A stretch of 64,000 bases of DNA from an uncultured Candidatus Saccharibacteria bacterium (lineage in GTDB: Bacteria; Patescibacteriota; CAZHWT01): the NCBI GenBank assembly GCA_964554805.1, contig CAZKPX010000002.1, positions 49,889 to 113,888 on the forward strand, written 5' to 3'. Each line of letters starts with the position of its first letter. Positions within the stretch are counted from its first letter, which is position 1. Below the pieces are notes generated by a model, which made no database searches, had not been told where the DNA came from, and saw nothing but the letters and a program-made list of their open reading frames with translations. Both the position numbers and the translations under genes were made by a program. This document shows, one piece after another, positions 1 through 64,000 of the stretch.

Positions 1-1
1 A

Positions 2-358
2 CAAGATGACTCAGCTACTTCCCTGCTGATGCACAGATTAACAATTGCCTATACAAAGTATTTCAATGAAAAATATAATAGAAAGGGCAGTCTTGTTCAA
101 GGGCCCTTTCGAACAACTTATATTAACAACGAAGCATCTTTGCTACAAGAAAGCAGATACATTCACCTAAACCCAATTAGAGCCAGACTTACAGAAAGAG
201 TAGCAAATTACCCTTGGTCAAGTATTCAAGAATACTTAGGCAATGGTACACAGATCTGCCAAAGAGATGTTGTTATGAGCTATTTTGCAGGAGCAGCAGA
301 TTACTTAGGCTTCGTTGAGAGAATTCAACCTGACGATTTTCCACATAAACGAGAATAA
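2..358 (+). mobile_element. IS200-like / REP-associated tyrosine transposase (Y1 HUH transposase), C-terminal part; N-terminus lies outside the window
   Basis: The ORF is open to the window edge. The translation YTKYFNEKYNRKGSLVQGPFRTTYINNEASLLQESRYIHLNPIRARLTERVANYPWSS matches the conserved C-terminal block of COG1943/Y1_Tnp transposases (Y..YFN.RY.R.G.LWQGRF...Y..RYIHLNPV+AGLV...YPWSS), including the catalytic Tyr. A REP-like hairpin sits ~30 bp downstream. Confidence 0.75.
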
Positions 359-387
359 GCAGCAAACCATGACCAATGATTCAATCG

Positions 388-439
388 CTTATACAAGATT
401 TAATCCCGCACGACGCGTTAGGATTAAATCTTGTATAAG
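388..439. repeat. REP-like palindromic element: 19-bp perfect inverted repeat cttatacaagatttaatcc / ggattaaatcttgtataag around a GC-rich 14-nt loop
   Basis: Read directly: left arm 388-406, loop 407-420 (cgcacgacgcgtta, with an inner cgc/gcg stem), right arm 421-439. The core AGATTTAATCC...GGATTAAATCT recurs at 63380-63423. It lies just 3' of the RAYT-like ORF. Confidence 0.6.
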
Positions 440-505
440 TTGTATAAGCCATGTGGTTTGGAATGAGGCTTGACGAACTATTGGAGATAGGTGTAGTTTA
501 GAATT

Positions 506-892
506 ATGATTAATGCACTTATTACCTGGCTCGTTACAACTATTTTGGTTATTATTGGAAGTTATATTATTCCAGGCATTACGCTAAGCGGCGGAGACTT
601 TACTATATTTGGGATGTCGTTGGAAGGTTTTAATGTGGCCTTGGTTGTGGCTTTGATATTTGGTATTTTAAATGCCTTTGTCCGACCAGTTTTGGGAATT
701 ATCGCTCTTCCTATAACCATTTTGACGCTAGGATTATTTGCCCTGGTGCTCAATGCCGGCATGGTATGGCTGACCTCTTTGATTGTAACCGGTTTTGATA
801 TTGATGGGTTTTGGGCAGCGTTTTGGTTTGGATTGTATATGTCAGTTGCTTGCTCATTATTAGGTGCAGTATTGAGCAAGAATAAGGCTTAA
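506..892 (+). CDS. 4-TM membrane protein, phage holin superfamily IV-like (Phage_holin_4_2 / DUF360-like)
   Basis: 128 aa with four hydrophobic helices. The motifs GILNAFVRPVLGIIALPITILTLGLFALVLNA match what I recall of the PF04020 consensus (GLLNAF+RP ... LP.TILTLGLF.LV.NA). Confidence 0.55.
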   Translation: MINALITWLVTTILVIIGSYIIPGITLSGGDFTIFGMSLEGFNVALVVALIFGILNAFVRPVLGIIALPITILTLGLFALVLNAGMVWLTSLIVTGFDIDGFWAAFWFGLYMSVACSLLGAVLSKNKA

Positions 893-902
893 ACAGCTAG
901 GC

Positions 903-1835
903 TTAGTTGTTGTGATGGTGTCGATGCAGGAATCTATTTATGCCAAAGGCGATAGCTGTGGTTGACAACAAGCATATGCCTGCGATGCCAGCAATGCCAA
1001 GGGAAAAGACTGTTCTGTGCTGGATAACTTGATCGTCAGAGCCATCGTAGCGATAAGAGAGGACTATTGTGTAATTGCCGGGCCACCAAGCTGGCTGCAG
1101 TGAGTTGAGTTCAACTTGGTAGTCATGCGTATCATATGGCATCAACAATCCAGATTGTTGGTTAATGATACCTTTGGATATAGACTGACCAAGTGGATTC
1201 TTTAATTCTACTTGACCTCGGGGTACTAGGTGGGTGTTGCCTTGGTTGCTAAAACGAATTGAAGCCCCTTCAACTACTCCCCACCATTCCGATTTTGGAG
1301 CCAGCTCTTTGAAGGCAATGTTGTATACTTCTCCACCTTGCTTATTAACGAATAACAGACTACTTAGCGACTGATTGATAGAGATATCATTGTCGGGCGC
1401 TTCTAGGCTGGCGATTACGGCTGCATAGTGTCCGCCGGGCGTTAGTTGCGAATTATTATTGACGAGCACCTGTAGTTCTTGTTGGCTTTTGGCTGGTATG
1501 TTGAAAACTTGCGGGCTGACTGTTAGCCACTCGGATAGGCGATGGTTGTCCCACGTGTCATCTGGTGTGGTGCCAAGAAAGACCAGTCCTCCGCCCTGTT
1601 CGAGATTGCCAAAATCTTTGAGACTGATATTTAGCCTGACTTCATGATCATTGTGATTGGTTATGATGATTGTTGAGCGGTGCAGTTGTTGGTCTGCCTC
1701 GAGGGACAGGCGCTGGACGGGCGGCGTGATAGATATGCCTGATTGGGGTGTTTGGGCTGATGCTGGCGTTATTAATAGTGGAGTAAGGCTTAGCAGTAAG
1801 CCAATCGTAATACTTAGTGGCAGTAATCGCTTCAT
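903..1835 (-). CDS. Secreted cell-surface protein with N-terminal signal peptide, C-terminal TM anchor and His-rich tail
   Basis: N-terminus MKRLLPLSITIGLLLSLTPLLITPASAQ is a signal peptide. The C-terminus has a hydrophobic helix (GIAGIAGICLLSTTAIAFGI) followed by RFLHRHHHNN. It is a paralog of the 1837..2910 gene. Confidence 0.5.
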   Translation of the reverse strand: MKRLLPLSITIGLLLSLTPLLITPASAQTPQSGISITPPVQRLSLEADQQLHRSTIIITNHNDHEVRLNISLKDFGNLEQGGGLVFLGTTPDDTWDNHRLSEWLTVSPQVFNIPAKSQQELQVLVNNNSQLTPGGHYAAVIASLEAPDNDISINQSLSSLLFVNKQGGEVYNIAFKELAPKSEWWGVVEGASIRFSNQGNTHLVPRGQVELKNPLGQSISKGIINQQSGLLMPYDTHDYQVELNSLQPAWWPGNYTIVLSYRYDGSDDQVIQHRTVFSLGIAGIAGICLLSTTAIAFGINRFLHRHHHNN

Positions 1836-1836
1836 A

Positions 1837-2910
1837 TTAGAAATCTGAGGTATCTCGCCTATTTTGTGAGAGCTTCCATATGCTTCGAATTATCATGACA
1901 ATACCAAACAAGGTTAACCCGCCGATAACCAGGATAGCCAAAATAATTCTCCAAGGGATAACCCAGAAATCGACGCTATCCTCAAGCAGGACATCTCTCG
2001 TTCCATCATCGTAGACAAGTGCTATATGAGCGGTGTATTTACCAAAACGCAGCTGATCTGCGCTTTTAAAATCCCATTCCAGCTCAGCCTTGGGGACTTG
2101 GTTTTCTTGTATTGATGGTTCGGAGTATCGAGGAAAGCCTTGATTCCAGGTGTTCGTAAAGGTCCGTTTGGAGCTGGGCAGAATATTGCCCTGCAACTCA
2201 TTGACCTTCAGACTATCTATCACTTCTTCGCTTCCGCTTCGTGATATATAAATTTCGCCACCGACTCGACTATGGACATTGCCTATATTGCTCAGTACGA
2301 CCGAGAAGGTGGCAGGGAGGAATTCGTACCAATCTTTGTCCGCTGTGAAAGAGTCTATGGATAGTTGGCGCTTGGCATTGGGAGAATCGACTTCAAGCAG
2401 GACTAGGGTGGCAGTGGCGCCGATAATTAAAGCTTGATCGGTCTGATCTTTTTTGCCATCTTTATTTACCCGGCTAAAGGTGGCTGCATAATAATAGCCA
2501 AAGGCCGCCGTAGTGGGCACTTTGATGGTCATTTTGGTCGTGTGTCACTGATTTGGAGTCAAGGTGAATTGCTTGTCAGAAAAGGTAACCCAGTCGAAAT
2601 AGTCGTCGCTTGGCTGCCGTTCGGCAAGCTTGGCAACTCCTGTTAATCCATCGGCGGAAAACTTGAGCAAGCCTACCTCCAGGGTTTCATTTTGGGTGCT
2701 ACTGTTTCGAATGCGTAGCTCAGTGGTGACGGTTTGACCTGGCTTAGCCGTTAAGGAGATTGGAAGAGGTGAGGTGGTTAATCTGAGCCCCTGGTTGGTA
2801 TTTTGTTGCGCCTCTACTGTCAAAGGAAGGGCGGATGCTACAGTAACTGCTGCAAGTGTAAGTAAGGAGAGGCGCCGTAAGGTAATCATTTCTGAACTAT
2901 GATAGCACAC
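1837..2910 (-). pseudogene. Paralog of the 903..1835 surface protein, split by a single in-frame TGA at 2545-2547 (ORFs 2545..2910 and 1837..2532 are in the same frame)
   Basis: The upstream ORF carries the signal peptide (MITLRRLSLLTLAAVTVASALPLTVEA) and ends ...FTLTPNQ-TGA. Four codons later (HTTK) an ATG resumes the same frame (MTIKVPTTAAFGYYYAATFS...), which ends with a TM anchor. The intact paralog aligns across the stop (GGHYAAVIAS vs FGYYYAATFS). Confidence 0.5.
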
Positions 2911-2964
2911 CGCGATAGGGATGTGGTAGAAGATCTGTGCGAATTATGGTTGTGAAAAGGGTGA

Positions 2965-3873
2965 TTAGAAAGAACCTGCGGCTACCAAGGTGACAGTATC
3001 TGAGTAGTCGGCAGCAGGAGGTGTGCTGGTGCTAATGGCGGCCCGGAAGATTAGTGAAGTGACATCACCAGTGCCAGTGGCGGTACCGTTGGAGCTGGAG
3101 ACGGGACGATATTGAGTTGGATCAAGAGTGCCGACCTTATTGGTTGATCCATCATAGGCTGCATTGACGGTTGGGCTTCCTGTGCCTGTATTATGGGTAA
3201 CCGTGGCACCCATACCATACCCTTCAGTGCCAGCTGTTAGTATTGCTGAGGCTGCTCCAGGAGCGGCGCTGCTGGCGATATAGGAGCCCGAGCCAGCTGA
3301 CATTAACGCTCCTCTGCCTGAACCGTTGTTGTTGGCATCTCTGGCCCACAGATACCAACCTGAGGCAGCATTGGTGGTGATAGTAGCAGTGATAGGTGTG
3401 GTTGCGCTGACGCCTCCGGAATCAAGAATACCGAGTGCAGCTGAGTTGGCGCTAAGGGCAAAGGTAAAGGTTGCTCCGACCGAAGCGGTGACTACGACTT
3501 GATCATCGGCAATAACACGAGTCGTAACGGTAGATGTATCAATGGTGGCTGGGACGGACGTGCGAGTGGTGACTGTGACAGGATAAGCATTGGGAGTGGC
3601 GTGGGTTGTAATACCAGTGGCGATATTAATGCCGTATAGAGTTCCGACGGTTAAATCGGTTATTCCAGAAATGGTAACTACCTGGGCCGCCCCGGCTGCG
3701 GTATGTGATCCTGGCATGACCGTAGCTCCGTCAATAGCGACTCCAGTCGTGTTGACCGTTGGCGAGGCTGATACAGTAAATCCAGCTGGGAATGTAACCT
3801 GCATGCTGGCTTCGGTGGCTACTGTTGTTGGGCGGATGAGTATGCGCACATTGGTGGCCGTTGAGGCTTTCAT
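2965..3873 (-). CDS. Thr/Ala/Gly-rich secreted surface protein; true N-terminus probably lies at ATG 4017-4019 in the +1 frame, separated by a frameshift in an A6 tract (3989-3994)
   Basis: Upstream of the annotated Met the same frame encodes a signal peptide (HGNIYIHSSKKLALSLALLSIASLAIQAIIFPLNVKAAAFQ) with no in-frame ATG/GTG/TTG. An ATG at 4017-4019 (METFIYTHQK...) would join this frame if the A6 run were A7. The C-terminus ...DYSDTVTLVAAGSF resembles the C-terminus of 4196..5251 (...YQELLTIIASAGF). Confidence 0.5.
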   Translation of the reverse strand: MKASTATNVRILIRPTTVATEASMQVTFPAGFTVSASPTVNTTGVAIDGATVMPGSHTAAGAAQVVTISGITDLTVGTLYGINIATGITTHATPNAYPVTVTTRTSVPATIDTSTVTTRVIADDQVVVTASVGATFTFALSANSAALGILDSGGVSATTPITATITTNAASGWYLWARDANNNGSGRGALMSAGSGSYIASSAAPGAASAILTAGTEGYGMGATVTHNTGTGSPTVNAAYDGSTNKVGTLDPTQYRPVSSSNGTATGTGDVTSLIFRAAISTSTPPAADYSDTVTLVAAGSF

Positions 3874-4195
3874 TCGATCAAATCGGACTGTTGCACTCTG
3901 AAAAGCGGCGGCCTTGACGTTGAGCGGGAATATGATAGCCTGAATGGCTAAAGAAGCAATAGAAAGTAGCGCAAGAGACAGCGCTAACTTTTTTGATGAG
4001 TGTATATAAATGTTTCCATGTAGGTCAGTTAGTTAACAAAATAGGAGGATTACTGGAGTTAGCAGCTTGCCTGTTAACATTGTCTACCTTCTTGATTTCC
4101 ATGTCAATAGTTTATTTATGATTGTGGCTAAAGCCGGGCCTCATTTTGCTTACAGAGGTCTTTAAATCAACGCCAAGAGGTTATTACTAATCGTA

Positions 4196-5251
4196 TTAGA
4201 ATCCTGCCGAAGCGATGATGGTTAACAATTCTTGGTAGTCACTACCAGCCGGAGCGCTTGATGATGGTTTGGCTTTAACGAGCAAAGAGGCTCGGCCATT
4301 TGTGACTGGTCCAGCGGTGTTGGCTAATTTGGTATAGCTGGTTGGTATGGCTGCTACATTATCAGCAGCTAAGCTGAAGGATGGCTCAAATGCGAATGGC
4401 CCTCCACTAGACTGAACAATAGTGTCTCCGCGGAGTCCAAACCCCTCACTGGCGACCGCTAGATTGGCCGCAGTGCTGGTTATGTTATACCCAGTTGCCG
4501 CGCTATTAAGGCTACCATTCTGGCCAACGATATAGATAGTACCACCAGTTCCGGTGTTGCTATCAAGAGTGAGCCAGATTTTGTTGGTGGCGGTGGTGAC
4601 AGTGCCGGCCAAGAGTGTGCCAAGTGAAAGGATGTATGGCGGTGATGTTGGTGTATCTGTGGCTGATATGTCAATGTCAAAGGTTAAGGTGGCATTGACA
4701 GTGCTGGCGTTGGCGGAAGGTCCAAAGCCAGATTCAGTGAAATTGCCATGCAGGGCTTTGACTTTGACTTGATAGTTGGTCGACGGCAGTAGCCCTACCA
4801 CATTAAAACCACTGTCGCCGCCCCAGGCGGCATAGCTTTGATAATCGGTTATTGTCAGACTGCTGCCGATAGCTTGATCAGACTTTACATATTGCGTGGT
4901 GACAAAGTTGTCGCTGGATATGGCTATAGCATACAGCGCATCGGAAGGATTGCCGCTGGTATTGACTATAATCTGCAGCTGATCATAGTAGCTGGCGGGA
5001 TTAGAAACTGTTGGCGCTGCGGGGACGAAAGCCATTTGGGTAAAACCGAAGCCCAGCCCACCATTGTAGGTGGTGCCACTCATCGGCGTGCCTTGCTCAG
5101 ACACTAAGCCTTCAAATGAGTACTGACTTGATTTGCCTACGCCACCGCCACCGCCAAAGTCTAGTTCTCGAAGGGAGTAGTTGCTGCTAACGGGGGTGAC
5201 TAGTATTAATAACGAAATGGCAAGGAGATGGTTAAGGCGAAGTTTCTTCAT
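4196..5251 (-). CDS. Secreted Thr/Gly/Ser-rich surface protein, paralog of 2965..3873
   Basis: Signal peptide MKKLRLNHLLAISLLILVTPVSS, low-complexity T/S/G-rich body, shared C-terminal motif ending AGF. Confidence 0.55.
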   Translation of the reverse strand: MKKLRLNHLLAISLLILVTPVSSNYSLRELDFGGGGGVGKSSQYSFEGLVSEQGTPMSGTTYNGGLGFGFTQMAFVPAAPTVSNPASYYDQLQIIVNTSGNPSDALYAIAISSDNFVTTQYVKSDQAIGSSLTITDYQSYAAWGGDSGFNVVGLLPSTNYQVKVKALHGNFTESGFGPSANASTVNATLTFDIDISATDTPTSPPYILSLGTLLAGTVTTATNKIWLTLDSNTGTGGTIYIVGQNGSLNSAATGYNITSTAANLAVASEGFGLRGDTIVQSSGGPFAFEPSFSLAADNVAAIPTSYTKLANTAGPVTNGRASLLVKAKPSSSAPAGSDYQELLTIIASAGF

Positions 5252-6347
5252 GAGTTGGGGATGGTTTATTTATTGTACCATCGTTTTGGATACGTCCTTT
5301 TATCGGCACTTCTAAGCATTGTCCTCGTAAAATATGCGAGATAGTAAGTGGTTGTTTCCAAATAGGCTGGTCAGGAGAATCATTTAAAGCCACAGCAATA
5401 TCGTAATGGCCTGGTTGAAGGCGTAGTTGATAGCGGCCGAACTGGTCGGTGGTGGTGGATTTGATGGCGCCCTCTCGCTGTTGATCCGTTTGATAGACCT
5501 GAACGGTTGCTTGGCCCATTAGCTGACCGTTAATGATAGCTTCGCCAAAGGTGAGGGTTTGTCGTCTCCAAAATAGCCAAAGCTGCAAGATAAATTTTCT
5601 GTGAATAATCCAAGAAATGAGTCCAATAAGTAGGAGGCCAACCAGCAGGCTTAACCAGCCGACTTCGGTGATAGTTGGTCCATGAGTGGATGGGGATGGG
5701 GCTGTATGAGTGGGTTGAGGAGTGATGGTGGGGTCGATCGGCGAAGCTGGCTGGTTGCCGGTAGGGCTTGGTGTCGAAATAAGGGTTGGTGTGGTTGCCG
5801 GTTTGGCTGATGGTTTGTAGGTGTATCGTAACGGCTGTGAGACTAGCTGTGTTCCGGAGCTGGTCAGAGAGGTTGTGATGGCAAGATCGATGTGCTGGTT
5901 GGCTAAACCCTGAGGGTCGACTGATAATTGCCAGGTGACTGTGCGGCCAGTGCCGGGAGGCATGAGGCTAATATACCAGGTGATTGTCTGCTGAGCTAAA
6001 TTAATTTGCGGTTGTGAGCCTTGGATGGCGGGAGTGGCGCTGTTTTGTATGTACTGTAAAATATGTGGGCTCAAGGGAGATTGCTGCCAATTGACGATCA
6101 GGGCAACGCTGTCAGTCTGAGTGCTAATATATGAGCCGTAGTTCAGGGTAAAGGTTATTATTTGGCCGGTGTTTACGGTTGATGAAGCGGCATTGCTGGT
6201 GACATTGACTTGAAAATGTTCCGGTCTGGCAGCTACCAGGGCGGTTATTTGAAGATCGGCAGCCATACTTGTCGAGGTGGTCAAGCCAATCAGTAAGCAC
6301 AGTGATAGAGTAAGAGCAGAAATGGTGCGAAACAAAGAGGCAGGCAT
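5232..6347 (-). CDS. Secreted, membrane-anchored protein with a C-terminal carboxypeptidase-regulatory-like (CarboxypepD_reg-like) beta-sandwich domain
   Basis: Signal peptide, a P/T linker, a TM segment (WLSLLVGLLLIGLISWII), then GQATVQVYQTD...GRYQLRLQPGHYDIAVAL, typical of CarbopepD_reg-like domains. Confidence 0.45.
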   Translation of the reverse strand: MPASLFRTISALTLSLCLLIGLTTSTSMAADLQITALVAARPEHFQVNVTSNAASSTVNTGQIITFTLNYGSYISTQTDSVALIVNWQQSPLSPHILQYIQNSATPAIQGSQPQINLAQQTITWYISLMPPGTGRTVTWQLSVDPQGLANQHIDLAITTSLTSSGTQLVSQPLRYTYKPSAKPATTPTLISTPSPTGNQPASPIDPTITPQPTHTAPSPSTHGPTITEVGWLSLLVGLLLIGLISWIIHRKFILQLWLFWRRQTLTFGEAIINGQLMGQATVQVYQTDQQREGAIKSTTTDQFGRYQLRLQPGHYDIAVALNDSPDQPIWKQPLTISHILRGQCLEVPIKGRIQNDGTINKPSPTHEETSP

Positions 6348-6483
6348 GTGAAGATATTATGGCTTGAATATGTCAGGCCTGCAAGCTGGGCGGGTCTGGT
6401 ATCGAGTATTACATATAGGCTATACTAATGATGTAGCTGCGTGGTTGTATATGTATCGCACGAAAATAAATTTCAATTTTATA

Positions 6484-7893
6484 AAAATGGGAGCAAGTCT
6501 GAGTTTGATGCTGACTGTATTGGGCTTGGTTGCGGTTGGGATGACGTCTCCAGTTATAGCTGCTTCGCCAATCTCTATCGTTGCAAGCACTCCAGCGCAT
6601 AGCCAGGTGGGTGTCGGCGTTGATGTGTTGGCTGGCGGCATTTCTTTGCAGCATCAATTGACCAATGGTTCTGATCCGCAGATTTATTGTTGGCCAAGCA
6701 TTGATTCGCTCACTGATCAGGCTATCACTTTATCTGAGACGGCCAATGCATCTATTGTTCATCCTGTGTATACCGCTAGTTGGAATAAGCCTAATGTTGT
6801 TCCGACACCCTCCCCTACTACTGTAAGTAAGGGTAGTTTTGTATTGAGAAATGTCCAGCCGGGCTACCAACTTCAGGCCAATACTCGTTACACTTTAGCT
6901 GTCAAAGGCGGGGTAGCTGGCATGCAGTTTGTTTGCAGTGATAGTCAGAGTACTCTTTTATCGTCGGATTATTCGATGCAATTCCAAACCGGACCAGATA
7001 CTGTCCCGCCCACTATTTCCAATGCACAGGCAGTGGGGACCCTTAATAATGGCTTGGTGGAGTGGTCTACGGCTGAGCTGACCACTGGTAAGGTAGAATA
7101 CGGAACGACAACAAGCTATGGCCAGACCATTTTGAGTACGAGTGCGGTCCAAGATCATGCTATTGTCCTGCCCAATTTGCAACCAGGTACAACCTATTAT
7201 TATCGCATAACCAGCACCGATACGGCGCCCACGCACAATAGTAGTCAGCAGTCAGGAAGTTTTGCTACTTGGTCAATGGGGTCGGTGATCGTATCAGATG
7301 TAACTGGTCATGAGGTAACTATCCGATGGACAACCAGTGTGCCGACTGATTCTATAATTGAATATGGGACAAGCCCGAGTTTTGGTTTGCGGTCTGGCGG
7401 CACAGATCTTATTCAGCAGCATAATGTGCGTTTGGTGCATCTTAAATCAAACACAAATTATTTTTTTAGAATTAAAGCTACTACCGCTGATGGGGTGGCT
7501 GTAACACAGGCATTACGATTTGCCACCAGAGATGCCTTGGCTGGTCCATCTCCGGACGTTATAACATTTGAACCTGAAATTCTTGGGGTGGCTGACGAAT
7601 GGAACAGATTTAATCTCAAAGATTTTCCGAATGACATGATGGAAGCTAGCTCCTCATCACAAGCTAGTGAAGGGGCAGTCTTGTCTGCTCGTGATGGCGA
7701 TCAGTCGCTGATGAGTCGAGTGTCGAAGGCTACCGGCCAGGCAGTTGATCAATATGGATGGTTATTGTGGTATGTGGTGCCGCTGCTTATAATTGTAGCC
7801 TTGGTGGCGGCATTCTATTTGTACTACAAGCATGACTTGCGTATGAATGGTTTGAGACTTGAACTAAAGCGTCAGTCGTCACGGCAGAAATAG
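6484..7893 (+). CDS. Surface protein with signal peptide, fibronectin type III-like repeats and a C-terminal TM anchor
   Basis: Probable start is the internal Met MGASLSLMLTVLGLVAVGMTSPVIAASP. The ORF track begins at 6364, which would cover the divergent promoter region. Repeats of ...GKVEYGTTTSYGQT...LQPGTTYYYRITSTD... are FN3-like. C-terminus has WLLWYVVPLLIIVALVAAFYLYY. Confidence 0.5.
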   Translation, partial: KMGASLSLMLTVLGLVAVGMTSPVIAASPISIVASTPAHSQVGVGVDVLAGGISLQHQLTNGSDPQIYCWPSIDSLTDQAITLSETANASIVHPVYTASWNKPNVVPTPSPTTVSKGSFVLRNVQPGYQLQANTRYTLAVKGGVAGMQFVCSDSQSTLLSSDYSMQFQTGPDTVPPTISNAQAVGTLNNGLVEWSTAELTTGKVEYGTTTSYGQTILSTSAVQDHAIVLPNLQPGTTYYYRITSTDTAPTHNSSQQSGSFATWSMGSVIVSDVTGHEVTIRWTTSVPTDSIIEYGTSPSFGLRSGGTDLIQQHNVRLVHLKSNTNYFFRIKATTADGVAVTQALRFATRDALAGPSPDVITFEPEILGVADEWNRFNLKDFPNDMMEASSSSQASEGAVLSARDGDQSLMSRVSKATGQAVDQYGWLLWYVVPLLIIVALVAAFYLYYKHDLRMNGLRLELKRQSSRQK

Positions 7894-7958
7894 TGTTGTA
7901 GCGCAATGATCTTATAAAAGGGCCGGGTTGAATGTGTGGCCTGGTGTATACTAATTTT

Positions 7959-8777
7959 ATGATTAATTTTGATGTATTAAGTGTGATGCAGGCGCTGATT
8001 CTGGCTTTGGTGGAGGGATTGACTGAGTTTTTGCCCATTTCTTCGACTGGTCATTTAATTTTGACAACGAAATTTATGGGTATAGCGGATAGTGATTTTG
8101 TGACGACATTTAATATAGTTATTCAGCTGGGAGCGGTGTTGGCTATAGTCTTGTTGTATAAGGATAAATTGCTTCAAGGGCCGAAGGTATGGAAGAATAT
8201 TGTGATTGCTTTTATCCCAACCGGGATCATCGGACTAACTGTTTATCGAGTGGTCAAAGATGTGCTGTTGGCGCATCCTCTCAATGCAGCCATTACGGTT
8301 AGTACTTTGTTTGCGGGGGGTGTGTTGATATTGCTACTTGAGAAGTATTATTTCCCCAAACGGTTGGCTAAATCGGAAGCTGACGGCTCACCGGAAATTG
8401 AAGATATTTCGATTAAACAAGCTTTGGCTTTGGGGACCATTCAAACGTTAGCCGTCGTGCCGGGAGTGTCGCGGTCCGGGGCAACTATATTTGGTGGCAT
8501 GGCGCTAGGGTTAAATCGACAAACAGCTACCCAGTTTTCTTTTTTGCTGGCGATCCCAACTATGCTGGCAGCTAGTGGCTACGACTTATTGAAAAGCGGG
8601 ACTGATTTTAGTAGTGATGAATTTGGACTTTTGGCAGTAGGTTTTGTGGGCGCCTTTGTGTTTGCCTATATTGTGGCTAAGTGGTTTTTGAAGTTTGTGC
8701 AGAGCCATACCTTCGTTATCTTTGGATGGTATAGGATTGTGATGGCGGTTGTTATGTACTGGTTGTTGCTTAGTTAG
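7959..8777 (+). CDS. uppP: Undecaprenyl-diphosphatase (UppP/BacA)
   Basis: LALVEGLTEFLPISSTGHLIL and PGVSRSGATIFGG are the two hallmark UppP motifs; 8 TM helices. Start chosen at the Met that gives an N-terminus of typical length (the track starts at 7932). Confidence 0.85.
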   Translation: MINFDVLSVMQALILALVEGLTEFLPISSTGHLILTTKFMGIADSDFVTTFNIVIQLGAVLAIVLLYKDKLLQGPKVWKNIVIAFIPTGIIGLTVYRVVKDVLLAHPLNAAITVSTLFAGGVLILLLEKYYFPKRLAKSEADGSPEIEDISIKQALALGTIQTLAVVPGVSRSGATIFGGMALGLNRQTATQFSFLLAIPTMLAASGYDLLKSGTDFSSDEFGLLAVGFVGAFVFAYIVAKWFLKFVQSHTFVIFGWYRIVMAVVMYWLLLS

Positions 8778-8810
8778 TTTGAATCCAAGCATAAGTTGTC
8801 ATTATTAAAA

Positions 8811-8840
8811 AAGAAGGACCTTGAGGGTCCCTCTTTTTTG
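8811..8840. terminator. Bidirectional rho-independent terminator between uppP (+) and the 8858..9415 gene (-)
   Basis: aagaaggacc-ttgag-ggtccctctt stem (one mismatch), flanked by an A-tract upstream and a T-tract downstream. Confidence 0.6.
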
Positions 8841-8857
8841 GATGATGTCAATCTGGC

Positions 8858-9415
8858 TTATTTAGCGCTATCTGATTTTGCTTCAACTGCTGGAGTTGCA
8901 GCGGCAGGAGCCTCGGAGAGTTTAGCTTTTCCTGTGTAATAGTCGCGCACTTGGAAGAGAATGTATAGGCCGATGATTACACCTAGCGCTCCACCTAGTA
9001 AGGAGCCACCGTTGAAGCCGCCTACAAAGCTGACAATGGCAGAAGCTATGGCCAAAGCTTCTGTATAGTAGATGTAACGCCAGCCGGACTCCTGATGGCT
9101 CTTTAGTCCAGGGAAGGCCATGAACAGTAGGATTATATTGATAATACCAATGATCAGACTAGCCCATGCCATGGCGACGTAGAGGCCTGATTGCGGAACG
9201 TATACTCCGTAAGCTCCCAGCATAGCTGTGCCTAGGCCAAGTGCTGAAAGTATTCCGAATAAGCCAAATACTGATAGGACGGCCACAGCAATTATTACCC
9301 ATGGGGCAATCTTAACGATGAATTCTCGTCCCCCGGTGGGGATTTGAAATGGAGCCTTGGTGGTGAAATATGGCTTTAATGTTGGTATGAGCTGATCTAG
9401 TGCTTGAATCTGCAT
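8858..9415 (-). CDS. Multi-pass membrane protein of unknown function
   Basis: 185 aa, 4-5 hydrophobic helices, charged C-terminal tail. Confidence 0.45.
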   Translation of the reverse strand: MQIQALDQLIPTLKPYFTTKAPFQIPTGGREFIVKIAPWVIIAVAVLSVFGLFGILSALGLGTAMLGAYGVYVPQSGLYVAMAWASLIIGIINIILLFMAFPGLKSHQESGWRYIYYTEALAIASAIVSFVGGFNGGSLLGGALGVIIGLYILFQVRDYYTGKAKLSEAPAAATPAVEAKSDSAK

Positions 9416-9545
9416 GGATACTCCTTGATAATAAAGTTTATATAAGGTAATTAATACTCCTGTTTGAAGATGACGTCAATCCCTGAAACGCTTGGCTGAT
9501 TATTGGGTCGGTAGATGTAAGTATCTATAAGAAGGTAGCAATTGT

Positions 9546-9941
9546 ATGACGAAAAACATGAAGAATATTGGTTTGATTGCGGGGGCGATTGTATTGTCTC
9601 TTGGCTTGGTAGCAGCTGTGTATATGTTTGTTAAGCAGCAGCCACAGACTGAACCGAACCCGCCTGCCTCTCAAGGACAAGTCACTCTGACTGGTACCTT
9701 AACCTGTTTGCCTAAAAAAGGTGATGGTCCGCATACCATGGAATGTGCGTACGGATTGTTGTCGGCTGGCAAGTACTACGGGCTGGATATGAGCCAGATC
9801 GATAGCGACTTATTTAATTACACCTTTGATGATCAGCTCAAGGTTAGCGGTGAGTTGGTGGAGCCTGAAGATGGCACAACCTATGCCATTGAAGGGACTG
9901 TGACGGTGGATAGTATTGATCTGGTGAGTGGGGCGAGTTAG
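9546..9941 (+). CDS. Small secreted/membrane-anchored protein of unknown function
   Basis: N-terminal signal-anchor (IGLIAGAIVLSLGLVAAVYMF), soluble remainder. Confidence 0.4.
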   Translation: MTKNMKNIGLIAGAIVLSLGLVAAVYMFVKQQPQTEPNPPASQGQVTLTGTLTCLPKKGDGPHTMECAYGLLSAGKYYGLDMSQIDSDLFNYTFDDQLKVSGELVEPEDGTTYAIEGTVTVDSIDLVSGAS

Positions 9942-9943
9942 TT

Positions 9944-10393
9944 TTATTGATGGTGATAGGGTTCGCCGAGGGCAATAGACTGGGCACGATACAGCTGCTC
10001 GGTTAAGAGGAGGCGGACCAGTTGATGAGGAAAGACTAAGGGTGAAAGCGACCACATGAAATCGGCCCTGTCCTTGACAGTTTGGTTGACACCGAAGGCT
10101 CCGCCAATAATAAAAGTGATTGGCTGGGCATTAGTTTGGATGGTTTGAATTTTAGCGCTCAGCTGAAGTGAGTTTAGCTGTTGACCGGTTTCATCTAGCA
10201 ATATGACAAAATCTTTGTCAGGGCAGTGTTGGAGTATTTTGGTTGACTCGTCGTCAATGGCTTTGCTGGCAATTGGTTGATGAGGTATATAGGTCCAGTC
10301 GAGGAGGAAGGGGCGGCGCAAGCGTTGTTGGTAAACGGTTATGCCCTGCTCTATCCAAGGATTGTTCTTTTTGCCAATGGTGATTACTTTCAT
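9944..10393 (-). CDS. rlmH: 23S rRNA (pseudouridine1915-N3)-methyltransferase RlmH (SPOUT family)
   Basis: MKVITIGKKNNPWIEQGITVYQQRLRRP... matches the RlmH N-terminus (MKI.IIAVGK.K...G...Y.KRL). The ~150-aa size and C-terminal SPOUT block fit. Confidence 0.7.
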   Translation of the reverse strand: MKVITIGKKNNPWIEQGITVYQQRLRRPFLLDWTYIPHQPIASKAIDDESTKILQHCPDKDFVILLDETGQQLNSLQLSAKIQTIQTNAQPITFIIGGAFGVNQTVKDRADFMWSLSPLVFPHQLVRLLLTEQLYRAQSIALGEPYHHQ

Positions 10394-10461
10394 GAGGATT
10401 TACGATTTAGGATTACTGCTTCCTGTATTCTATTCCTCTAAACCGCTCACAAGCTAGCGTT

Positions 10462-12816
10462 TTAGTATCCTCCGCCAGGGACGCCAAAGTATTGTTCGGC
10501 GGTTAGGCCGGAGGCGTAAATGGCAGTGGCTGTGTCGACGCCAAAGTAGCGGAGATGCCATGGCTCGTATTTATAGCCAGTCAGGCTATCTTTGCCTTTG
10601 GGATAGCGAATGATAAAGCCGTATTTATGACCGTTGGCGGCAACGAACTTGCCTGCTTTGGTGGTGGCGAAGCACTCCGCCAAATCGCAACCCGGCACAT
10701 CTCTATCTCCCAGGTCGAATGATAAGCCTGTTTGGTGTTCACTATGCCCTGGTCGAGCGCTGAAGGTGTCTGCTGAGGCTCGGCCATAGTTGGCTACATA
10801 GTTGTTGTAGAGCGTATCTTGGGTCCAGTAGGATCGATAGCCGGAACGCAAATGCATGCGAATGCCTTGCTTAAGCGCGTCGGCGTTCATTTTTTCTAAT
10901 GCTGTGGCTGCTTCCGGGTGAAGCGGCTGATTGTTAATTAGAGGAATAGCGACCGTGCGCAGACCGGCCGGTACATAGCTGGAGGGGAGCTTAAACTTCT
11001 TGTTTACGATCGATAGGATGCTGGTATTGTTCTGAGCGGGTTGTGGCCATTTGGTGTTAGAAGGCCAAGGGGTTGGCGTAACTCTGGGAGTTGGGGTGGG
11101 CGCTTTGGTGGGAGTTGGAGTTGGAGCCTGAGTTGGGGTTGGGGTAGGTTTTGGTGTTGGGGTAGGTGAATTGCCGACAATAGTATACGTGGTAGTTAGT
11201 TGATTGTCACTTAGGTCGTCACGTGTTTCTAGGCCATTAAAGTTAACAAAAACGCGGGCTGTGTAGGTGCCAGGAGTGGTTTGCTTGAAGGAGCGGGTTG
11301 TGCCGGTAAAACGGCCTAGTGACCAATGGCCTGGGGTTGATTGGTACCAGTTGGTGATATTGCTTGGTGTAACGGCAAAGCTGCCATGGAGCAAGGAGAA
11401 TTGAGGGCTATCGGTAGTGCCGACAGTAACAGCTTGAGGTCGATGAGCATAGATTTGAGTTTGCATGCCGCTGACTCCAGGCTGCGCGCCTCTGTTGCCG
11501 ATGGTTAGTTGGACATAGATGGCTTCATTGATGGCAAAGGAAGTTTTGGCCTGGCCGCTGGCATTCATTAGAGTCAGACTCTCCGGGCGAAGTTTAACTT
11601 GATTGTATCCGGCTGGGGTTGGAGTTGAAGTTGGAGCTGAGGTGGGGGTCGGTGATGGGGTTGGAGTTGCTGTTGGAGTCGGAGTTGGCGCTTTGGTGGG
11701 GGTGGGGGTAGTAGTTGGAGTAGCGCCAGTAATAGTGTAAGTAGTAGTCCTCTGATTGTCTGCTTCGTTGGTTTCGCCTAGATTATTATTAGCATCGACA
11801 AAAACCCGAGCGACATAGGTGCCTGGGATTGACTGAGTAAAGTGTGTGCCTAGATTGAATTGGCTGACCCGGCTGCCGCCTGGACGAGACTCATAGGTGT
11901 AGGTGGCACTACTATTGACGGCTGTAAATGTGCCGTGGGCGGTGGAGATCTCAGGAGCGTTTTTGCTACCAACGGCTACGATACTGGGTTGATGAGCGAA
12001 GTATTGGGTCTTGCTGGCTGATTCTTGATATTTGGAGCCAGTGTTGCGCAGCGATGAGCGAACGTAGATTTTTTCACCAGGAGCGAAGCTGGTTTTGACC
12101 TGGCCGCTGGCATTAGTTAACTGAAATGCGGTGACGGCCATATTGACATTATTGTTAACAGTGGCTGGGATGACAGCTGGCGTTGGGGTTGAAGTGGGGG
12201 TTGGAGTCTTGGTGGGAACTGGTGTTGGAGTGGCGGTTGGTTTGGAGGTTGGAGTAGGAGTCGGGACGGTGCCGGTGATGGTGTAGGTGGCTGTTATTTG
12301 ATTGTCGCCAGGGTTGTCACGGCTTTCTTTGGCTGTTGCATCAACAAAGATTCTGGCAGTGTAGGTGCCTGGCGTGCTTTGGGTAAAATAGCGAGTGGCA
12401 GTGGCAAAGCGGTTAAGCGAAAAATGGCCAGGAGTGGATTGGTAAGCATTGGGATTGGTGGCTGGAGTTGGCAGAAAAGGTCCGTGAAGGAGCGATAACT
12501 CGGGGGTGTTTTTGCTGTTTTTGGCAGCTGCCGTGGGCATATGGGCATAAAACTGAGTGGTGATACCACTAACACCAGAGGCTGTCCCGCGATTGGAGAT
12601 GGTTGCTTTGACATAGATTGGCTCATTGGGAGCAAAGGCGGTTTTTGCTTTGCCAGCTGAATCAACCAGTACAAATGACTCTGGTTTGAGCATGACAGGA
12701 GTTGCAGCAGCCATAATGGATAGCTGTGATATAAGCAAGGGCTGACTGGTCAAAAGAGCCAAGAGGGTGACAATAATAGAGAGCTTGGCGAACTTGATGA
12801 GGCGAATTTGATTCAT
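10462..12816 (-). CDS. Large secreted protein with three ~180-aa internal repeats joined by Pro/Thr linkers and a C-terminal VanY-type D-Ala-D-Ala carboxypeptidase (peptidase M15B) domain
   Basis: Signal peptide; PTPTPT... linkers. The repeated module is ...FAPNEPIYV.A.ISNRG...YAH.P...TPGTYTARVFVD.... The C-terminus (LRSGYRSYWTQDTLY...SARPGHSEHQTGLSFDLGD...YGFIIRYPKGK...GYKYEPWHLRY) matches the VanY/M15B zinc-binding blocks. Confidence 0.6.
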   Translation of the reverse strand: MNQIRLIKFAKLSIIVTLLALLTSQPLLISQLSIMAAATPVMLKPESFVLVDSAGKAKTAFAPNEPIYVKATISNRGTASGVSGITTQFYAHMPTAAAKNSKNTPELSLLHGPFLPTPATNPNAYQSTPGHFSLNRFATATRYFTQSTPGTYTARIFVDATAKESRDNPGDNQITATYTITGTVPTPTPTSKPTATPTPVPTKTPTPTSTPTPAVIPATVNNNVNMAVTAFQLTNASGQVKTSFAPGEKIYVRSSLRNTGSKYQESASKTQYFAHQPSIVAVGSKNAPEISTAHGTFTAVNSSATYTYESRPGGSRVSQFNLGTHFTQSIPGTYVARVFVDANNNLGETNEADNQRTTTYTITGATPTTTPTPTKAPTPTPTATPTPSPTPTSAPTSTPTPAGYNQVKLRPESLTLMNASGQAKTSFAINEAIYVQLTIGNRGAQPGVSGMQTQIYAHRPQAVTVGTTDSPQFSLLHGSFAVTPSNITNWYQSTPGHWSLGRFTGTTRSFKQTTPGTYTARVFVNFNGLETRDDLSDNQLTTTYTIVGNSPTPTPKPTPTPTQAPTPTPTKAPTPTPRVTPTPWPSNTKWPQPAQNNTSILSIVNKKFKLPSSYVPAGLRTVAIPLINNQPLHPEAATALEKMNADALKQGIRMHLRSGYRSYWTQDTLYNNYVANYGRASADTFSARPGHSEHQTGLSFDLGDRDVPGCDLAECFATTKAGKFVAANGHKYGFIIRYPKGKDSLTGYKYEPWHLRYFGVDTATAIYASGLTAEQYFGVPGGGY

Positions 12817-12957
12817 AGACGATACTTCTCGATTATAGAGCTATAACAATATTATAGGTTTGATTATACGGCACCATGTCAATTATGTAGGTTGCGGTTG
12901 ATGGTAGAACTTAGGCGTCAGCGGTTGTGTTTTGGATTGTGGTAGAATGTAGGTATT

Positions 12958-13070
12958 AATTCATCAAGAGTGATGGCTAGAGTTTCGGCTCAGTGATCCA
13001 TCCAGCAACCGATTGTTTCAATGAACAATACGGTGCTTCAACCGACCCTTTGGGGACTGATGTGAGCTAT
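12958..13070 (+). promoter_or_regulatory. SAM-I (S-box)-like riboswitch in the metK leader, followed by a hairpin that sequesters the Shine-Dalgarno
   Basis: Conserved SAM-I blocks are present in order: ATCAAGAG (12963-12970), a P2 helix gatgg/ccatc, AGCAACC (13004-13010), GGTGCT (13032-13037) and a closing GATGTGAG (13059-13066). Downstream, acctcc-aag-gggcatatatgcc-taaa-ggaggt (13087-13118) pairs an anti-SD with the AGGAGG that precedes ATG 13126. Confidence 0.55.
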
Positions 13071-13125
13071 TTTAGCTAAACAGACTAACCTCCAAGGGGC
13101 ATATATGCCTAAAGGAGGTATTTTT

Positions 13126-14250
13126 ATGTCCAAGTTTTCCGCAAAGGAAACAGTATTTACATCAGAGTCAGTATGCGCTGGGCATCCGGACAAAATAGCT
13201 GATCAGATTAGTGATGCTATTTTGGATCAAATTCTGATTCAAGATAGTCAGGCTCGAGTGGCAGTAGAAACATTGGTTGCCAAACAGCGCGTGGTGTTGG
13301 CTGGAGAGATATCGACCACGGCTCAGGTTGATTATCGTGAGGTGGCGCGATCTGTAATTGCAGAGCTTGGCTACACTAATCCTGCTTTTGGTTTTGATGG
13401 CGATGCCACAATTGCTAGCTATATTCACCAACAATCCCCTGATATTGCGGTAGGCGTTGATCGAGATGGTGCCGGCGATCAAGGGATGATGTTTGGCTAT
13501 GCTACAAGTGAAAACGGGGCATATTTGCCTTGGCCGATTTGGCTAGCTCATCAGCTGAGCCGAGCCATTGATCAAGCAAGAATTAGTGGAGCTGTCCCCT
13601 ATCTTCGTCCTGATGGTAAGACTCAAGTCGGCGTGAGATATGTAGATGGCAAGGCTGTCGGTATTGATTCGGTAATTATGGCGGTGCCGCATGCCGAACA
13701 TGTTTCACAGCAGCAGCTGCAGTCTGATTTGGAAAAGGTTGTGGTGGGGCCGATATTGCAAGCTAACGGATTCGATCGAGCAGATAAAATAGTCGTAAAT
13801 GGGACTGGAGTGTGGCATATTGGCGGCCCGTCTTCTGATGTAGGGCTGACTGGTCGAAAAATTGTGGTTGATGGGTATGGAGGGATGGCGCGGGTGGGTG
13901 GTGGCTGTTTCAGCGGCAAAGATCCAAGCAAAGTCGATCGATCCGGAGCATACGCTGCTCGATACTTGGCTAAAAATATTGTGGCTGCCGGGTTGGCTGA
14001 CCAAGCTGAGGTCCGATTGGCTTATGTTATTGGCCAATCTCAGCCGTTAATGCAAGAGGTTGAAACTTTTGGAACCGCCAAAAAGAATGATAAAACGATT
14101 GCCGATTATACTGCTGGCTTGCTGGATACATCGGTGAGAGGAATCATTGAGGGCTTGGCATTGCAGCAACCGACCTACAAAGCTACCGCAAGTTACGGAC
14201 ACTTTGGTCGGGAAGAGTTTAGTTGGGAGCGGATTGTATCTAGAATATAA
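13126..14250 (+). CDS. metK: S-adenosylmethionine synthetase (methionine adenosyltransferase)
   Basis: FTSESVCAGHPDKIADQISDAILD, GGGCFSGKDPSKVDRSGAYAARY and other MetK signature blocks. Start taken at the Met after the AAGGAGG Shine-Dalgarno (the track lists 13105). Confidence 0.9.
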   Translation: MSKFSAKETVFTSESVCAGHPDKIADQISDAILDQILIQDSQARVAVETLVAKQRVVLAGEISTTAQVDYREVARSVIAELGYTNPAFGFDGDATIASYIHQQSPDIAVGVDRDGAGDQGMMFGYATSENGAYLPWPIWLAHQLSRAIDQARISGAVPYLRPDGKTQVGVRYVDGKAVGIDSVIMAVPHAEHVSQQQLQSDLEKVVVGPILQANGFDRADKIVVNGTGVWHIGGPSSDVGLTGRKIVVDGYGGMARVGGGCFSGKDPSKVDRSGAYAARYLAKNIVAAGLADQAEVRLAYVIGQSQPLMQEVETFGTAKKNDKTIADYTAGLLDTSVRGIIEGLALQQPTYKATASYGHFGREEFSWERIVSRI

Positions 14251-14271
14251 AACACATCACATATCAATACG

Positions 14272-14318
14272 AACCTCGGAGGTTGACGGAAGTTGCCAAC
14301 CTCCGAGGTTCTTGGTTC
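14272..14318 (+). terminator. Rho-independent terminator of metK
   Basis: Perfect 13-bp stem aacctcggaggtt / aacctccgaggtt (14272-14284 / 14298-14310), followed by a T-rich run. Confidence 0.65.
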
Positions 14319-14406
14319 TTGGCTGAAATTTCGTCGGCGATGGAGCCGCAATGGCTACTACTATAACTACTGAATGTTTCGGCTCAATCGGACATTGGCT
14401 TGTGAC

Positions 14407-14634
14407 TCAGTAAAGCCGGTTTTGTTGGTAAAGTGGGTTGATTCTAGGGGCTGATGGCCGGTAATGGCACGCATGAAGCCATCTTTTAGCATGATGAACC
14501 CAAGTTGCGGCGACTGATAGGGCTGTGCCAGCTGGCTGATAATTAGCTTGATCGTCGGTCAAGCCATCGATTGCGCCCAAGAAAACCTGGTGAGCGTCCT
14601 TCGCTGGCTGTGTTAAAAGTTCGGTGATAGTCAT
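14407..14634 (-). pseudogene. Possible DinB/YfiT-like (DinB_2 superfamily) gene remnant, apparently frameshifted
   Basis: A 75-aa ORF (MTITELLTQPAKDAHQVFLGAIDGLTDDQANYQP...WVHHA) ends in junk. A second frame continues downstream to ~14350. Family assignment is weak. Confidence 0.25.
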
Positions 14635-14844
14635 ATAGTCTCCTTTGTATATTAAGGTACAGGGGTATTTTAAGAGAAATGACCAAACATAGCCATGAAT
14701 TATACGGATAGATTGGATTTTGGCTAGAAGGGAAAGTGCTTAAAACAAGCGTAAGAGCAAGGCGATGGAGGTCGCTTTTGCTCTTACGTGGGCAATTATA
14801 CCATTAGCTATAGGATGTAGCAAGCTTGCCTCGCGAGGCTGGTG

Positions 14845-15639
14845 TTACTTTTTTAGGAGAAGAGACAAGATGAAAATCGTCAAGGCGGATAGCACAATAG
14901 CTCCGCCAGCAGCCAAGCTGAGGTAGAAGGCCAGTGCTAGGCCAATCAAGACCGAGATGACTGAAAAAACGATGGCCAGAATGATGGTTTGCTTGAAGCT
15001 GGATGTAAATTGCGCGGCGCTGACAACAGGAATAACCAGCAGCGCTCCAATCAATAGTCCGCCAACTATTCTCAATGACAGAACAACCAATACTGCCGTT
15101 AGTATGGCCAGAAGATAATTAAGTAGGCTGACTTTGTAGCCGGCAATGCGCGCTCCGTCTTCATCAAAGGCTGCATACAGAAGCCCTTGATAATTAAACA
15201 GAATAATCGCTAAAGCAATCACCACGGTTATGCCTAGGATGACAATGTCTGACCATTGGGTGGTAACGATACTACCAAAGAGATAGCTATTAAAATCAAT
15301 GCTAACACCTTTGGCTAGGCCTGCTAGGACAACTGCCAGGGCTAGTCCCCCACTCATTAAAATAGCCAAACTGGTCTCGCCGCTGATATGTTGTCGCTGT
15401 CTGAGCCATTCTAATAAAATCGCTCCCAGAACTGTGACGGGAATGGCAATCAGGATTGGTGATGAGCCAAGCAGAAGACCTAGGCCGATACCGGCCAAAG
15501 ACACATGCGCCAAACTATCGGCAATCAATGAATATCGTCGAGCCACCAAAAAACTGCCCATGACTGGAATGGTTAATGCCACAAGAAGCCCGGCCACAAT
15601 CGCCCGGATCATAAAGCTGTATTGAAGAATGTCGATCAT
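14845..15639 (-). CDS. znuB: Zinc/manganese ABC transporter permease (ABC-3 family, ZnuB-like)
   Basis: 264 aa with 8-9 TM helices and the typical ABC-3 layout. It is last in an operon with a ZnuC-like ATPase and a ZnuA-like binding protein. Confidence 0.75.
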   Translation of the reverse strand: MIDILQYSFMIRAIVAGLLVALTIPVMGSFLVARRYSLIADSLAHVSLAGIGLGLLLGSSPILIAIPVTVLGAILLEWLRQRQHISGETSLAILMSGGLALAVVLAGLAKGVSIDFNSYLFGSIVTTQWSDIVILGITVVIALAIILFNYQGLLYAAFDEDGARIAGYKVSLLNYLLAILTAVLVVLSLRIVGGLLIGALLVIPVVSAAQFTSSFKQTIILAIVFSVISVLIGLALAFYLSLAAGGAIVLSALTIFILSLLLKK

Positions 15640-16391
15640 GAGTTGCTCCCCGCGGTGGAAGTTTTGTGTTTTTCGAGACGATGATGATGGATGATGCGGT
15701 GCTGTTGGGTGTAGTAGCGAGGCATAAATTTATCTGGCTCAAAGTGAGCCGGAGGGCCATCATAGAGGATGGTTTGGTTGAGACAAATGACCCGCTTGAC
15801 CAATTTCAAGACGGTATCGATATTATGCGAAATCATAACTATGGCAATGCCTTGGCTTTGGAGGTGGTTAAGCAGCTCATAGAATTCTGTTTGAGAGCGT
15901 TCGTCAATGCCGGTGGTGGGCTCATCTAGGATTAGCAGGCAAGGGTCGCTGGCTAAGGCTTTGGCGATATAGACTCGTTGTTGCTGCCCGCCGGATAGCT
16001 GGTCAAAACGTTTGTGTGCTTGGCGGGACATATTAACGCTGGCGAGAGCGTGCATGGCTATATCGGCGTTGCCTTTCGCTCCCAGCTTGACGATTTCTAT
16101 GACGCTAATTGGAGTTTGGCGTTCGTGGATTGAGCCTCGTTGTTGAACATAGCCGATCGTTCCGTCAACGTGTTTGTGGACTGTGCCGTGATGCGGTATG
16201 AGGCCAAGCATGGCTTTGAGAAACGTGCTTTTGCCGGCTCCATTTGGTCCGATTAAGCCAACAAACTCTCCCGGATAAATGGCCAGTGAAATGTCTTTGA
16301 GAACAGCTTGACGATGATAGCTGACTGACAGATTGTCTATGTCCAGTAATGGTTGATCACTGGCATGCGAGTGCGAGGCGGAGGTGGGCAA
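15636..16391 (-). CDS. znuC: Zinc ABC transporter ATP-binding protein (ZnuC-like)
   Basis: Walker A GPNGAGKST, signature LSGGQQQRV, Walker B LLILDEPT. Probable TTG start at 16391, preceded by AAAGGAG. The track's ATG at 16457 would overlap znuA by 100 nt. Confidence 0.8.
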   Translation of the reverse strand: MPTSASHSHASDQPLLDIDNLSVSYHRQAVLKDISLAIYPGEFVGLIGPNGAGKSTFLKAMLGLIPHHGTVHKHVDGTIGYVQQRGSIHERQTPISVIEIVKLGAKGNADIAMHALASVNMSRQAHKRFDQLSGGQQQRVYIAKALASDPCLLILDEPTTGIDERSQTEFYELLNHLQSQGIAIVMISHNIDTVLKLVKRVICLNQTILYDGPPAHFEPDKFMPRYYTQQHRIIHHHRLEKHKTSTAGSNS

Positions 16392-17376
16392 GATTGCTCC
16401 TTTGAACGGTAAGATAATTTTGATTAGTATCCAGGGCCGATTGGGCGAGGCTTTCAATGGGATTCAAGACCAAGGTTTGGGTGTTTGTTTCACGGGCTAG
16501 GGCTTGAGCAAGTTGAGGACTTGTCTGGCTCTCAAAGAAAATATACTTGATTTGGTATTGCTTGACTAGCTTGGTTAATTCGGCTAGCTTGGCGACGCTT
16601 GGTTCCTGTTCAGGACTAAGGCCCGAAATGGGCAGGACAGCGATATTGTAGCGCTCAGCCAGATAAGAAAAGGCTGAATGAGAGGTAATGATGGTAGGCC
16701 TTTGGCACTTAGCCAGCCCTTGGCTAAAGTCTTGGTCCAACTGGGCCAGCTGGGCTTTGTAGGTATCAGCATTGGCCTGATAGGTGGAGGCATTGTGAGG
16801 GTCAGCTTTTTTATAGCCTTCAGCAATCGCCTGAACGATTGATTGAGCCAGGAGGGGGTCAGTCCATGAATGTGGGTCGTTGGCGTGATCATGGCCATGT
16901 TTGCGATCTTCGTCTTCTTGATGATCTTCCTCAGAATGATGGGTGTTTTTCACGGCGTCAACTGTCTTAACGACTTGCCCTTTGTAGTCGGTCAAGAATT
17001 TTTCTGTCCATGGCTCCATATTGGGGTCATTATAGATAAACAGGTCTGCTTGCATGGCAGCTACCAGATTCTGTGGTGAAGGCTCATAATCATGAGCTTC
17101 TGCTCCAGCTGGAGTGCTATTGGTAACATCGACCAAATCTCCGCCAACTTGCTTGGCAAAGTCGTATAGAGGGTAAAAGGTCGCCGTGACTTGAAGTTTG
17201 TTGGTATCTGTGTTGGCCGATATTGACTGAGAAATAAATATCCAACTTAGTCCACATGCAATCGTTGCGAGAAGCAGGAGGCCGACCCATTGTCTGGGTT
17301 GAAGGGTTTTGAAGTAGTGACTAACTCTTTTGGTAAAAGAAGACTTTGGGCTGGTTAGTTTCTTTGTTTTTGGCAT
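16357..17376 (-). CDS. znuA: Periplasmic zinc-binding protein of the ABC transporter (ZnuA/TroA family) with a His/Asp/Glu-rich loop
   Basis: TroA-like fold blocks plus the zinc-specific His-rich insertion HHSEEDHQEDEDRKHGHDHANDPHSW. N-terminal signal anchor. Start taken at MPKTKKL (17376). Confidence 0.8.
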   Translation of the reverse strand: MPKTKKLTSPKSSFTKRVSHYFKTLQPRQWVGLLLLATIACGLSWIFISQSISANTDTNKLQVTATFYPLYDFAKQVGGDLVDVTNSTPAGAEAHDYEPSPQNLVAAMQADLFIYNDPNMEPWTEKFLTDYKGQVVKTVDAVKNTHHSEEDHQEDEDRKHGHDHANDPHSWTDPLLAQSIVQAIAEGYKKADPHNASTYQANADTYKAQLAQLDQDFSQGLAKCQRPTIITSHSAFSYLAERYNIAVLPISGLSPEQEPSVAKLAELTKLVKQYQIKYIFFESQTSPQLAQALARETNTQTLVLNPIESLAQSALDTNQNYLTVQRSNLAHLRLALACQ

Positions 17377-17396
17377 GTCAATATAATACTGTCTGC

Positions 17397-17440
17397 AGGT
17401 AATATTTGCAAAAGTGTTGCAAATATATGATATATTTGCA
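17397..17440. promoter_or_regulatory. Candidate Zur/Fur-family operator in the znuA-zur divergent intergenic region
   Basis: Perfect inverted repeat ATATTTGCAA-N5-TTGCAAATAT (17402-17411 / 17417-17426), with a third ATATTTGCA half-site at 17432-17440. It overlaps the presumed -10 regions of both divergent genes. Confidence 0.55.
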
Positions 17441-17442
17441 GT

Positions 17443-17883
17443 ATGATCCATACAGAGAAGCAACGTCTGGCTGAAATTTTAAAACATAACCGCTTTAGTT
17501 TAACTAAAGGGCGGTTGTTGGTCTTTGACTTGCTGCATAACCAGCCGCCCTTATCTATGGCTGAGTTGAATGAGTTGATAGATGGTCGCATGGATCCAGC
17601 CAGTTTGTATAGGATCATTAAGCTTTTTGAAGGTTTGGGGATCGTTAAGCGAGTGCAATTGGGATGGAAATACAAACTAGAGTTGAGTGAGTTATTTTCT
17701 CACCACCACCATCATCTAACTTGCCTGCAATGCGGTCAGGTGATAGTTTTGGATCATGACGATATCTTGGAAAAGAGATTGGTGCACATTGGTCAAGCTA
17801 ATGGCTTTGCGGCACTTGTTCATCATTTAGAATTGCAGGGTGTCTGTCCTAGGTGTCAAAGTGCTGCGCAAAAATTTAATTAA
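17443..17883 (+). CDS. zur: Fur-family metalloregulator, likely zinc uptake regulator Zur
   Basis: Winged-helix N-terminus; C-terminal metal sites HHHHLTCLQCGQ...CPRC (CxxC...CxxC). Divergent from znuACB. Confidence 0.75.
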   Translation: MIHTEKQRLAEILKHNRFSLTKGRLLVFDLLHNQPPLSMAELNELIDGRMDPASLYRIIKLFEGLGIVKRVQLGWKYKLELSELFSHHHHHLTCLQCGQVIVLDHDDILEKRLVHIGQANGFAALVHHLELQGVCPRCQSAAQKFN

Positions 17884-18523
17884 GATGATGGTTGGAAGAT
17901 GGTTGAGGCAGGCCCACTTTATTGAGGTAGCAATGAGCGCATAATGACTCGTAGGTAATTGCGTTCTGATTGTCTATAGCAATTTGATCACCCTGATTGG
18001 TGAAGGTATCGTTGACCATGCGGCCATTAAATAGAGCTTTTTGTCCACATCGGCAAATAGTTTTTAACTCTTCTAGGCTGTGCGCTAATTCAAATAAGCG
18101 GACTGAGCCTGGAAAAGCTTTGGTTTGGAAGTCGGCGCGTAGGCCATAGCAAATGACGGGAATATTGTATTCAACAGCAATGGAAAATAATTGTTCAATG
18201 TGAGTGGGGGCAAAGAATTGAGCCTCATCCACCAGTAGGCAGTCAATTTGTTGCTCAACTTGATGGGCTGTTATTAGCTGAGTGATATCCTGGTCGCTAT
18301 TTATAAGGTAGTCTACTTTGCGGCTGGTGCCAATTCTCGATACGACTTCGTGGTACCCTTTGGTGTCGGTGGCGGGCTTAATGATGATAGCTTGCATATT
18401 CCGCTCATGATAATTGTGAGCGACTTGAATCAAAGCGGTGGTTTTTCCACAATTCATTGCACCATATCGAAAGTAGAGTTTGGCCATATCTATAAGATTA
18501 AAGCGATAGACTTTTAGATTCAA
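17876..18523 (-). CDS. tdk: Thymidine kinase
   Basis: P-loop YGAMNCGKTTALIQ plus a C-terminal zinc ribbon (CRCGQKA...CAHCY), typical of type II TK. Confidence 0.85.
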   Translation of the reverse strand: MNLKVYRFNLIDMAKLYFRYGAMNCGKTTALIQVAHNYHERNMQAIIIKPATDTKGYHEVVSRIGTSRKVDYLINSDQDITQLITAHQVEQQIDCLLVDEAQFFAPTHIEQLFSIAVEYNIPVICYGLRADFQTKAFPGSVRLFELAHSLEELKTICRCGQKALFNGRMVNDTFTNQGDQIAIDNQNAITYESLCAHCYLNKVGLPQPSSNHHLN

Positions 18524-18552
18524 GATATTGAATGATTGATCAATATCTGATC

Positions 18553-19320
18553 TTACTTGAAAGCTTGTTGAAGCCCAGCAAGACTCTGCCTGAGCTGTTC
18601 ATCTTGGGCTTTGATGAGCGCCAGATGGTCGGTGGCAAGCTTATCAAAAGAGTCATATTTTGGGGTCAATTCAGATTTTTTGGTCAGGAACTCGGCCTGG
18701 TTAGTTTTCTTGTATAGTTCTGATAGGTCGGTGAAGTCGGAGGAAATATCTTCAATGGTGCTGAGTAGTTTTTGGCTAAAGTTTTGACTTGCTTGGGGCA
18801 CAATGATATTGGATAAGTGCTGGTGAGCTTGTGACCAAGTGGTAGCAAGTTGCGCTTGCTGCTCAGCATCGGCGGCTTGGCCTTGGTTTAGTTTGGCAAG
18901 CACCGGTGCCAGTTGAGATTGGTAGTGGCTGAGCTGATAGCTGAGACTTAGCTGATCATCGGCTTGTTTAAAAGCGGCAGCGATGTTTTGATTTGCTTGC
19001 TGTTGTTCTGAAGACAGCAATGACAGGCTGAATATCCTGGGATTGGCTGGCATCTGCTTGGCTATATTTTGTAAATCTTGCTGCAGAATATTGAGATAAC
19101 CATCAAGCAAAAAATCCTCATTTTCTCGATTATCGTTGAGGTCTATGTTGGCTCTATTGAGACGAGCTTCTGTCAATTGCTTTTGTTGCTGGTAAGCAGC
19201 TTGGTATTGTTGATGACTAAACCATACCCAAGCAAATACAAGTAAAGCGGTGAGGATCAATGCGGAGAGAGCAGAAATGATACGCTGTTTTTTGGTGAAT
19301 GATAGTCGAGTCAGCTTCAT
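18553..19320 (-). CDS. Membrane-anchored, Gln-rich coiled-coil protein of unknown function
   Basis: N-terminal TM (IISALSALILTALLVFAWVWF), then a Q/A-rich helical body. Its stop overlaps the start of the upstream metalloprotease gene. Confidence 0.45.
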   Translation of the reverse strand: MKLTRLSFTKKQRIISALSALILTALLVFAWVWFSHQQYQAAYQQQKQLTEARLNRANIDLNDNRENEDFLLDGYLNILQQDLQNIAKQMPANPRIFSLSLLSSEQQQANQNIAAAFKQADDQLSLSYQLSHYQSQLAPVLAKLNQGQAADAEQQAQLATTWSQAHQHLSNIIVPQASQNFSQKLLSTIEDISSDFTDLSELYKKTNQAEFLTKKSELTPKYDSFDKLATDHLALIKAQDEQLRQSLAGLQQAFK

Positions 19321-19321
19321 A

Positions 19322-20098
19322 CTAGAGTCCTAATGCCGGTGATCGTAATTCGCTATTCAGAGGCCAAGGGTTGAAATGGCAGCCTTGCAAGTTGATTGAT
19401 TGCTGCTGCATGACAGGAGCGGCTTGACCTGCTCCACCGCATTGGCTGTGACCGTGCCCTAGCCAGTGGCCGGTTTCATGATTAACTACCATGTGTTGAT
19501 AATCCCGAAGGCTTCCTCCAGCGTTGTTCCAAGAAGTTGTTGCTCCCAGCCATCGATCTTGGTTGATAATGACATAACGACCAACTCGACAACTGTAATC
19601 GCTGCTACAACTGGAGCTAAAAATGGGGAGTTGATCAGCACTCGCCAAAACAAGCGTAAAATTGCCCCCGCTGGCGACTTGGCTAAAACTGACTCCCAGT
19701 CGTCTCCAGCCACGCTGGTCATCGTATGTTTGTTGGGCCAGAGTTTTAAATGTTTGAAGATCGGCGGTAATTGAGCCGCGAGTTGTCACATCATAGGTAA
19801 CATGCTGAGTGCCGCCCGCTCTGGCTGGTATGGAGCTCGGCGTGGGTGTGGGGGGCGCTACTATATTGGGAGCAGCTAGTTCTTCAAGACTGGCGGATAA
19901 GGCATTGCTTTGCTGTAGCGGGCAGTCTAGCGGTTGTTGACAGCTACTGTCCGTTTTTGAATCAGCATTGATGTCTGATTGGGCTTTGGATAAATGTGGA
20001 CTGATGAGCCACATCGCTATTGGAATACAGGCGACTAAAAGACCAATAGAAAGCGATAATTTAAAATGGTGGAATGGCGAATGGTTTTGTGGCAGCAT
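19322..20098 (-). CDS. Secreted zinc metalloprotease with a metzincin motif (HExxHxxGxxH)
   Basis: N-terminal signal anchor. HETGHWLGHGH matches HExxHxxGxxH (snapalysin/M7-like). Cys-containing C-terminal region. Confidence 0.55.
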   Translation of the reverse strand: MLPQNHSPFHHFKLSLSIGLLVACIPIAMWLISPHLSKAQSDINADSKTDSSCQQPLDCPLQQSNALSASLEELAAPNIVAPPTPTPSSIPARAGGTQHVTYDVTTRGSITADLQTFKTLAQQTYDDQRGWRRLGVSFSQVASGGNFTLVLASADQLPIFSSSCSSDYSCRVGRYVIINQDRWLGATTSWNNAGGSLRDYQHMVVNHETGHWLGHGHSQCGGAGQAAPVMQQQSINLQGCHFNPWPLNSELRSPALGL

Positions 20099-20177
20099 GG
20101 TGTTTTGAATAGAGGCATATCTAGTGTATCACAGCTCGAAATTGATGTGTGGTTTGGGGCTATTTTAGAAAGCTTGG

Positions 20178-20206
20178 TTGACAATGGTTGACAGTTGGAC
20201 TATAAT
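20178..20206 (+). promoter_or_regulatory. Sigma70-type promoter for the GlsB/YeaQ-family gene
   Basis: TTGACA (20178-20183), 17 bp, TATAAT (20201-20206), about 75 bp upstream of ATG 20282. Confidence 0.45.
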
Positions 20207-20281
20207 ATAATCGTATACTGATATTGATATATAGAAATATAATTTAAATTACATTACTACATACAATAGGAGGAAATAAAT

Positions 20282-20542
20282 ATGGGTATTCTGTCATGGA
20301 TAATCTTGGGTGCATTGGCTGGGTGGGTAGCTTCAATGATTATGAAGACTGATGGTCAACAAGGATGGTTGGGGAATATAATCGTTGGTATTGTCGGTGC
20401 AGTGGTCGGTGGTTGGATTGCTGGATTGTTCGGTATGGGCGGCTTTGACGGCTTTAATGTCGGAAGCTTTTTAGTGGCATTGGTTGGTTCGTTAGTCGTG
20501 CTGTTTGTGTACAAGAAGTTAGCCGGTCGCAAGGCAGTTTAA
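20282..20542 (+). CDS. GlsB/YeaQ/YmgE-family small membrane protein (transglycosylase-associated)
   Basis: MGILSWIILGALAGWVASMIM...GWLGNIIVGIVGAVVGGWIAGLFG is the family consensus almost verbatim. Confidence 0.85.
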   Translation: MGILSWIILGALAGWVASMIMKTDGQQGWLGNIIVGIVGAVVGGWIAGLFGMGGFDGFNVGSFLVALVGSLVVLFVYKKLAGRKAV

Positions 20543-20563
20543 TCAAGGATGTGTCCCAATTTT

Positions 20564-20599
20564 AAAATACCCTGTGCGTGGCGCGGGGTATTTTTATGC
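20564..20599 (+). terminator. Rho-independent terminator
   Basis: aaaataccc / gggtatttt stem with an inner gcg/cgc stem, followed by TTTTT. Confidence 0.6.
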
Positions 20600-20638
20600 T
20601 TTAGTTTGGAGTAAAGTTTTATTGTTAAACTCTTGGCT

Positions 20639-21898
20639 TTAGTTCTTAACAAGTACGATGGCGTTGGGCAGTAATCTACCAGGTCCAGCTTTGTAGGCGC
20701 CACTAATATACAGGGCACTGGAGCCGCCGCCATCAAGATTAAGGGCATGAGTGGCGCCAAGTGACTGCATGACTGTAGCCAGGTCAGTTATTGAAACGCC
20801 ACTTGCGACGACTAAAAAGATGTCCGTACCATTAACGCCAAGTGCACCTTTGAGATTTCGTGATTTTTGGGCCAAGGATTGGCTATTCTCATCGCTGTTG
20901 ACTTGGTTATTGAATAGTATGAGTGGTGGGAAGTTTGAGATGGCTGCAGTTACGGCGTGGCCTGGATAGGTAGCCCCATTCTTGTAGGCTTGGGCGGTAC
21001 TGCCGGTGAAGGTGATCATGCCGATGCTGTCCCAGAATCGGGCGTTGGGATTGTGCCAGTTACCGGCTCTGCTGTTAAAGACAGCAAAATCAAATGAGTA
21101 CGTTTTGCCGGCGCAAGAAGCATAATCTGGAGGACAGAAGTAGCTGCCGTTGATACCGGCGTAGGCTCCATTTTCGGCGACGTATTGGGCCAAGGTTTTG
21201 GCTGGGCAATTATTGGTGCAGGCGGAGTCGGCGCCAGTGACTGTCTTAACCGTATATTGGTTGAGAGGAAGCTTGATTAATTTAACCGCGAAAGCACCTC
21301 GGGATGTATTGACAGTGGAGCTGCTATAACCTGACGGATTGGCTGTGCTCCCTCCTCCCCCGCTTGCGGTAGCGGCCTTGGTTGGGACTGGCGTCGCTTT
21401 GGGTAGACTGGCTTGGTATTGCTGGAATTGGGTGTCAAGAACAGTTTGAGTATCGGTTAGACTTTTACGGAGCTCGTCATGCTTTTTGCTGAGCAGTAAA
21501 TTGCCCCAATTGGCATAGCTATCCGTGGTGGATTTGGTATCAATTTTGGCTAAGTTATTTCTGTCCACCTTCGTTTGTATGTCACTGTATAAATCAAAGA
21601 TTTGTTGAAGCGGCGTCCATTGACTGGATGAGGAAGTGGCTTGAATGTCAGCTACTTGCTTTTCCAGTTCAGCTTTTTGGCCTTGAATTGTCGCTAGTTG
21701 AACGGTTAGTTGATTGGATTGTTCGAGAAAGGACTGTTGATCTGAGTGTTGATGCTGATTAGCTTGCTGCAGTTGGATATTCTGCCACAGCAACCAGCTA
21801 CTGGTTACGGCAGCTAGAATTACTACGACGATAAGAACACTCAGCCATCGCCAGGTTGTTGGTTGAAAATGAATAGCAGGCAAAGCCAATTTGGGCAT
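20639..21898 (-). CDS. Phosphodiester glycosidase family protein (NAGPA-like/DUF2233), membrane-anchored with a coiled-coil stalk
   Basis: N-terminal TM, Q-rich coiled coil, and the C-terminal hallmark ALNLDGGGSSALY. Confidence 0.55.
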   Translation of the reverse strand: MPKLALPAIHFQPTTWRWLSVLIVVVILAAVTSSWLLWQNIQLQQANQHQHSDQQSFLEQSNQLTVQLATIQGQKAELEKQVADIQATSSSSQWTPLQQIFDLYSDIQTKVDRNNLAKIDTKSTTDSYANWGNLLLSKKHDELRKSLTDTQTVLDTQFQQYQASLPKATPVPTKAATASGGGGSTANPSGYSSSTVNTSRGAFAVKLIKLPLNQYTVKTVTGADSACTNNCPAKTLAQYVAENGAYAGINGSYFCPPDYASCAGKTYSFDFAVFNSRAGNWHNPNARFWDSIGMITFTGSTAQAYKNGATYPGHAVTAAISNFPPLILFNNQVNSDENSQSLAQKSRNLKGALGVNGTDIFLVVASGVSITDLATVMQSLGATHALNLDGGGSSALYISGAYKAGPGRLLPNAIVLVKN

Positions 21899-21962
21899 GA
21901 TGCTATTGTAGCCTATTGGCGCTTGTCTGTTAAGTTTTCGGTAGAATGTGAATGAGAGGCTT

Positions 21963-23081
21963 TTAATTGAGTTTCGACTGAGGAGCGGTCAGGAATGTGT
22001 CTGCTAAGGCTGATTTTAGGTCGTCGATGCCCTGGTTAGCCTGAGCAGAAATAAATTGGGGCTGATACATACGGTAGTTGCCTGCCAGTTGTTCTAGTGA
22101 CTGACTTGACTGCAAATCAAGCTTGTTGAAAATAAAGATCTGTGGCTTGTCGGCTAAGCCTAGTTGTTCAACAATGTCTTGAACGACCTTGATCTTCGAC
22201 TCCATTTGAGGATCGCTGGTATCAATAACATGGAGCAAAATGTCGGCATAGACAGACTCCATTAGCGTGGATTTGAAGGCTTCAACTAATTCGAGCGGCA
22301 AGTCTTGGATAAAGCCAATGGTGTCGGAGACGAGTATGGCTTGATCAATGGATGGGAGATATACCTTGCCGACTGCTGAGTCTAGGGTGGCAAATAGGAC
22401 ATCCTCGGCTAGTTTATCTTTCTTTGTTAGGCGATTGAACAGGGTGCTTTTGCCGGCATTGGTGTAGCCAATAATGGAGGCAGTCTTAAGTCCGATTCGT
22501 CGTCGCTGGTCTAGTTGTCGATGGCGTTCGTTGGTTAGCTTTTCTAATTTGGTTTCAGCCAATTTGATTTGATCGCGCCAGTGACGCTTCATGCGCTCGG
22601 TATTCGTTTCCCCAATGCCTCGTCCACCGATACCACCGCCCTGACGAGACATCTCCATGCCCATGCCGTAGATGCGCGGACCCATATGTCTCATGGCTGC
22701 TAGTTCAATTTGCAGTCTAGATTCGGTGGTGTTGGCATGTTTGGCGAAGATTTTGAGAATGAGGTCTACTCTATCCCAGACTTCAATCTGCGGATCGGCT
22801 TTGCTGAGAAATTCTTTGATGTCGTAAATATGGCCCGGTTTAATAATACCGTTTAGTACTACCACATCAGCCTTATTGTCCTTAATGCTTTGTGCAACCT
22901 CTTCTAGTTTGCCTTGGCCTAGAAATGAGCCTTTGTCGTGGACTTCCCGTTTTTGGATAATATGATCTACAGCCTTGCCGCCATAGGATGTTATGAGGTG
23001 TTGGCTTTCGCGGAAATATATAAAGGCTTGTTCGTCGGATAGACTCTTAGGCTGGATACCGGTTAGAATGAATTTGGTCAC
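21963..23081 (-). CDS. hflX: GTPase HflX
   Basis: HflX N-terminal domain, then G-domain motifs GYTNAGKSTLFN (G1), DTIGF (G3) and NKLD (G4). Confidence 0.85.
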   Translation of the reverse strand: MTKFILTGIQPKSLSDEQAFIYFRESQHLITSYGGKAVDHIIQKREVHDKGSFLGQGKLEEVAQSIKDNKADVVVLNGIIKPGHIYDIKEFLSKADPQIEVWDRVDLILKIFAKHANTTESRLQIELAAMRHMGPRIYGMGMEMSRQGGGIGGRGIGETNTERMKRHWRDQIKLAETKLEKLTNERHRQLDQRRRIGLKTASIIGYTNAGKSTLFNRLTKKDKLAEDVLFATLDSAVGKVYLPSIDQAILVSDTIGFIQDLPLELVEAFKSTLMESVYADILLHVIDTSDPQMESKIKVVQDIVEQLGLADKPQIFIFNKLDLQSSQSLEQLAGNYRMYQPQFISAQANQGIDDLKSALADTFLTAPQSKLN

Positions 23082-23140
23082 ATGAGTATTATACTATGCT
23101 TCAGCTTAGCCATGCTTAAGTTGGTATGGATTTGAAATTA

Positions 23141-23181
23141 TAAAAATAAGGAGGCATACTGGGTTCAGTGAACCCAGTATG
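23141..23181 (-). terminator. Rho-independent terminator downstream of the 23195..23668 gene
   Basis: Perfect 11-bp stem catactgggtt / aacccagtatg with loop cagtg. On the minus strand it is followed by a T-tract (plus-strand ataaaaataa). Confidence 0.6.
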
Positions 23182-23194
23182 GATGGGCAATGGA

Positions 23195-23668
23195 CTAGAC
23201 TAGAAGTGCCTGGCCTTGATTGACGATAGCCTGGAGACTATTTCTTTGGTCTCTGATTTCTCCGAGTGGTTCGTCAAATGTTTGACGAGATCTTAGCTCG
23301 TCATCGAGCTGAATAAGCTGATCTTCGGCCTGCGCCAGGGCATTTTGCAGCACCGTGTTGCAATGCTGTAAGACCTTTTTTATGAACTGGTCGACCAGTT
23401 CGGGTGGTAGATCTTGGCTTCTGTCGCTATGAGAAACTTCTTGAATTTCAAGCTGGCGACGATTGTCGTATCTGGTAATCTTCCAGTTGGCCCTTTCTGA
23501 ATTTTCCGGGAAGGGCATATATAGGCCAAGGATAGCCTGGATGTGGATTATGGGTGGGTTGTGCTGGAGGAAAAGTATCCCTTGCTGCTCACAGGCGTTA
23601 AGCTGGTCGAGCACTTCTACCCTGGTCATCACTTGAACGAACAAGCTGGTTTGATTGCTTGCCGACAT
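23195..23668 (-). CDS. Hypothetical protein
   Basis: 157 aa, no recognisable motif. Confidence 0.4.
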   Translation of the reverse strand: MSASNQTSLFVQVMTRVEVLDQLNACEQQGILFLQHNPPIIHIQAILGLYMPFPENSERANWKITRYDNRRQLEIQEVSHSDRSQDLPPELVDQFIKKVLQHCNTVLQNALAQAEDQLIQLDDELRSRQTFDEPLGEIRDQRNSLQAIVNQGQALLV

Positions 23669-23744
23669 TTTTAACTATCCTTCACTAGAACGAATACGTC
23701 AGCTATCTTGTAGCATTTTAGTAGTAATAAATCAAGCGATAGTC

Positions 23745-25508
23745 TTAAGAAGCTTTGCGGCCGTCCATTAGTAGCTCCATGGCGTGTTTTAGGGAGCCGG
23801 CGTTGGTGATGGTGCCTGAATTGACGAAGAAGATTTGATCAGCCTTTTCGATAGTATTGAGTCGATGGGCAATGATGATCTTGGTGGTGCTTGATGGTAA
23901 TCGGTCGAGGATTTCTTGCAAGACTTGCTCGGTGATGGTGTCGACATTGGCAGTAGCTTCGTCTAGGATGAGTAGTTTTGGCTGTCGCACTACGGCTCTA
24001 ATGAAGGCAATGATTTGCTTTTGGCCGAGGCTGAGGCTGTCGCCAGTGTTTTGGATAGGGGTGTCGAGGCCTTGGCTAAACTTTTCGATTAGGTGGTAAA
24101 GTTTGAGATCTTGGAGGGTGGCTGTTATTTGGTCGGAGTCAACTGGCTGCAGTTTGGCATTGCCGTAGGCAATATTTTCGGCGATAGTGCCATTGAATAA
24201 GAAGGGTTCTTGAAGGATGAAGCCGATTTCTTGAGCTCGCTGCTTTGGTTCATAGCCGCGGATGTCTCGGTTATCGAGCAGTACCATGCCTTGGCTTGGG
24301 TCAAATAACCTAGCGATCAGTGAAGCGGTAGTTGTTTTTCCGCCACCAGTCGGGCCTACCAGGGCGTATGTTTTGCCGTGGTCGAGAGTGAAGTTGATAT
24401 CATTGAGGACTTGTTTGCCTTCCGGGTAATGGAATGACACGTTCTTGAACTCAATCATGGCGCCAGCTTTGTGTTCGATCAGCTGATTATCCGGATGGGT
24501 GGTTAGATCTGATTTGAGCCCAAGCAAATGGTTTACTCGGTCCCAGGCGGCTAGGGCTTTTTGGAAATTGCTCCACATATTGGCTAGCTCTCGTAATGGA
24601 TCATAGAATGATTTGACATAGGCCATATAGGCAATCAGGGCGCCGATTGACAATGCGTCTTGAGAAGCAAGATGTAAGCCGAAGATGAGAACAAGTGCTT
24701 GGGCGATATTGGCGCTCATATCGAAAATTGGCGAAAGAGTGGTGTTGGCGACACTAGCTTTGAGGTTGGCCTTGTAATTTCGTTGGTTGAATTGGTCGAA
24801 TTTGTATTGGAAGTAGTCTTGGCGATTGAAGGCTGCGATAACTTTGAAGTTGTTGAGGTTTTCTTGAATCTCGCCGCTTAGTTCACTGGTGGATTGGAGT
24901 GATTTGGCGTTTTGACTCTTGAGCCAGCCTGAGGTTAATTTGGTCGCCATGATAATAATAATGGCGGGGATAAGCGCGACTAAGCCGAGCTGCCAATTGA
25001 TGAATAGCATAAAAATGCCGGCACCGGTAATGATAATGCTGTTGCTGAGCATCCAGCCCAAGCTTTCAGAAAAGAAGCTGCTGAGATAATTGGTATCGTT
25101 ATTAAGGCGGCTAATCAAATCACCACTGCGGTTTTGATTGAAGAAGGCTAGGGGCAGCTGCTGCAGTTTGTCGAAGATGCGATTACGCAAATCAAATAGT
25201 ATTTGTTGACTAATGGCTCCGAGATAGCTGGTTTGAATATAATCGAGAACGAAGGCGGTGATAAAGATGCCTCCGAGGATAGCTGCCCAGCGCAGGACGC
25301 CGCTGAAATCTTTGCCGGCTATAAAGGTGTCGATGACATGAGCCAAAATAAGTGGCCATAGTAAGGTCAAGCCTACACTGAGCATCGACACGCCGATAGC
25401 TAGGCTGAATTTGACTTTATGAGGAGTCATCAGGCCAGCCAGTTGCTTGAGTGTGTGCCAGAATGGCGGTTGAATTGTGTCGTTTCCGCTAGTCAGCTTG
25501 TAGTTCAT
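23745..25508 (-). CDS. ABC exporter, fused permease-ATPase (type I exporter half-transporter)
   Basis: Six-TM transmembrane domain, then Walker A GPTGGGKTT, signature LSLGQKQ, Walker B LLILDEAT. Confidence 0.85.
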   Translation of the reverse strand: MNYKLTSGNDTIQPPFWHTLKQLAGLMTPHKVKFSLAIGVSMLSVGLTLLWPLILAHVIDTFIAGKDFSGVLRWAAILGGIFITAFVLDYIQTSYLGAISQQILFDLRNRIFDKLQQLPLAFFNQNRSGDLISRLNNDTNYLSSFFSESLGWMLSNSIIITGAGIFMLFINWQLGLVALIPAIIIIMATKLTSGWLKSQNAKSLQSTSELSGEIQENLNNFKVIAAFNRQDYFQYKFDQFNQRNYKANLKASVANTTLSPIFDMSANIAQALVLIFGLHLASQDALSIGALIAYMAYVKSFYDPLRELANMWSNFQKALAAWDRVNHLLGLKSDLTTHPDNQLIEHKAGAMIEFKNVSFHYPEGKQVLNDINFTLDHGKTYALVGPTGGGKTTTASLIARLFDPSQGMVLLDNRDIRGYEPKQRAQEIGFILQEPFLFNGTIAENIAYGNAKLQPVDSDQITATLQDLKLYHLIEKFSQGLDTPIQNTGDSLSLGQKQIIAFIRAVVRQPKLLILDEATANVDTITEQVLQEILDRLPSSTTKIIIAHRLNTIEKADQIFFVNSGTITNAGSLKHAMELLMDGRKAS

Positions 25509-27372
25509 AGGTGTTAAGGCTTTGCTGAGAATTATAAATTTGAACGTAGTCAGGGGATGATTTTAATAATTGTTTATGCGTGCCACGAGCCAAGAGTTCG
25601 CCATCCATCAATAGGAGGATCTGATCGTAGCCATCGATTGAGGTAATTTTTTGAGTCACAGAAATGAGTGTTAGTTGCGGATATAAGCGTTTGATATTGG
25701 CGATAATCTTGGCTTCAGTATTGATATCCACTCTGGCGGTGAAATCATCGAGCAGTAAGACTGATGGGTTAAGGGCTAGGGCTCGGGCCAACATTAAGCG
25801 TTGTTTTTGGCCGCCCGACAGACTGGAACCGCGCTCTGAAACTACTGTTTGCAAGCCTTGGGGAAGATTGTTGATAAAGTCAGTCAAATCGGCCGCTTCG
25901 ATGGCTTTGTCCAGTTCGGTCGGCCCTACCTCATTATTGAATGCAATATTCTGCTCTAAGCTGAGGTTGAAGACTGAGCTGTCTTGAAAAACTAAACCAA
26001 CTTGTTGGTAGAAAGATTTTTTGTCCAGCTGTTCGAGCGGTTGATCGTCGTACAGTATGGCGCCATTGGTGGGCGGGATTAGGCCAGCTAGGGTGTACAG
26101 CAGCTGACTTTTACCCGCGGCAGTCGGACCGATGATTGCTGTTTTGCTGCCTGGTTGTAGATCAAAATTTATATCCTTGAGAACTTGCTTTTGATCGTGG
26201 GTGAGCCCCAGGTTTTGGACCTGGACATGTCCGGAAAGTTTTTGATCGAGTGTGCCGGTGTGTTCAGGCGGTTCGATAGCGAGAACTGCGGCTACGCGTC
26301 CGTAAGATGCACTGGCTTCGGCCATCATGCTGCTCATGATGCCCAACATAATGATTGGCCAGATTATTAACCCCAGATAACCATTAAAAGCAGTTAGGTC
26401 GCCGAGCGTCATTTGCTCATTGATGACTTGATAGCCGCCATATACCAGAATAATTAAGACAGCTAGGTTGGCGAAGAAGCCGACCGAAGGGATGATGATG
26501 GCAAATAATTGAACGATCTTGAGCCCAATGGACAGTGATTCTTGGTTGGTCTTGCTGAAACGAGCGATTTCATCGTGATTGGAATACAAGACTCTAATCA
26601 GGGCCGAGCCCATAATTGTTTGATTGATAACGGCGTTGAGCTTGTCGATGACTTCTTGGGCGGAAATGAATAATTTGGAAGCTTTGCCGAAGACAAAACC
26701 AAAGGTGCCGCCGATCAGGGGGATAATTACTAGGACCGCTAAGCCGAGCTTCCAATTGATAACAATCAGGATGATGCTGGCCATTACTAACATAAATAAT
26801 GATGAGATAGCCATGGAAACTGTTGAGCCAACGAATAGCTTAACATTGTCGACATCTGAAGTGATATTGGTTAGCAACTTGGCTGGATCATTATTTTGAA
26901 TCTGTAGGTATGACTGATGCGCTATCTTGTGACTCAGTTGCTGGCGTAGGTCTCGTGCAACCTTTTCAGCAGTAAAGGCTTGGATTATGTTCTGCAGATA
27001 GGCAAAAACCAAGATGCCGACTATTAACAATGAGAATATAATTGCCACAGATTCGAAATGGTATTGTCCGGCGGTGAATTTATCAATACTTTGACCAATG
27101 AGCCAAGGCAGCATGAGCGCTAAACCGCTGGTGACTGATGTTGTTAGTAGGACTGCAGCTATCAGCCACTTGTATGGCTTGAGGACGGCGAAGATATTTG
27201 CCTGCGGGGCAGTTGGTGTTTCGGTAACAGCGGCTGGCTCTACTTCCTGCCTGTCTGGTGATGGGGAATCGAGTTGTTTTTTGGTTGATGATTTGGCCAT
27301 AGAACAAAGTTTTTTGCAAGGGTTTCTTAGTGTTTTTTTGAGTTTAAAATAGCGATCGCCTGGTTTTGGCAA
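25489..27372 (-). CDS. ABC exporter, fused permease-ATPase; partner of 23745..25508 (heterodimeric pair)
   Basis: TMD plus Walker A GPTAAGKSQ, signature LSGGQKQR, Walker B LLLDDFTA. A 20-nt overlap with the downstream partner suggests coupling. N-terminal start is uncertain (an alternative is MAKSST at 27300). Confidence 0.8.
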   Translation of the reverse strand: MPKPGDRYFKLKKTLRNPCKKLCSMAKSSTKKQLDSPSPDRQEVEPAAVTETPTAPQANIFAVLKPYKWLIAAVLLTTSVTSGLALMLPWLIGQSIDKFTAGQYHFESVAIIFSLLIVGILVFAYLQNIIQAFTAEKVARDLRQQLSHKIAHQSYLQIQNNDPAKLLTNITSDVDNVKLFVGSTVSMAISSLFMLVMASIILIVINWKLGLAVLVIIPLIGGTFGFVFGKASKLFISAQEVIDKLNAVINQTIMGSALIRVLYSNHDEIARFSKTNQESLSIGLKIVQLFAIIIPSVGFFANLAVLIILVYGGYQVINEQMTLGDLTAFNGYLGLIIWPIIMLGIMSSMMAEASASYGRVAAVLAIEPPEHTGTLDQKLSGHVQVQNLGLTHDQKQVLKDINFDLQPGSKTAIIGPTAAGKSQLLYTLAGLIPPTNGAILYDDQPLEQLDKKSFYQQVGLVFQDSSVFNLSLEQNIAFNNEVGPTELDKAIEAADLTDFINNLPQGLQTVVSERGSSLSGGQKQRLMLARALALNPSVLLLDDFTARVDINTEAKIIANIKRLYPQLTLISVTQKITSIDGYDQILLLMDGELLARGTHKQLLKSSPDYVQIYNSQQSLNTYELQAD

Positions 27373-27398
27373 TTGCCATATTTTACCATAGATACAGC

Positions 27399-27424
27399 AA
27401 AAGAGCCACTAGCGCGGCTCTTTT
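27399..27424. terminator. Hairpin terminator downstream of the aquaporin gene (minus strand)
   Basis: aaaagagcc-actagcgc-ggctctttt (9-bp stem) with flanking A and T runs. Confidence 0.5.
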
Positions 27425-27439
27425 GGTATTTATGTAAAC

Positions 27440-28063
27440 CTACTTTTCGTCGGATGGCTTTAACTGCGTGTAGGCCAGGCTGGCCAAGGCTCCGCCGACT
27501 AGCGGTCCAACAAGGTATAGTCCAATTCCAGACCAGTACTGAGAGATGTTTGATAGGTCGAAAAGGAGAGGGCTAATGCCCACGGCTGGATTAAAGGCTG
27601 CCCCGGATATAGATCCGACACAGAAAGCGCCGGCGACCACTGTTAAGGCGATGGCCAATCCAAAGTACTGGTTACCTTGAGCCTTTTTGGGTAGCGCCAC
27701 ATTGAGAACAGTGAATGCTAGCAAGAAGGTGAAGATGATTTCGGCAGATACAGCGGTTAACCAATTTACTGATTCGCCGGGAGCGGGAATAAACTTTTGA
27801 CTAAGAATGAAGAAGCTGACTGCAGCAGCCAACAAGCCACCGATCATCTGAGCTACCACATATCGACCGAGTTCCAGACTGGAGATTTTTTTCTGCATCC
27901 AGATGGCTAGAGATACTGCTGGATTAAAGTGTGCTCCTGAAACCGGCGCACCTATATAGATAATGGCTGCCAGTACCGCTCCAATGGCAAAGATATTGCC
28001 ACTCATGGCTACTGTTAGAACGAGAAAGAACGTTCCCAGTAACTCGACTGCATATTTTTTCAT
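27440..28063 (-). CDS. Aquaporin / MIP-family channel
   Basis: Two NPA boxes, GAHFNPAVSLA and GAAFNPAVGIS; 6 TM helices; ~207 aa. Confidence 0.8.
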   Translation of the reverse strand: MKKYAVELLGTFFLVLTVAMSGNIFAIGAVLAAIIYIGAPVSGAHFNPAVSLAIWMQKKISSLELGRYVVAQMIGGLLAAAVSFFILSQKFIPAPGESVNWLTAVSAEIIFTFLLAFTVLNVALPKKAQGNQYFGLAIALTVVAGAFCVGSISGAAFNPAVGISPLLFDLSNISQYWSGIGLYLVGPLVGGALASLAYTQLKPSDEK

Positions 28064-28278
28064 AGCTGTCCCCTTATAGTATGTAATGACTTTACTATAT
28101 ATCGAGCAGGCAAGGGTGTAAAGGATTTATTAATTTTGAACAGCGGTATTTCTTTAACTGAATCTTTTTGAAAATTTTATTCTAATAATTCAAACTCTTG
28201 CTCGTTGATTCAAACATGCAATATATGCTTCAAATTGAACGGAATGTAGTAACCGCCCGGAGTGACCGGGCGGTTAGC

Positions 28279-28737
28279 CTAGTTGAGGTGAGTTTGTTTA
28301 TACCGAGTGGTTGAACCAATGTCAGGTTGACTGTCAATAGATAATACCAGCAACTGCTCAATGGGTTGACCAAACTGTCGACTAATCAGGTCAACTAGAA
28401 CGCGGTGTCGGATGTCGAGGAAATCAACAATCTCGATCGGTGTTTGCTTGAAGTGGGAGCCTTCGAGATGATTCTTTAACTTTTGAGTAAACTGAGGTTC
28501 ATCGTTGTATTGTGGGAAGGCGAGCAGAATCATGTGGGGCAAAACCTGCCCATAAATGGCTTCCACTTTGTCTTTGACCTCCAACAATATATATTCCAGC
28601 ATATCTTCGGTAAGGAGTAGGGTTGCATTGATAGGAATAACAATGGACGCCAGGTTGTTCTGTCTTACTCCGCAGTCTGTAATCAAAAGGTCCGGAAAGA
28701 GGTAGTTGCCGGAGCTATCTTTCTGCAAAAACCACAT
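28279..28737 (-). CDS. Hypothetical protein
   Basis: 152 aa, no recognisable motif. Confidence 0.4.
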   Translation of the reverse strand: MWFLQKDSSGNYLFPDLLITDCGVRQNNLASIVIPINATLLLTEDMLEYILLEVKDKVEAIYGQVLPHMILLAFPQYNDEPQFTQKLKNHLEGSHFKQTPIEIVDFLDIRHRVLVDLISRQFGQPIEQLLVLSIDSQPDIGSTTRYKQTHLN

Positions 28738-28822
28738 TGCTCACTCTCCCTTTGTCGTCTCGGCCCTGTAGGGAGTTTATAAGCTTTTGAATACATAAAG
28801 TCAATTTTGTATATAAATCTAT

Positions 28823-28868
28823 AAAAATGGAACCACCCCCGATGGTCCGCGTGTGCGGGTCGGGGGTG
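28823..28868 (-). terminator. GC-rich hairpin terminator downstream of the 28888..29727 gene
   Basis: cacccccga ... tcgggggtg 9-bp arms (28834-28842 / 28860-28868), followed on the minus strand by a T-run (plus-strand aaaaa 28823-28827). Confidence 0.55.
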
Positions 28869-28887
28869 TTTGGAATGTGTTCCTTGC

Positions 28888-29727
28888 TTAGGAAACCCAG
28901 AAGTTGGGTTCCGGTCTCCAATCGAGACCCTTTTGAACCATGTTGCCGATGTAGTTTCGGCGTATATATCCAAGCGCGACGAGAAGGATCAGCCATCCGA
29001 AAACGCCGACAATGCTGCCGGTCGTGTGCCAGATGAACCAGGTGGCCACAGCTAGTGTGGCAACCATTGCCGTGTTGGGATGAAGCCAGAACTGCTGGCG
29101 TTTCATGGCAACCGTGCGCGCTTTGCTTTGTAGTAGCCAGAGCAATATGAGCGCGGCCAATGCCATCGAGATCAAGGTGCTTGCTAGCGTCTCGTCATTT
29201 ACATAGGCCCGAGTAGCGCCAACAAGCGCAGTGAGGATTGTTATGGTAACCGCCAAAGTGACGAGTGCGCGATGTCGGGTCTTTATCTCAGCCGCCCAGC
29301 TAATGAACTGTAGGCTGGCGAAGATAGTAATGATAATACCCGCCAAAATTACTCCAAGCTGGAATGTCATCAGCTGCTCTGATGCCAGAACAGCGAAAAA
29401 GGCGGCAAAGAGCCCAAGGCCGTATAGGCCGCCTGATAGCGATTGCCTGTCAGCGCCTTTCTTGGTGTGAGATTTGAATATATCAGCCGCAGCCCCATCT
29501 GATGGGATGAGGATGTGCTCGACGATGACATACACAAGCACAAGCGTGCTTGAGATGCGGATTCCCAGCCACCAGCCGTCCTTCCAGCCAGCATCGAAGC
29601 CGGCTTTGAGCGTCTGAAACGCGATATAGAGAACCATGAGTCCTCCGATGATCCCAATTGCATTGGTGATCATGGTTGGTATCCCGCTTGTGCGGGGAGG
29701 GTATGTTTCGATGATCTGAGTACGCAT
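28888..29727 (-). CDS. Polytopic membrane protein of unknown function
   Basis: 279 aa with 7 or more hydrophobic helices. Confidence 0.45.
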   Translation of the reverse strand: MRTQIIETYPPRTSGIPTMITNAIGIIGGLMVLYIAFQTLKAGFDAGWKDGWWLGIRISSTLVLVYVIVEHILIPSDGAAADIFKSHTKKGADRQSLSGGLYGLGLFAAFFAVLASEQLMTFQLGVILAGIIITIFASLQFISWAAEIKTRHRALVTLAVTITILTALVGATRAYVNDETLASTLISMALAALILLWLLQSKARTVAMKRQQFWLHPNTAMVATLAVATWFIWHTTGSIVGVFGWLILLVALGYIRRNYIGNMVQKGLDWRPEPNFWVS

Positions 29728-29856
29728 CGCTTGCTACCTTTCATTGTAAAAGAACAACATTCCAGCTGCCATTGTACCAAATTATAGGCGTAAAGTCAAA
29801 TGCTATAGGTCGCTAGTATAAGCGAGGACAGAGAAGAAAGAAGTGAGAAATTGGGG

Positions 29857-30912
29857 TTATTTGTCTCTGTTAGTACATTTATCGACTAGGGCTAGGAAGG
29901 GTTGTTGTTGGTCTGTGCTAAGAGAGAGTTGATTGAGGGAGTTGGTGGCTTGGGTGGCGTAGGACTGGATGAGGGCTTCAGTTTGGGATTTGGCGGTGCT
30001 ACTGTCCCCTATTTGCCTGACCTTTTCGACATCTGAAAGAGTTACGTTGGGATTGCCCCAGACTTGGGCGAAATAAGCTTGATCTTGGGGTTTGGCTAGT
30101 TGTTGGATGAGAGCGAAGAAATGAGTCTTTTTGCCTTCGCGTAGATCGCTAGTTATGGGTTTGCCAGTGGTTTCTGCATTGCCATAGACTCCTAGAAGAT
30201 CGTCAGCTAACTGAAAAGCAACGCCTAAGTTGTGACCGAAGTCGGTTAAATGCTGAATAGATTGCTTATCGGCGGAAGCAAGTATGGCTCCAATAACTAA
30301 TGGACCGATAAATGAGTAGCTGGCCGTTTTGTAATGAGCGATTTTGAAATAATCAGTAGGCTCGAAATCAGGAATGGTGCCTTCCATATCCAATAGCTGG
30401 CCGCCGGCTACCTCAAAGATAGTTTGACCCAGTTGAGTGATGGCGGCCAGTTTTTGATCGGCCGGGAATCTGGTCTGGCTGATTAATTGATAGGCTAAGG
30501 AAATAGTCAGGTCGCCGGCCAACAGAGCGGCACCGTTGGCATAGTGATTGGTGTCCTGACGGGCGTTTTTGTAGATGGTAGCATAGGTGCCGGTAATATT
30601 ATCCTGGCCATAACGGGTGATATCGCGGTCAATAATGTCGTCATGGACTAACAAGGCGAAGTGTAAGACTTCCTGGGCTGCGGCTACCTGCATAATGTCA
30701 TCCAGCTCCTGGTCAGCGAAAGTCTGATATGCCAGATAGGTCAAATAAGGCCGGATACGCTTGCCGCCGACCATCAGTAGCTGCTCCATGGATTGCCATA
30801 GTCTGGCGTAGGCTGGATCGATGTCAGCTGCTTGATGGCGATATGTGTTCATGTGTTGCTGGAGGATGATGTTGATTTGATCTTTAACTTGTGCGGGATT
30901 GAGAAGAGACAT
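29857..30912 (-). CDS. Polyprenyl diphosphate synthase (trans-isoprenyl diphosphate synthase family)
   Basis: First Asp-rich motif LLVHDDIIDRD and second motif FQLADDLLG, with overall IspA/GGPPS-like conservation. Confidence 0.85.
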   Translation of the reverse strand: MSLLNPAQVKDQINIILQQHMNTYRHQAADIDPAYARLWQSMEQLLMVGGKRIRPYLTYLAYQTFADQELDDIMQVAAAQEVLHFALLVHDDIIDRDITRYGQDNITGTYATIYKNARQDTNHYANGAALLAGDLTISLAYQLISQTRFPADQKLAAITQLGQTIFEVAGGQLLDMEGTIPDFEPTDYFKIAHYKTASYSFIGPLVIGAILASADKQSIQHLTDFGHNLGVAFQLADDLLGVYGNAETTGKPITSDLREGKKTHFFALIQQLAKPQDQAYFAQVWGNPNVTLSDVEKVRQIGDSSTAKSQTEALIQSYATQATNSLNQLSLSTDQQQPFLALVDKCTNRDK

Positions 30913-30974
30913 AGTGAGTTAGCCTTTTATTTGAAGCTAAGGATAGTGATTAACCAGCGAGGCCTGTTTTTGAT

Positions 30975-31529
30975 TCAGCGGCGTGGCTTAGTTTGTTTGA
31001 TTTCCTGAGTACGAATAACGGTATCGGTAGCAACAGTTGAGGCGATAGTGACTGGTTTATTTGCTGGTTGAGCTTGCTGTTGGGCTTGTTGTTGAGCCAG
31101 CTCTCTTTGGCGTTGCTGTTCTTGTTGTTCGAGCGCCAGCAGCTCGGTACGCTTGCGCTCTTTGTAAAGACGGGCCTGGGTGTCAACATATGAGATAAAC
31201 TCGCTGACGACCCACATCAAGAAGAAATAGACCAGGATAGCAAATGCAGCGGATACATCGAAGTAACTATCGCCGCCGACTGGCTTGGCTGGGAAGATGC
31301 CGGTGAAAGGACGCATGTAGTCAGCCGACACATCATAAATAAAACGGACAAACGGAGTGGCTGGATTGGCAGCGGCCAGAAGTAGGAAGATGCGCATAGC
31401 CAAAGCGAAAATACCAATAATAGTCCAGAGGCGGACCAGGTAGCCAGCTATTTGGCCCATTCTTAAGTAACCAGGGATTTTGATTGGGGCTAGAGATGCT
31501 GGCAGCTTGACTGGGGTTTGGTCTTCCAT
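30975..31529 (-). CDS. YggT-family membrane protein with a C-terminal Gln-rich coiled-coil tail
   Basis: RLWTIIGIFALAMRIFLLL...FIYDVSADYMRPFTGIFP....GDSYFDVSAAFAILVYFFL matches the YGGT repeat. The tail is EQQEQQRQRELAQQQAQQQAQ. Confidence 0.55.
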   Translation of the reverse strand: MEDQTPVKLPASLAPIKIPGYLRMGQIAGYLVRLWTIIGIFALAMRIFLLLAAANPATPFVRFIYDVSADYMRPFTGIFPAKPVGGDSYFDVSAAFAILVYFFLMWVVSEFISYVDTQARLYKERKRTELLALEQQEQQRQRELAQQQAQQQAQPANKPVTIASTVATDTVIRTQEIKQTKPRR

Positions 31530-31611
31530 ATAACACTCCTAGGTTGAGGGCAGCTTATACTGCTTGGTCAGTATTATACTCTTTCGGAGATATACAGCCT
31601 AGTCAGAGGAT

Positions 31612-32334
31612 TTAGATTTCATTTGAGCCAAAGTTGGTTGCTTTAGGATCGGGCTTTATGATTAGACCTTTATGATTGAAATAGTCTTCAAAATGTTGGT
31701 AGGTCAATTGACTATTGGCTTGGGTTTGGTCAGAGCGGCCGCCAGGATTGTGAAAGGTGATGGTGCGAGTGTCATCGTTGTAGCCTGTTATGACAACAAG
31801 ATGGCCTGTATTGCTGGGATGAGCAGGAGCTAAATCAATATTGGATGAGACCGAAGCGATGACAAAGTCACCTCGGTGTAGCGACTTTTTTATTTTGTGA
31901 AGCGTCAATGGTCTGGCGATGGTAGTTTTCATATTATATTTCTGACGGGCAAAGTCTTGGAAGGCGCGATAATGCAAACCGACATGCTGGTCGAGAGGCA
32001 GTTTGTAGCCACCGAAGGTAGCGCAGTCTTGAGCAAGGTCAATGGTGGGCACTGAAATATGTTGACTGGCGGCCAAGATCATTTTGAAGCTAGCCATGCC
32101 ACAGATGTGGGGTGCCCAAAGGCTGTATTGTTCGGCAGATTCGGCTCCGGAGTTGGCCCATTGCGGGTCATCGATTGCCGATTTCTTATTGCTAATAAAA
32201 TCGTTGATACGTTTCGGAGATTCCCATTGCGCAAAGTAAGGAATGTCTTGTGAAGCCTGTTTGGGTGGGCTTGTAATGTCAAATTTTTCGATGAATCGGG
32301 TGATAGCTATGTTGATTTGGTGGAGGTAGGGCAT
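31612..32334 (-). CDS. Papain-fold cysteine peptidase, C39-like (Peptidase_C39_2/BtrH-like), cytoplasmic
   Basis: W..HICGMASFKMILAA (Cys), a later GHLVVITGYNDD (His), and no signal peptide. Confidence 0.45.
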   Translation of the reverse strand: MPYLHQINIAITRFIEKFDITSPPKQASQDIPYFAQWESPKRINDFISNKKSAIDDPQWANSGAESAEQYSLWAPHICGMASFKMILAASQHISVPTIDLAQDCATFGGYKLPLDQHVGLHYRAFQDFARQKYNMKTTIARPLTLHKIKKSLHRGDFVIASVSSNIDLAPAHPSNTGHLVVITGYNDDTRTITFHNPGGRSDQTQANSQLTYQHFEDYFNHKGLIIKPDPKATNFGSNEI

Positions 32335-32367
32335 GGGGATTGAGGATTTATGATTGTTTTTGCCAAA

Positions 32368-33732
32368 CTATTTGTTCAGGTAGTGCTCAGATAGTTGGCG
32401 GTAGTATTTGCTACGCATGGCGAAGATGGTTATAACGAGTCCAATTATACCGGTAAGGGTGAAGACGAGGGCGAAAGCGCGGGTTTGGCCTGTACCAAAC
32501 CAATCGCCGATCGATTGGGCTCCAAAACCGTCTGTCATAAAAGGAATAAAGTACAATTGGGTTAACGGACCGACCAAAAAGGCGGTTAATGGTGAGGCTG
32601 CCTGCTCGACGCTTTGGGCAAAACCAAAGACTCGGCCTTGACGTTCATACGGTACAACCTTTTGCATGACGGTTTGCTCGGAGGCTTCGATGAATGGCAT
32701 CAAAATCATATAGATCATCATGCCGGCCAGGAACAAGGGTAGCCATGCCTGGATAGTAAAGAAGATACAGACAGTCCAGGTTACTAGGTTGATGATGAAA
32801 ATTGTTCGGACAGGATTTTTGCCCAGCCCCCTTTTGGCAATGATCATGCCGCCAATGATAAAGCCACTGGACAGAACTGCCAACCAAATGCCCCAGGGAA
32901 TTACTCCGACCATGTCTATGCCATAGGCATCCATAAGGGCCATGAAGACGCCGCCTAGGAAGTTGTTGATGGTGGCGAAGATGATCAAGGCCATTAGGCC
33001 AGGTATGTTGAGGATGACTTTGATTGTGCCCTTTATGTCAATCCTGCCTTTTGGCTTGGTGAGCGGCTCATTTACTTGAGCGGCTTCAGCAGTGGTTTGG
33101 CTATCGGCTAGGTGAACAACTTTGGGTTCATGGATCCTTATCACCAACAGATGGATGATGGCGAGTATGGAAATTGAGATAGCTAGAATCAGAGCTCCAT
33201 GCATGGCTGTCAAACCGACCAAAATTCCGCTAATAGCAGAGGTGGCCATAAAAGCGACACCTGTAATAGTACCGACTAAGCCATTGGCTTTATCCCGTTC
33301 GCCGTCAGGGATCAACATAGTGACTAAGGTTGACATAGCGATACCGCGAATATTGCCGGCTACTACTCCGATTAGCGAAAGGCCAATAATCAGCCAAATC
33401 CACGGGCTGCTCTGATCAGCTAGGCTTGACTGTGGTTGGCTGAGATATACAAGATACGTGGCACAATATAATGCCAGTGAAACTATAGTTGAGCCAATCA
33501 TGACTGTCTTCTTGCGATAATGATCGACAAAGCTGCCTAACCAGAAACCGGTTAAGGCAATTAAGACAAGATAAATACCGCCCGCGACTCCCGTCACCAA
33601 TACGGATCTCGTGGTGTCATAGGCCCAAAAAATAAGAGCGAACCAGACCGTGGAGTTAATAATTGACACAGCTCCAGTGTTGATGAGCGCTTGGTAGAAT
33701 GATTTTTTGTTGGATTGTCTTTGGTCCGACAT
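32368..33732 (-). CDS. MFS transporter
   Basis: 454 aa, 12-14 TM helices, MFS-like loop motifs (GPLTQ..., DR...G). Confidence 0.7.
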   Translation of the reverse strand: MSDQRQSNKKSFYQALINTGAVSIINSTVWFALIFWAYDTTRSVLVTGVAGGIYLVLIALTGFWLGSFVDHYRKKTVMIGSTIVSLALYCATYLVYLSQPQSSLADQSSPWIWLIIGLSLIGVVAGNIRGIAMSTLVTMLIPDGERDKANGLVGTITGVAFMATSAISGILVGLTAMHGALILAISISILAIIHLLVIRIHEPKVVHLADSQTTAEAAQVNEPLTKPKGRIDIKGTIKVILNIPGLMALIIFATINNFLGGVFMALMDAYGIDMVGVIPWGIWLAVLSSGFIIGGMIIAKRGLGKNPVRTIFIINLVTWTVCIFFTIQAWLPLFLAGMMIYMILMPFIEASEQTVMQKVVPYERQGRVFGFAQSVEQAASPLTAFLVGPLTQLYFIPFMTDGFGAQSIGDWFGTGQTRAFALVFTLTGIIGLVITIFAMRSKYYRQLSEHYLNK

Positions 33733-33870
33733 GCTGTTTTGCCTGTGCTTATAGCCTTTAAAACGGTTGACTGTTGGAATATAGCATACTTATTTTCAAC
33801 TATCTAGGGGTTAATTTCGGGTATTTGGTATAATGAAGATCTTGTCCGCTGTAATCATGGAGAGTAGGCA

Positions 33871-34278
33871 ATGAAACGACTGCATAGGCCATGGCCGAGC
33901 TTCTTACCATTTCCCAGAAAGGAATGCCGTTCGGAAAGTTATCGACGTCAAAGGTTGGAATATTGGGCCTTGCTGCATTCTTGTGGGAGACAGCGGCATG
34001 CAGACGCTGCCGCCGTGCTGATGATTGACGATATCGCCAAGGTTTATCGCCTTCAAAAACCGGGTTGGAACAGGCGGTATGTCTGTGTGGCCCGTTGCCC
34101 AAACTGCAGAAAACTGGTTCTTATCAAAAAAGCGGCAGATCTGCCGCCGGAGTGGTGGATGGATAAAACCGCCGAAGCAGGGTGGTGGGAGGATTCTGGG
34201 TATTGGAGTATGTTTGCTCCACACAAGCGGTTCAAGCTGCAAAAGACAACCCATTCTGGCTGGTTGTGCAAGCGGTGA
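33871..34278 (+). CDS. Hypothetical Cys/Arg/Trp-rich small protein (possible zinc-ribbon protein)
   Basis: 135 aa; CVARCPNCRK cluster. The surrounding 33.7-34.3 kb region has overlapping ORFs on both strands, so the coding assignment is unsure. Confidence 0.3.
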   Translation: MKRLHRPWPSFLPFPRKECRSESYRRQRLEYWALLHSCGRQRHADAAAVLMIDDIAKVYRLQKPGWNRRYVCVARCPNCRKLVLIKKAADLPPEWWMDKTAEAGWWEDSGYWSMFAPHKRFKLQKTTHSGWLCKR

Positions 34279-34339
34279 TTCGGAGATGACATATGAGCTC
34301 TCGGCTTCGGCTGAGAGCTCATTTCTCTATGTCGAGACG

Positions 34340-34744
34340 CTAGGCTTTTTCGGCGATACCTTTTAAGCGATTGAGGGCTCGCTGGGTGGAGCGGCTGAGT
34401 TGGTTGGCGGCGTCATAGGTAATGCATTCTTCGGTCATGATTAGGTAGGTTGTGTTGTTGTTGGTTGGTTGAAGTTGGTAAGAAGCTCCAAGGAGATTGT
34501 TATAGCCCTTGTAATTAATGGTCAACTCACGATTTGGCTCAATGGTTTCGATCACGCCTCTCCAACTTAATGCGATTTTGTCCTGAATGCCGTAGGCTTT
34601 GAAGGTGATGGTCGAGCCTTTTTGATAATCAGTCTCGATTTTGATCCTATTGAGCCACTGATAGCATATATCCTTATCTGTTAAGCAATGCCAGACATGC
34701 TCGATAGGCGCCTGAATGGTCAGCTCATAGGTATTTGTCTTCAT
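34340..34744 (-). CDS. SRPBCC-superfamily protein (AHSA1/START-like)
   Basis: MKTNTYELTIQAPIEHVWHCLTD......W is the typical AHSA1/SRPBCC N-terminal block; ~135 aa. Confidence 0.55.
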   Translation of the reverse strand: MKTNTYELTIQAPIEHVWHCLTDKDICYQWLNRIKIETDYQKGSTITFKAYGIQDKIALSWRGVIETIEPNRELTINYKGYNNLLGASYQLQPTNNNTTYLIMTEECITYDAANQLSRSTQRALNRLKGIAEKA

Positions 34745-34895
34745 ATTCCCTCCCTCTTCTAAAACCATACAATACTACTATAACAGATAGCTAAGAGATT
34801 ATATATTTAAGACAATGCTTACTGCTTGACTTAATGTGTACTATCGGCTAGTATTTGTCAGTTAATCGTTGTCATGGAAGCAGAAGGAGATTGAT

Positions 34896-35810
34896 ATGAC
34901 AACCAAGACCGAGACTGAAGATATATTCGCTTCGCCGCAAGAGCTGTATGACGAATATGTGGGTGATGAAAGCACCATGAGCGCGGCAAGGTTTTGTGGC
35001 GAAATGTATAGGACTTTTTGTCAGGTCAAAATTGAACGGAAAGAGATTCCTGAAAATGCTACAGAATATATGCTAGGCCATGCCTTTGCTGAGTTTAGCG
35101 GACGCAATCTTTCCTCGTTGCATCAAATTGCACGAGGTGAAACGCCTCTGAATTTGGACATGGCTCGCTTGCTGTTCCTTCATTGGGGATTCTCTGAGGG
35201 TGAAACCGACAAACTAGTCGAAACTACTGAAAAGAAGAACGACGAGTTTGAGCAAGGGTACGAGTTTGGCCATATGCCGCGCACCCTGGTAGGCGGCCTG
35301 CCTCGATACCAAAAGTCAAGAAAACTGGTAGGTGGTCGCCCTCCCAAGCGCAATAGTGTGCCTTCTGAGGCTGAAAGCAGTAAAGAGCCTGTTGTCGATG
35401 AGTCTATTGATGATGTGAAAAGGCCCACCCAAGATAATAATCAACAGCTGAGACAGGTTGTGTCCAAGTCACTTTTGCAGGGCAAACAGCCTTACAGGTG
35501 TCGTGTGATGGTGGTGCAGTCTGCAGTAATTAAGGTTTTCCCGACTCGCGCCGATCTGGATTTATTCAAGGAGCAGATATCTCAGCAAAGCGGGTTGCCT
35601 ATAAACTATGTTGACCGGGCGGTGTGGAACACCAATCCTTCAGAGAAAGCTTTGTTTAGGGTCGCATCCGCCTTGGTTCGCCATGGATGGTTGACTGTCG
35701 AGCAGAGCTTGAATCTGCAAGAAGACTTGCAAGAGATTGAGGACCAGACGGCTAAGCCGCGATGGATATCGCCGATGCTGGAGATTGAGGAGACAGACCC
35801 TCACGAATAG
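34896..35810 (+). CDS. XRE-like HTH protein with C-terminal repeated 'GWLT...LQ.IED..KPR' modules; paralog of 57650..59017
   Basis: N-terminal segment FCGEMYRTFC...SGRNLSSLHQIARGETPLNLDMARLLF resembles HTH_XRE (IS..IERG...P.......LA). The C-terminal module ALVRHGWLTVEQSLNLQEDLQEIEDQTAKPRWISP recurs in the paralog. Start placed at the ATG after GAAGGAG (the track starts at a TTG, 34869). Confidence 0.5.
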   Translation: MTTKTETEDIFASPQELYDEYVGDESTMSAARFCGEMYRTFCQVKIERKEIPENATEYMLGHAFAEFSGRNLSSLHQIARGETPLNLDMARLLFLHWGFSEGETDKLVETTEKKNDEFEQGYEFGHMPRTLVGGLPRYQKSRKLVGGRPPKRNSVPSEAESSKEPVVDESIDDVKRPTQDNNQQLRQVVSKSLLQGKQPYRCRVMVVQSAVIKVFPTRADLDLFKEQISQQSGLPINYVDRAVWNTNPSEKALFRVASALVRHGWLTVEQSLNLQEDLQEIEDQTAKPRWISPMLEIEETDPHE

Positions 35811-35819
35811 TGTATTAGT

Positions 35820-35860
35820 GCGCCTCTTGTTTGGAGTAAACAGGAGGCGCTTTTCTTTTT
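35820..35860 (+). terminator. Rho-independent terminator
   Basis: gcgcctcttgt / acaggaggcgc stem (35820-35830 / 35840-35850), then TTTTCTTTTT. Confidence 0.65.
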
Positions 35861-36015
35861 ATGGGAAGATCGTAATAAATTTGCAGAACTGATTCAGCCT
35901 CTAGCCGAATCTGAGTCTTATCTGGTATAATCCTGTACGCAATCGGTTGAGTCATGGGCTGTCTGTCAATATTGATCGATGGTACATTTGACTAAGGATA
36001 AGGGTGTTGAGTTTT

Positions 36016-36102
36016 GCCAGGGTGGTGGAATGGTATACACGACGGACTTAAAATCCGTTGCCCTCATACGGCTTAAGGGTTCGAGTCCCTTCCCTGGTAC
36101 CA
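36016..36102 (+). tRNA. tRNA-Leu (anticodon UAA), type II with a long variable arm
   Basis: Acceptor GCCAGGG/CCCTGGT. Anticodon stem acgga/tccgt with loop cTTAAaa. 16-nt variable arm. T-arm aaggg-ttcgagt-ccctt. Encoded CCA at 36100-36102. Confidence 0.8.
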
Positions 36103-36248
36103 CTCAGCACCATTATTTGATTGTGTTTGGTAGAATATAGGTAATACTTTTGGCTTCAACTTTAGAGTTTGTCTTAAAGATCAAATAAATTTGGCTGCAA
36201 CTCGTCCAGCCAAAAAATTTACAAATGAATATTTATTAATTTAATTTT

Positions 36249-36322
36249 TTGGCTGATAGTGAAATGGCATCACGACAGGTTTTGGTCCTGTTATTCTAGG
36301 TTCGAATCCTGGTCGGCCAGCC
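36249..36322 (+). tRNA. tRNA-Gln (anticodon UUG)
   Basis: Acceptor TGGCTGA/TCGGCCA with the U1-A72 pair typical of bacterial tRNA-Gln. D-stem gtga/tcac. Anticodon stem acagg/cctgt with loop ttTTGgt. T-arm ctagg-ttcgaat-cctgg. Discriminator G, encoded CCA. Confidence 0.8.
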
Positions 36323-36381
36323 AAAAGAAAGCGCCTCAGCGAAAGCTGGGGCTTTTTCTTTGGTTGTTCGACATTGGATTT
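36317..36381 (+). repeat. Direct repeat copy 1 (tRNA-Gln 3' end plus terminator plus 30 nt); about 90% identical to 40116..40181
   Basis: cagccaaaagaaagcgcctcagcgaaagctggggctttttctttggttgttcgacattggattt aligns with 40116-40181 (3 mismatches and 1 indel). Confidence 0.6.
36332..36360 (+). terminator. Terminator hairpin after tRNA-Gln
   Basis: gcctcagc-GAAA-gctggggc, then TTTTTCTTT. Confidence 0.6.
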
Positions 36382-36426
36382 CGAACCTCTGCGAGGCAGT
36401 AAGGGGCGTCGTGCGAGTGATTTATC

Positions 36427-36451
36427 GCGACATCCTGGTCGGCCAGCCAAA
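36427..36451 (+). repeat. Partial duplicate of the tRNA-Gln 3' end (20/20 nt identical to 36305-36324)
   Basis: atcctggtcggccagccaaa is repeated about 125 bp downstream of the tRNA, an att-like signature. Confidence 0.55.
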
Positions 36452-36566
36452 TTGGATGTTGTTAGAAATAGACCGGGTATCCTCGGCCTATTTTTGGATT
36501 TATTAATTTGTTGTAGGCAACAGCCTATCAGGTCTCCGCTTATTGGGCAGAATATTCGCTGTCTAC

Positions 36567-36953
36567 TTATAGCAAGATGCTGGCAATCGCCACAGCCAAG
36601 CCGATAGCAGCAGAGCTACCAAAGATTTGCAGGGCTTTGCGACGGTCTTGGGCTCGAAACTCGGCCCGCATAACCGTATCAGTTTTGCCAACTTCGGAAT
36701 TAAGGTTGAATACACCCTTGAGGCCAAAGCCAGCGCAGAAGCGTAAGTGGGCCTGCAGGAAACCGCTCGCAGCCAGGGTTGCTGGGAAAAATACTAACAA
36801 TCGAGCCGCCACTGGTGCGTCCAGCCAAACCAGTAGGCTGAGCAGCAGGGCTGCCGCCGCTAAGCCCAGCCACCCGGCCTGGCGACGCTTGGCAATCTCG
36901 GCTGGACCGATATTGCAGACACCGGGGATATAGTGATGTGTTGTGGTCTCCAT
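36567..36953 (-). CDS. Hypothetical membrane protein, last gene of the MacB-like operon (higher-GC segment)
   Basis: 128 aa, 3 TM helices. Its GC is higher than the surrounding genome, and it follows the permease gene on the same strand with a 21-nt gap. Confidence 0.4.
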   Translation of the reverse strand: METTTHHYIPGVCNIGPAEIAKRRQAGWLGLAAAALLLSLLVWLDAPVAARLLVFFPATLAASGFLQAHLRFCAGFGLKGVFNLNSEVGKTDTVMRAEFRAQDRRKALQIFGSSAAIGLAVAIASILL

Positions 36954-36974
36954 AGAGCCTCCTCTAACTCTGGC

Positions 36975-38282
36975 TTATTCGTATCGCAGGGCGTCAATTG
37001 GGTTTTGGCGGGCGGCTCTTCGGGCAGGCAGTGAGCCAGCCAGGAAGGCTATGCCCATAATAATAGCCATAGTTAAGCCGATTGATTGCCAGGAGAATAC
37101 CAGCAGGTCAAAGCCAGGTAAATCTTGCAAGAAGCTGCCTGAGGCGATGGCGTTAATGACATTGCCCGCCAAGATACCAATAGCCGCTCCCAAGGCACTT
37201 CCCCAGAAACCAATAATGACGGCCTCCAGACTAAATAGGGTGAAGATTCTGCCCCGAGGCATGCCCATAGCTTTCATTAAGCCGATTTCTTTAGTCCGCT
37301 CTTGAACGGCCATCAGCAAGGTATTGACAATGCCGAAGCTGGCGGCCAGCAGGGCGATGGCAGCGAAGAAGTTTAAGACCATGACAATAGCATCAATAAC
37401 TTGCTTGAATACCCCAATCTGATCTTCAACCGTCGTTCCTCTAAACCCTTGCTGCTCTAAGGTGTCTTTGATGGTTGCTAATTCTTCTGGGCTAGTATCT
37501 GGATGCACCTGGGCGATAACTTGCTGGAATTGATCAGCTTGAGCCGCCGGTATGCCGGTGATCTGAACAGCTCGAATGGCTTGGGTCAATGACTGGTTGC
37601 TTTGGCCACCGGCGCCTGAGCTAATCAGTGATTGCTCGGGCACGCCAACCACTCGGGCTTGTATCTGCTGCTGTGCTCCGGTAGCCGAGCTGACCCCCAA
37701 AGTTACCATCTGCCCAGTAGCGGCCTCGGCAGTGCTAAAGCCCAAAGGTTGGACAAAACTGTCTGCCAGTAGCAGCTGGTATTCAGAAGCTTGGTTATCT
37801 AAGCTCTGGCCTGCTGCCACATCGATATGGAGACCATCAACATAAGGTTGCATCATCAGACGGAACTTCTGGCCATTAGTCCCTTGGATGTAATCAGGCA
37901 TAGGGATAATCATTGGCTCAGCACTGGTTATCCCAGGCACGGCGCTAATGGCTTGAACGTCGGCATTGGTTAAGACAGGTATGCTGACCGGTCCAAAAGA
38001 GCCAGAGGAAAAGGCTTGATCGGGATCATAGGGCTGAGGTCCGCCGGAAAAGGGATCTTCAAATCTGGCTTGAACGATCAGCATGTTTTCGGCACCAATG
38101 GTGCCTAGTTGTTTATCGATATAGCTGGAAACGCCGGCACCTATGCCATTGGTCAGAGTCAGGGTGAAAGCACCGACAAAAATAGCAATAATGGTGAGCG
38201 CTGTTCTTAATTTACTTCTAAATATATTGCCGCTGGCTGTGGTCAGAATATCCCAATAGGTCATGTTACTGAACCTCCTCAA
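36975..38282 (-). CDS. MacB-type ABC transporter permease (FtsX/MacB family, 4 TM with a large periplasmic domain)
   Basis: TM1, a ~250-aa extracytoplasmic domain, then three C-terminal TM helices and FtsX-like blocks (e.g. KEIGLMKAMG, DALRYE). Confidence 0.8.
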   Translation of the reverse strand: MRRFSNMTYWDILTTASGNIFRSKLRTALTIIAIFVGAFTLTLTNGIGAGVSSYIDKQLGTIGAENMLIVQARFEDPFSGGPQPYDPDQAFSSGSFGPVSIPVLTNADVQAISAVPGITSAEPMIIPMPDYIQGTNGQKFRLMMQPYVDGLHIDVAAGQSLDNQASEYQLLLADSFVQPLGFSTAEAATGQMVTLGVSSATGAQQQIQARVVGVPEQSLISSGAGGQSNQSLTQAIRAVQITGIPAAQADQFQQVIAQVHPDTSPEELATIKDTLEQQGFRGTTVEDQIGVFKQVIDAIVMVLNFFAAIALLAASFGIVNTLLMAVQERTKEIGLMKAMGMPRGRIFTLFSLEAVIIGFWGSALGAAIGILAGNVINAIASGSFLQDLPGFDLLVFSWQSIGLTMAIIMGIAFLAGSLPARRAARQNPIDALRYE

Positions 38283-38958
38283 TGATATGGCCGTCTACTA
38301 TCTTGATTTGCCGATCGCACCGACTGGCTAAATCCTGATCATGGGTGACGATTATAAGGGTGATACCGTTGTTCTTGTTTAGACTAAAAAGCATATCTTC
38401 AATAACTTTGCCAGTGGCGGTGTCCAGATTTCCGGTCGGCTCATCGGCAAAGATAACCGATGGGTTATTAATCAGTGCTCGGGCAATCACTACCCGCTGC
38501 TTTTGACCGCCGCTTAAATCATTGGCCTTGCTTTTGGCTTTGTCGTCTAATTCAACCTGACGCAAGACTTCCATGCCCCGCCGCTTGCGCTCTCTAGCGC
38601 CAACCTTGCCGATTTTGAGTGGCAGAATGACATTTTCCAAAACGGACGCGTTGGCATTGAGGAAGAATTGCTGGAAGACAAAACCGAATGACTCATTGCG
38701 CAGCTGGTTGAGTTTGGCACTGCTGAGTTTTTCCGCGTCTTGGCCGTTGATAACTATGCTGCCCTGACTGGGACTATCCAGCAAGGCCATGATGTGCATC
38801 AGGGTTGATTTGCCAGAACCACTTTTGCCGATAATAGCCACACTCTCCCCCTTGCCAATGGTTAAACTAAGATTGTGGAGGGCTGTAAAGGCGCTATTGC
38901 CCTTACCATAGGTTTTACTGAGATTACTGGCTTCAAGAGTAGGACTGGTTTTAGTCAT
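38266..38958 (-). CDS. ABC transporter ATP-binding protein (MacB/LolD-type)
   Basis: Walker A GKSGSGKSTL, Q-loop, signature LSGGQKQRV, Walker B VIFADEPTGNLD. The ATPase stop overlaps the permease start (38266-38282). Confidence 0.85.
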   Translation of the reverse strand: MTKTSPTLEASNLSKTYGKGNSAFTALHNLSLTIGKGESVAIIGKSGSGKSTLMHIMALLDSPSQGSIVINGQDAEKLSSAKLNQLRNESFGFVFQQFFLNANASVLENVILPLKIGKVGARERKRRGMEVLRQVELDDKAKSKANDLSGGQKQRVVIARALINNPSVIFADEPTGNLDTATGKVIEDMLFSLNKNNGITLIIVTHDQDLASRCDRQIKIVDGHIIEEVQ

Positions 38959-39223
38959 GATCCTCCTGAGGCGATTTTTTTGATGACTGCTTATTTACCG
39001 ACACCTGCTCTTGAAGATCAAACATGCCTTGGCTGATCTGTTTTAGATGCTCTTCAAATACCTCAAGGCGAACCAGAGCTACGGCTCCTTTCATGGGAGT
39101 GTCAAAGACCAGCATTTTGTCCCCAGCACTGACTTGCAGTGCTTCTCTTGCCTCTACTGGTATAACCACCTGGCCTCTTTCGCCTACAGTGACGGTGCCG
39201 TACAGTTTTGGATTGCCAAACAT
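38951..39223 (-). CDS. AbrB/MazE/SpoVT-family DNA-binding protein (swapped-hairpin barrel), first gene of the ABC operon
   Basis: GTVTVGERGQVVIPVEAREALQVSAGDKMLVFD matches the SpoVT_AbrB consensus. 90 aa. Overlaps the ATPase start by 8 nt. Confidence 0.55.
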   Translation of the reverse strand: MFGNPKLYGTVTVGERGQVVIPVEAREALQVSAGDKMLVFDTPMKGAVALVRLEVFEEHLKQISQGMFDLQEQVSVNKQSSKKSPQEDHD

Positions 39224-39330
39224 ATATTTCTCCTATTAGTCATATCATTCATACATTTCATATAGTACGCTATCTATAACCACTAGACCAGCATAAAGAC
39301 AAGCAACAAATAAAGCACGGGGGTACCGCA

Positions 39331-39984
39331 ATGTCACTTATACGAGGAACCGTTCTCGAATTCACTAGTAAGCACCATGAGCATGATGATATCTATAGCT
39401 TTCACTTTAAGCCAACAAAACCGCTTAAACACAAAGCCGGACAGCATGGCTTATTTTCTCTGAAAGGATTTTTGGGGATTAAGGCCTTCTCCCTCACTTC
39501 ATCGCCCGAAGATAATGAGGTGATTATTACTACTCATGTACGCCAGCAGAGTCGATTTAAACAGTTGCTGGATGCCTTGCAACCTGGTGATACGGTTAAG
39601 ATGCGGGGACCGATTATGAACTTTGTGCTTAAGCCTGATGAGCGCGAGGTGGTGTTTTTAGCTCAAGGTATTGGCATTACGCCGTACCGGTCATTACTGC
39701 GCCATATTCGCAACCAGAAACTCAGTGTTCACAGTACACTGCTCCATGTCAGTTCATCTGAGCATACCTTTAAAGCAGAAACCAGCAGATTGGCTACCAA
39801 GGCTATCTATGCTGTCAACTCTCAAGAATTCCGGCAGGTGCTTGATGTCATACTAATGGATCATTCCCAAGCCACCTACTATATATCTGGAGGAGGACAG
39901 TTCTTGACCAGTACCGTTAAGCAATTGAAAGATAAGGGGATTAAGGGCTCCAGTATTCGCCAGGATCGGTTTTTGGGTTACTAG
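39331..39984 (+). CDS. Ferredoxin-NADP reductase-type FAD/NAD(P)-binding oxidoreductase
   Basis: FAD-binding motif K-A-F-S-L-T-S (RxYS-like) and NAD-binding motif LAQGIGITP. ~217 aa, two-domain FNR-like size. Confidence 0.5.
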   Translation: MSLIRGTVLEFTSKHHEHDDIYSFHFKPTKPLKHKAGQHGLFSLKGFLGIKAFSLTSSPEDNEVIITTHVRQQSRFKQLLDALQPGDTVKMRGPIMNFVLKPDEREVVFLAQGIGITPYRSLLRHIRNQKLSVHSTLLHVSSSEHTFKAETSRLATKAIYAVNSQEFRQVLDVILMDHSQATYYISGGGQFLTSTVKQLKDKGIKGSSIRQDRFLGY

Positions 39985-40115
39985 CCTAGCATGCTTGTTT
40001 GGGGCCAAAATCACGCACCCTTGTTTTATGTAAGCATGGCGCACCATCTTGTTTGTGGCATTCACTAGAGATACATATGTGGCTATGATGATATATACAT
40101 CTGTATCGTGACGCT

Positions 40116-40181
40116 CAGCCAAAAGAAAGCGCCTCAGCGAAAGCTGGGGGCTTTTCCTTTTTGTTGTTCGACCTTGGATTT
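40116..40181 (+). repeat. Direct repeat copy 2 of the tRNA-Gln 3' flank/terminator segment
   Basis: See 36317..36381. Includes the same terminator hairpin (gcctcagc-gaaa-gctggggg). Confidence 0.6.
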
Positions 40182-40190
40182 TGGGTGCAG

Positions 40191-40755
40191 TCAACTAAAG
40201 CGGAACAACGTTGCGCGCAGATAGGCTTGAGGGCTTCTAAATACGTGTGCTTGGTTACACCGGGCCATCCATTCATTAAGGAATACCTGCAGTCTGGCCG
40301 TAGTCATCCCTACATGAGAGAGGATGCGCCGTGCACGTCGCTTCATTCGACTCCACAGATTCTCAATACGATTGGTGCCGGTAAAGTGTCCTTTAGAATG
40401 GTTCCAGATCTCCCGACCATAGCCCATCCATTCAATGCCTGCATAATAGCCTGCTGTGTCAGTAACGACCAAGGTACTTGGGGTGACATGCCTCTCCAGA
40501 AAACCTTGAACCAGATCTGCATCTGGTGCTGAAGGCAATATCTCCACTTTTATCCGACCACTACCTTGCTCAATGGCGCCAATAACAATTGCTTGTCTGC
40601 CGTAGCGTTCTTTGCCAAACCATGACTCATCCAGCTCCACCACCCCATCTAGCTGGTCACGGTCAGGCTCTTGAGGTAGGTGCTCCCTAAAGCGCGTATA
40701 CCAGCGGTTAACCGTTAGTAACCCCGGGGGTTGCTTTCTAGCTGAACCTCTGAGT
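40191..40755 (-). mobile_element. IS1595-family (ISXO2-like) transposase remnant, N-terminally truncated (pseudogene)
   Basis: VELDESWFGKERYGRQAIVIGAIEQG...TDTAGYY...HS.GHFTGTNRIENLWSRMKRR matches the DDE_Tnp_IS1595 domain (VEVDETY.GGK...). The reading frame is open upstream to a stop at ~40755 and encodes only a partial HTH (NRWYTRFREHL). No zinc-ribbon N-terminus and no ATG start. Confidence 0.65.
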
Positions 40756-40922
40756 GCTTGTTTAGGAGAATGTGTTTACATACAAGGAGTAAAATAAGAA
40801 TATATGCTGCTGTGACAACTGAATGTTTCAGTCAGTTGAGTCAATATAAGCATAATCAAACAACCGGAGGTTCAGCCTCAGTTTAACTCTCGGGGTTCCG
40901 GAAAAGGTATTGGCTTTCCAGG

Positions 40923-40988
40923 TTAGCACTGGCCAACCTTTCCAGGCCATTTATCTCAGATAGCCGCGTTAGCACTTTATGGAAACTT
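40923..40988 (+). repeat. Composite ~65-bp intergenic element, copy A: two TTAGCACT(C/T)T half-sites flanking a TATCTCAGATA core, second half-site extended as TTAGCACTTTATGGAAA
   Basis: Read directly. Member of a 5-copy family (40.9, 42.2, 46.7, 47.7 and 52.7 kb), all in the same orientation. Confidence 0.55.
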
Positions 40989-41193
40989 TAGCTTTTCTAC
41001 CTAGCGATAAAACGCTTAGATGAACACTATAATAATTTAGGTCTATACAAAATATGGGCTACGGTGATTGATGAACCGTTATTTAATACGGCCAGAGTTT
41101 TGAGTTTGAAGATGACCTTTGAAATATTGACATACTCTGATTTTTCTGGTATGTAGAATGTATTGACCCACCACTAGTCAGGAGAAGGATGAG

Positions 41194-41385
41194 ATGTCAC
41201 CTGCGGACACGGTTATGGGTATTCCGGCGATCTTTATCCCATTCATCACTGGTCTGATTACTTGGATCCTTATAACGGTCTTATTTACCAAGGATGGTGG
41301 CGATATCGGCGATGCATTCGCGGCTGCCTGGGCGCCTGCCATGATTGTGGCTTTTATAACGATTTACTTCTTGGCAAAAGCCTAG
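41194..41385 (+). CDS. Small 2-TM membrane protein
   Basis: 63 aa with two hydrophobic helices, followed by a terminator. Confidence 0.4.
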   Translation: MSPADTVMGIPAIFIPFITGLITWILITVLFTKDGGDIGDAFAAAWAPAMIVAFITIYFLAKA

Positions 41386-41405
41386 TCTGTCCTTTTGTGT
41401 TTTAT

Positions 41406-41447
41406 GCCCCGTCTTCTTGATTGAAGGCGGGGCTGCATTTGTTTTAT
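41406..41447 (+). terminator. Rho-independent terminator
   Basis: gccccg-t-cttc / gaag-g-cggggc stem (41406-41433) and a T-rich tail. Confidence 0.55.
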
Positions 41448-41537
41448 GAGTAAATCTTGTGCTTAATCCTATAATCCTTTATAATTCATTATAGGCTAGT
41501 ATTTAACTAGCAAGACGTCTTATCAAAGGAGACTGAG

Positions 41538-42131
41538 ATGCGCTTGGAGGGACTGTTGTTTCAGGGGCCATACGATATGGCGGATGCTTTGACGGCGGCA
41601 AAAGTATGTCTGGTGCTTTGGCTTGTGGCTCTTGCCTCGGTAGGTTGTTTTATCTTCATTCAACGTGCCACGTTCCAACCACAGAGTTACTTCACCGACA
41701 ACCTGCTGGCAGCGCTGGGTAATCTCATCTTGTTTAGCCTGCTTGTGTTCGTGTTGATCGGAGTGGAATCGATATTTTTGTGGGGAGACAAGCCTGTCTA
41801 CACGATGCAGGATATGACCCAGGCCAACTTGTGGCCGTGGATCATCGGTCACTTGCTTGCAGGAATTGTATTACAGATGCTAGTAGTGGATAAATGGGGG
41901 TATGGGCAAATGAACACTCTCATTTTTTACTCAGCTGTTCCCGTGGCCGTTCCTCTGGTCGGTTTGATTTACCTTAGTATGCTGTGGTGGCCAGGCTTGT
42001 TCACCTTTCCAGTGCTAACAGCGACCGTCATGGTATCTCAAACTGCTGTTGTTGGTATATTAGCCGTTCCACTTGGTCTCATGGCCGTTTGGTTTGTAAT
42101 TTTAGGGCCATTGAAATGGTCTCTGAGCTAG
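41538..42131 (+). CDS. Polytopic membrane protein of unknown function
   Basis: 197 aa, 5-6 TM helices. Confidence 0.45.
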   Translation: MRLEGLLFQGPYDMADALTAAKVCLVLWLVALASVGCFIFIQRATFQPQSYFTDNLLAALGNLILFSLLVFVLIGVESIFLWGDKPVYTMQDMTQANLWPWIIGHLLAGIVLQMLVVDKWGYGQMNTLIFYSAVPVAVPLVGLIYLSMLWWPGLFTFPVLTATVMVSQTAVVGILAVPLGLMAVWFVILGPLKWSLS

Positions 42132-42227
42132 CCCATGCTGAGCCTCATTCTCTGACCAGGGAATGAGGCTCTTGTTGCAAGAAGGCAGTCTCAAGTATCT
42201 TTTTCATAAAATCTTTGATTTTCCACA

Positions 42228-42294
42228 TTAGCACTCTCCCCTGTTCTTAAGGTGATTATCAGAGATAAGTTGGTTAGCACTCCATGGAAATTTT
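42228..42294 (+). repeat. Composite intergenic element, copy B (ATTAGCACTCTCCCC...TTATCAGAGATAA...TTAGCACTCCATGGAAATTTTG)
   Basis: Same architecture as copy A. Lies upstream of the 42375 gene. Confidence 0.55.
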
Positions 42295-42374
42295 GGTTTT
42301 AATGCAGATAGCTAACTTGTTCTAGGTTGAACATCTAATTCGCACTTTTATTTGATTGTGCAAAGTAGTGTCAG

Positions 42375-42890
42375 TTGCAAATATCAAGTATCATATGTGG
42401 TATGAAGATATTGCACGAAGCAAGAAAGCAACTACTATCAAATTGGTATGCCTGTAGATTAGTATCTGGAAAAAGGAGTGCTCAATATGGCATTCGCTTT
42501 AGTTATCCGGTATTTATTTTACTAGTGGGATTGAGTATATTCTTTGTTAATCCGGCTGCCTTGTTATTAGCGGTGATTATTGCGTTGTTTGCGATAATTC
42601 TGCCTATGCACCCCTTAGATTATGTATATAACTTTGTCTTTGCTAGGTTTGCAGGACTAGCGAAGATTCCGGGTCGAGGAACTGAGTTGGCAGTTTCTTC
42701 GAGCATCGCTGCGGTGTTTAGTTTGGTAGTGATTGGACTGATATTGCTTGGTGCTCAGATAAACTTTGCCATCATGGCGTTGATCTATGTTGCAAGCAGC
42801 GTATTCTTTATTGTAGTTCTGTTGTTTAAGGATGACTTTTCTATGCACTCTCTCTTCGGTTGGCTCATAAAGAGCGATACAAAGCCGTGA
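42375..42890 (+). CDS. Membrane protein of unknown function (4 TM)
   Basis: 171 aa with hydrophobic helices. TGA stop. Start uncertain. Confidence 0.45.
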   Translation: MQISSIICGMKILHEARKQLLSNWYACRLVSGKRSAQYGIRFSYPVFILLVGLSIFFVNPAALLLAVIIALFAIILPMHPLDYVYNFVFARFAGLAKIPGRGTELAVSSSIAAVFSLVVIGLILLGAQINFAIMALIYVASSVFFIVVLLFKDDFSMHSLFGWLIKSDTKP

Positions 42891-43050
42891 ATATGCAAGG
42901 TTAGTTTTATTAGACCATCGACTGCGATATTTATAGGCATTGAAACACCTCAGGTTCCACCTGGCCTAGGCGGTTCAGGTGGAGCCTGAAGTCGGAAAAC
43001 TGTGTCGTAGATAAAGTTGAAGCGACACCCGGGAGGGGTGTCGCTTATCG

Positions 43051-43548
43051 TTAGGGCGATCGATTTTGGAGTTGCTCGATTTTTAGATCGAGGAGTGCGA
43101 GGTAGTTGCTGCACACACTCCGCCAGGCTTGCAACTCAGCCACAGCTTCCTCGGTCGATAAACTATTTATGATGAGGTTTATCTGATCAGGGCTCCGGAC
43201 GGCTGGAGTTAACGTATCCCCCGTATCTGTTGCTGGAAGCCACAATGATGATTCAGGTAGATCTAGGGCTTCAGCGAGATTAGCGACAATCTCCATAGAA
43301 GGAGATCTGGTAAAATTTCGCTCTAAGCGGCTAAGGTAACCCGCAGACACATGAGAAATAACTGCCAGGTCTGAAATAGTCATCCTTCGCTCTAGTCTTT
43401 TCTCCCTTACAATATCTCCGTTAAAAACACGGTAACTGTGCAAACCCCCGGCTCGGAGATGGCTATTTGCCGGCAACTCTTTGCGGCCTCTTTTCATGAT
43501 TACTCTCCCTGCAGGACAAACGAACTGATGACTAACGGGATTATACAC
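43051..43548 (-). CDS. XRE-family HTH transcriptional regulator
   Basis: RLERRMTISDLAVISHVSAGYLSRLERNFTRSPSMEIVANLAEALDL is a classic HTH_XRE helix-turn-helix with the ...LS..ER motif. Confidence 0.6.
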   Translation of the reverse strand: MYNPVSHQFVCPAGRVIMKRGRKELPANSHLRAGGLHSYRVFNGDIVREKRLERRMTISDLAVISHVSAGYLSRLERNFTRSPSMEIVANLAEALDLPESSLWLPATDTGDTLTPAVRSPDQINLIINSLSTEEAVAELQAWRSVCSNYLALLDLKIEQLQNRSP

Positions 43549-43631
43549 GTCTTATAGTAAATATCAAGTGAATAGCCCTTTTAGATGCTACGAAGGGTAA
43601 AGATAGTTGATGTCTCTGATATAATGGGCGA

Positions 43632-44273
43632 ATGACTGATGAATTAAAAGAAGTTTTGATTAGCATTGCCACGGAGCGCATACCGAACGACGACCCTTCG
43701 CATGATATTGAACACACGCTTCGCGTTTTGGCAAATGCGTTGCGGATTGCGGATGAGGAGCAAGCTGATATTGATGTAATTATTCCAGCAGCCTTGTTTC
43801 ACGATATTATTACTTACCCCAAGAATGATCCGAGGTCGCTGAATGCTCAGGAAGAAAGTGCGCAGATGGCTCACAGTATTTTGACAAACTTGCCGGAGTA
43901 TCCGGTAGAAAAAATACCAGCTGTGATGGAGGCTATTCTGTTGTGCTCTTTTACCAAAGGGGTTGTGCCGGAACTGCTTGAGGCAAAGATTTTACAGGAT
44001 GCTGATGGACTAGAGGCTACCGGAGCCATTGCAGTTATGCGAACCTATGCATCGACCGGACAAATGCAGCGACCTTTTTATCATCCGACTGATCCGTTTG
44101 GTGTTAATAGACAAACAGATAGTAAGGCCTATGCCCTTGATTTGTTCTTTGATCGATTATTGAAGGTGGAGGGTAGAATGCATACGCAATCTGCTAAGCA
44201 CATAGCTCAGCGCCGAACAGTCTTTTTGTATGAATTCCTAGAAGAATTTCGGTTGGAGCTTGAAGGCAAGTAG
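43632..44273 (+). CDS. HD-domain metal-dependent phosphohydrolase
   Basis: His...HD...D metal-ligand pattern: HDIEHTLRV, ALFHDII and LQDADGLEA. Confidence 0.6.
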   Translation: MTDELKEVLISIATERIPNDDPSHDIEHTLRVLANALRIADEEQADIDVIIPAALFHDIITYPKNDPRSLNAQEESAQMAHSILTNLPEYPVEKIPAVMEAILLCSFTKGVVPELLEAKILQDADGLEATGAIAVMRTYASTGQMQRPFYHPTDPFGVNRQTDSKAYALDLFFDRLLKVEGRMHTQSAKHIAQRRTVFLYEFLEEFRLELEGK

Positions 44274-44308
44274 GTTTCTTAATATACTGGCATGTTACTA
44301 TTTAAGCT

Positions 44309-44827
44309 ATGAATAATCCATATGATTTTCAAAATGTGGTGGCGGCTAAGTTGTTGATTAAGAAGGGTGATCAGATATTACTGTTGCGTGAACCGTTGAC
44401 CAATGAGTGGATGCCGGGGAGGTTGGGATTGCCTGGAGGGAAGCCGGTGCTTCATGAAAGTTTGTCTGAGGCATTGCAGCGAAAGATAAAGACTGAAGTC
44501 GGCATCGCTATTGATATTAAGGGCTTGGTTAAGGTCATTGATATTATTATGCCTGAGAAAACTGTCTATCATTTTGTTATTGCGGCTGAGTATGTTGCGG
44601 GTGATATTGATGTGGAAGCGATTGAAGCTGATGATATGCGCTGGTTTACGATCGACGAAGTCAGTAAGCTGTTAAAAAATGATTTTACTGAGTACTACAA
44701 CGACGAAGTAATTAAAGATTATTTAGCAGGAATGCTGAACGCAATCCCTATGAGTGTTTTTGTTGAGCAAGATAATAGAACAGATGAAATAATGGATTGG
44801 ATGGTGAAGGGTCAAAGCATCCGATAA
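44309..44827 (+). CDS. NUDIX hydrolase (divergent Nudix box)
   Basis: GGKPVLHESLSEALQRKIKTEVGI fits GX5EX7REUXEEXGU, with K and T at two of the usual Glu positions. Confidence 0.55.
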   Translation: MNNPYDFQNVVAAKLLIKKGDQILLLREPLTNEWMPGRLGLPGGKPVLHESLSEALQRKIKTEVGIAIDIKGLVKVIDIIMPEKTVYHFVIAAEYVAGDIDVEAIEADDMRWFTIDEVSKLLKNDFTEYYNDEVIKDYLAGMLNAIPMSVFVEQDNRTDEIMDWMVKGQSIR

Positions 44828-44898
44828 AGCGGGGATTAATACAAGTTTGCGGTATTGGTTTATATCAACTAAGGCAAGCTGTCTGATATACTAGTTTA

Positions 44899-45357
44899 GT
44901 GCATGCAGGTCAAGATTATATTGGTGTCATAACTCCTTTCTTTTGTCACAATGGTCGTGGTCAGTTTTTGTTTTATCGTCGAGGTAAAGAGGCTAAGGAT
45001 GAGTTGGGAGTGTGGGATTGTAGCGGCGGTTCTATGCAGTTTGGTGAGCAGCCAGTTGAGACGGTGTTGCGAAAACTTAAATCTCAGTACGGTGTCGAGC
45101 CGGTGAATTTTGAAGAATTGCCCGCGCATTCTGTTTTGGTAGATATAGATGGAATTCCAAATCATTGGCTGGCTATTCCATTCATCGTGCAAGTCGATCC
45201 CGAGCAGGTACGAATTGGTGAGCCACATAAAATGGATGAGATAGGATGGTTTGATTTGGACGCATTGCCTGAGCCAATCCATCCTGGAGCAGCTGATATT
45301 TTGCGAACATACAGTGAGCGATTTTCTGCTCATACTAAAAAACAAACAGCGAATTGA
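44899..45357 (+). CDS. NUDIX-fold protein (degenerate Nudix box)
   Basis: GGSMQFGEQPVETVLRKLKSQYGV. The fold pattern is retained but the catalytic Glu residues are partly replaced, so it may be non-catalytic or act on unusual substrates. Confidence 0.45.
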   Translation: MHAGQDYIGVITPFFCHNGRGQFLFYRRGKEAKDELGVWDCSGGSMQFGEQPVETVLRKLKSQYGVEPVNFEELPAHSVLVDIDGIPNHWLAIPFIVQVDPEQVRIGEPHKMDEIGWFDLDALPEPIHPGAADILRTYSERFSAHTKKQTAN

Positions 45358-45458
45358 GCTGTACCGTGGTTAAATATTTTACTAGTATAGGGAATGCTAG
45401 GCAGTGTGTAGCTAGATGGGCATTCGTGCTCATTGCTGAGCAGAATGCCCATCTAGGC

Positions 45459-45959
45459 TTAGATCCAAGCTTGATCCAGGAGGTAATCTGGGAGCTTGAA
45501 TTCTGAATGGTTCCAAGCTACCTGCGGGCTGGTCCATTCTAGGATGCTTGCCCCGGTCGGGTCATAATTCTTAAGGCCTGGAGTGCTCCACCAGTAGGGG
45601 CTCTTTTGCGCGAGAACCGCAAAAGTAATGGCAAAAACAGAACTTGGCTTCTCACTATTCCCCGGATTGATTCCTGGGTCAACATAGAGTTCCAAAGTTG
45701 CTGTAACAAAGGTCGCTACCTCGGATTCAAACACAAAATAGTCCCTGGTTTCATCTCCCCACTTGGGATTGAAGTGAATATACACCTTTGCAATGCCGGT
45801 CAACTTGTATTGACTGCGCAGCTGATTGATTCGTCGCTCAACCTTTTGGCTGGCTAATGCCGTCAGGTCATTCGGCTTGGTGTTCACTTTGTCTATGCTC
45901 CTTAGCTCGGTGCGACTGCGCAACTGCGCAGTAATCTTCCCCGAATGGAAGATGATCAC
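45459..45959 (-). CDS. Hypothetical protein
   Basis: 166 aa, no recognisable motif. It is the only minus-strand gene inside the NUDIX cluster. Confidence 0.35.
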   Translation of the reverse strand: MIIFHSGKITAQLRSRTELRSIDKVNTKPNDLTALASQKVERRINQLRSQYKLTGIAKVYIHFNPKWGDETRDYFVFESEVATFVTATLELYVDPGINPGNSEKPSSVFAITFAVLAQKSPYWWSTPGLKNYDPTGASILEWTSPQVAWNHSEFKLPDYLLDQAWI

Positions 45960-46006
45960 TCGACATTATCACTAGAAATGGATACTGTCAATAAATACTA
46001 CAGCAG

Positions 46007-46642
46007 TTGAAGCCTGCTCTGCGGTACTTCTGTTATAATCATCTTATGAAAATAAACTTTGAGTTGCCTAGTGATGGGTTGATGCATCGATATTGTTTTA
46101 GTTGTTTGAAGGAAGGGGCCAAGCAGGTAAAGATTGATGGGATAACTCAGTATCATTGCGATGCATGTGGGCAGGATAATGGACGAGCGATTTACTTTGA
46201 TAAGCATAAGGTATGGCTCGATGATCAGCGAGAACTGTGGCATGAGTCGGCTGGGGTGTTTGTTCGTCGAGCAGATGGGAAGTTTTTGTTTTTTCAAAGA
46301 ACCGAGTACCCATTATATTTAACCGTGCCATCTGGTCATGTAGATCGAGGCGAAGATCCATCAGTGGCAGCTGCTCGTGAGTTGGTCGAAGAAACTGGCA
46401 TCATTGGTAGTCCTGTATTGATTGGAACTTCTGATATTGTTGGAGATTCATGTAGTGCCGGTGCGGATGCTCATAAGTGGCATGTTTTCTTATTGAAGCT
46501 TGATGGTCCGAATAGGCAAGTAGAAATACTCGAAGAGGGTGAAAAGGCGCTATGGTTGACATTGGCAGAAGCAAAAGGTCAAGGCATGGTGTTTGTTGTA
46601 GAAAAGGCTGCGGATCTGTTTGGGAAACAGCTTGAATCTTAG
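46007..46642 (+). CDS. NUDIX hydrolase with an N-terminal zinc ribbon (NudC/NADH-pyrophosphatase-like architecture)
   Basis: CFSCLKEG...HCDACGQ zinc ribbon, then the canonical Nudix box GHVDRGEDPSVAAARELVEETGI. Alternative start at ATG 46036. Confidence 0.6.
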   Translation: MKPALRYFCYNHLMKINFELPSDGLMHRYCFSCLKEGAKQVKIDGITQYHCDACGQDNGRAIYFDKHKVWLDDQRELWHESAGVFVRRADGKFLFFQRTEYPLYLTVPSGHVDRGEDPSVAAARELVEETGIIGSPVLIGTSDIVGDSCSAGADAHKWHVFLLKLDGPNRQVEILEEGEKALWLTLAEAKGQGMVFVVEKAADLFGKQLES

Positions 46643-46664
46643 GCACTTTCCATATCAAAATTGA

Positions 46665-46730
46665 TTAGCACTCTACCCTGTTTGAGATCTTGCTATCTCA
46701 GATAAATGATTTAGCACTCTATGGAAAGTT
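46665..46730 (+). repeat. Composite intergenic element, copy C (GATTAGCACTCTACCC...TATCTCAGATAA...TTAGCACTCTATGGAAAGTTG)
   Basis: Between two NUDIX genes. A sigma70-like promoter (ttgtct...tatataat) follows immediately. Confidence 0.55.
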
Positions 46731-46789
46731 GTCTTGTATTCAAAGTTATCCCATGGTGTATATAATGAGGCTTATTAGGGAGTTTTTGA

Positions 46790-47323
46790 ATGCCACATAT
46801 ACATATTGAACCTGGTCAACATGATCATACGGTGAGCGCTTATATTGTTCGAGTTGATGGTGATGAACCTCGACTGCTTCTGCACCGGCATAAGAAGCTG
46901 GGGGTGTATATGCAGATTGGTGGGCATATTGAGCTGGATGAAACACCTTGGCAAGCTATCTCGCATGAACTGCGTGAGGAGACTGGCTATGAGTTGGATC
47001 AGCTGGAAATATTGCAGCCCAAAGAGCGACTGTTAAAACTGTCTGGTGTGGACTCTCATCCGTTGCCGTTTAATCACAATACTCATGCGGTGGGAGGTAG
47101 CGATCATTTTCACACTGATATCACTTATGCATTTGTGGCGACCGAAGATTCACGGATTGATCTGGAAGAGGGCGAGTCAAGCGATATTAAATTATTTACC
47201 AAGGCTGAGTTGCAGGCTCTTTCTGCAGAAGAAATTTATGAAAATGTTCGCGAGCTGGGCGTGTTTGTACTAGAGGTGATTTTGGATGCCTGGAATAGGA
47301 TTCCAGCCACCAATCTTCGGTAG
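46790..47323 (+). CDS. NUDIX hydrolase
   Basis: Canonical Nudix box GGHIELDETPWQAISHELREETGYE. Confidence 0.65.
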   Translation: MPHIHIEPGQHDHTVSAYIVRVDGDEPRLLLHRHKKLGVYMQIGGHIELDETPWQAISHELREETGYELDQLEILQPKERLLKLSGVDSHPLPFNHNTHAVGGSDHFHTDITYAFVATEDSRIDLEEGESSDIKLFTKAELQALSAEEIYENVRELGVFVLEVILDAWNRIPATNLR

Positions 47324-47530
47324 AAGAGTTTATTTAGGCAGGTACGTATTAATACTTAGCATTGCTGCTCGAAGGTAGTGTTGGTTTTGTCGGACTAATT
47401 TCTTCAAATGAGAAAAGGTGGAGCTGGCGAGGTGCTAGTCTGTGGCCCTCGGAATTGAAGCGTAGTGTCGTTGTTGCACGGCGCCATGTATGGGTATATT
47501 GTTATATTGAAATATACTTGAGTTCATTTT

Positions 47531-47710
47531 ATGTTTTCGCGCAAATTTCTTATTTACCTTGGTGTGATTGTTGGGTCGGGATTGGGTAGTCTGGTGCCAA
47601 AGTTGTGGGGGGCGGGGTTGTTATCCAGTTGGGGGATCCTGTTTAGTAGTGTCGGTGCTTTTGTGGGATTTTATGTGGGATATAAACTGGGAGAAATGAT
47701 AGAAGGTTAG
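47531..47710 (+). CDS. Small hydrophobic protein (59 aa, 2 TM), below the ORF-track size cut-off
   Basis: ATG 47531 ... TAG 47708-47710 encodes MFSRKFLIYLGVIVGSGLGSLVPKLWGAGLLSSWGILFSSVGAFVGFYVGYKLGEMIEG. Gly-zipper-like helices. Repeat copy D begins 4 nt after the stop. Confidence 0.35.
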   Translation: MFSRKFLIYLGVIVGSGLGSLVPKLWGAGLLSSWGILFSSVGAFVGFYVGYKLGEMIEG

Positions 47711-47713
47711 TCG

Positions 47714-47781
47714 TTAGTACTCTGCCCCACTTTGGCTTTTGTATATCTTAGACAAGAGGGTTAGCAGTCTATGGAAATTTT
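47714..47781 (+). repeat. Composite intergenic element, copy D (GTTAGTACTCTGCCCC...TATATCTTAGACAA...TTAGCAGTCTATGGAAATTTTG)
   Basis: Most diverged copy. Lies about 330 bp from the 3' end of the giant minus-strand gene. Confidence 0.5.
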
Positions 47782-48115
47782 GTAATTTCTACGACAGGCA
47801 AGCTAGGCGTGTTGGGATGCACGCCCGGGAGGGGTGGGAATTTTGATTGGCACGGAAAAAGGTGTGGACTTTGCTGAAAAGGTTAACTTTTTGCCGCTAG
47901 GCATGGCCACTTCTCCTGAATTGTGAAAGGGCTGACAATCTGACAATTTGCCGTTAGGCTGATGTATTATAGGTTATTCTGAAGTAACTTTCAGCAGAAA
48001 CTACAACGCTCTATAACATCTCACATTGCAGGTGGTACTATTCGTATATTTCAAATTTGAAATTTGGGGTACTGGAAGATTAGCTCGTAATTACGATAAT
48101 GAAAACCTATCAGTA

Positions 48116-51100
48116 TTAATGATCTATGTAGCGTCTGCTAAACTGCAAATCTACAGTTCTTTGGTATGAATCTGAGCTTTTTTGAGGACTATCCTTGGCT
48201 TGGACAGCCAGCGCCGTGAAATAACGCAAGAAATTAAGTTCGAAATCGTAGCTTCCAGATAGATGATGCATTGCTTCGTGGATATAAACTTCAAGTAGTT
48301 GCTTCGGATTATTAATCAGTGATTGATTTACTTCTATTTGTGCAGCATCATTTTCGATTCCGAGATAAAGACCTGCAAATGGGTTTAAACTACTGCCGAC
48401 AGAAATATCCTGTTCTGTCATTTGCAATAATTGGTCGATGCGCTGTTCAAGAACATGATTTTCTGCCTGCATATTTCTCGAACGGTACTCGCTATCTACC
48501 TCTGAATCTTCATATTGTTCTCTATGCCAAGCGCGACCAAGATATTCTCTTTTGTCTGGATCTAGGAGCATATCCTTAAAGTAGTCGACTATGACTTGAT
48601 TGACTTGACGCGCATACTGCCCTACTTGATGCTTTTCCTCAGCGGTTAAGTCAATTTGAATTCCTCTAAGTTCTTGGCAGAAATCTTGTGTGGTATAGAC
48701 AAACTTTGATAGCTCTCTAGTTAAATCCTCTGGTAGCCTGATGGCGTTGGACCGTTCGAGGTGGACTTTGAGAGACTCTTCCATCTGAGCATTTTCGGAG
48801 CTAAGACTGGCAATTGATAATATTGCGTTTCTGCCGAAGACTTCATAGTACATTTGTCTCCACATCTCTTTATTGTTCTCTATTCCGGTTAATGAATTTA
48901 CGTTTTCATCTAACAGTTCATATTCGAGGTACTCAACTTGAGGATTGAGTTTTGCCTGAGTGAGAATATGCTTAACTACGGTGCGATCTATTGTTTGAGT
49001 GAGATAGTCTGATGCGACCAGATAGAACTCTGCGGGGTCGATAGCATTTCGTTCACGAGTGTTTATTGTGGATTTTTGCAAGTTGTAGCCCAACATTAAC
49101 GGTGAGGATCTATGCAAACTATCTTTGCCATTAGGTACAAGAAGGTTTTTTTCGAATATTTGGCCCGGTCTATCTAATAGTACTGATACTGCTAAGCTAG
49201 AATGGATCTCTGTAGCTGGCGATATGATGTATTTATCAAGCCCTGCATACCCGGCAGCATCGGTAATCCTGGGGTCTAAAACATCTAGCCACTGCTTCCA
49301 GATTTGCAGTTTTTGAGATAATTGATGAGAATTGCTCTGCTCTGTGATGTTTGGTGACAAATATTGAAGCTGGCTTCGCTGTTCTGGATTTAAAGATTGA
49401 AGCTGTGTGTCGAATAATGAAAATGTTGTTTGAGAGCCAGTTCTTGGCTCATCTTGCCATTGCATATTGTAGCCTAGCATGTCAAACTCCTGCAGCTGTT
49501 GGGTTTCATGATTCATGGCTGATTGCTTGTGACTAGTTGGCTTGGCAGACCAATTACGGGAGCGTAGCTCTAGGTGTATGCCCTGCAGAGTAGCCGAAGC
49601 GGCGAGCATTTTTAAGCCTTCGCCGAATTTGCCTGCGTCGGCATCTGATTTAGTTGTTCTACCGAGATCCGTTAGATAGGGCGTGGTGTAGCCATCTCCC
49701 TGATCCAGTATTGATACACTTATGATGTTCCAGCTTTTGTCTAAGCTTGCAAGTTGTTGACTATCAACTTCCTGAATATGTCCTTCACCATTTGTAACTT
49801 TATATTGTATGGTTGGAAATTGGCCATGGTTGGCATCGATATGATTTTGGATGGCATCTAGCATGATTCTTCTTGGGTCTGCCCAGACCTTGCCCCCATA
49901 ATCCAGGGTGTTATTGGCTGCAATGTACTCTTCGCCTTGATTAATCTCGGTTAATTGATTTGAAAACGGTTCAGATTCATCGCTTAGCTTGAGAGCTTCG
50001 AGCCTTCCATTTAGCATTAGTAGTTCCCCGACAATCTCGAGGCCTACATCGTCATTTACTTGGCCTGAATCTATGACTGGATTACCGTTATGCACGGAGA
50101 CGGTATAGTCCTGATCTGCTAGTGGGGTAAACGAATTGCCCGAAGCCGTTCTGGTAATGGCTACTTTGTGTTGGGATTCAGAAGTGGTTATGGAGAAAAT
50201 AGACGTATGGTTGACTTGCACTGGCAGAGGAACAAAGTATAGAGGCAGACGAGCTTCATTGGGATCTATATATGGAATCGGCTCGCCTGGCGTGAGCAGT
50301 ATTGGTAGCGATTCTTGGTGGGTTGACGAGGCGTCTACAAATTCTAATTGTTGGTTTAACGACAGAAGTTTGCCGGCGAAGTAAAATGGCGCGGTGGGAA
50401 ACTGTTTTCCTATTGCTAAATCAAGTGCCTGTGGGTTGATATTGGCGAAAAATTGTCGTGCATGCATCAGTCTGTCGCTGAACAGTTTAATATTTTCGAT
50501 TGAATTTAGAGTTTTTGATGCTTGAACTAATTCGATAACCGTGACAACTAAATTGTCATGTTGCTCTAGTTCATTTTTATAGCCTATTTGAGGCGACTCA
50601 CCCGCTTCTCTTGAAGCAATTTGGTCTGACAGATTGATTTCTAGTAACTCTGGGTGACGCTCGATTAGTGCCCGTGCAACAAACGTTCCTAGCCTAAGCT
50701 GTAGCTTGTCAGAAAATGACACGTCCATAGATTCCACTTGATTGGCTAACAGAACCACGTCCATAGCTCTGGCATATGAGCTGGTAGGTTGACTATTGAC
50801 ATCAACCATAACTGCATGTTCGTTCATATTGTATGAAAATGGATAATCATCAACAAACATCTCGCTTTGGGTATTGTTAGGTGACTGCAAAAAAATAGCT
50901 TGATCGAGAACATCTGTCACGTCATATGATGTATATTTTTGAGCTATTAGTCGTATCTCAGTTTCTAGGTTTGGGTCAATTGGTTGATAGGTGCCAGTCT
51001 CTCCATTTAGTAATTCGAGAACTTGATCAATGTGGGCAGGTTCGTTGTATATAGACTTGAGTAGTTCTAGTAGGTTGTGTATGTTTGGCCGAATATCAAT

Positions 51101-52549
51101 TAGCTGATAGCCGCGCTGCTCCATTATTCGTCTTTCTTCGAATGTAGCACTGATAGGACAAAATAGTGTCTTGCCTGGAATGTAATTATAAGTGGAGGTA
51201 ATGGCTTGCTGCCACAAATCTTTTTGCGACTGACTGAAGTTTTGCCCATCCGGAAGATTGTTGGCTTCGATTGTGTATGATAGTGGGCTATCTGTATTGA
51301 AGGAGCTGACCAAAAGCTGTAGTGAGGCTAGGTCGTCAATGTGCTCGATAGCCTCATTGACTACTTGCTCTAAGGCAGAATATTGCACGGTGCTGCGATC
51401 GCGACCAGATATGGCCCATTTATTCTTGATGTTATAACTCCAAAGTTGATCGGTTCGGTTTTCTTCGACAAGCAGGCCTTTAACATAGACTCGTCCCGGT
51501 GGTATATTCTCTTCTATTAGGCGACAGCTGGTATCGAGCTTTTCTAATGATAATGAATGGTTGTACTCTAGTACGTACTTTCCTAGTCCTTGATCGTTTT
51601 GCCTGAGATCTAGAATTTGTCTGACATTATGCCATTCTTCCTCTGACATGGTAGCCGAGCTTAAGTCAACTAATGTTCGTGAGCCAAGCATCTTGGAATC
51701 TGTGCCATGCTTTGGTCTCCGAGTGGTGCTTTTGCCTTCTAAGGTTAATAAACCGTTATTTTGTTGTGGACCAAGCCACCAGGATTCGTCGGAGTTTTCG
51801 GATGCGATGCGGATATCGGCTCCGGTGCGATTGAGTTGAGCAACGCTCATTTTTAAACCTTCGCCCAATCCACCGCGTTTGCCAGGATCCTCTTTTTTAG
51901 TAGAGGCTCCAATCATGCTAAGTAATTTGTGATCGAAGCCTGCTCCTTGATCTGCTACTAAATAGCCAACAACTTGCCACTCCTCTGGCTCCAAAACAAC
52001 TCTGTCATACTCTACAAATTTTGATTGACTGCCATTGCGTAATTTTAGCTTTATCGAGGGGGGCTTATAGGCAGCATCAGCTAATTTGGCACGTAGATCC
52101 TCTATGTAGTCGCGATTACTGACTCTTTGCTGGTATATCTTGTCAGGCCAGTCTACGATGCGAGCTAGAGTGTCAAAAGTTCGAAGCTGTTCTTCTGGGT
52201 CTGAAGATAGTTGCAGTTTGGCAAGCTGTTCAAGGATGATGTCGTGCGCTGGATGGCTAGGGTCGAATTCAGTGGCGTCGATAAGCTCTAAGCGGGCCAT
52301 TCCATAGGAGGTGGTATTAGCATCGAGGTGATTCTGTAAGATATCTACGATAGACTGAGACGGTCGCCACGTTTTCTCTCCATAATTTAGATCAATGCCG
52401 GTGGAATGTTCAATAGAAGATATCGGTGAACGCGGTTGATAAATAGGTAAGCTAGAAGAGGTTTGTGGTGGTGTTCTATCCGAATCTTTTGGATGATTAT
52501 TTTCTGTTTGAGTTGAATCTGAGTAACCTGAAGAGTGTTCTGGTGCCAT
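48116..52549 (-). CDS. 1477-aa protein with two tandem GHKL (Bergerat-fold, Hsp90/MutL/MORC/sacsin-type) ATPase modules and a C-terminal HExxH motif; function unknown
   Basis: Each module has a motif I (N-box), a G1 box (motif II, DxGxG) and a G2 box (motif III, GxxGxG). Module 1: motif I VDILQNHLDAN (aa 66-78, nt 52322-52348), G1 DQGAG (aa 200-204), G2 GGLGEGLKM (aa 226-234, nt 51848-51874). Module 2: motif I DAIQNHIDAN (aa 898-907), G1 DQGDG (aa 949-953), G2 GKFGEGLKM (aa 973-981, nt 49607-49633; checked by back-translation). C-terminal HEAMHH at aa 1424-1429 (nt 48266-48280). Ser/Thr/Pro-rich disordered N-terminus. Uninterrupted 4.4-kb ORF. Confidence 0.6.
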   Translation of the reverse strand: MAPEHSSGYSDSTQTENNHPKDSDRTPPQTSSSLPIYQPRSPISSIEHSTGIDLNYGEKTWRPSQSIVDILQNHLDANTTSYGMARLELIDATEFDPSHPAHDIILEQLAKLQLSSDPEEQLRTFDTLARIVDWPDKIYQQRVSNRDYIEDLRAKLADAAYKPPSIKLKLRNGSQSKFVEYDRVVLEPEEWQVVGYLVADQGAGFDHKLLSMIGASTKKEDPGKRGGLGEGLKMSVAQLNRTGADIRIASENSDESWWLGPQQNNGLLTLEGKSTTRRPKHGTDSKMLGSRTLVDLSSATMSEEEWHNVRQILDLRQNDQGLGKYVLEYNHSLSLEKLDTSCRLIEENIPPGRVYVKGLLVEENRTDQLWSYNIKNKWAISGRDRSTVQYSALEQVVNEAIEHIDDLASLQLLVSSFNTDSPLSYTIEANNLPDGQNFSQSQKDLWQQAITSTYNYIPGKTLFCPISATFEERRIMEQRGYQLIDIRPNIHNLLELLKSIYNEPAHIDQVLELLNGETGTYQPIDPNLETEIRLIAQKYTSYDVTDVLDQAIFLQSPNNTQSEMFVDDYPFSYNMNEHAVMVDVNSQPTSSYARAMDVVLLANQVESMDVSFSDKLQLRLGTFVARALIERHPELLEINLSDQIASREAGESPQIGYKNELEQHDNLVVTVIELVQASKTLNSIENIKLFSDRLMHARQFFANINPQALDLAIGKQFPTAPFYFAGKLLSLNQQLEFVDASSTHQESLPILLTPGEPIPYIDPNEARLPLYFVPLPVQVNHTSIFSITTSESQHKVAITRTASGNSFTPLADQDYTVSVHNGNPVIDSGQVNDDVGLEIVGELLMLNGRLEALKLSDESEPFSNQLTEINQGEEYIAANNTLDYGGKVWADPRRIMLDAIQNHIDANHGQFPTIQYKVTNGEGHIQEVDSQQLASLDKSWNIISVSILDQGDGYTTPYLTDLGRTTKSDADAGKFGEGLKMLAASATLQGIHLELRSRNWSAKPTSHKQSAMNHETQQLQEFDMLGYNMQWQDEPRTGSQTTFSLFDTQLQSLNPEQRSQLQYLSPNITEQSNSHQLSQKLQIWKQWLDVLDPRITDAAGYAGLDKYIISPATEIHSSLAVSVLLDRPGQIFEKNLLVPNGKDSLHRSSPLMLGYNLQKSTINTRERNAIDPAEFYLVASDYLTQTIDRTVVKHILTQAKLNPQVEYLEYELLDENVNSLTGIENNKEMWRQMYYEVFGRNAILSIASLSSENAQMEESLKVHLERSNAIRLPEDLTRELSKFVYTTQDFCQELRGIQIDLTAEEKHQVGQYARQVNQVIVDYFKDMLLDPDKREYLGRAWHREQYEDSEVDSEYRSRNMQAENHVLEQRIDQLLQMTEQDISVGSSLNPFAGLYLGIENDAAQIEVNQSLINNPKQLLEVYIHEAMHHLSGSYDFELNFLRYFTALAVQAKDSPQKSSDSYQRTVDLQFSRRYIDH

Positions 52550-52685
52550 GGTAGCTTAAGTATAGTACGTATGATTTATGCCTGTCTATTGCCGAAGCTG
52601 TGTTGGCTGCATTTCTAAATTTAAGGCGTAGCAACGTCTAAGGTATGGCGGGCTGTCACAATTGACTATTCTAGCGTTTCTATGG

Positions 52686-52752
52686 TTTGCACTCTCCATA
52701 CTCTACGGGCTTCTTATCAGAGATACTACTATTGGCACTCTATGGAAAATTG
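52686..52752 (+). repeat. Composite intergenic element, copy E (TTTGCACTCTCCATAC...TTATCAGAGATAC...TTGGCACTCTATGGAAAATTGG), preceded by an extra partial half-site TAGCGTTTCTATGG (52669-52682)
   Basis: Sits in the divergent region between the giant gene start (52549, minus) and the NlpC/P60-like gene (52824, plus). Confidence 0.55.
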
Positions 52753-52823
52753 GCCGTACAATAGTATGTTGAATAGGGATGTGTTTATAGCAGGGTCGCA
52801 TCAAACTTATCTGCTATACTGAC

Positions 52824-53624
52824 ATGGATATGACACCTGAAATAAAACATGCAAACAATCTGGCCTGGAAGAGAGTGCATGATTATCAGCGACTGAAAAT
52901 TGGTGGCCAAGAAGTGGGCTGTCCGTATGCAATAAATTTGCTGTCCCGCAATGTAATCTCATTAATGACGCAGGCGGGTACTGAAGAATCGTTGATTTCC
53001 TCAGTTACTGAACTGTATAAGCAGCGGCAGGTTCCGTATGGTTGGTATCGGGGGAAAGGGACTCCGGAAGAAATTGTGGCGGCGGCGGAAGCGCTGGCTG
53101 AGGTTCATGGCTATAATCTGGCCAACTCGACGGCGGAGGGGATAGTGGAATTTATGAAGCTGTTTGGGTTGGGGGTTGATTGTTCCGGATTTGTCTATCA
53201 TGTTCTGGATTTCGCTTGGTCAGCGGTGGTGGGGCACGATCGGTTTGTGGCTGGTTTTGCCTGGCCCAGTGATAATCAGAAGGGTGTCAATTATGCTGGG
53301 ACTCAATTTTTAGCTGCTAATTCAAGCCTGGTTGAACCAAATGATGTGCAGCCACTTGATCTGGTTTGCATCCATCAAGACCAAGTTTATTCTCATATTG
53401 GGTTAATTTTAAAAGATGATCAGGGGTGGCAGATAGTTCAATCTAATATCAGCAATTTGCCGACTGGGCTGAATGTCTCAGGATTGCAGATTAAGGATGG
53501 TGCTGTAAATTTTGAGTACAAACCAGCTATTGGCAGGGCATGGAATGATTATAAAGATTCTACTATAGAGTTTAGAAGATTGAGTCTGGTCAATGAGCTC
53601 AAGCCTCAATCTGATGGCAAGTGA
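52824..53624 (+). CDS. NlpC/P60-family (papain-fold) cysteine peptidase/amidase-like protein, no signal peptide
   Basis: Catalytic Cys block GVDCSGFVYHVLDF and His block DLVCIH...YSHIGLIL match the NlpC/P60 motifs (DCSGFV ... DLVFF...H.GIY). The N-terminus is hydrophilic, so the protein is presumably cytoplasmic. Confidence 0.5.
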   Translation: MDMTPEIKHANNLAWKRVHDYQRLKIGGQEVGCPYAINLLSRNVISLMTQAGTEESLISSVTELYKQRQVPYGWYRGKGTPEEIVAAAEALAEVHGYNLANSTAEGIVEFMKLFGLGVDCSGFVYHVLDFAWSAVVGHDRFVAGFAWPSDNQKGVNYAGTQFLAANSSLVEPNDVQPLDLVCIHQDQVYSHIGLILKDDQGWQIVQSNISNLPTGLNVSGLQIKDGAVNFEYKPAIGRAWNDYKDSTIEFRRLSLVNELKPQSDGK

Positions 53625-53816
53625 TTGATAGTTGCAACTGAAAGGGGCGGATATGGATGAAGTTTTAGATAGACAAGGTTTTGATTTTAAAAGCAGTCAG
53701 ACTATGCAGGGCAAAGAACTTCATGATTTTTTGTTCCGGTTGTACGATTATGCGACAGCATTGCCGGCAAAATACAATCTGGCGATACAGATAGCGATAA
53801 CTAATTTTTAAGTCTG

Positions 53817-54065
53817 GTGATAATTGAGAAATTTTTTGACAGAATTGGCCGGGCTGAAATCAGTCGGGCGACCAGGGAGGCTGATGATGAGAATATTGAT
53901 GTCAGCAGGTCGTTGAATGAAGCTCATCGGCGGATTGATCTACTGCGCCATCGAACTTCTCTAATCTCTCAGCAAAATAATTTTGATGATAGTCTGGATT
54001 ATGTTGGCCGGCAATTGGCGGTTGAATGGCGTAGGAGGGATGCTAACCAGCAATCGTCAAATTGA
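53817..54065 (+). CDS. Hypothetical small protein (82 aa), preceded by another 52-aa ORF (53653..53811)
   Basis: Charged, Arg-rich; no motif recognised. Confidence 0.3.
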   Translation: MIIEKFFDRIGRAEISRATREADDENIDVSRSLNEAHRRIDLLRHRTSLISQQNNFDDSLDYVGRQLAVEWRRRDANQQSSN

Positions 54066-54123
54066 TATCTGTCTGGAGTCTGGATATTGGTGCTGGCTGT
54101 ATTGATGTGTATAATGCTTAACT

Positions 54124-54483
54124 ATGAGCGCACCATTGAGTCCATTTTATAGAGCGGGTGAGTTGGTTTTTATTTCTGGTCAGGTTGGATCGGATATTGA
54201 GACTAAGGTGATTCCTGAAGATTTTGAATCACAAGCGCTGAATGTGTTTCGCAATCTTGAACAAGTTTTGGCGTCGGCTGAAGTTGATAAGTCGCAGATT
54301 GTTAAAACGACTGTTTTTCTGACCGATATGTCTTTTTACAGTAAAATGAATGAGTTGTATGTTGAGTTTTTTGGTGATCATAAACCAGCCAGATCAGCTA
54401 TTGGCGTAGCAGCCTTACCGAAATTTCCTGGTGATCCGAGAGTTTTTATAGAGATAGAAGCTGTGGCGTATATTTCGAGTTAA
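54124..54483 (+). CDS. RidA/YjgF-family reactive-intermediate deaminase
   Basis: YRAGELVFISGQVG...PARSAIGVAALP...IEIEAVA are the Rid-family signature blocks. 119 aa. Confidence 0.8.
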   Translation: MSAPLSPFYRAGELVFISGQVGSDIETKVIPEDFESQALNVFRNLEQVLASAEVDKSQIVKTTVFLTDMSFYSKMNELYVEFFGDHKPARSAIGVAALPKFPGDPRVFIEIEAVAYISS

Positions 54484-54603
54484 ATCACTGACTGACAAAT
54501 CCATCTATAACCATAATACATTGTGCTCGTATTTGCTCTGCTGTGATACTATAGGCGTAGTTGTCTAGCAGTTTTTGCAGACGCGTTGGATAGGAGTGAG
54601 ACA

Positions 54604-55530
54604 ATGATGGGGTTGATTGGGCGTAGGTTATTGGCCACCTTTAACCGTCTTGATGATTGGATGTGGCGAGTGCCGGAGAAGGTCACAGCTCAGAGCACAG
54701 ACCCTGTCTCTGATCCAGTATGGATTCTGAGGACCAGGAAGGTGTATCGAGCTATGGTTGAGCGAGTCTTTGGCTACGCTATCATCTGGTTGTTTGGCTT
54801 CGGTCGTGTGCGTCCACTTATGAAAAGTGGACAAGTCAACGTGTATGGTATCGAGAGATATTACGCGGCAATGGCTCAGGGCAAGGGAGTCATGCTGATT
54901 CCAAATCACGGGACTCTTGTAGAACCAGTCTTGTTAGACGGAATTTTTTGGAGAAAAATGCTTTTCAATCGAAGCTATTTTCCATTCCAAACTCCTGATG
55001 ATAGGCTATTTCCAGCCCAACTAAAAAACCTTTTTTACCGTTACGGACAATGCATTCCGGTAATTCGTGAGCGCATGAATAGCGACATGAATAAAGTTGC
55101 CGGACGGCGTATGATCCAGGTCCTGCAGGCTGGTTATTGTCTGATTGTGTTCGGCGAAGGAGGGCGTACTCGAAAGTACACAGAGCGCAATCAAAATTTG
55201 CTCAAAGGCGAGCTTTTGCCTAATGGCCGTCGCAGACAAATTTCGGAGATCAAGCGATTTGTTGGCAATACAGCCGGTGAGTCGGGCTGTCTTGTTATGA
55301 CAGTCTATATTGATTTGCCTGACGAGTGGTCATGGCTATCGATTGAAGATGCGCTTCGTCTATTGCGCAATGGTGATATGTCCGGAGTTAGTATCTACTT
55401 CGGCCCCGAGGCATTCTCTGTTCCTTGGTCAGAAAATTACCAAGAACAGAAAGTCATCATGAAAGAGGTTTCAGACAAAGTTCAAGAACACTTGCTGTTC
55501 CCAAGCAAGTTTGATAGCTACGCTGAATAA
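54604..55530 (+). CDS. Lysophospholipid acyltransferase-family protein (PlsC-like)
   Basis: Motif I-like MLIPNHGTLVEPVLLD (H-x4-E/D) and motif III-like VFGEGGRTR. Start placed at the ATG after AGGAG (the track uses TTG 54586). Confidence 0.45.
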   Translation: MMGLIGRRLLATFNRLDDWMWRVPEKVTAQSTDPVSDPVWILRTRKVYRAMVERVFGYAIIWLFGFGRVRPLMKSGQVNVYGIERYYAAMAQGKGVMLIPNHGTLVEPVLLDGIFWRKMLFNRSYFPFQTPDDRLFPAQLKNLFYRYGQCIPVIRERMNSDMNKVAGRRMIQVLQAGYCLIVFGEGGRTRKYTERNQNLLKGELLPNGRRRQISEIKRFVGNTAGESGCLVMTVYIDLPDEWSWLSIEDALRLLRNGDMSGVSIYFGPEAFSVPWSENYQEQKVIMKEVSDKVQEHLLFPSKFDSYAE

Positions 55531-55746
55531 TCTGCCTAGCTGAGAGAAGAATACAGGGCTCCCCATTCTGGGGAGCCTATTTTGTTATCTATTTTTTGAA
55601 AAATATCACAGTGAATGTCTCTGATATGGCTGCTCGTTGACAGGAGTGTCTATAATATTTTCAATACTATAACCCATAGGACTTATTATGAACGCTACGG
55701 CTAATACCCAGGAACGGGTGGTGTGCATCAAGACATTAAATAGTTT

Positions 55747-56175
55747 GTGGTATCTATTAAGAAAGTTATTTTGCTTAATCTGGTTACCATGGGCGTCTAC
55801 TCTATTTATTGGTTTTATAAAAATTGGACAGCGATTCAGTTGGCTGAACCGACTAAGATCTCACCAGTATGGCGCACTATCTTCTCTGAATTGTTTTACT
55901 GGTCGCTACATCGTCGAGCGTTTGCCTCCCTGCTCTATTCGTTTATTCAGCTATTAAAGGCCATGACTTTTGTAAATGAGCACTCTAAGGCTGAGGATAA
56001 GGGAAATCTGGCCACCGGATGGGAGACTTTTTGGATTGTGCTCGGGGTTGTGTCTAGTGCCTTAGTAATGGTCGGTGTAATAATTGCCATAATTCTAATG
56101 TCACTACCTCAGTTGCAGGGGTATTTTGATGAGGTAGCTGAGCAAGGAATTCTTGTTGAGGATTTAACCAAATAG
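55747..56175 (+). CDS. Membrane protein of unknown function
   Basis: 142 aa, 3-4 hydrophobic helices. Confidence 0.4.
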   Translation: MVSIKKVILLNLVTMGVYSIYWFYKNWTAIQLAEPTKISPVWRTIFSELFYWSLHRRAFASLLYSFIQLLKAMTFVNEHSKAEDKGNLATGWETFWIVLGVVSSALVMVGVIIAIILMSLPQLQGYFDEVAEQGILVEDLTK

Positions 56176-56425
56176 GCTAAAAGCTGTACAGAAGATGCGG
56201 ATTCTCGATTTGAAGGCTTGGACCCTGCTAATCAAGAAGATGTTGATGCTTACAATGCTGATGCAGATGTCTGTGATACCATAGTTGAGATCAGTAACAC
56301 GAAGCTGTTGAGGAATATCAGAACCTACTTGACGGTGAATCTGTTCAGCTGACAGACCGATTAAGAGCTATTTCAATATAGTGGCACAATGCCGGGTATT
56401 TTTATTCTGATATAGATTAGCCAAT

Positions 56426-56453
56426 AAAAAGAACCGCCTAGGCGGATCTTTTT
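56426..56453. terminator. Bidirectional terminator between convergent genes; palindrome CCGCCTAGGCGG flanked by A5/T5
   Basis: aaaaa-gaaccgcctaggcggatc-ttttt. The same 12-mer palindrome is the loop core of the REP-like element at 63380-63423. Confidence 0.55.
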
Positions 56454-56500
56454 ATATAGGTAAATGTAATCTTTGTGCAGCGCAGATTACTTATTTAACA

Positions 56501-56998
56501 TTAAGCGGCAGGTTGATCTACCTTTAATTCGCTACCATGAACAATCACGGCCCATAAGATAAAGATGTCGATGACGAACATCATGATTGACCAGAATGGA
56601 TATACGGGAACGAAAGCCATATTGATAACAGCGCTGGCTACAGCAACTAATACGGCGATAATACGGCCATACATATGACCATTGGCAAGTGAAGCTGCAG
56701 CTGTAAGAGCTATCAAGCCACCAATTATGTGTAGCCAGCCCCATGTGCTCGAGTCAAACATCCACACTGAGTTGGCTGTGACCATATAGAGGTCATTCTG
56801 AAAGAGAGCTACGAAGCCCGCTACCATATGTAATATTCCGACTAAGGCCAGCATTGTTGCTGCGAATCCAATCCAGCCTACCCAACCACTAACATTTGTT
56901 GTTTGGTTTGCCATACTATTTACTCCTTTATATTTGATAATAAATTCATTATGATTGCCTAATACTAGACTGTCAATATAGGTAATTGCTAATATCAA
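56501..56998 (-). CDS. Membrane protein of unknown function (4 TM)
   Basis: 165 aa, hydrophobic helices with Trp-rich loops. Confidence 0.4.
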   Translation of the reverse strand: MILAITYIDSLVLGNHNEFIIKYKGVNSMANQTTNVSGWVGWIGFAATMLALVGILHMVAGFVALFQNDLYMVTANSVWMFDSSTWGWLHIIGGLIALTAAASLANGHMYGRIIAVLVAVASAVINMAFVPVYPFWSIMMFVIDIFILWAVIVHGSELKVDQPAA

Positions 56999-57139
56999 GA
57001 TATGCTATATTACTAGTGTATATCTATTACATAATCCAGCGTTTATTATGCTTTATTTTTTACTATCACAATAATAAAAATGCGACTTCACTTTACAATG
57101 AAGTCGCATTCTTATTTACGTATAGGACATAGGTATTCT

Positions 57140-57466
57140 TTAGGCCGACTTGCCCTTAGCAGCAAGTATGCCTTTGATAGATGGACTTATATCTTTGTCG
57201 GTACGATGAATACAGCCTATCCAGCAACAAGGCCGACGTCTGCCTTCGAACATTTCCTCTGAAGTGCGGCGAATTCGGCGGGCTCTGGTTTCATCTTGAA
57301 CAGCGCTCTCTACCCAGCAGATAAACTCATTGCGACCAAGTGGAGTTAGGCTCTCCCACAACTCAAGAGCTTTGAGATCTGCCTGAAGTGATTGCTGAAG
57401 GTCGGTTGGTACGGTAGCATGGATTGTGCCGCCAGAAATTTTAATAGACATACTGTAATTATACAC
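57140..57466 (-). CDS. YdeI/OmpD-associated-family C-terminal-domain protein (short)
   Basis: LTPLGRNEFICWVESAVQDETRARRIRRTSEEM matches the C-terminal block of YdeI/OmdA proteins (...W...AK..ETR.RRI). Confidence 0.5.
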   Translation of the reverse strand: MYNYSMSIKISGGTIHATVPTDLQQSLQADLKALELWESLTPLGRNEFICWVESAVQDETRARRIRRTSEEMFEGRRRPCCWIGCIHRTDKDISPSIKGILAAKGKSA

Positions 57467-57649
57467 CGCCTTGTCAGCTGGTGATTATATATGGTTGTAT
57501 CAGAGGAGACTATCTCTTGGATAGATATGATAAAATTTGCTAAATGAATTTATTCTTGTCTAGAAAGAAGGGATAAGGTGGTGCGGCACCCCTGCTGATT
57601 TGTGGTAGCAGGGGTGCCGATACTGGCAAACAGATGCCGGTCTGGAAGT

Positions 57650-59017
57650 TTATGCTTCGGTCGCTGGTTGATGACGACTGTTGTCAATCCGCTGAAGTTG
57701 TTCTCGCAGATTCTCATTTTGCTGCCGGGTGAGCCAACCAAAGTCTAGCAAGGCGTGCTGGATGGCTTCGGTGACCGTCTTGCTTCGCAGTTTTCTGGCC
57801 ATGAACCGCTTTACTTGTAGTGGATCTAGGTTGACCAGGCAGGCAAAATTCGTAATGTTCTGCTCTCTTTTGGATTGATCGCCGCGGTAAATTGCTTGAC
57901 CAAGGGCTACCCGAATGATACCAATCCGCAGGGCGTATGCCTGCTGGTTACTGAGTTGGAGTGGCGTTTCAAGGTCTGCATCCTCCTCAAAAGATAGTTG
58001 CGGCGTGACGGTGCGAGGCTTGGAGGTTTGGTCCTCGATGTGTTGTAGTTGACGTTGCAACAGGCTGCGCTCTTCTGCTGATATCCAGTCTCCCTGGCCC
58101 ATGGCGATCAAAACTTTGTATATGATTCTTGATCGCTGTTGGCCTCTATTGAGAACCTCTGCAATTGTCCCGACGGGCAAGCCTGCTAGACTGTTGAGCT
58201 GATCGACAGCCTGATCATCTAGGCTGTATCCTTTGAGAAGCCCAAGAAGGCAACCTCGGACTACTTGTGCTCTGCGATAGTGAGCCATTTGCCCGCTAAT
58301 GGTCTGCGTCTTGTCGAGATGATCGACAGGAAGATGCCATGTTGGATATTGCGCCAATCGGCTTGTCTCCAACTCAAGCGACTGATGCTGCCTGGGGGTT
58401 GAGACTGGTTGCGATTGTTCTGACTTCGATGCTAGCTTGGATATCGGGTCGTCGGTGATTGTATTTTCCTTTGACTCAAGCCGTTGCAGATGTTCGTTGC
58501 CAGTTGTTCTTTGCGGTGCAGATGGCAAAGCGGAACTGGTTGCACGCGGATTTTCGGAGCGGTATTCTTCAGCAGCCAATGCTGACTGAACTGAAGTTGA
58601 CTCGTCGGCCAAGAATCGAGGCAACCTACCCTCGTAAGTTTTGGGGGTGTGACTATGCTCATACTGTATGGGCATTTTGTGAGGGTTACTATGAGAACTC
58701 TCGGCCAATTGCTCAGCCTGAATTTCAGAGAAGCTCCAGCTTCTAGCCAATTCCATGATGGCGTCTGGGGGTAGCGTAACTTCACCTCGAGCAATCTGAT
58801 GAAGGCTGTTTGAAGTTCTGTTGCTACGTTTAGCAAAGGCATGCTCAAGCTCAGCTTCGAATGTGTCGGCAGTGATCTGTCCCAATTCCTGGAGTCGCTC
58901 ACAGAAGATCGTGTATATCTCACTGCAAAACTCAGCAAAGGTCATCGTGGGGCTTGTCAGATATTGATTAAGGATCTGGTGTCGTTTATCCCAGGCGGAA
59001 GTCGTTGCCGTTACCAT
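57650..59017 (-). CDS. XRE-like multi-HTH protein, paralog of 34896..35810, with repeated 'GWL(T)..Q...L+EQLQ.I(E)D' modules
   Basis: N-terminus FCSEIYTIFCERL...SNRTSNSLHQIARGEVTLPPDAIMELARSWSFSE aligns with the 34.9-kb paralog (...SGRNLSSLHQIARGETPLNLDMARLLFLHWGFSE). There are two further HTH-like repeats (LAGLPVGTIAEVLNRGQ..; LDPLQVKRFMARKLRS..). Internal antisense ORFs are spurious. Confidence 0.5.
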   Translation of the reverse strand: MVTATTSAWDKRHQILNQYLTSPTMTFAEFCSEIYTIFCERLQELGQITADTFEAELEHAFAKRSNRTSNSLHQIARGEVTLPPDAIMELARSWSFSEIQAEQLAESSHSNPHKMPIQYEHSHTPKTYEGRLPRFLADESTSVQSALAAEEYRSENPRATSSALPSAPQRTTGNEHLQRLESKENTITDDPISKLASKSEQSQPVSTPRQHQSLELETSRLAQYPTWHLPVDHLDKTQTISGQMAHYRRAQVVRGCLLGLLKGYSLDDQAVDQLNSLAGLPVGTIAEVLNRGQQRSRIIYKVLIAMGQGDWISAEERSLLQRQLQHIEDQTSKPRTVTPQLSFEEDADLETPLQLSNQQAYALRIGIIRVALGQAIYRGDQSKREQNITNFACLVNLDPLQVKRFMARKLRSKTVTEAIQHALLDFGWLTRQQNENLREQLQRIDNSRHQPATEA

Positions 59018-59161
59018 GTTGTGCTTCTCCTACTATATGGAAAACGGAGGGGCGATGGGCGGATAGTAACTGATGGGACTGAGGCTGTCAAGTCATGCTT
59101 GGTTTGTTATTTTATGTTAGCGCAGTAGTGTAGCAATGATGGTTATGGTATAAAGAATTGG

Positions 59162-59971
59162 ATGAACCGCATACAAGCAGTTATTTCTGATGCAGACGGA
59201 ACTTTGGTCGATACTGTTCGATTGATTCGTCATGGTCAATATGAAACTGCAAAAGCTTATTTTATTAAACATGGTATTCCGGCTGGAGAAATTCCTAGCT
59301 ACGAAGCCTATGAAGCTTTGCTTAATAAGCTGGTCGGCGGATTTGCCAGAAACACTTTGGAGCAGACGGCTCGTGTGTTGTATGCTGAGTCGCCTCACCA
59401 CTTGGAGTCCATGGATTTTGAAGAGCTGCATCATATGTTGAATCCGGTTCAAGATAGCCTGGCCTTGCAGTATGTTAGGCCATATGACAATTTGGCCAAT
59501 ATGTTTAGAAACGTGGGCAGTCTTGGTCTGAAGCTGGCTATATTTACCAGTGGCACTCCGCACCATATTGTCAGAAATTTTGGGATTGCTTTGCCTGAAT
59601 TGGGCTTGGAGAAGCTATTTTTAGATATAAGTTTGGGTGATGACGATAAGCTGATCGTGTTTGTTAATCAAGTCAAAAGCTACTTTGGCCTATCAGATTT
59701 TGTTGTGATAACAGCAGCCGAGACTACTCGAGAAAAGCCGGACCCACAATGTTTGATGATGGCAATGGAAAGATTGAATGTGCATCCTGATCAATCAATG
59801 GTTATAGGTGATCATAAGGTAGATATGCAATCTGCTGTTAATGCCGGCGTGGAGACGCGGATTGGTATTAGTCATGGTTTTGACGATAGAGATTCACTAG
59901 AAAAAGCCGGAGCGACCCAGGTTATTGATTCATTGGAAGAACTGATGAGCATCTTGAAGCATTTGGGATAG
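59162..59971 (+). CDS. HAD-superfamily hydrolase (phosphatase)
   Basis: Motif I ISDADGTLVDT, motif II/III features (FTSGTP), and a terminal Asp pair in ...IGDHKVDMQSA. Confidence 0.7.
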   Translation: MNRIQAVISDADGTLVDTVRLIRHGQYETAKAYFIKHGIPAGEIPSYEAYEALLNKLVGGFARNTLEQTARVLYAESPHHLESMDFEELHHMLNPVQDSLALQYVRPYDNLANMFRNVGSLGLKLAIFTSGTPHHIVRNFGIALPELGLEKLFLDISLGDDDKLIVFVNQVKSYFGLSDFVVITAAETTREKPDPQCLMMAMERLNVHPDQSMVIGDHKVDMQSAVNAGVETRIGISHGFDDRDSLEKAGATQVIDSLEELMSILKHLG

Positions 59972-60066
59972 TCTTGGGATTTAGCTCCTTGTGATAAGAG
60001 GTCTAAACTTGAGGTCGTCATTCTAAAATAGCTATCTTAACAGAGATGGAGTAGTCTTTGGAACAA

Positions 60067-60591
60067 TTAGCCTTGTAATGACTTGGCCATTCTGATTTCT
60101 GAAAGTTGAAAATTGTTGTGCTGCTCTATCTTTGTGCCACCATCCGGCAGGTAGCCTTTTGAGGTGTACCACTTTATTGATTTGGCGTTAGTATCCAATA
60201 CCCACAGCGTGGATCGACTAAACTTGTGTTGTACCAGCCATTTTTCAGCAGCTTCAATTAGTCGAGAACCGACCCCGCTTCCTTGATGCTCAGCTAAAAC
60301 ATAAATACCATATACTTCTCCGGAGTTTGCTGGGGCATCTTCATCTCGAGATGTTCCGGCTGTACACCAACCTATAATCTGGTTGTCATGCTCAGCCACC
60401 ACATTGATTTTAGTCGGCTTCATGGCTTGGATAATCTCTTGCCAGTGCTTGGCTCTTTGATCGATATCTAGGCTGTCCAATAAATCTTGAGGCATGAGAC
60501 CTGTATAGGCAGTGTGCCAGGTTTTGACATGAACGGTGGCTATGCCATGGGCATCGTCTGCGCGAGCTGGTCGGATTGTTATGGAAGTCAT
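60067..60591 (-). CDS. GNAT-family N-acetyltransferase
   Basis: IRPARADDAHGIA...; acetyl-CoA binding block HQGSGVGSRLIEAAEKW (Q/RxxGxG/A). Confidence 0.8.
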   Translation of the reverse strand: MTSITIRPARADDAHGIATVHVKTWHTAYTGLMPQDLLDSLDIDQRAKHWQEIIQAMKPTKINVVAEHDNQIIGWCTAGTSRDEDAPANSGEVYGIYVLAEHQGSGVGSRLIEAAEKWLVQHKFSRSTLWVLDTNAKSIKWYTSKGYLPDGGTKIEQHNNFQLSEIRMAKSLQG

Positions 60592-60986
60592 CTTAGTATT
60601 ATCCCCATAAGATGATTCATTGCAAAGATACTGCTTCCAATAACAATAATGAGCACAAATACAATACGTAAAGTCAACCCAGATTGGCTTGGTTCTGTGT
60701 GTAGATTATGGTGATCTATGTATTTTACTGCACGTGAGATAAAGTAGATGATAATACCTAGCCAGGTGATGAAGGACACAATAATAGTTATAAAGAATGC
60801 CCCCAAAGCAATCCAAAAGTCCTGGATTCCTCCTAGACTAGAATGGAATAATTTGTAAAGGGGCATGTAGACCAGAAGTGTGAGAGCTATAGCTATGACT
60901 GAGCCGAGTCCAATAAAACCAAATAAGATACCGTATTGACGAAGAGTGTTATGAGTACTTGGAGTGGTGGTTGTTGAATTTGCCAT
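60588..60986 (-). CDS. Small membrane protein (3-4 TM) translationally coupled to the GNAT gene
   Basis: 132 aa, hydrophobic. Its stop overlaps the GNAT start (60588-60591). Confidence 0.4.
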   Translation of the reverse strand: MANSTTTTPSTHNTLRQYGILFGFIGLGSVIAIALTLLVYMPLYKLFHSSLGGIQDFWIALGAFFITIIVSFITWLGIIIYFISRAVKYIDHHNLHTEPSQSGLTLRIVFVLIIVIGSSIFAMNHLMGIILR

Positions 60987-61144
60987 GGTGTTTTAAAGAT
61001 TACCTCGATTGCGATCATTGAATGGCATGCTGTTGAAACTATAGCATAGCCACCGTTTGTAGAATAGTTATATTCGGGTTTTGTTCTGGTTTTATTGAAA
61101 TGTTTCTGCTATGATAATTTCTATAACTATCTAGGAGCAAATCT

Positions 61145-61597
61145 ATGGCAAAGCGCGAGCGATTTAAGATGTCTGTATCGGTGTTTTTGTTCTTGCGGGA
61201 TGGTAATAAGATATTGGTATTAAAGCGGGCTCAGACTGGTTGGATGGATGGGTATTTTAGTGTGCCGGCCGGTGCGATTGATGGTGACAAGACTTTGATT
61301 GAGGCGGTTGCCCGAGAGGCGCAGGAAGAAGTAGGGGTTATTGTTCAGGCTGCCGCTTTGAAATTGGTTCATACTATGCATTGCTTTACTGGGGAAGATG
61401 AGTGGCTAGGTCAGTTCTTTATGGCAGATAGCTGGCAAGGTGAGCCGCGGTTGGGAGAGCCTGAAAAACACAGTGACTTGCAATGGGTGGAGATGGATGC
61501 ACTTCCTGACGAGATGATTCCGTATGTTCGCCAGGCGATTGTGGGTAGTAGTCAGGGTGCGTACTATTCGACTTATCGAGATATTGAAAGTCATTAA
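61145..61597 (+). CDS. NUDIX hydrolase
   Basis: Nudix box AGAIDGDKTLIEAVAREAQEEVGV. Confidence 0.7.
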   Translation: MAKRERFKMSVSVFLFLRDGNKILVLKRAQTGWMDGYFSVPAGAIDGDKTLIEAVAREAQEEVGVIVQAAALKLVHTMHCFTGEDEWLGQFFMADSWQGEPRLGEPEKHSDLQWVEMDALPDEMIPYVRQAIVGSSQGAYYSTYRDIESH

Positions 61598-62202
61598 TGG
61601 CGGAAGTTAACTGGGATATACTGTACATAATGAAACAAGATTACCAAACTATTGAATTTAAAAACCCTCGCGAATGGCGAGGATGGTTGGATGCTCATCA
61701 CGCTCTTGTAGAGGGAATATGGCTAAGGATGAATAATAAGGATTCTGGAATAGAATCGATTGATTATGCAGGTGCGTTGGATGAGGCGCTGTGTTATGGG
61801 TGGATCGATGGGGTGCGCCGAAGCTTGGATGAGGTGTCGTGTGTCCAGAAATTTACTCCTCGGCGTAAGAGCAGTTTGTGGTCTAAGCGCAATATTGAGT
61901 ATATTGATCGGCTGACCAAAGCTGGGCTGATGATGCCGGCTGGATTGGCAGAGGTGGAGCGGGCTAAAATGGATGGGCGATGGGCGGCGGCTTATGATAA
62001 AGCAACTGACATGACTGAGCCTGAATACTTGTTGGTAGAGTTAGACAAGAGACCGAAGGCTAAGGCTTTTTACGAATTATTGAATAAAACTAATCGGTTT
62101 ACAATTTTGTGGAGATTGCAGACAGTCAAAACCGATAAAGGACGCCAGCAACGGCTGGATAAAATCCTGGCTATGTTGGAGGATGGAGAGAAGTTTCATT
62201 AA
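61597..62202 (+). CDS. YdeI/OmpD-associated-family protein (bacteriocin-protection-like)
   Basis: EWRGWLDAHH...WL..........ALDEALCYGWIDGVRRSLDE...FTPRRKSSLWSKRNIEYIDRLTKAGLMMPAGL...AKMDGRWAAAYD closely parallels B. subtilis YdeI blocks (CFGWID...FTPRKPKSIWSKVN...G.MTPAG...K.NGSW). The start overlaps the NUDIX stop (TAATG). Confidence 0.7.
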   Translation: MAEVNWDILYIMKQDYQTIEFKNPREWRGWLDAHHALVEGIWLRMNNKDSGIESIDYAGALDEALCYGWIDGVRRSLDEVSCVQKFTPRRKSSLWSKRNIEYIDRLTKAGLMMPAGLAEVERAKMDGRWAAAYDKATDMTEPEYLLVELDKRPKAKAFYELLNKTNRFTILWRLQTVKTDKGRQQRLDKILAMLEDGEKFH

Positions 62203-62227
62203 AGGCTAATACGTAAGAAAGGTTTTT

Positions 62228-62881
62228 ATGGCTCGAGAATTTGAAAAGATAGTTTATTTTGTGCGACATGGGCAGAGCGAGGGGAATTTGGGTTTAGTTT
62301 TTCAAGCATCCGATTCACCTTTGACAGAGCTTGGCCAAAAACAAGCCAAGCTGACGGCTCATCGTGTTGGCAAGTTGGATTTTGATACTCTGATTGCTAG
62401 TCCGTGGATTCGAGCCAAGCAGACGGCTGAGTTTGTTTCTGAGCTTACTGGTAAGGAAATAGTCTTCAGTGAATTATTTGTGGAACGCGTACGACCGACT
62501 AGCTCATCTGGGAAGTCGAGAGATAATGAGCAGGCGGTGCAGCTGGAAGCGTTGTGGTATGAAAGTTTGTTTAATCCAGAATTGAGAGCCGAAGACAGCG
62601 AAAATTATAGTGATGTATTGGCTCGAGCTGATGAATCTTTGGCCTATTTAAGCGCGCTGGATACTAAGAGTGCTGTAGTGGTAACGCACGGCTTCTTTTT
62701 GCAAGTTATTATTGCTCGGGTGTTGTTGGGTGACTCTTTGAATCCTGATTCCCTACGCTCAATACAGAAGCATATGAGCCATGAGAATACTGGCATTACC
62801 GCCATGGTCTATAATTTTAAGGGCAACAAACCAGGTTGGTCGCTGTGGATCTTTAACGATCACGCTCATTTGGCTGATTAG
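62228..62881 (+). CDS. Histidine phosphatase superfamily (phosphoglycerate-mutase-like) protein
   Basis: N-terminal catalytic motif YFVRHGQSEGN (RHG). ~217 aa. C-terminal His in VTHGFF. Confidence 0.75.
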   Translation: MAREFEKIVYFVRHGQSEGNLGLVFQASDSPLTELGQKQAKLTAHRVGKLDFDTLIASPWIRAKQTAEFVSELTGKEIVFSELFVERVRPTSSSGKSRDNEQAVQLEALWYESLFNPELRAEDSENYSDVLARADESLAYLSALDTKSAVVVTHGFFLQVIIARVLLGDSLNPDSLRSIQKHMSHENTGITAMVYNFKGNKPGWSLWIFNDHAHLAD

Positions 62882-62938
62882 TAATTACGGAAGTTAGTTT
62901 TACTAGTTTTGCGAGACTTTATCGCTTATATTTACCAT

Positions 62939-63277
62939 ATGAGTCGAGAAACTAAAACACTTAAATTTACGCCAAAGCTTATACCGCTGGTTTTGTCGGG
63001 CGAGAAATATGCTACATGGCGGTTGTGGGATGAGAAGATTATTGAGGTTGGCGATGAGCTGCAGCTGTTGAATAAGTCAACCTTGGAGCAGTTTGGTCTC
63101 GCAGTGGTTAAGAGAGTTACTGAAAAGCCATTAAGCGAATTGATGGCGGCTGATAAAGAAGGCCATGAAGTCTTTTCTAGCGATGAAGAGATGTGTGCTA
63201 CCTTTGCCAAATACTACCACAAGCCAGTCGGGCCAGAGACGCCGGTTAAGATTATTTGGTTTGGGCTGGTTGATTAA
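62939..63277 (+). CDS. ASCH-domain protein
   Basis: LIPLVLSGEKYATWRLWDE...GDEL is the ASCH beta-barrel block with a GxK-x-x-T/S-x-R motif. Paralog at 63578..63877. Confidence 0.55.
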   Translation: MSRETKTLKFTPKLIPLVLSGEKYATWRLWDEKIIEVGDELQLLNKSTLEQFGLAVVKRVTEKPLSELMAADKEGHEVFSSDEEMCATFAKYYHKPVGPETPVKIIWFGLVD

Positions 63278-63379
63278 TTTCTTGAGTTCTGGTTCTAGGC
63301 AAGGGGTATTGTAGGAAAGATTATCCCGAGCAAACCGTCTTTAATTTGCTAGATTAAATAAAATACGTGATTTAAGTGA

Positions 63380-63423
63380 TTTAAGATTTAATCCCGCCTA
63401 GGCGGCTGGGATTAAATCTTAAA
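63380..63423. repeat. REP-like palindromic element, second copy: 16-bp perfect inverted repeat tttaagatttaatccc / gggattaaatcttaaa with loop gcctaggcggct
   Basis: Shares the AGATTTAATCC(C)...GGATTAAATCT core with 388-439. Preceded by direct gatttaag repeats. Lies between the two copies of the local tandem duplication. Confidence 0.6.
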
Positions 63424-63449
63424 TCAAGAACTATCGCACCGGAGGCGAT

Positions 63450-63563
63450 GAGGTTGTTTGTTGAGCACAGTGGCCACGAAAATACTGGTATTCCAGCTAT
63501 CGTACGGGGCTTCAGTTATACAAGCCCGGCTGGTCATTGTGGATGTATAATGATCATGCCTAT
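63450..63563 (+). pseudogene. Degenerate 3' fragment of a histidine-phosphatase gene (duplicate of the end of 62228..62881), frameshifted
   Basis: HENTGIPA... then in another frame KPGWSLWMYNDHAYLVE*, versus the intact gene's ...HENTGITAMVYNFKGNKPGWSLWIFNDHAHLAD*. Nucleotide similarity is visible by eye. Confidence 0.5.
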
Positions 63564-63577
63564 TTGGTTGAGTAAAC

Positions 63578-63877
63578 TTGGTTTTTGATATGAATACGTC
63601 AAGATTGACAATCAAATTTGCAGAAAAATTGGTAGCGTCTGTTCTGGCAGGAGAAAAGGCCTCAACATGGAGACTGTGGGATGACAAGGATTTAACTGAA
63701 GGACAAATCATTGACTTGATTAATTCGGAAACTAATCAAACGTTTGCCATTGCTCGGATAACCAAAGTCTCCTGTAAGCAATTGGGCCATTTAACAGAGG
63801 AAGATAAGCGTGGTCAGCTGGGATTTGCGGATGATACACAGATGTGCAAAGTCTTCGCTAAATATTACCGAGAGTAG
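63578..63877 (+). CDS. ASCH-domain protein, paralog of 62939..63277
   Basis: LVASVLAGEKASTWRLWDDK...GQII aligns with the paralog's LIPLVLSGEKYATWRLWDEK...GDEL. The C-terminal ...CKVFAKYYRE matches the paralog's ...CATFAKYYHK. Confidence 0.55.
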   Translation: MVFDMNTSRLTIKFAEKLVASVLAGEKASTWRLWDDKDLTEGQIIDLINSETNQTFAIARITKVSCKQLGHLTEEDKRGQLGFADDTQMCKVFAKYYRE

Positions 63878-64000
63878 GTTGATTCTATGACGACTGTAAA
63901 AATTATACAATTCGAATTGCTTATGGAGGCTAGCTGGCTATATCTGTGAATACTAAAATATTATGAGCAACAAACTTAAATCATTAAAATTCGCACCTCA

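Follow-up and report, generated by a model that had tools for sequence, protein, structure and literature searches.

A duplicated GHKL-transducer-zincin protein from a Saccharibacteria genome and its uncharacterised family, whose named members are mostly CPR bacteria and DPANN archaea

The locus

The window, that is, the whole stretch of DNA analysed, comprises 64,000 nucleotides from an uncultured Candidatus Saccharibacteria bacterium, a member of the Patescibacteria (CPR). On its minus strand an open reading frame at 48116..52549, described in an earlier note and here found to be complete with an ATG start, encodes a protein of 1477 amino acids. The protein has neither a signal peptide nor a transmembrane segment; its pI is 4.9 and its net charge -79, and each domain is net negative. 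A sigma-70-like promoter match (TAGACA-18-TATACT; 52559..52588, minus strand) ends 9 nt before the ATG; the spacing of this consensus-only match suggests a near-leaderless mRNA.

Both flanking genes lie on the opposite strand, and the gene is therefore monocistronic by orientation, as previously proposed. Copies of a repeated element flank it at 47714-47782 and 52686-52753. The earlier note took them to bound the gene, and they are indeed present on both sides. However, all five copies are plus-oriented and four of them sit 58–200 nt upstream of plus-strand open reading frames, an arrangement that suits promoter or operator elements serving adjacent genes better than limits of this one. The divergent neighbour (52824-53624) is in place, but its NlpC/P60-like match is sub-threshold (E 0.006). 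The accessory surroundings described earlier hold for a NUDIX/HD cluster (43632-47323) and an IS1595-like remnant (40191-40643), whereas the tRNA genes (36016 and 36250) are 12 kb away. Local GC around the gene is slightly lower.

Two GHKL modules in one chain

All protein features below are encoded on the minus strand, and every motif was re-translated from window coordinates. Structures of the two halves were modelled separately with AF2 (pLDDT 79.8 and 75.6). A variable, Ser/Pro/Thr-rich tail (aa 1-44; 52418..52549), of which the N-half model takes in only aa 40-44, shows no conservation in the family. Module 1 (aa 45-460; 51170..52417) and module 2 (aa 866-1250; 48800..49954) each consist of a GHKL ATPase domain, a transducer-like domain and a helical tail. 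A beta-rich linker region (aa 721-865; 49955..50389), found in the close subfamily only and modelled with low confidence, precedes module 2, and long helices (aa 1251-1390; 48380..48799) join module 2 to a C-terminal zincin.

In module 1, motif I (the N box) reads DILQNHLDA at aa 69-77 (52319..52345), one residue downstream of the position first given, with Asp69 in the place of the catalytic Glu and Asn73 as the presumed Mg ligand. The G1 box, DQGAG (aa 200-204; 51938..51952), and the G2 box or ATP lid, RGGLGEGLKM (aa 225-234; 51848..51877), lie where they had been placed; all ten positions of the latter are invariant or nearly so. The region around them (aa 194-253) gives a weak match to the ATP lid of histidine kinases. 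A predicted helical bundle of ~80 residues (aa 78-160; 52070..52318) separates motif I from G1; it is specific to module 1, appears as a gap when the two module profiles are aligned, and is short or absent in the relatives P0019 and P0020. The transducer-like domain carries an invariant SYN..K.AI.GRDR motif, SYNIKNKWAISGRDR (aa 371-385; 51395..51439), a candidate gamma-phosphate sensor. Module 2 has the equivalent set: DAIQNHIDA (aa 898-906; 49832..49858), DQGDG (aa 949-953; 49691..49705), GKFGEGLKM (aa 973-981; 49607..49633, reproducing the earlier reading) and GYNLQKSTINTRER (aa 1154-1167; 49049..49090).

In an alignment of 19 sequences with a mean column identity of 37%, none of the motif residues varies, and the motifs are widely kept in the larger family: of 189 full-length members, 145 have two D..QNH boxes and 172 have two D.G.G[FY] boxes. 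The GHKL and HExxH motifs are thus not coincidental, and together with the predicted folds they bear out the proposal of two genuine Bergerat-fold modules. The nucleotide-binding motifs are complete in both, making each a putative ATP-binding site. Both modules have Asp at the position where a catalytic Glu is usual, as had been noticed, and so do nearly all members, the Glu form (E..QNH) being found in 2 of the 189; the modules could therefore be ATP binders only.

The zincin and an internal duplication

The C-terminal domain (aa 1391-1460; 48170..48379) is predicted to be a mini-zincin with a three-stranded sheet, an HExxH helix and a second helix. Its metal-binding motif, HEAMHHLSGSYD (aa 1424-1435; 48245..48280), has the form HExxHxxxGxxD, in which H1424, E1425, H1428 and D1435 are invariant. 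The HExxH, already recognised as zincin-like, is present in 180 of the 189 members. The motif resembles that defined for Asp-zincins (PMC3890501) with one extra residue, and zinc binding is putative. The same longer spacing sets the domain apart from the mini-zincins compared, namely the minigluzincins projannalysin, proabylysin and selecase, the M48 cores of BepA and HtpX, and the Asp-zincin Acel_2062 family. Members of the Acel_2062 type are mostly stand-alone proteins of ~110 aa (PMC3890501), in contrast to the fusion with ATPase modules seen here. No Pfam peptidase family matches the protein.

Module 2 is a paralogue of module 1 (profile comparison, E 8.5e-44), and the two whole units are collinear across 484 aligned columns. 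At about aa 550-640 (50630..50902), three strands and two helices like those of the C-terminal zincin form a probable degenerate copy in which none of the three metal ligands is kept; the N-terminal half, although it lacks HExxH, still matches minigluzincins in structure searches. The duplication therefore covers the whole GHKL-transducer-helical-zincin unit, the first zincin having no metal ligands.

The family and its relatives

A profile search gathers 1140 clusters at 50% identity. Most of the 189 full-length members examined keep two GHKL modules plus HExxH, and this layout is seen again in length classes of ~1000, ~1450 and ~1900 aa. Tandem GHKL modules, described at first as rare, are thus the norm within this family. 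We count the recurrence in three length classes and the frequency of HExxH as suggestive of selection for the combined layout. Three members with an apparent single module plus zincin (P0151, P0155 and P0156) may be fragments; if they are complete, the ancestral mode may have been intermolecular dimerisation. Named members are mostly CPR bacteria and DPANN archaea, and the family is a large, uncharacterised one, characteristic mostly of these ultrasmall organisms. The earlier note missed both this character and the degenerate zincin that reveals the duplication.

The 1477-aa protein has no sequence match in PADLOC, Pfam or PDB and none to MORC, MutL, HtpG, histidine kinase or sacsin families, in agreement with the view that it belongs to no described family. 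At the sequence level it is not a member of the dimerising GHKL ATPases (GyrB/ParE/topoisomerase II ATPase, MutL, MORC, Hsp90/TRAP1/GRP94). It differs from them by the Asp in a family-specific D..QNH..DA box, by two modules on one chain instead of a homodimer, by the fused zincin, and by the lack of a Toprim domain, MutL C-terminal domain, CW/coiled-coil or Hsp90 C-terminal domain. Sacsin, which carries three Hsp90-like SRR repeats, likewise has several GHKL-type modules in a large single chain and a similar motif I (QN..DA). FtsH and Lon also unite ATPase and protease, of the metallo- or serine type, in a single chain; this is an analogy only, as the ATPase fold here is GHKL and not AAA+, and the hexameric ring signature and membrane anchor are absent.

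Phages encode relatives of the GHKL-transducer module. The phage family phrog_6077 (~370-440 aa, function undescribed) matches it with E 1.3e-19 for the 1477-aa protein and 2e-30 for P0047. The G2 box and the SYN...RDR motif recur in a protein of Vibrio phage K412, but its motif I, read in this single phage homologue, has Glu instead of Asp. Foldseek matches include uncharacterised phage proteins (E 2e-15 to 1e-8) and RIIA (7e-5). The phrog_6077 and RIIA-type relatives have one module only, and no zincin is seen in them.

Proposed mechanism and alternatives

The gene product is probably a cytoplasmic, self-contained enzyme with putative activity, built of the duplicated GHKL-transducer-helical-mini-zincin unit. 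Self-containment is supported by the lack of any conserved neighbour gene across 10 homologue contexts. GHKL ATPases work via ATP-driven N-terminal dimerisation. Here, ATP binding would close the two modules of one chain on each other as an intramolecular clamp, with each transducer-like domain sensing the gamma-phosphate through its invariant RDR/RER loop. Asp in place of Glu would slow hydrolysis and give a long-lived closed state; for the E42D mutant of GyrB, Jackson and Maxwell (1993) reportedly found that ATPase activity was lowered but not lost. Closure would then position or unmask the sole active metallopeptidase at the C-terminus, or hand a captured polypeptide over to it. We tentatively favour such an ATP-gated protease or chaperone-protease, in which two-module closure gates an Asp-zincin peptidase, while giving it somewhat less than an even chance. 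Its target is more likely to be protein than DNA, judging from the acidic domains and the lack of any detected DNA-binding domain.

The protein could instead be a single-gene anti-phage or conflict effector, in which the GHKL pair serves as a timer or as the sensor of an invader-derived cue and the freed zincin cuts proteins of the host or the phage, in the manner of abortive infection. Such a role is rather unlikely. It would fit the sporadic spread and fast divergence (identity of about 30% within the close subfamily; 5.8 billion clusters yielded only 25 close homologues), the lower GC, IS1595 remnant and NUDIX/HD cluster of the window, and the single-module phage homologues, with RIIA among the structural matches, a protein of phage counter-defence that is described as poorly understood (PMC7824862). 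Some homologues also adjoin suggestive genes: P0002 lies beside E2-CBASS/ThiF, Fic/RhuM and CdiA_C genes, P0019 beside an integrase, and P0180 near a GmrSD_N gene. However, no PADLOC model matches the protein or any of six relatives, IMG/VR yielded no relative when scanned with the family pattern, and most neighbours in the 10 contexts are housekeeping or cell-envelope genes (rpsO-pnp-nusA-infB, lepA, pyrF, SRP54/prefoldin/eIF6, glycosyltransferase clusters). The assignment to defence made in the earlier note is thus not established, and a defence role is unproven.

The envelope genes raise the prospect of an episymbiosis effector or envelope factor, delivered to or acting at the CPR/DPANN host interface, where it might, for instance, process surface or host proteins. 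Named members span two domains of life with one lifestyle, few hypothetical families are reported as common to DPANN and bacteria (PMC8204110), and envelope neighbours are frequent (NlpC/P60-like, SLT, PMT/GT4 clusters, LytR, GT2/GH26, prepilin peptidase or T4SS pilin). Yet such genes are plentiful in these small genomes, where adjacency may be chance, and no secretion-system gene is consistently linked. The missing signal peptide and transmembrane segment, and two ATPase modules that imply cytoplasmic action, also make this role improbable.

Quite improbable as well is a DNA-directed clamp of the MORC, MutL or topoisomerase VI-B kind that would load on DNA and be coupled to a SprT/Wss1-like protease that removes DNA-bound or cross-linked proteins. 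P0023 and P0043 exceed the Pfam HATPase_c_3 threshold, and P0002 has a weak SprT-like match (E 0.0077). Against this, all domains are acidic, and no nucleic-acid-binding domain was detected, be it Toprim, HhH, CW, zinc finger or another. SprT/Wss1 proteases have His as their third metal ligand, whereas here it is Asp with Asp-zincin-like spacing, and the DNA- or ubiquitin/SUMO-binding elements of SprT/Spartan/Wss1 are lacking. In structure comparisons, Hsp90-family matches equal those of DNA enzymes and span the longest aligned lengths.

Finally, a non-catalytic scaffold or pseudoenzyme, with the Glu-to-Asp change and the mini-zincin as relics, is very unlikely. In its favour, Asp replaces the general-base Glu in both modules, one of two zincin copies is already degenerate, and some mini-zincins, e.g., minigluzincins, are zymogens or have no detectable activity (PMC3890501). 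Against it, the residues that bind Mg, adenine and phosphate do not vary at ~30% overall identity, nor does the H-E-H-D metal site, as is typical where ligand binding or catalysis has been retained, and the C-terminal zincin looks different from the N-terminal copy with its relaxed selection.

What is new here is the duplication of the whole unit, the size and layout of the family, its CPR/DPANN membership and the single-module relatives in phages. For a GHKL-driven protease or chaperone-protease of this kind, candidate roles in such ultrasmall, episymbiotic cells would be control of the proteome or a part in conflicts with phages or with hosts.

Domain architecture and motif conservation

The minus-strand ORF at 48116–52549 encodes a 1477-aa protein in which two GHKL modules (module 1, aa 45–460; module 2, aa 866–1250) precede a C-terminal zincin. 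The motifs quoted in the earlier note were re-derived by translating the window coordinates, and all of them were recovered; only motif I of module 1 had been placed one residue off, at aa 68–76. In module 1, motif I reads DILQNHLDA (aa 69–77), motif II (G1) DQGAG (aa 200–204), and motif III (G2) RGGLGEGLKM (aa 225–234). The counterparts in module 2 are DAIQNHIDA (aa 898–906), DQGDG (aa 949–953), and GKFGEGLKM (aa 973–981), and the C-terminal zincin motif is HEAMHHLSGSYD (aa 1424–1435). Neither a signal peptide nor a hydrophobic segment was found in the protein.

A word-indexed search returned 25 homologs, mostly 1370–1575 aa long and ~30–41% identical to the protein, from which 19 sequences were drawn for a conservation alignment. 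In this alignment, no residue of either GHKL motif set varies. The invariant residues include the Mg-binding Asn of the N box (N73 and N902), the G1 residues D200/G202/G204 and D949/G951/G953, and the G2 residues G226–K233 and G973/G976–K980. The general-base Glu of motif I is replaced by Asp in both modules, and this Asp (D69, D898) is also invariant. A parallel motif follows each GHKL core and is conserved in the same alignment: SYN..K.AI.GRDR at aa 371–385 and GYN...INTRERN at aa 1154–1168. The loops GRDR (aa 382–385) and TRER (aa 1164–1167) are candidate counterparts of the γ-phosphate Arg of the Hsp90 middle domain. At the C-terminus, the metal-site residues H1424, E1425, H1428, and D1435 do not vary; the HExxH is helix-borne and accompanied by a third metal ligand, as in zincins of clan MA of the Asp-zincin/mini-zincin type.

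A motif census of 189 full-length family members extends this picture. Of these, 145 contain two D..QNH boxes, 172 contain two D.G.G[FY] boxes, and 180 retain HExxH, while E..QNH, the version with Glu, is found in only two. The longer pattern HE..H...G..D is present in 120 of the 182 members that make up the two main length classes. The combination of GHKL and zincin is strongly conserved.

Duplication and predicted structure

Profile–profile comparison matched aa 45–480 to aa 875–1260 with a probability of 100% (E 8.5e-44, 304 columns), and the two modules are therefore paralogs. Each spans ~380–410 aa, with the GHKL core followed by a second domain and then by a helical tail; an ~80-aa helical insertion in module 1 lies between motif I and G1. 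Structures were modeled as two overlapping halves from the family alignment (pLDDT 75.6 for aa 40–870 and 79.8 for aa 860–1477), and the models contain the GHKL α/β sandwich and a zincin fold. In structural comparison, the zincins that matched separately were BepA (score 8.2), projannalysin (6.8), Spartan SprT (6.6), Wss1 (6.3), and selecase (6.3). The score for sacsin SR1 was just 5.3.

The duplication probably reaches beyond the GHKL modules. In the models of both halves, ~aa 550–630 are predicted to form three strands followed by two helices, as in the C-terminal zincin. In a permissive profile alignment, aa 45–638 are collinear with aa 873–1460, and MDVVL-LANQ...FSDKLQ falls in register with YIHEAMHHLSG..DFELNF. 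The protein has two GHKL modules in which the nucleotide-binding site is intact, both with a transducer-like domain, together with one intact and one probably degenerate mini-zincin.

Comparison with known families

GHKL ATPases include DNA clamps (topoisomerase II, MutL, MORC), chaperones (Hsp90), and kinases, and we know of none that is fused to a protease. By its motifs and predicted fold, the protein is assigned to the GHKL superfamily, the catalytic Glu excepted, and its C-terminal part, on the same kinds of evidence, to the zincin clan. Membership of any curated family was rejected, as the Pfam, NCBIfam, PADLOC, and PDB sequence searches gave no significant match. A Pfam scan of the protein found nothing significant, NCBIfam gave just a weak match to the histidine-kinase ATP-lid region (aa 194–253), and PADLOC-DB 2.0 matched no family, with any component model, for the protein and six relatives. 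Searches of PDB sequences with the single sequence or the family profile were also without a significant match. Weak HATPase_c matches were also seen.

The protein fell outside MORC, Hsp90/HtpG, MutL, sacsin, SprT/WLM, and all PADLOC systems. The MORC/HATPase_c_3 group combines an S5 fold with CW or coiled-coil modules, whereas the protein has neither a Pfam match nor a CW domain; HATPase_c_3 was reached by the distant relatives P0023 and P0043 alone, at 25.7–27.8 bits against a cut-off of 25. It likewise lacks the sequence family match and C-terminal dimerization domain of Hsp90/HtpG, as well as the repeat-region signature and the UBL, DnaJ, and HEPN domains of sacsin. SprT-like/WLM proteases use His as the third ligand, whereas the third ligand here is Asp and there is no Pfam match; the homolog P0002 scored 16.5 bits against SprT-like/WLM, for which the cut-off is 25.6. 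The Asp-zincin motif is defined as HEXXHXXGXXD (PMC3890501), and the motif of the present family, HExxHxxxGxxD, is one residue longer.

The sole curated relatives at the level of sequence appear to be phrog_6077 and, in precomputed records on homologs, MPN635_N (PF25856). The latter is recorded on many homologs, mostly as a weak or faint match, though without such a mark on the homolog P0003; the protein itself has no precomputed record of it, nor did it come up in the local Pfam scan. The domain is named after a functionally uncharacterized gene of Mycoplasma pneumoniae, mpn635, which is listed as non-essential in that organism (PMC9825166). In literature searches, we found no description of a GHKL–zincin fusion or of this family. 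The architecture is new and widespread, and it is assembled from known folds.

Phage relatives of the GHKL module

The profile phrog_6077 (PHROGs, function unknown) matched aa 200–492 of the protein at E 1.3e-19 over profile positions 50–310 of 366, and matched P0047, a compact family member of ~1000 aa, at E 2e-30. This homology is at the level of the module only, and the protein is not a phage protein. By tblastn, a 408-aa hypothetical protein was found in Vibrio phage K412 (L018 4809–6035, corresponding to OZ196335.1 62565–63791). It consists of a single GHKL–transducer module, shares the G2 box and an FSYNL...LDRDR motif, and sits among small early-type genes. Unlike the 1477-aa protein, with its Asp and its zincin, the phage protein carries Glu in motif I and lacks a zincin; it belongs with phrog_6077. 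Foldseek against BFVD matched uncharacterized phage proteins of 300–600 aa (E 2e-15 to 1e-8) and an RIIA protein (E 7e-5). RIIA-type GHKL proteins are poorly understood phage counter-defense factors (PMC7824862).

Family size, architecture and distribution

The 25 matches of the word-indexed search gave a misleading impression of rarity. An exhaustive HMM search, with a profile of aa 866–1460 against 1.84 billion cluster representatives, matched 1140 proteins at E≤1e-3, of which 382 remained at E≤1e-10 and 173 at E≤1e-30. When sub-profiles were mapped on 160 sequences, the order module–module–HExxH zincin recurred in three length classes: ~1300–1700 aa, to which the present protein belongs; ~1900–1950 aa, with a 500-aa N-terminal extension; and a compact class of 900–1200 aa, in which the two modules are adjacent. 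A few sequences with a single module and a zincin may be fragments. Scanning IMG/VR viral contigs with the family pattern found no relative, and the scan of metagenome contigs added only two short loci.

A 6439-aa giant (P0137/P0160), encoded on NCBI metagenome-assembled contigs of ~96–102 kb, has, embedded at ~aa 2440–3350, stretches of the module type together with one that resembles a zincin. This suggests that far larger polypeptides can incorporate the GHKL–zincin unit.

The closest homolog, at 41% identity, lies on a contig labeled Candidatus Saccharibacteria. The MetK encoded in the window is closest, at 61–66% identity, to proteins named Levyibacteriota, Daviesbacteria, Roizmanbacteria, and Patescibacteria, which places the window in a CPR bacterium. 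Named members of the compact class come from CPR bacteria (Patescibacteria, Pacebacteria, Parcubacteria) and DPANN archaea (Micrarchaeota, Anstonellaceae, Nanoarchaeota); two further named entries read only '[bacterium]' and, for a partial sequence, '[Proteobacteria bacterium]'. One homolog context contains archaeal SRP54, prefoldin, and eIF-6 genes. Three long-class MAG contigs are 'uncultured Gammaproteobacteria' by label alone. Castelle et al. detected few DPANN families of unknown function in bacteria (PMC8204110), and a hypothetical CPR/DPANN family of this size is notable for that reason.

Genomic context and the repeated element

By orientation, the large gene is monocistronic in the window. 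On one side, a 59-aa hydrophobic ORF and a NUDIX gene converge with it. On its other side, the divergent neighbor described in the earlier note as NlpC/P60-like is indeed divergent (52824–53624), with an NlpC/P60 match that is only sub-threshold. A promoter-like TAGACA-18-TATACT (within 52550–52600, minus strand) has its −10 hexamer ending just 9 nt before the ATG, and no Shine–Dalgarno sequence was found upstream of this ATG; the mRNA may thus be leaderless or nearly so. There was no conserved operon partner among 10 homolog contexts, and the large gene is self-contained.

The composite element that had been proposed to flank the gene is real, with five copies in the window, all on the plus strand (40923–40990, 42228–42295, 46665–46732, 47714–47782, and 52686–52753). 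The element is ~70–90 nt long, and its copies are all contained in 12 kb. Every copy is made up of a direct pair of TTAGCACTC boxes, 46–47 nt apart, that enclose the palindrome TATCnnAGATA. All but one of the copies are located 58–200 nt upstream of plus-strand ORFs (at 41194, 42402, 46790 [NUDIX], and 52824 [NlpC/P60-like]), and the element therefore resembles a shared promoter/operator of the neighboring island genes. The copy at 52686–52753, in the divergent intergenic region, could also affect the large gene. The TTAGCACTC box equals a half-site of the CIRCE consensus. A canonical heat-shock operator (CIRCE/HrcA) was rejected because the boxes in every one of the five copies are direct repeats and have no inverted partner.

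Several other features were noted. The 59-aa ORF at 47531–47710 (plus strand) is Gly-rich and strongly hydrophobic (MFSRKFLIYLGVIVGSGLGSLVPKLWGAGLL...), ends directly before the repeat copy at 47714, and is followed by a GC-rich hairpin at ~47806–47825. At 43632–47323, four NUDIX genes and a single HD-domain gene are tightly clustered, and an XRE-type HTH gene lies on the other strand; for a small genome, this concentration of nucleotide-hydrolase paralogs is unusual. A 44-nt terminator-like hairpin with a T-run occurs at 36318–36361, abutting a tRNA 3′ end (36250–36320), and with 93% identity at 40116–40159, just before an IS1595-like transposase remnant (40191–40643). Between the two copies, which may be the trace of an insertion beside the tRNA, lie a flavoprotein gene and an ABC-transporter/FtsX pair. 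A SAM-I/IV riboswitch at 12956–13093 (plus strand; 44.4 bits, gathering score 41.1) lies directly upstream of metK (methionine adenosyltransferase, 13105–14250). Outside the window, the contig carrying P0002 has E2-CBASS-like and ThiF (E1-like) genes with several unannotated ORFs (L003 2366–5661) 2–6 kb upstream of that homolog, and Fic/RhuM and CdiA_C toxin-type genes downstream; it looks like a conflict-gene neighborhood in a CPR genome.

Proposed mechanism and significance

We tentatively propose that the protein is an ATP-gated protease, a reading that is plausible if somewhat short of probable. By analogy with dimerizing GHKL ATPases, ATP binding would make module 1 close on module 2 of the same chain, and the invariant RDR/RER loops would act as γ-phosphate sensors. 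The Asp in place of Glu in motif I would slow hydrolysis; Jackson and Maxwell are said to have found in 1993 that GyrB E42D keeps reduced activity. Closure of the modules would then control the predicted activity of the C-terminal peptidase. More speculatively, the family may represent a novel class of ATP-dependent protease whose mini-zincin is gated by a pseudo-dimeric GHKL pair instead of an AAA+ ring, with a role in proteome control or host/phage conflict.

The alternatives differ chiefly in the biological role, or else assume another substrate. A defense or conflict effector is conceivable but unlikely: conflict genes (E2-CBASS/ThiF, Fic, CdiA_C, integrase, GmrSD_N) occur in some homolog contexts, and housekeeping loci (rpsO-pnp-nusA-infB, lepA, pyrF) in many. 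A factor in episymbiosis seems improbable, although cell-envelope genes (SLT, PMT/GT4 clusters, LytR, GT2/GH26, prepilin peptidase) are found in several contexts. Similarly doubtful, and ranked just behind it, is a DNA clamp carrying a SprT-like protease. The protein has a pI of 4.9, and a protein substrate is favored over DNA because every domain is acidic and there are no nucleic-acid-binding modules. Least likely of all is a pseudoenzyme.

The layout is conserved across >1000 sequence clusters, which points to a novel route for coupling proteolysis to ATP. Compact members of ~1000 aa are small enough for structural and biochemical study, so that the question can be put directly to the test. 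Among the named members, most belong to the CPR bacteria or the DPANN archaea, two huge and largely uncultured radiations that both live as episymbionts. Hypothetical families shared by the two are reported to be few (PMC8204110); the GHKL–zincin family may therefore be a marker of gene exchange between domains and could be relevant to the biology of CPR/DPANN symbionts.
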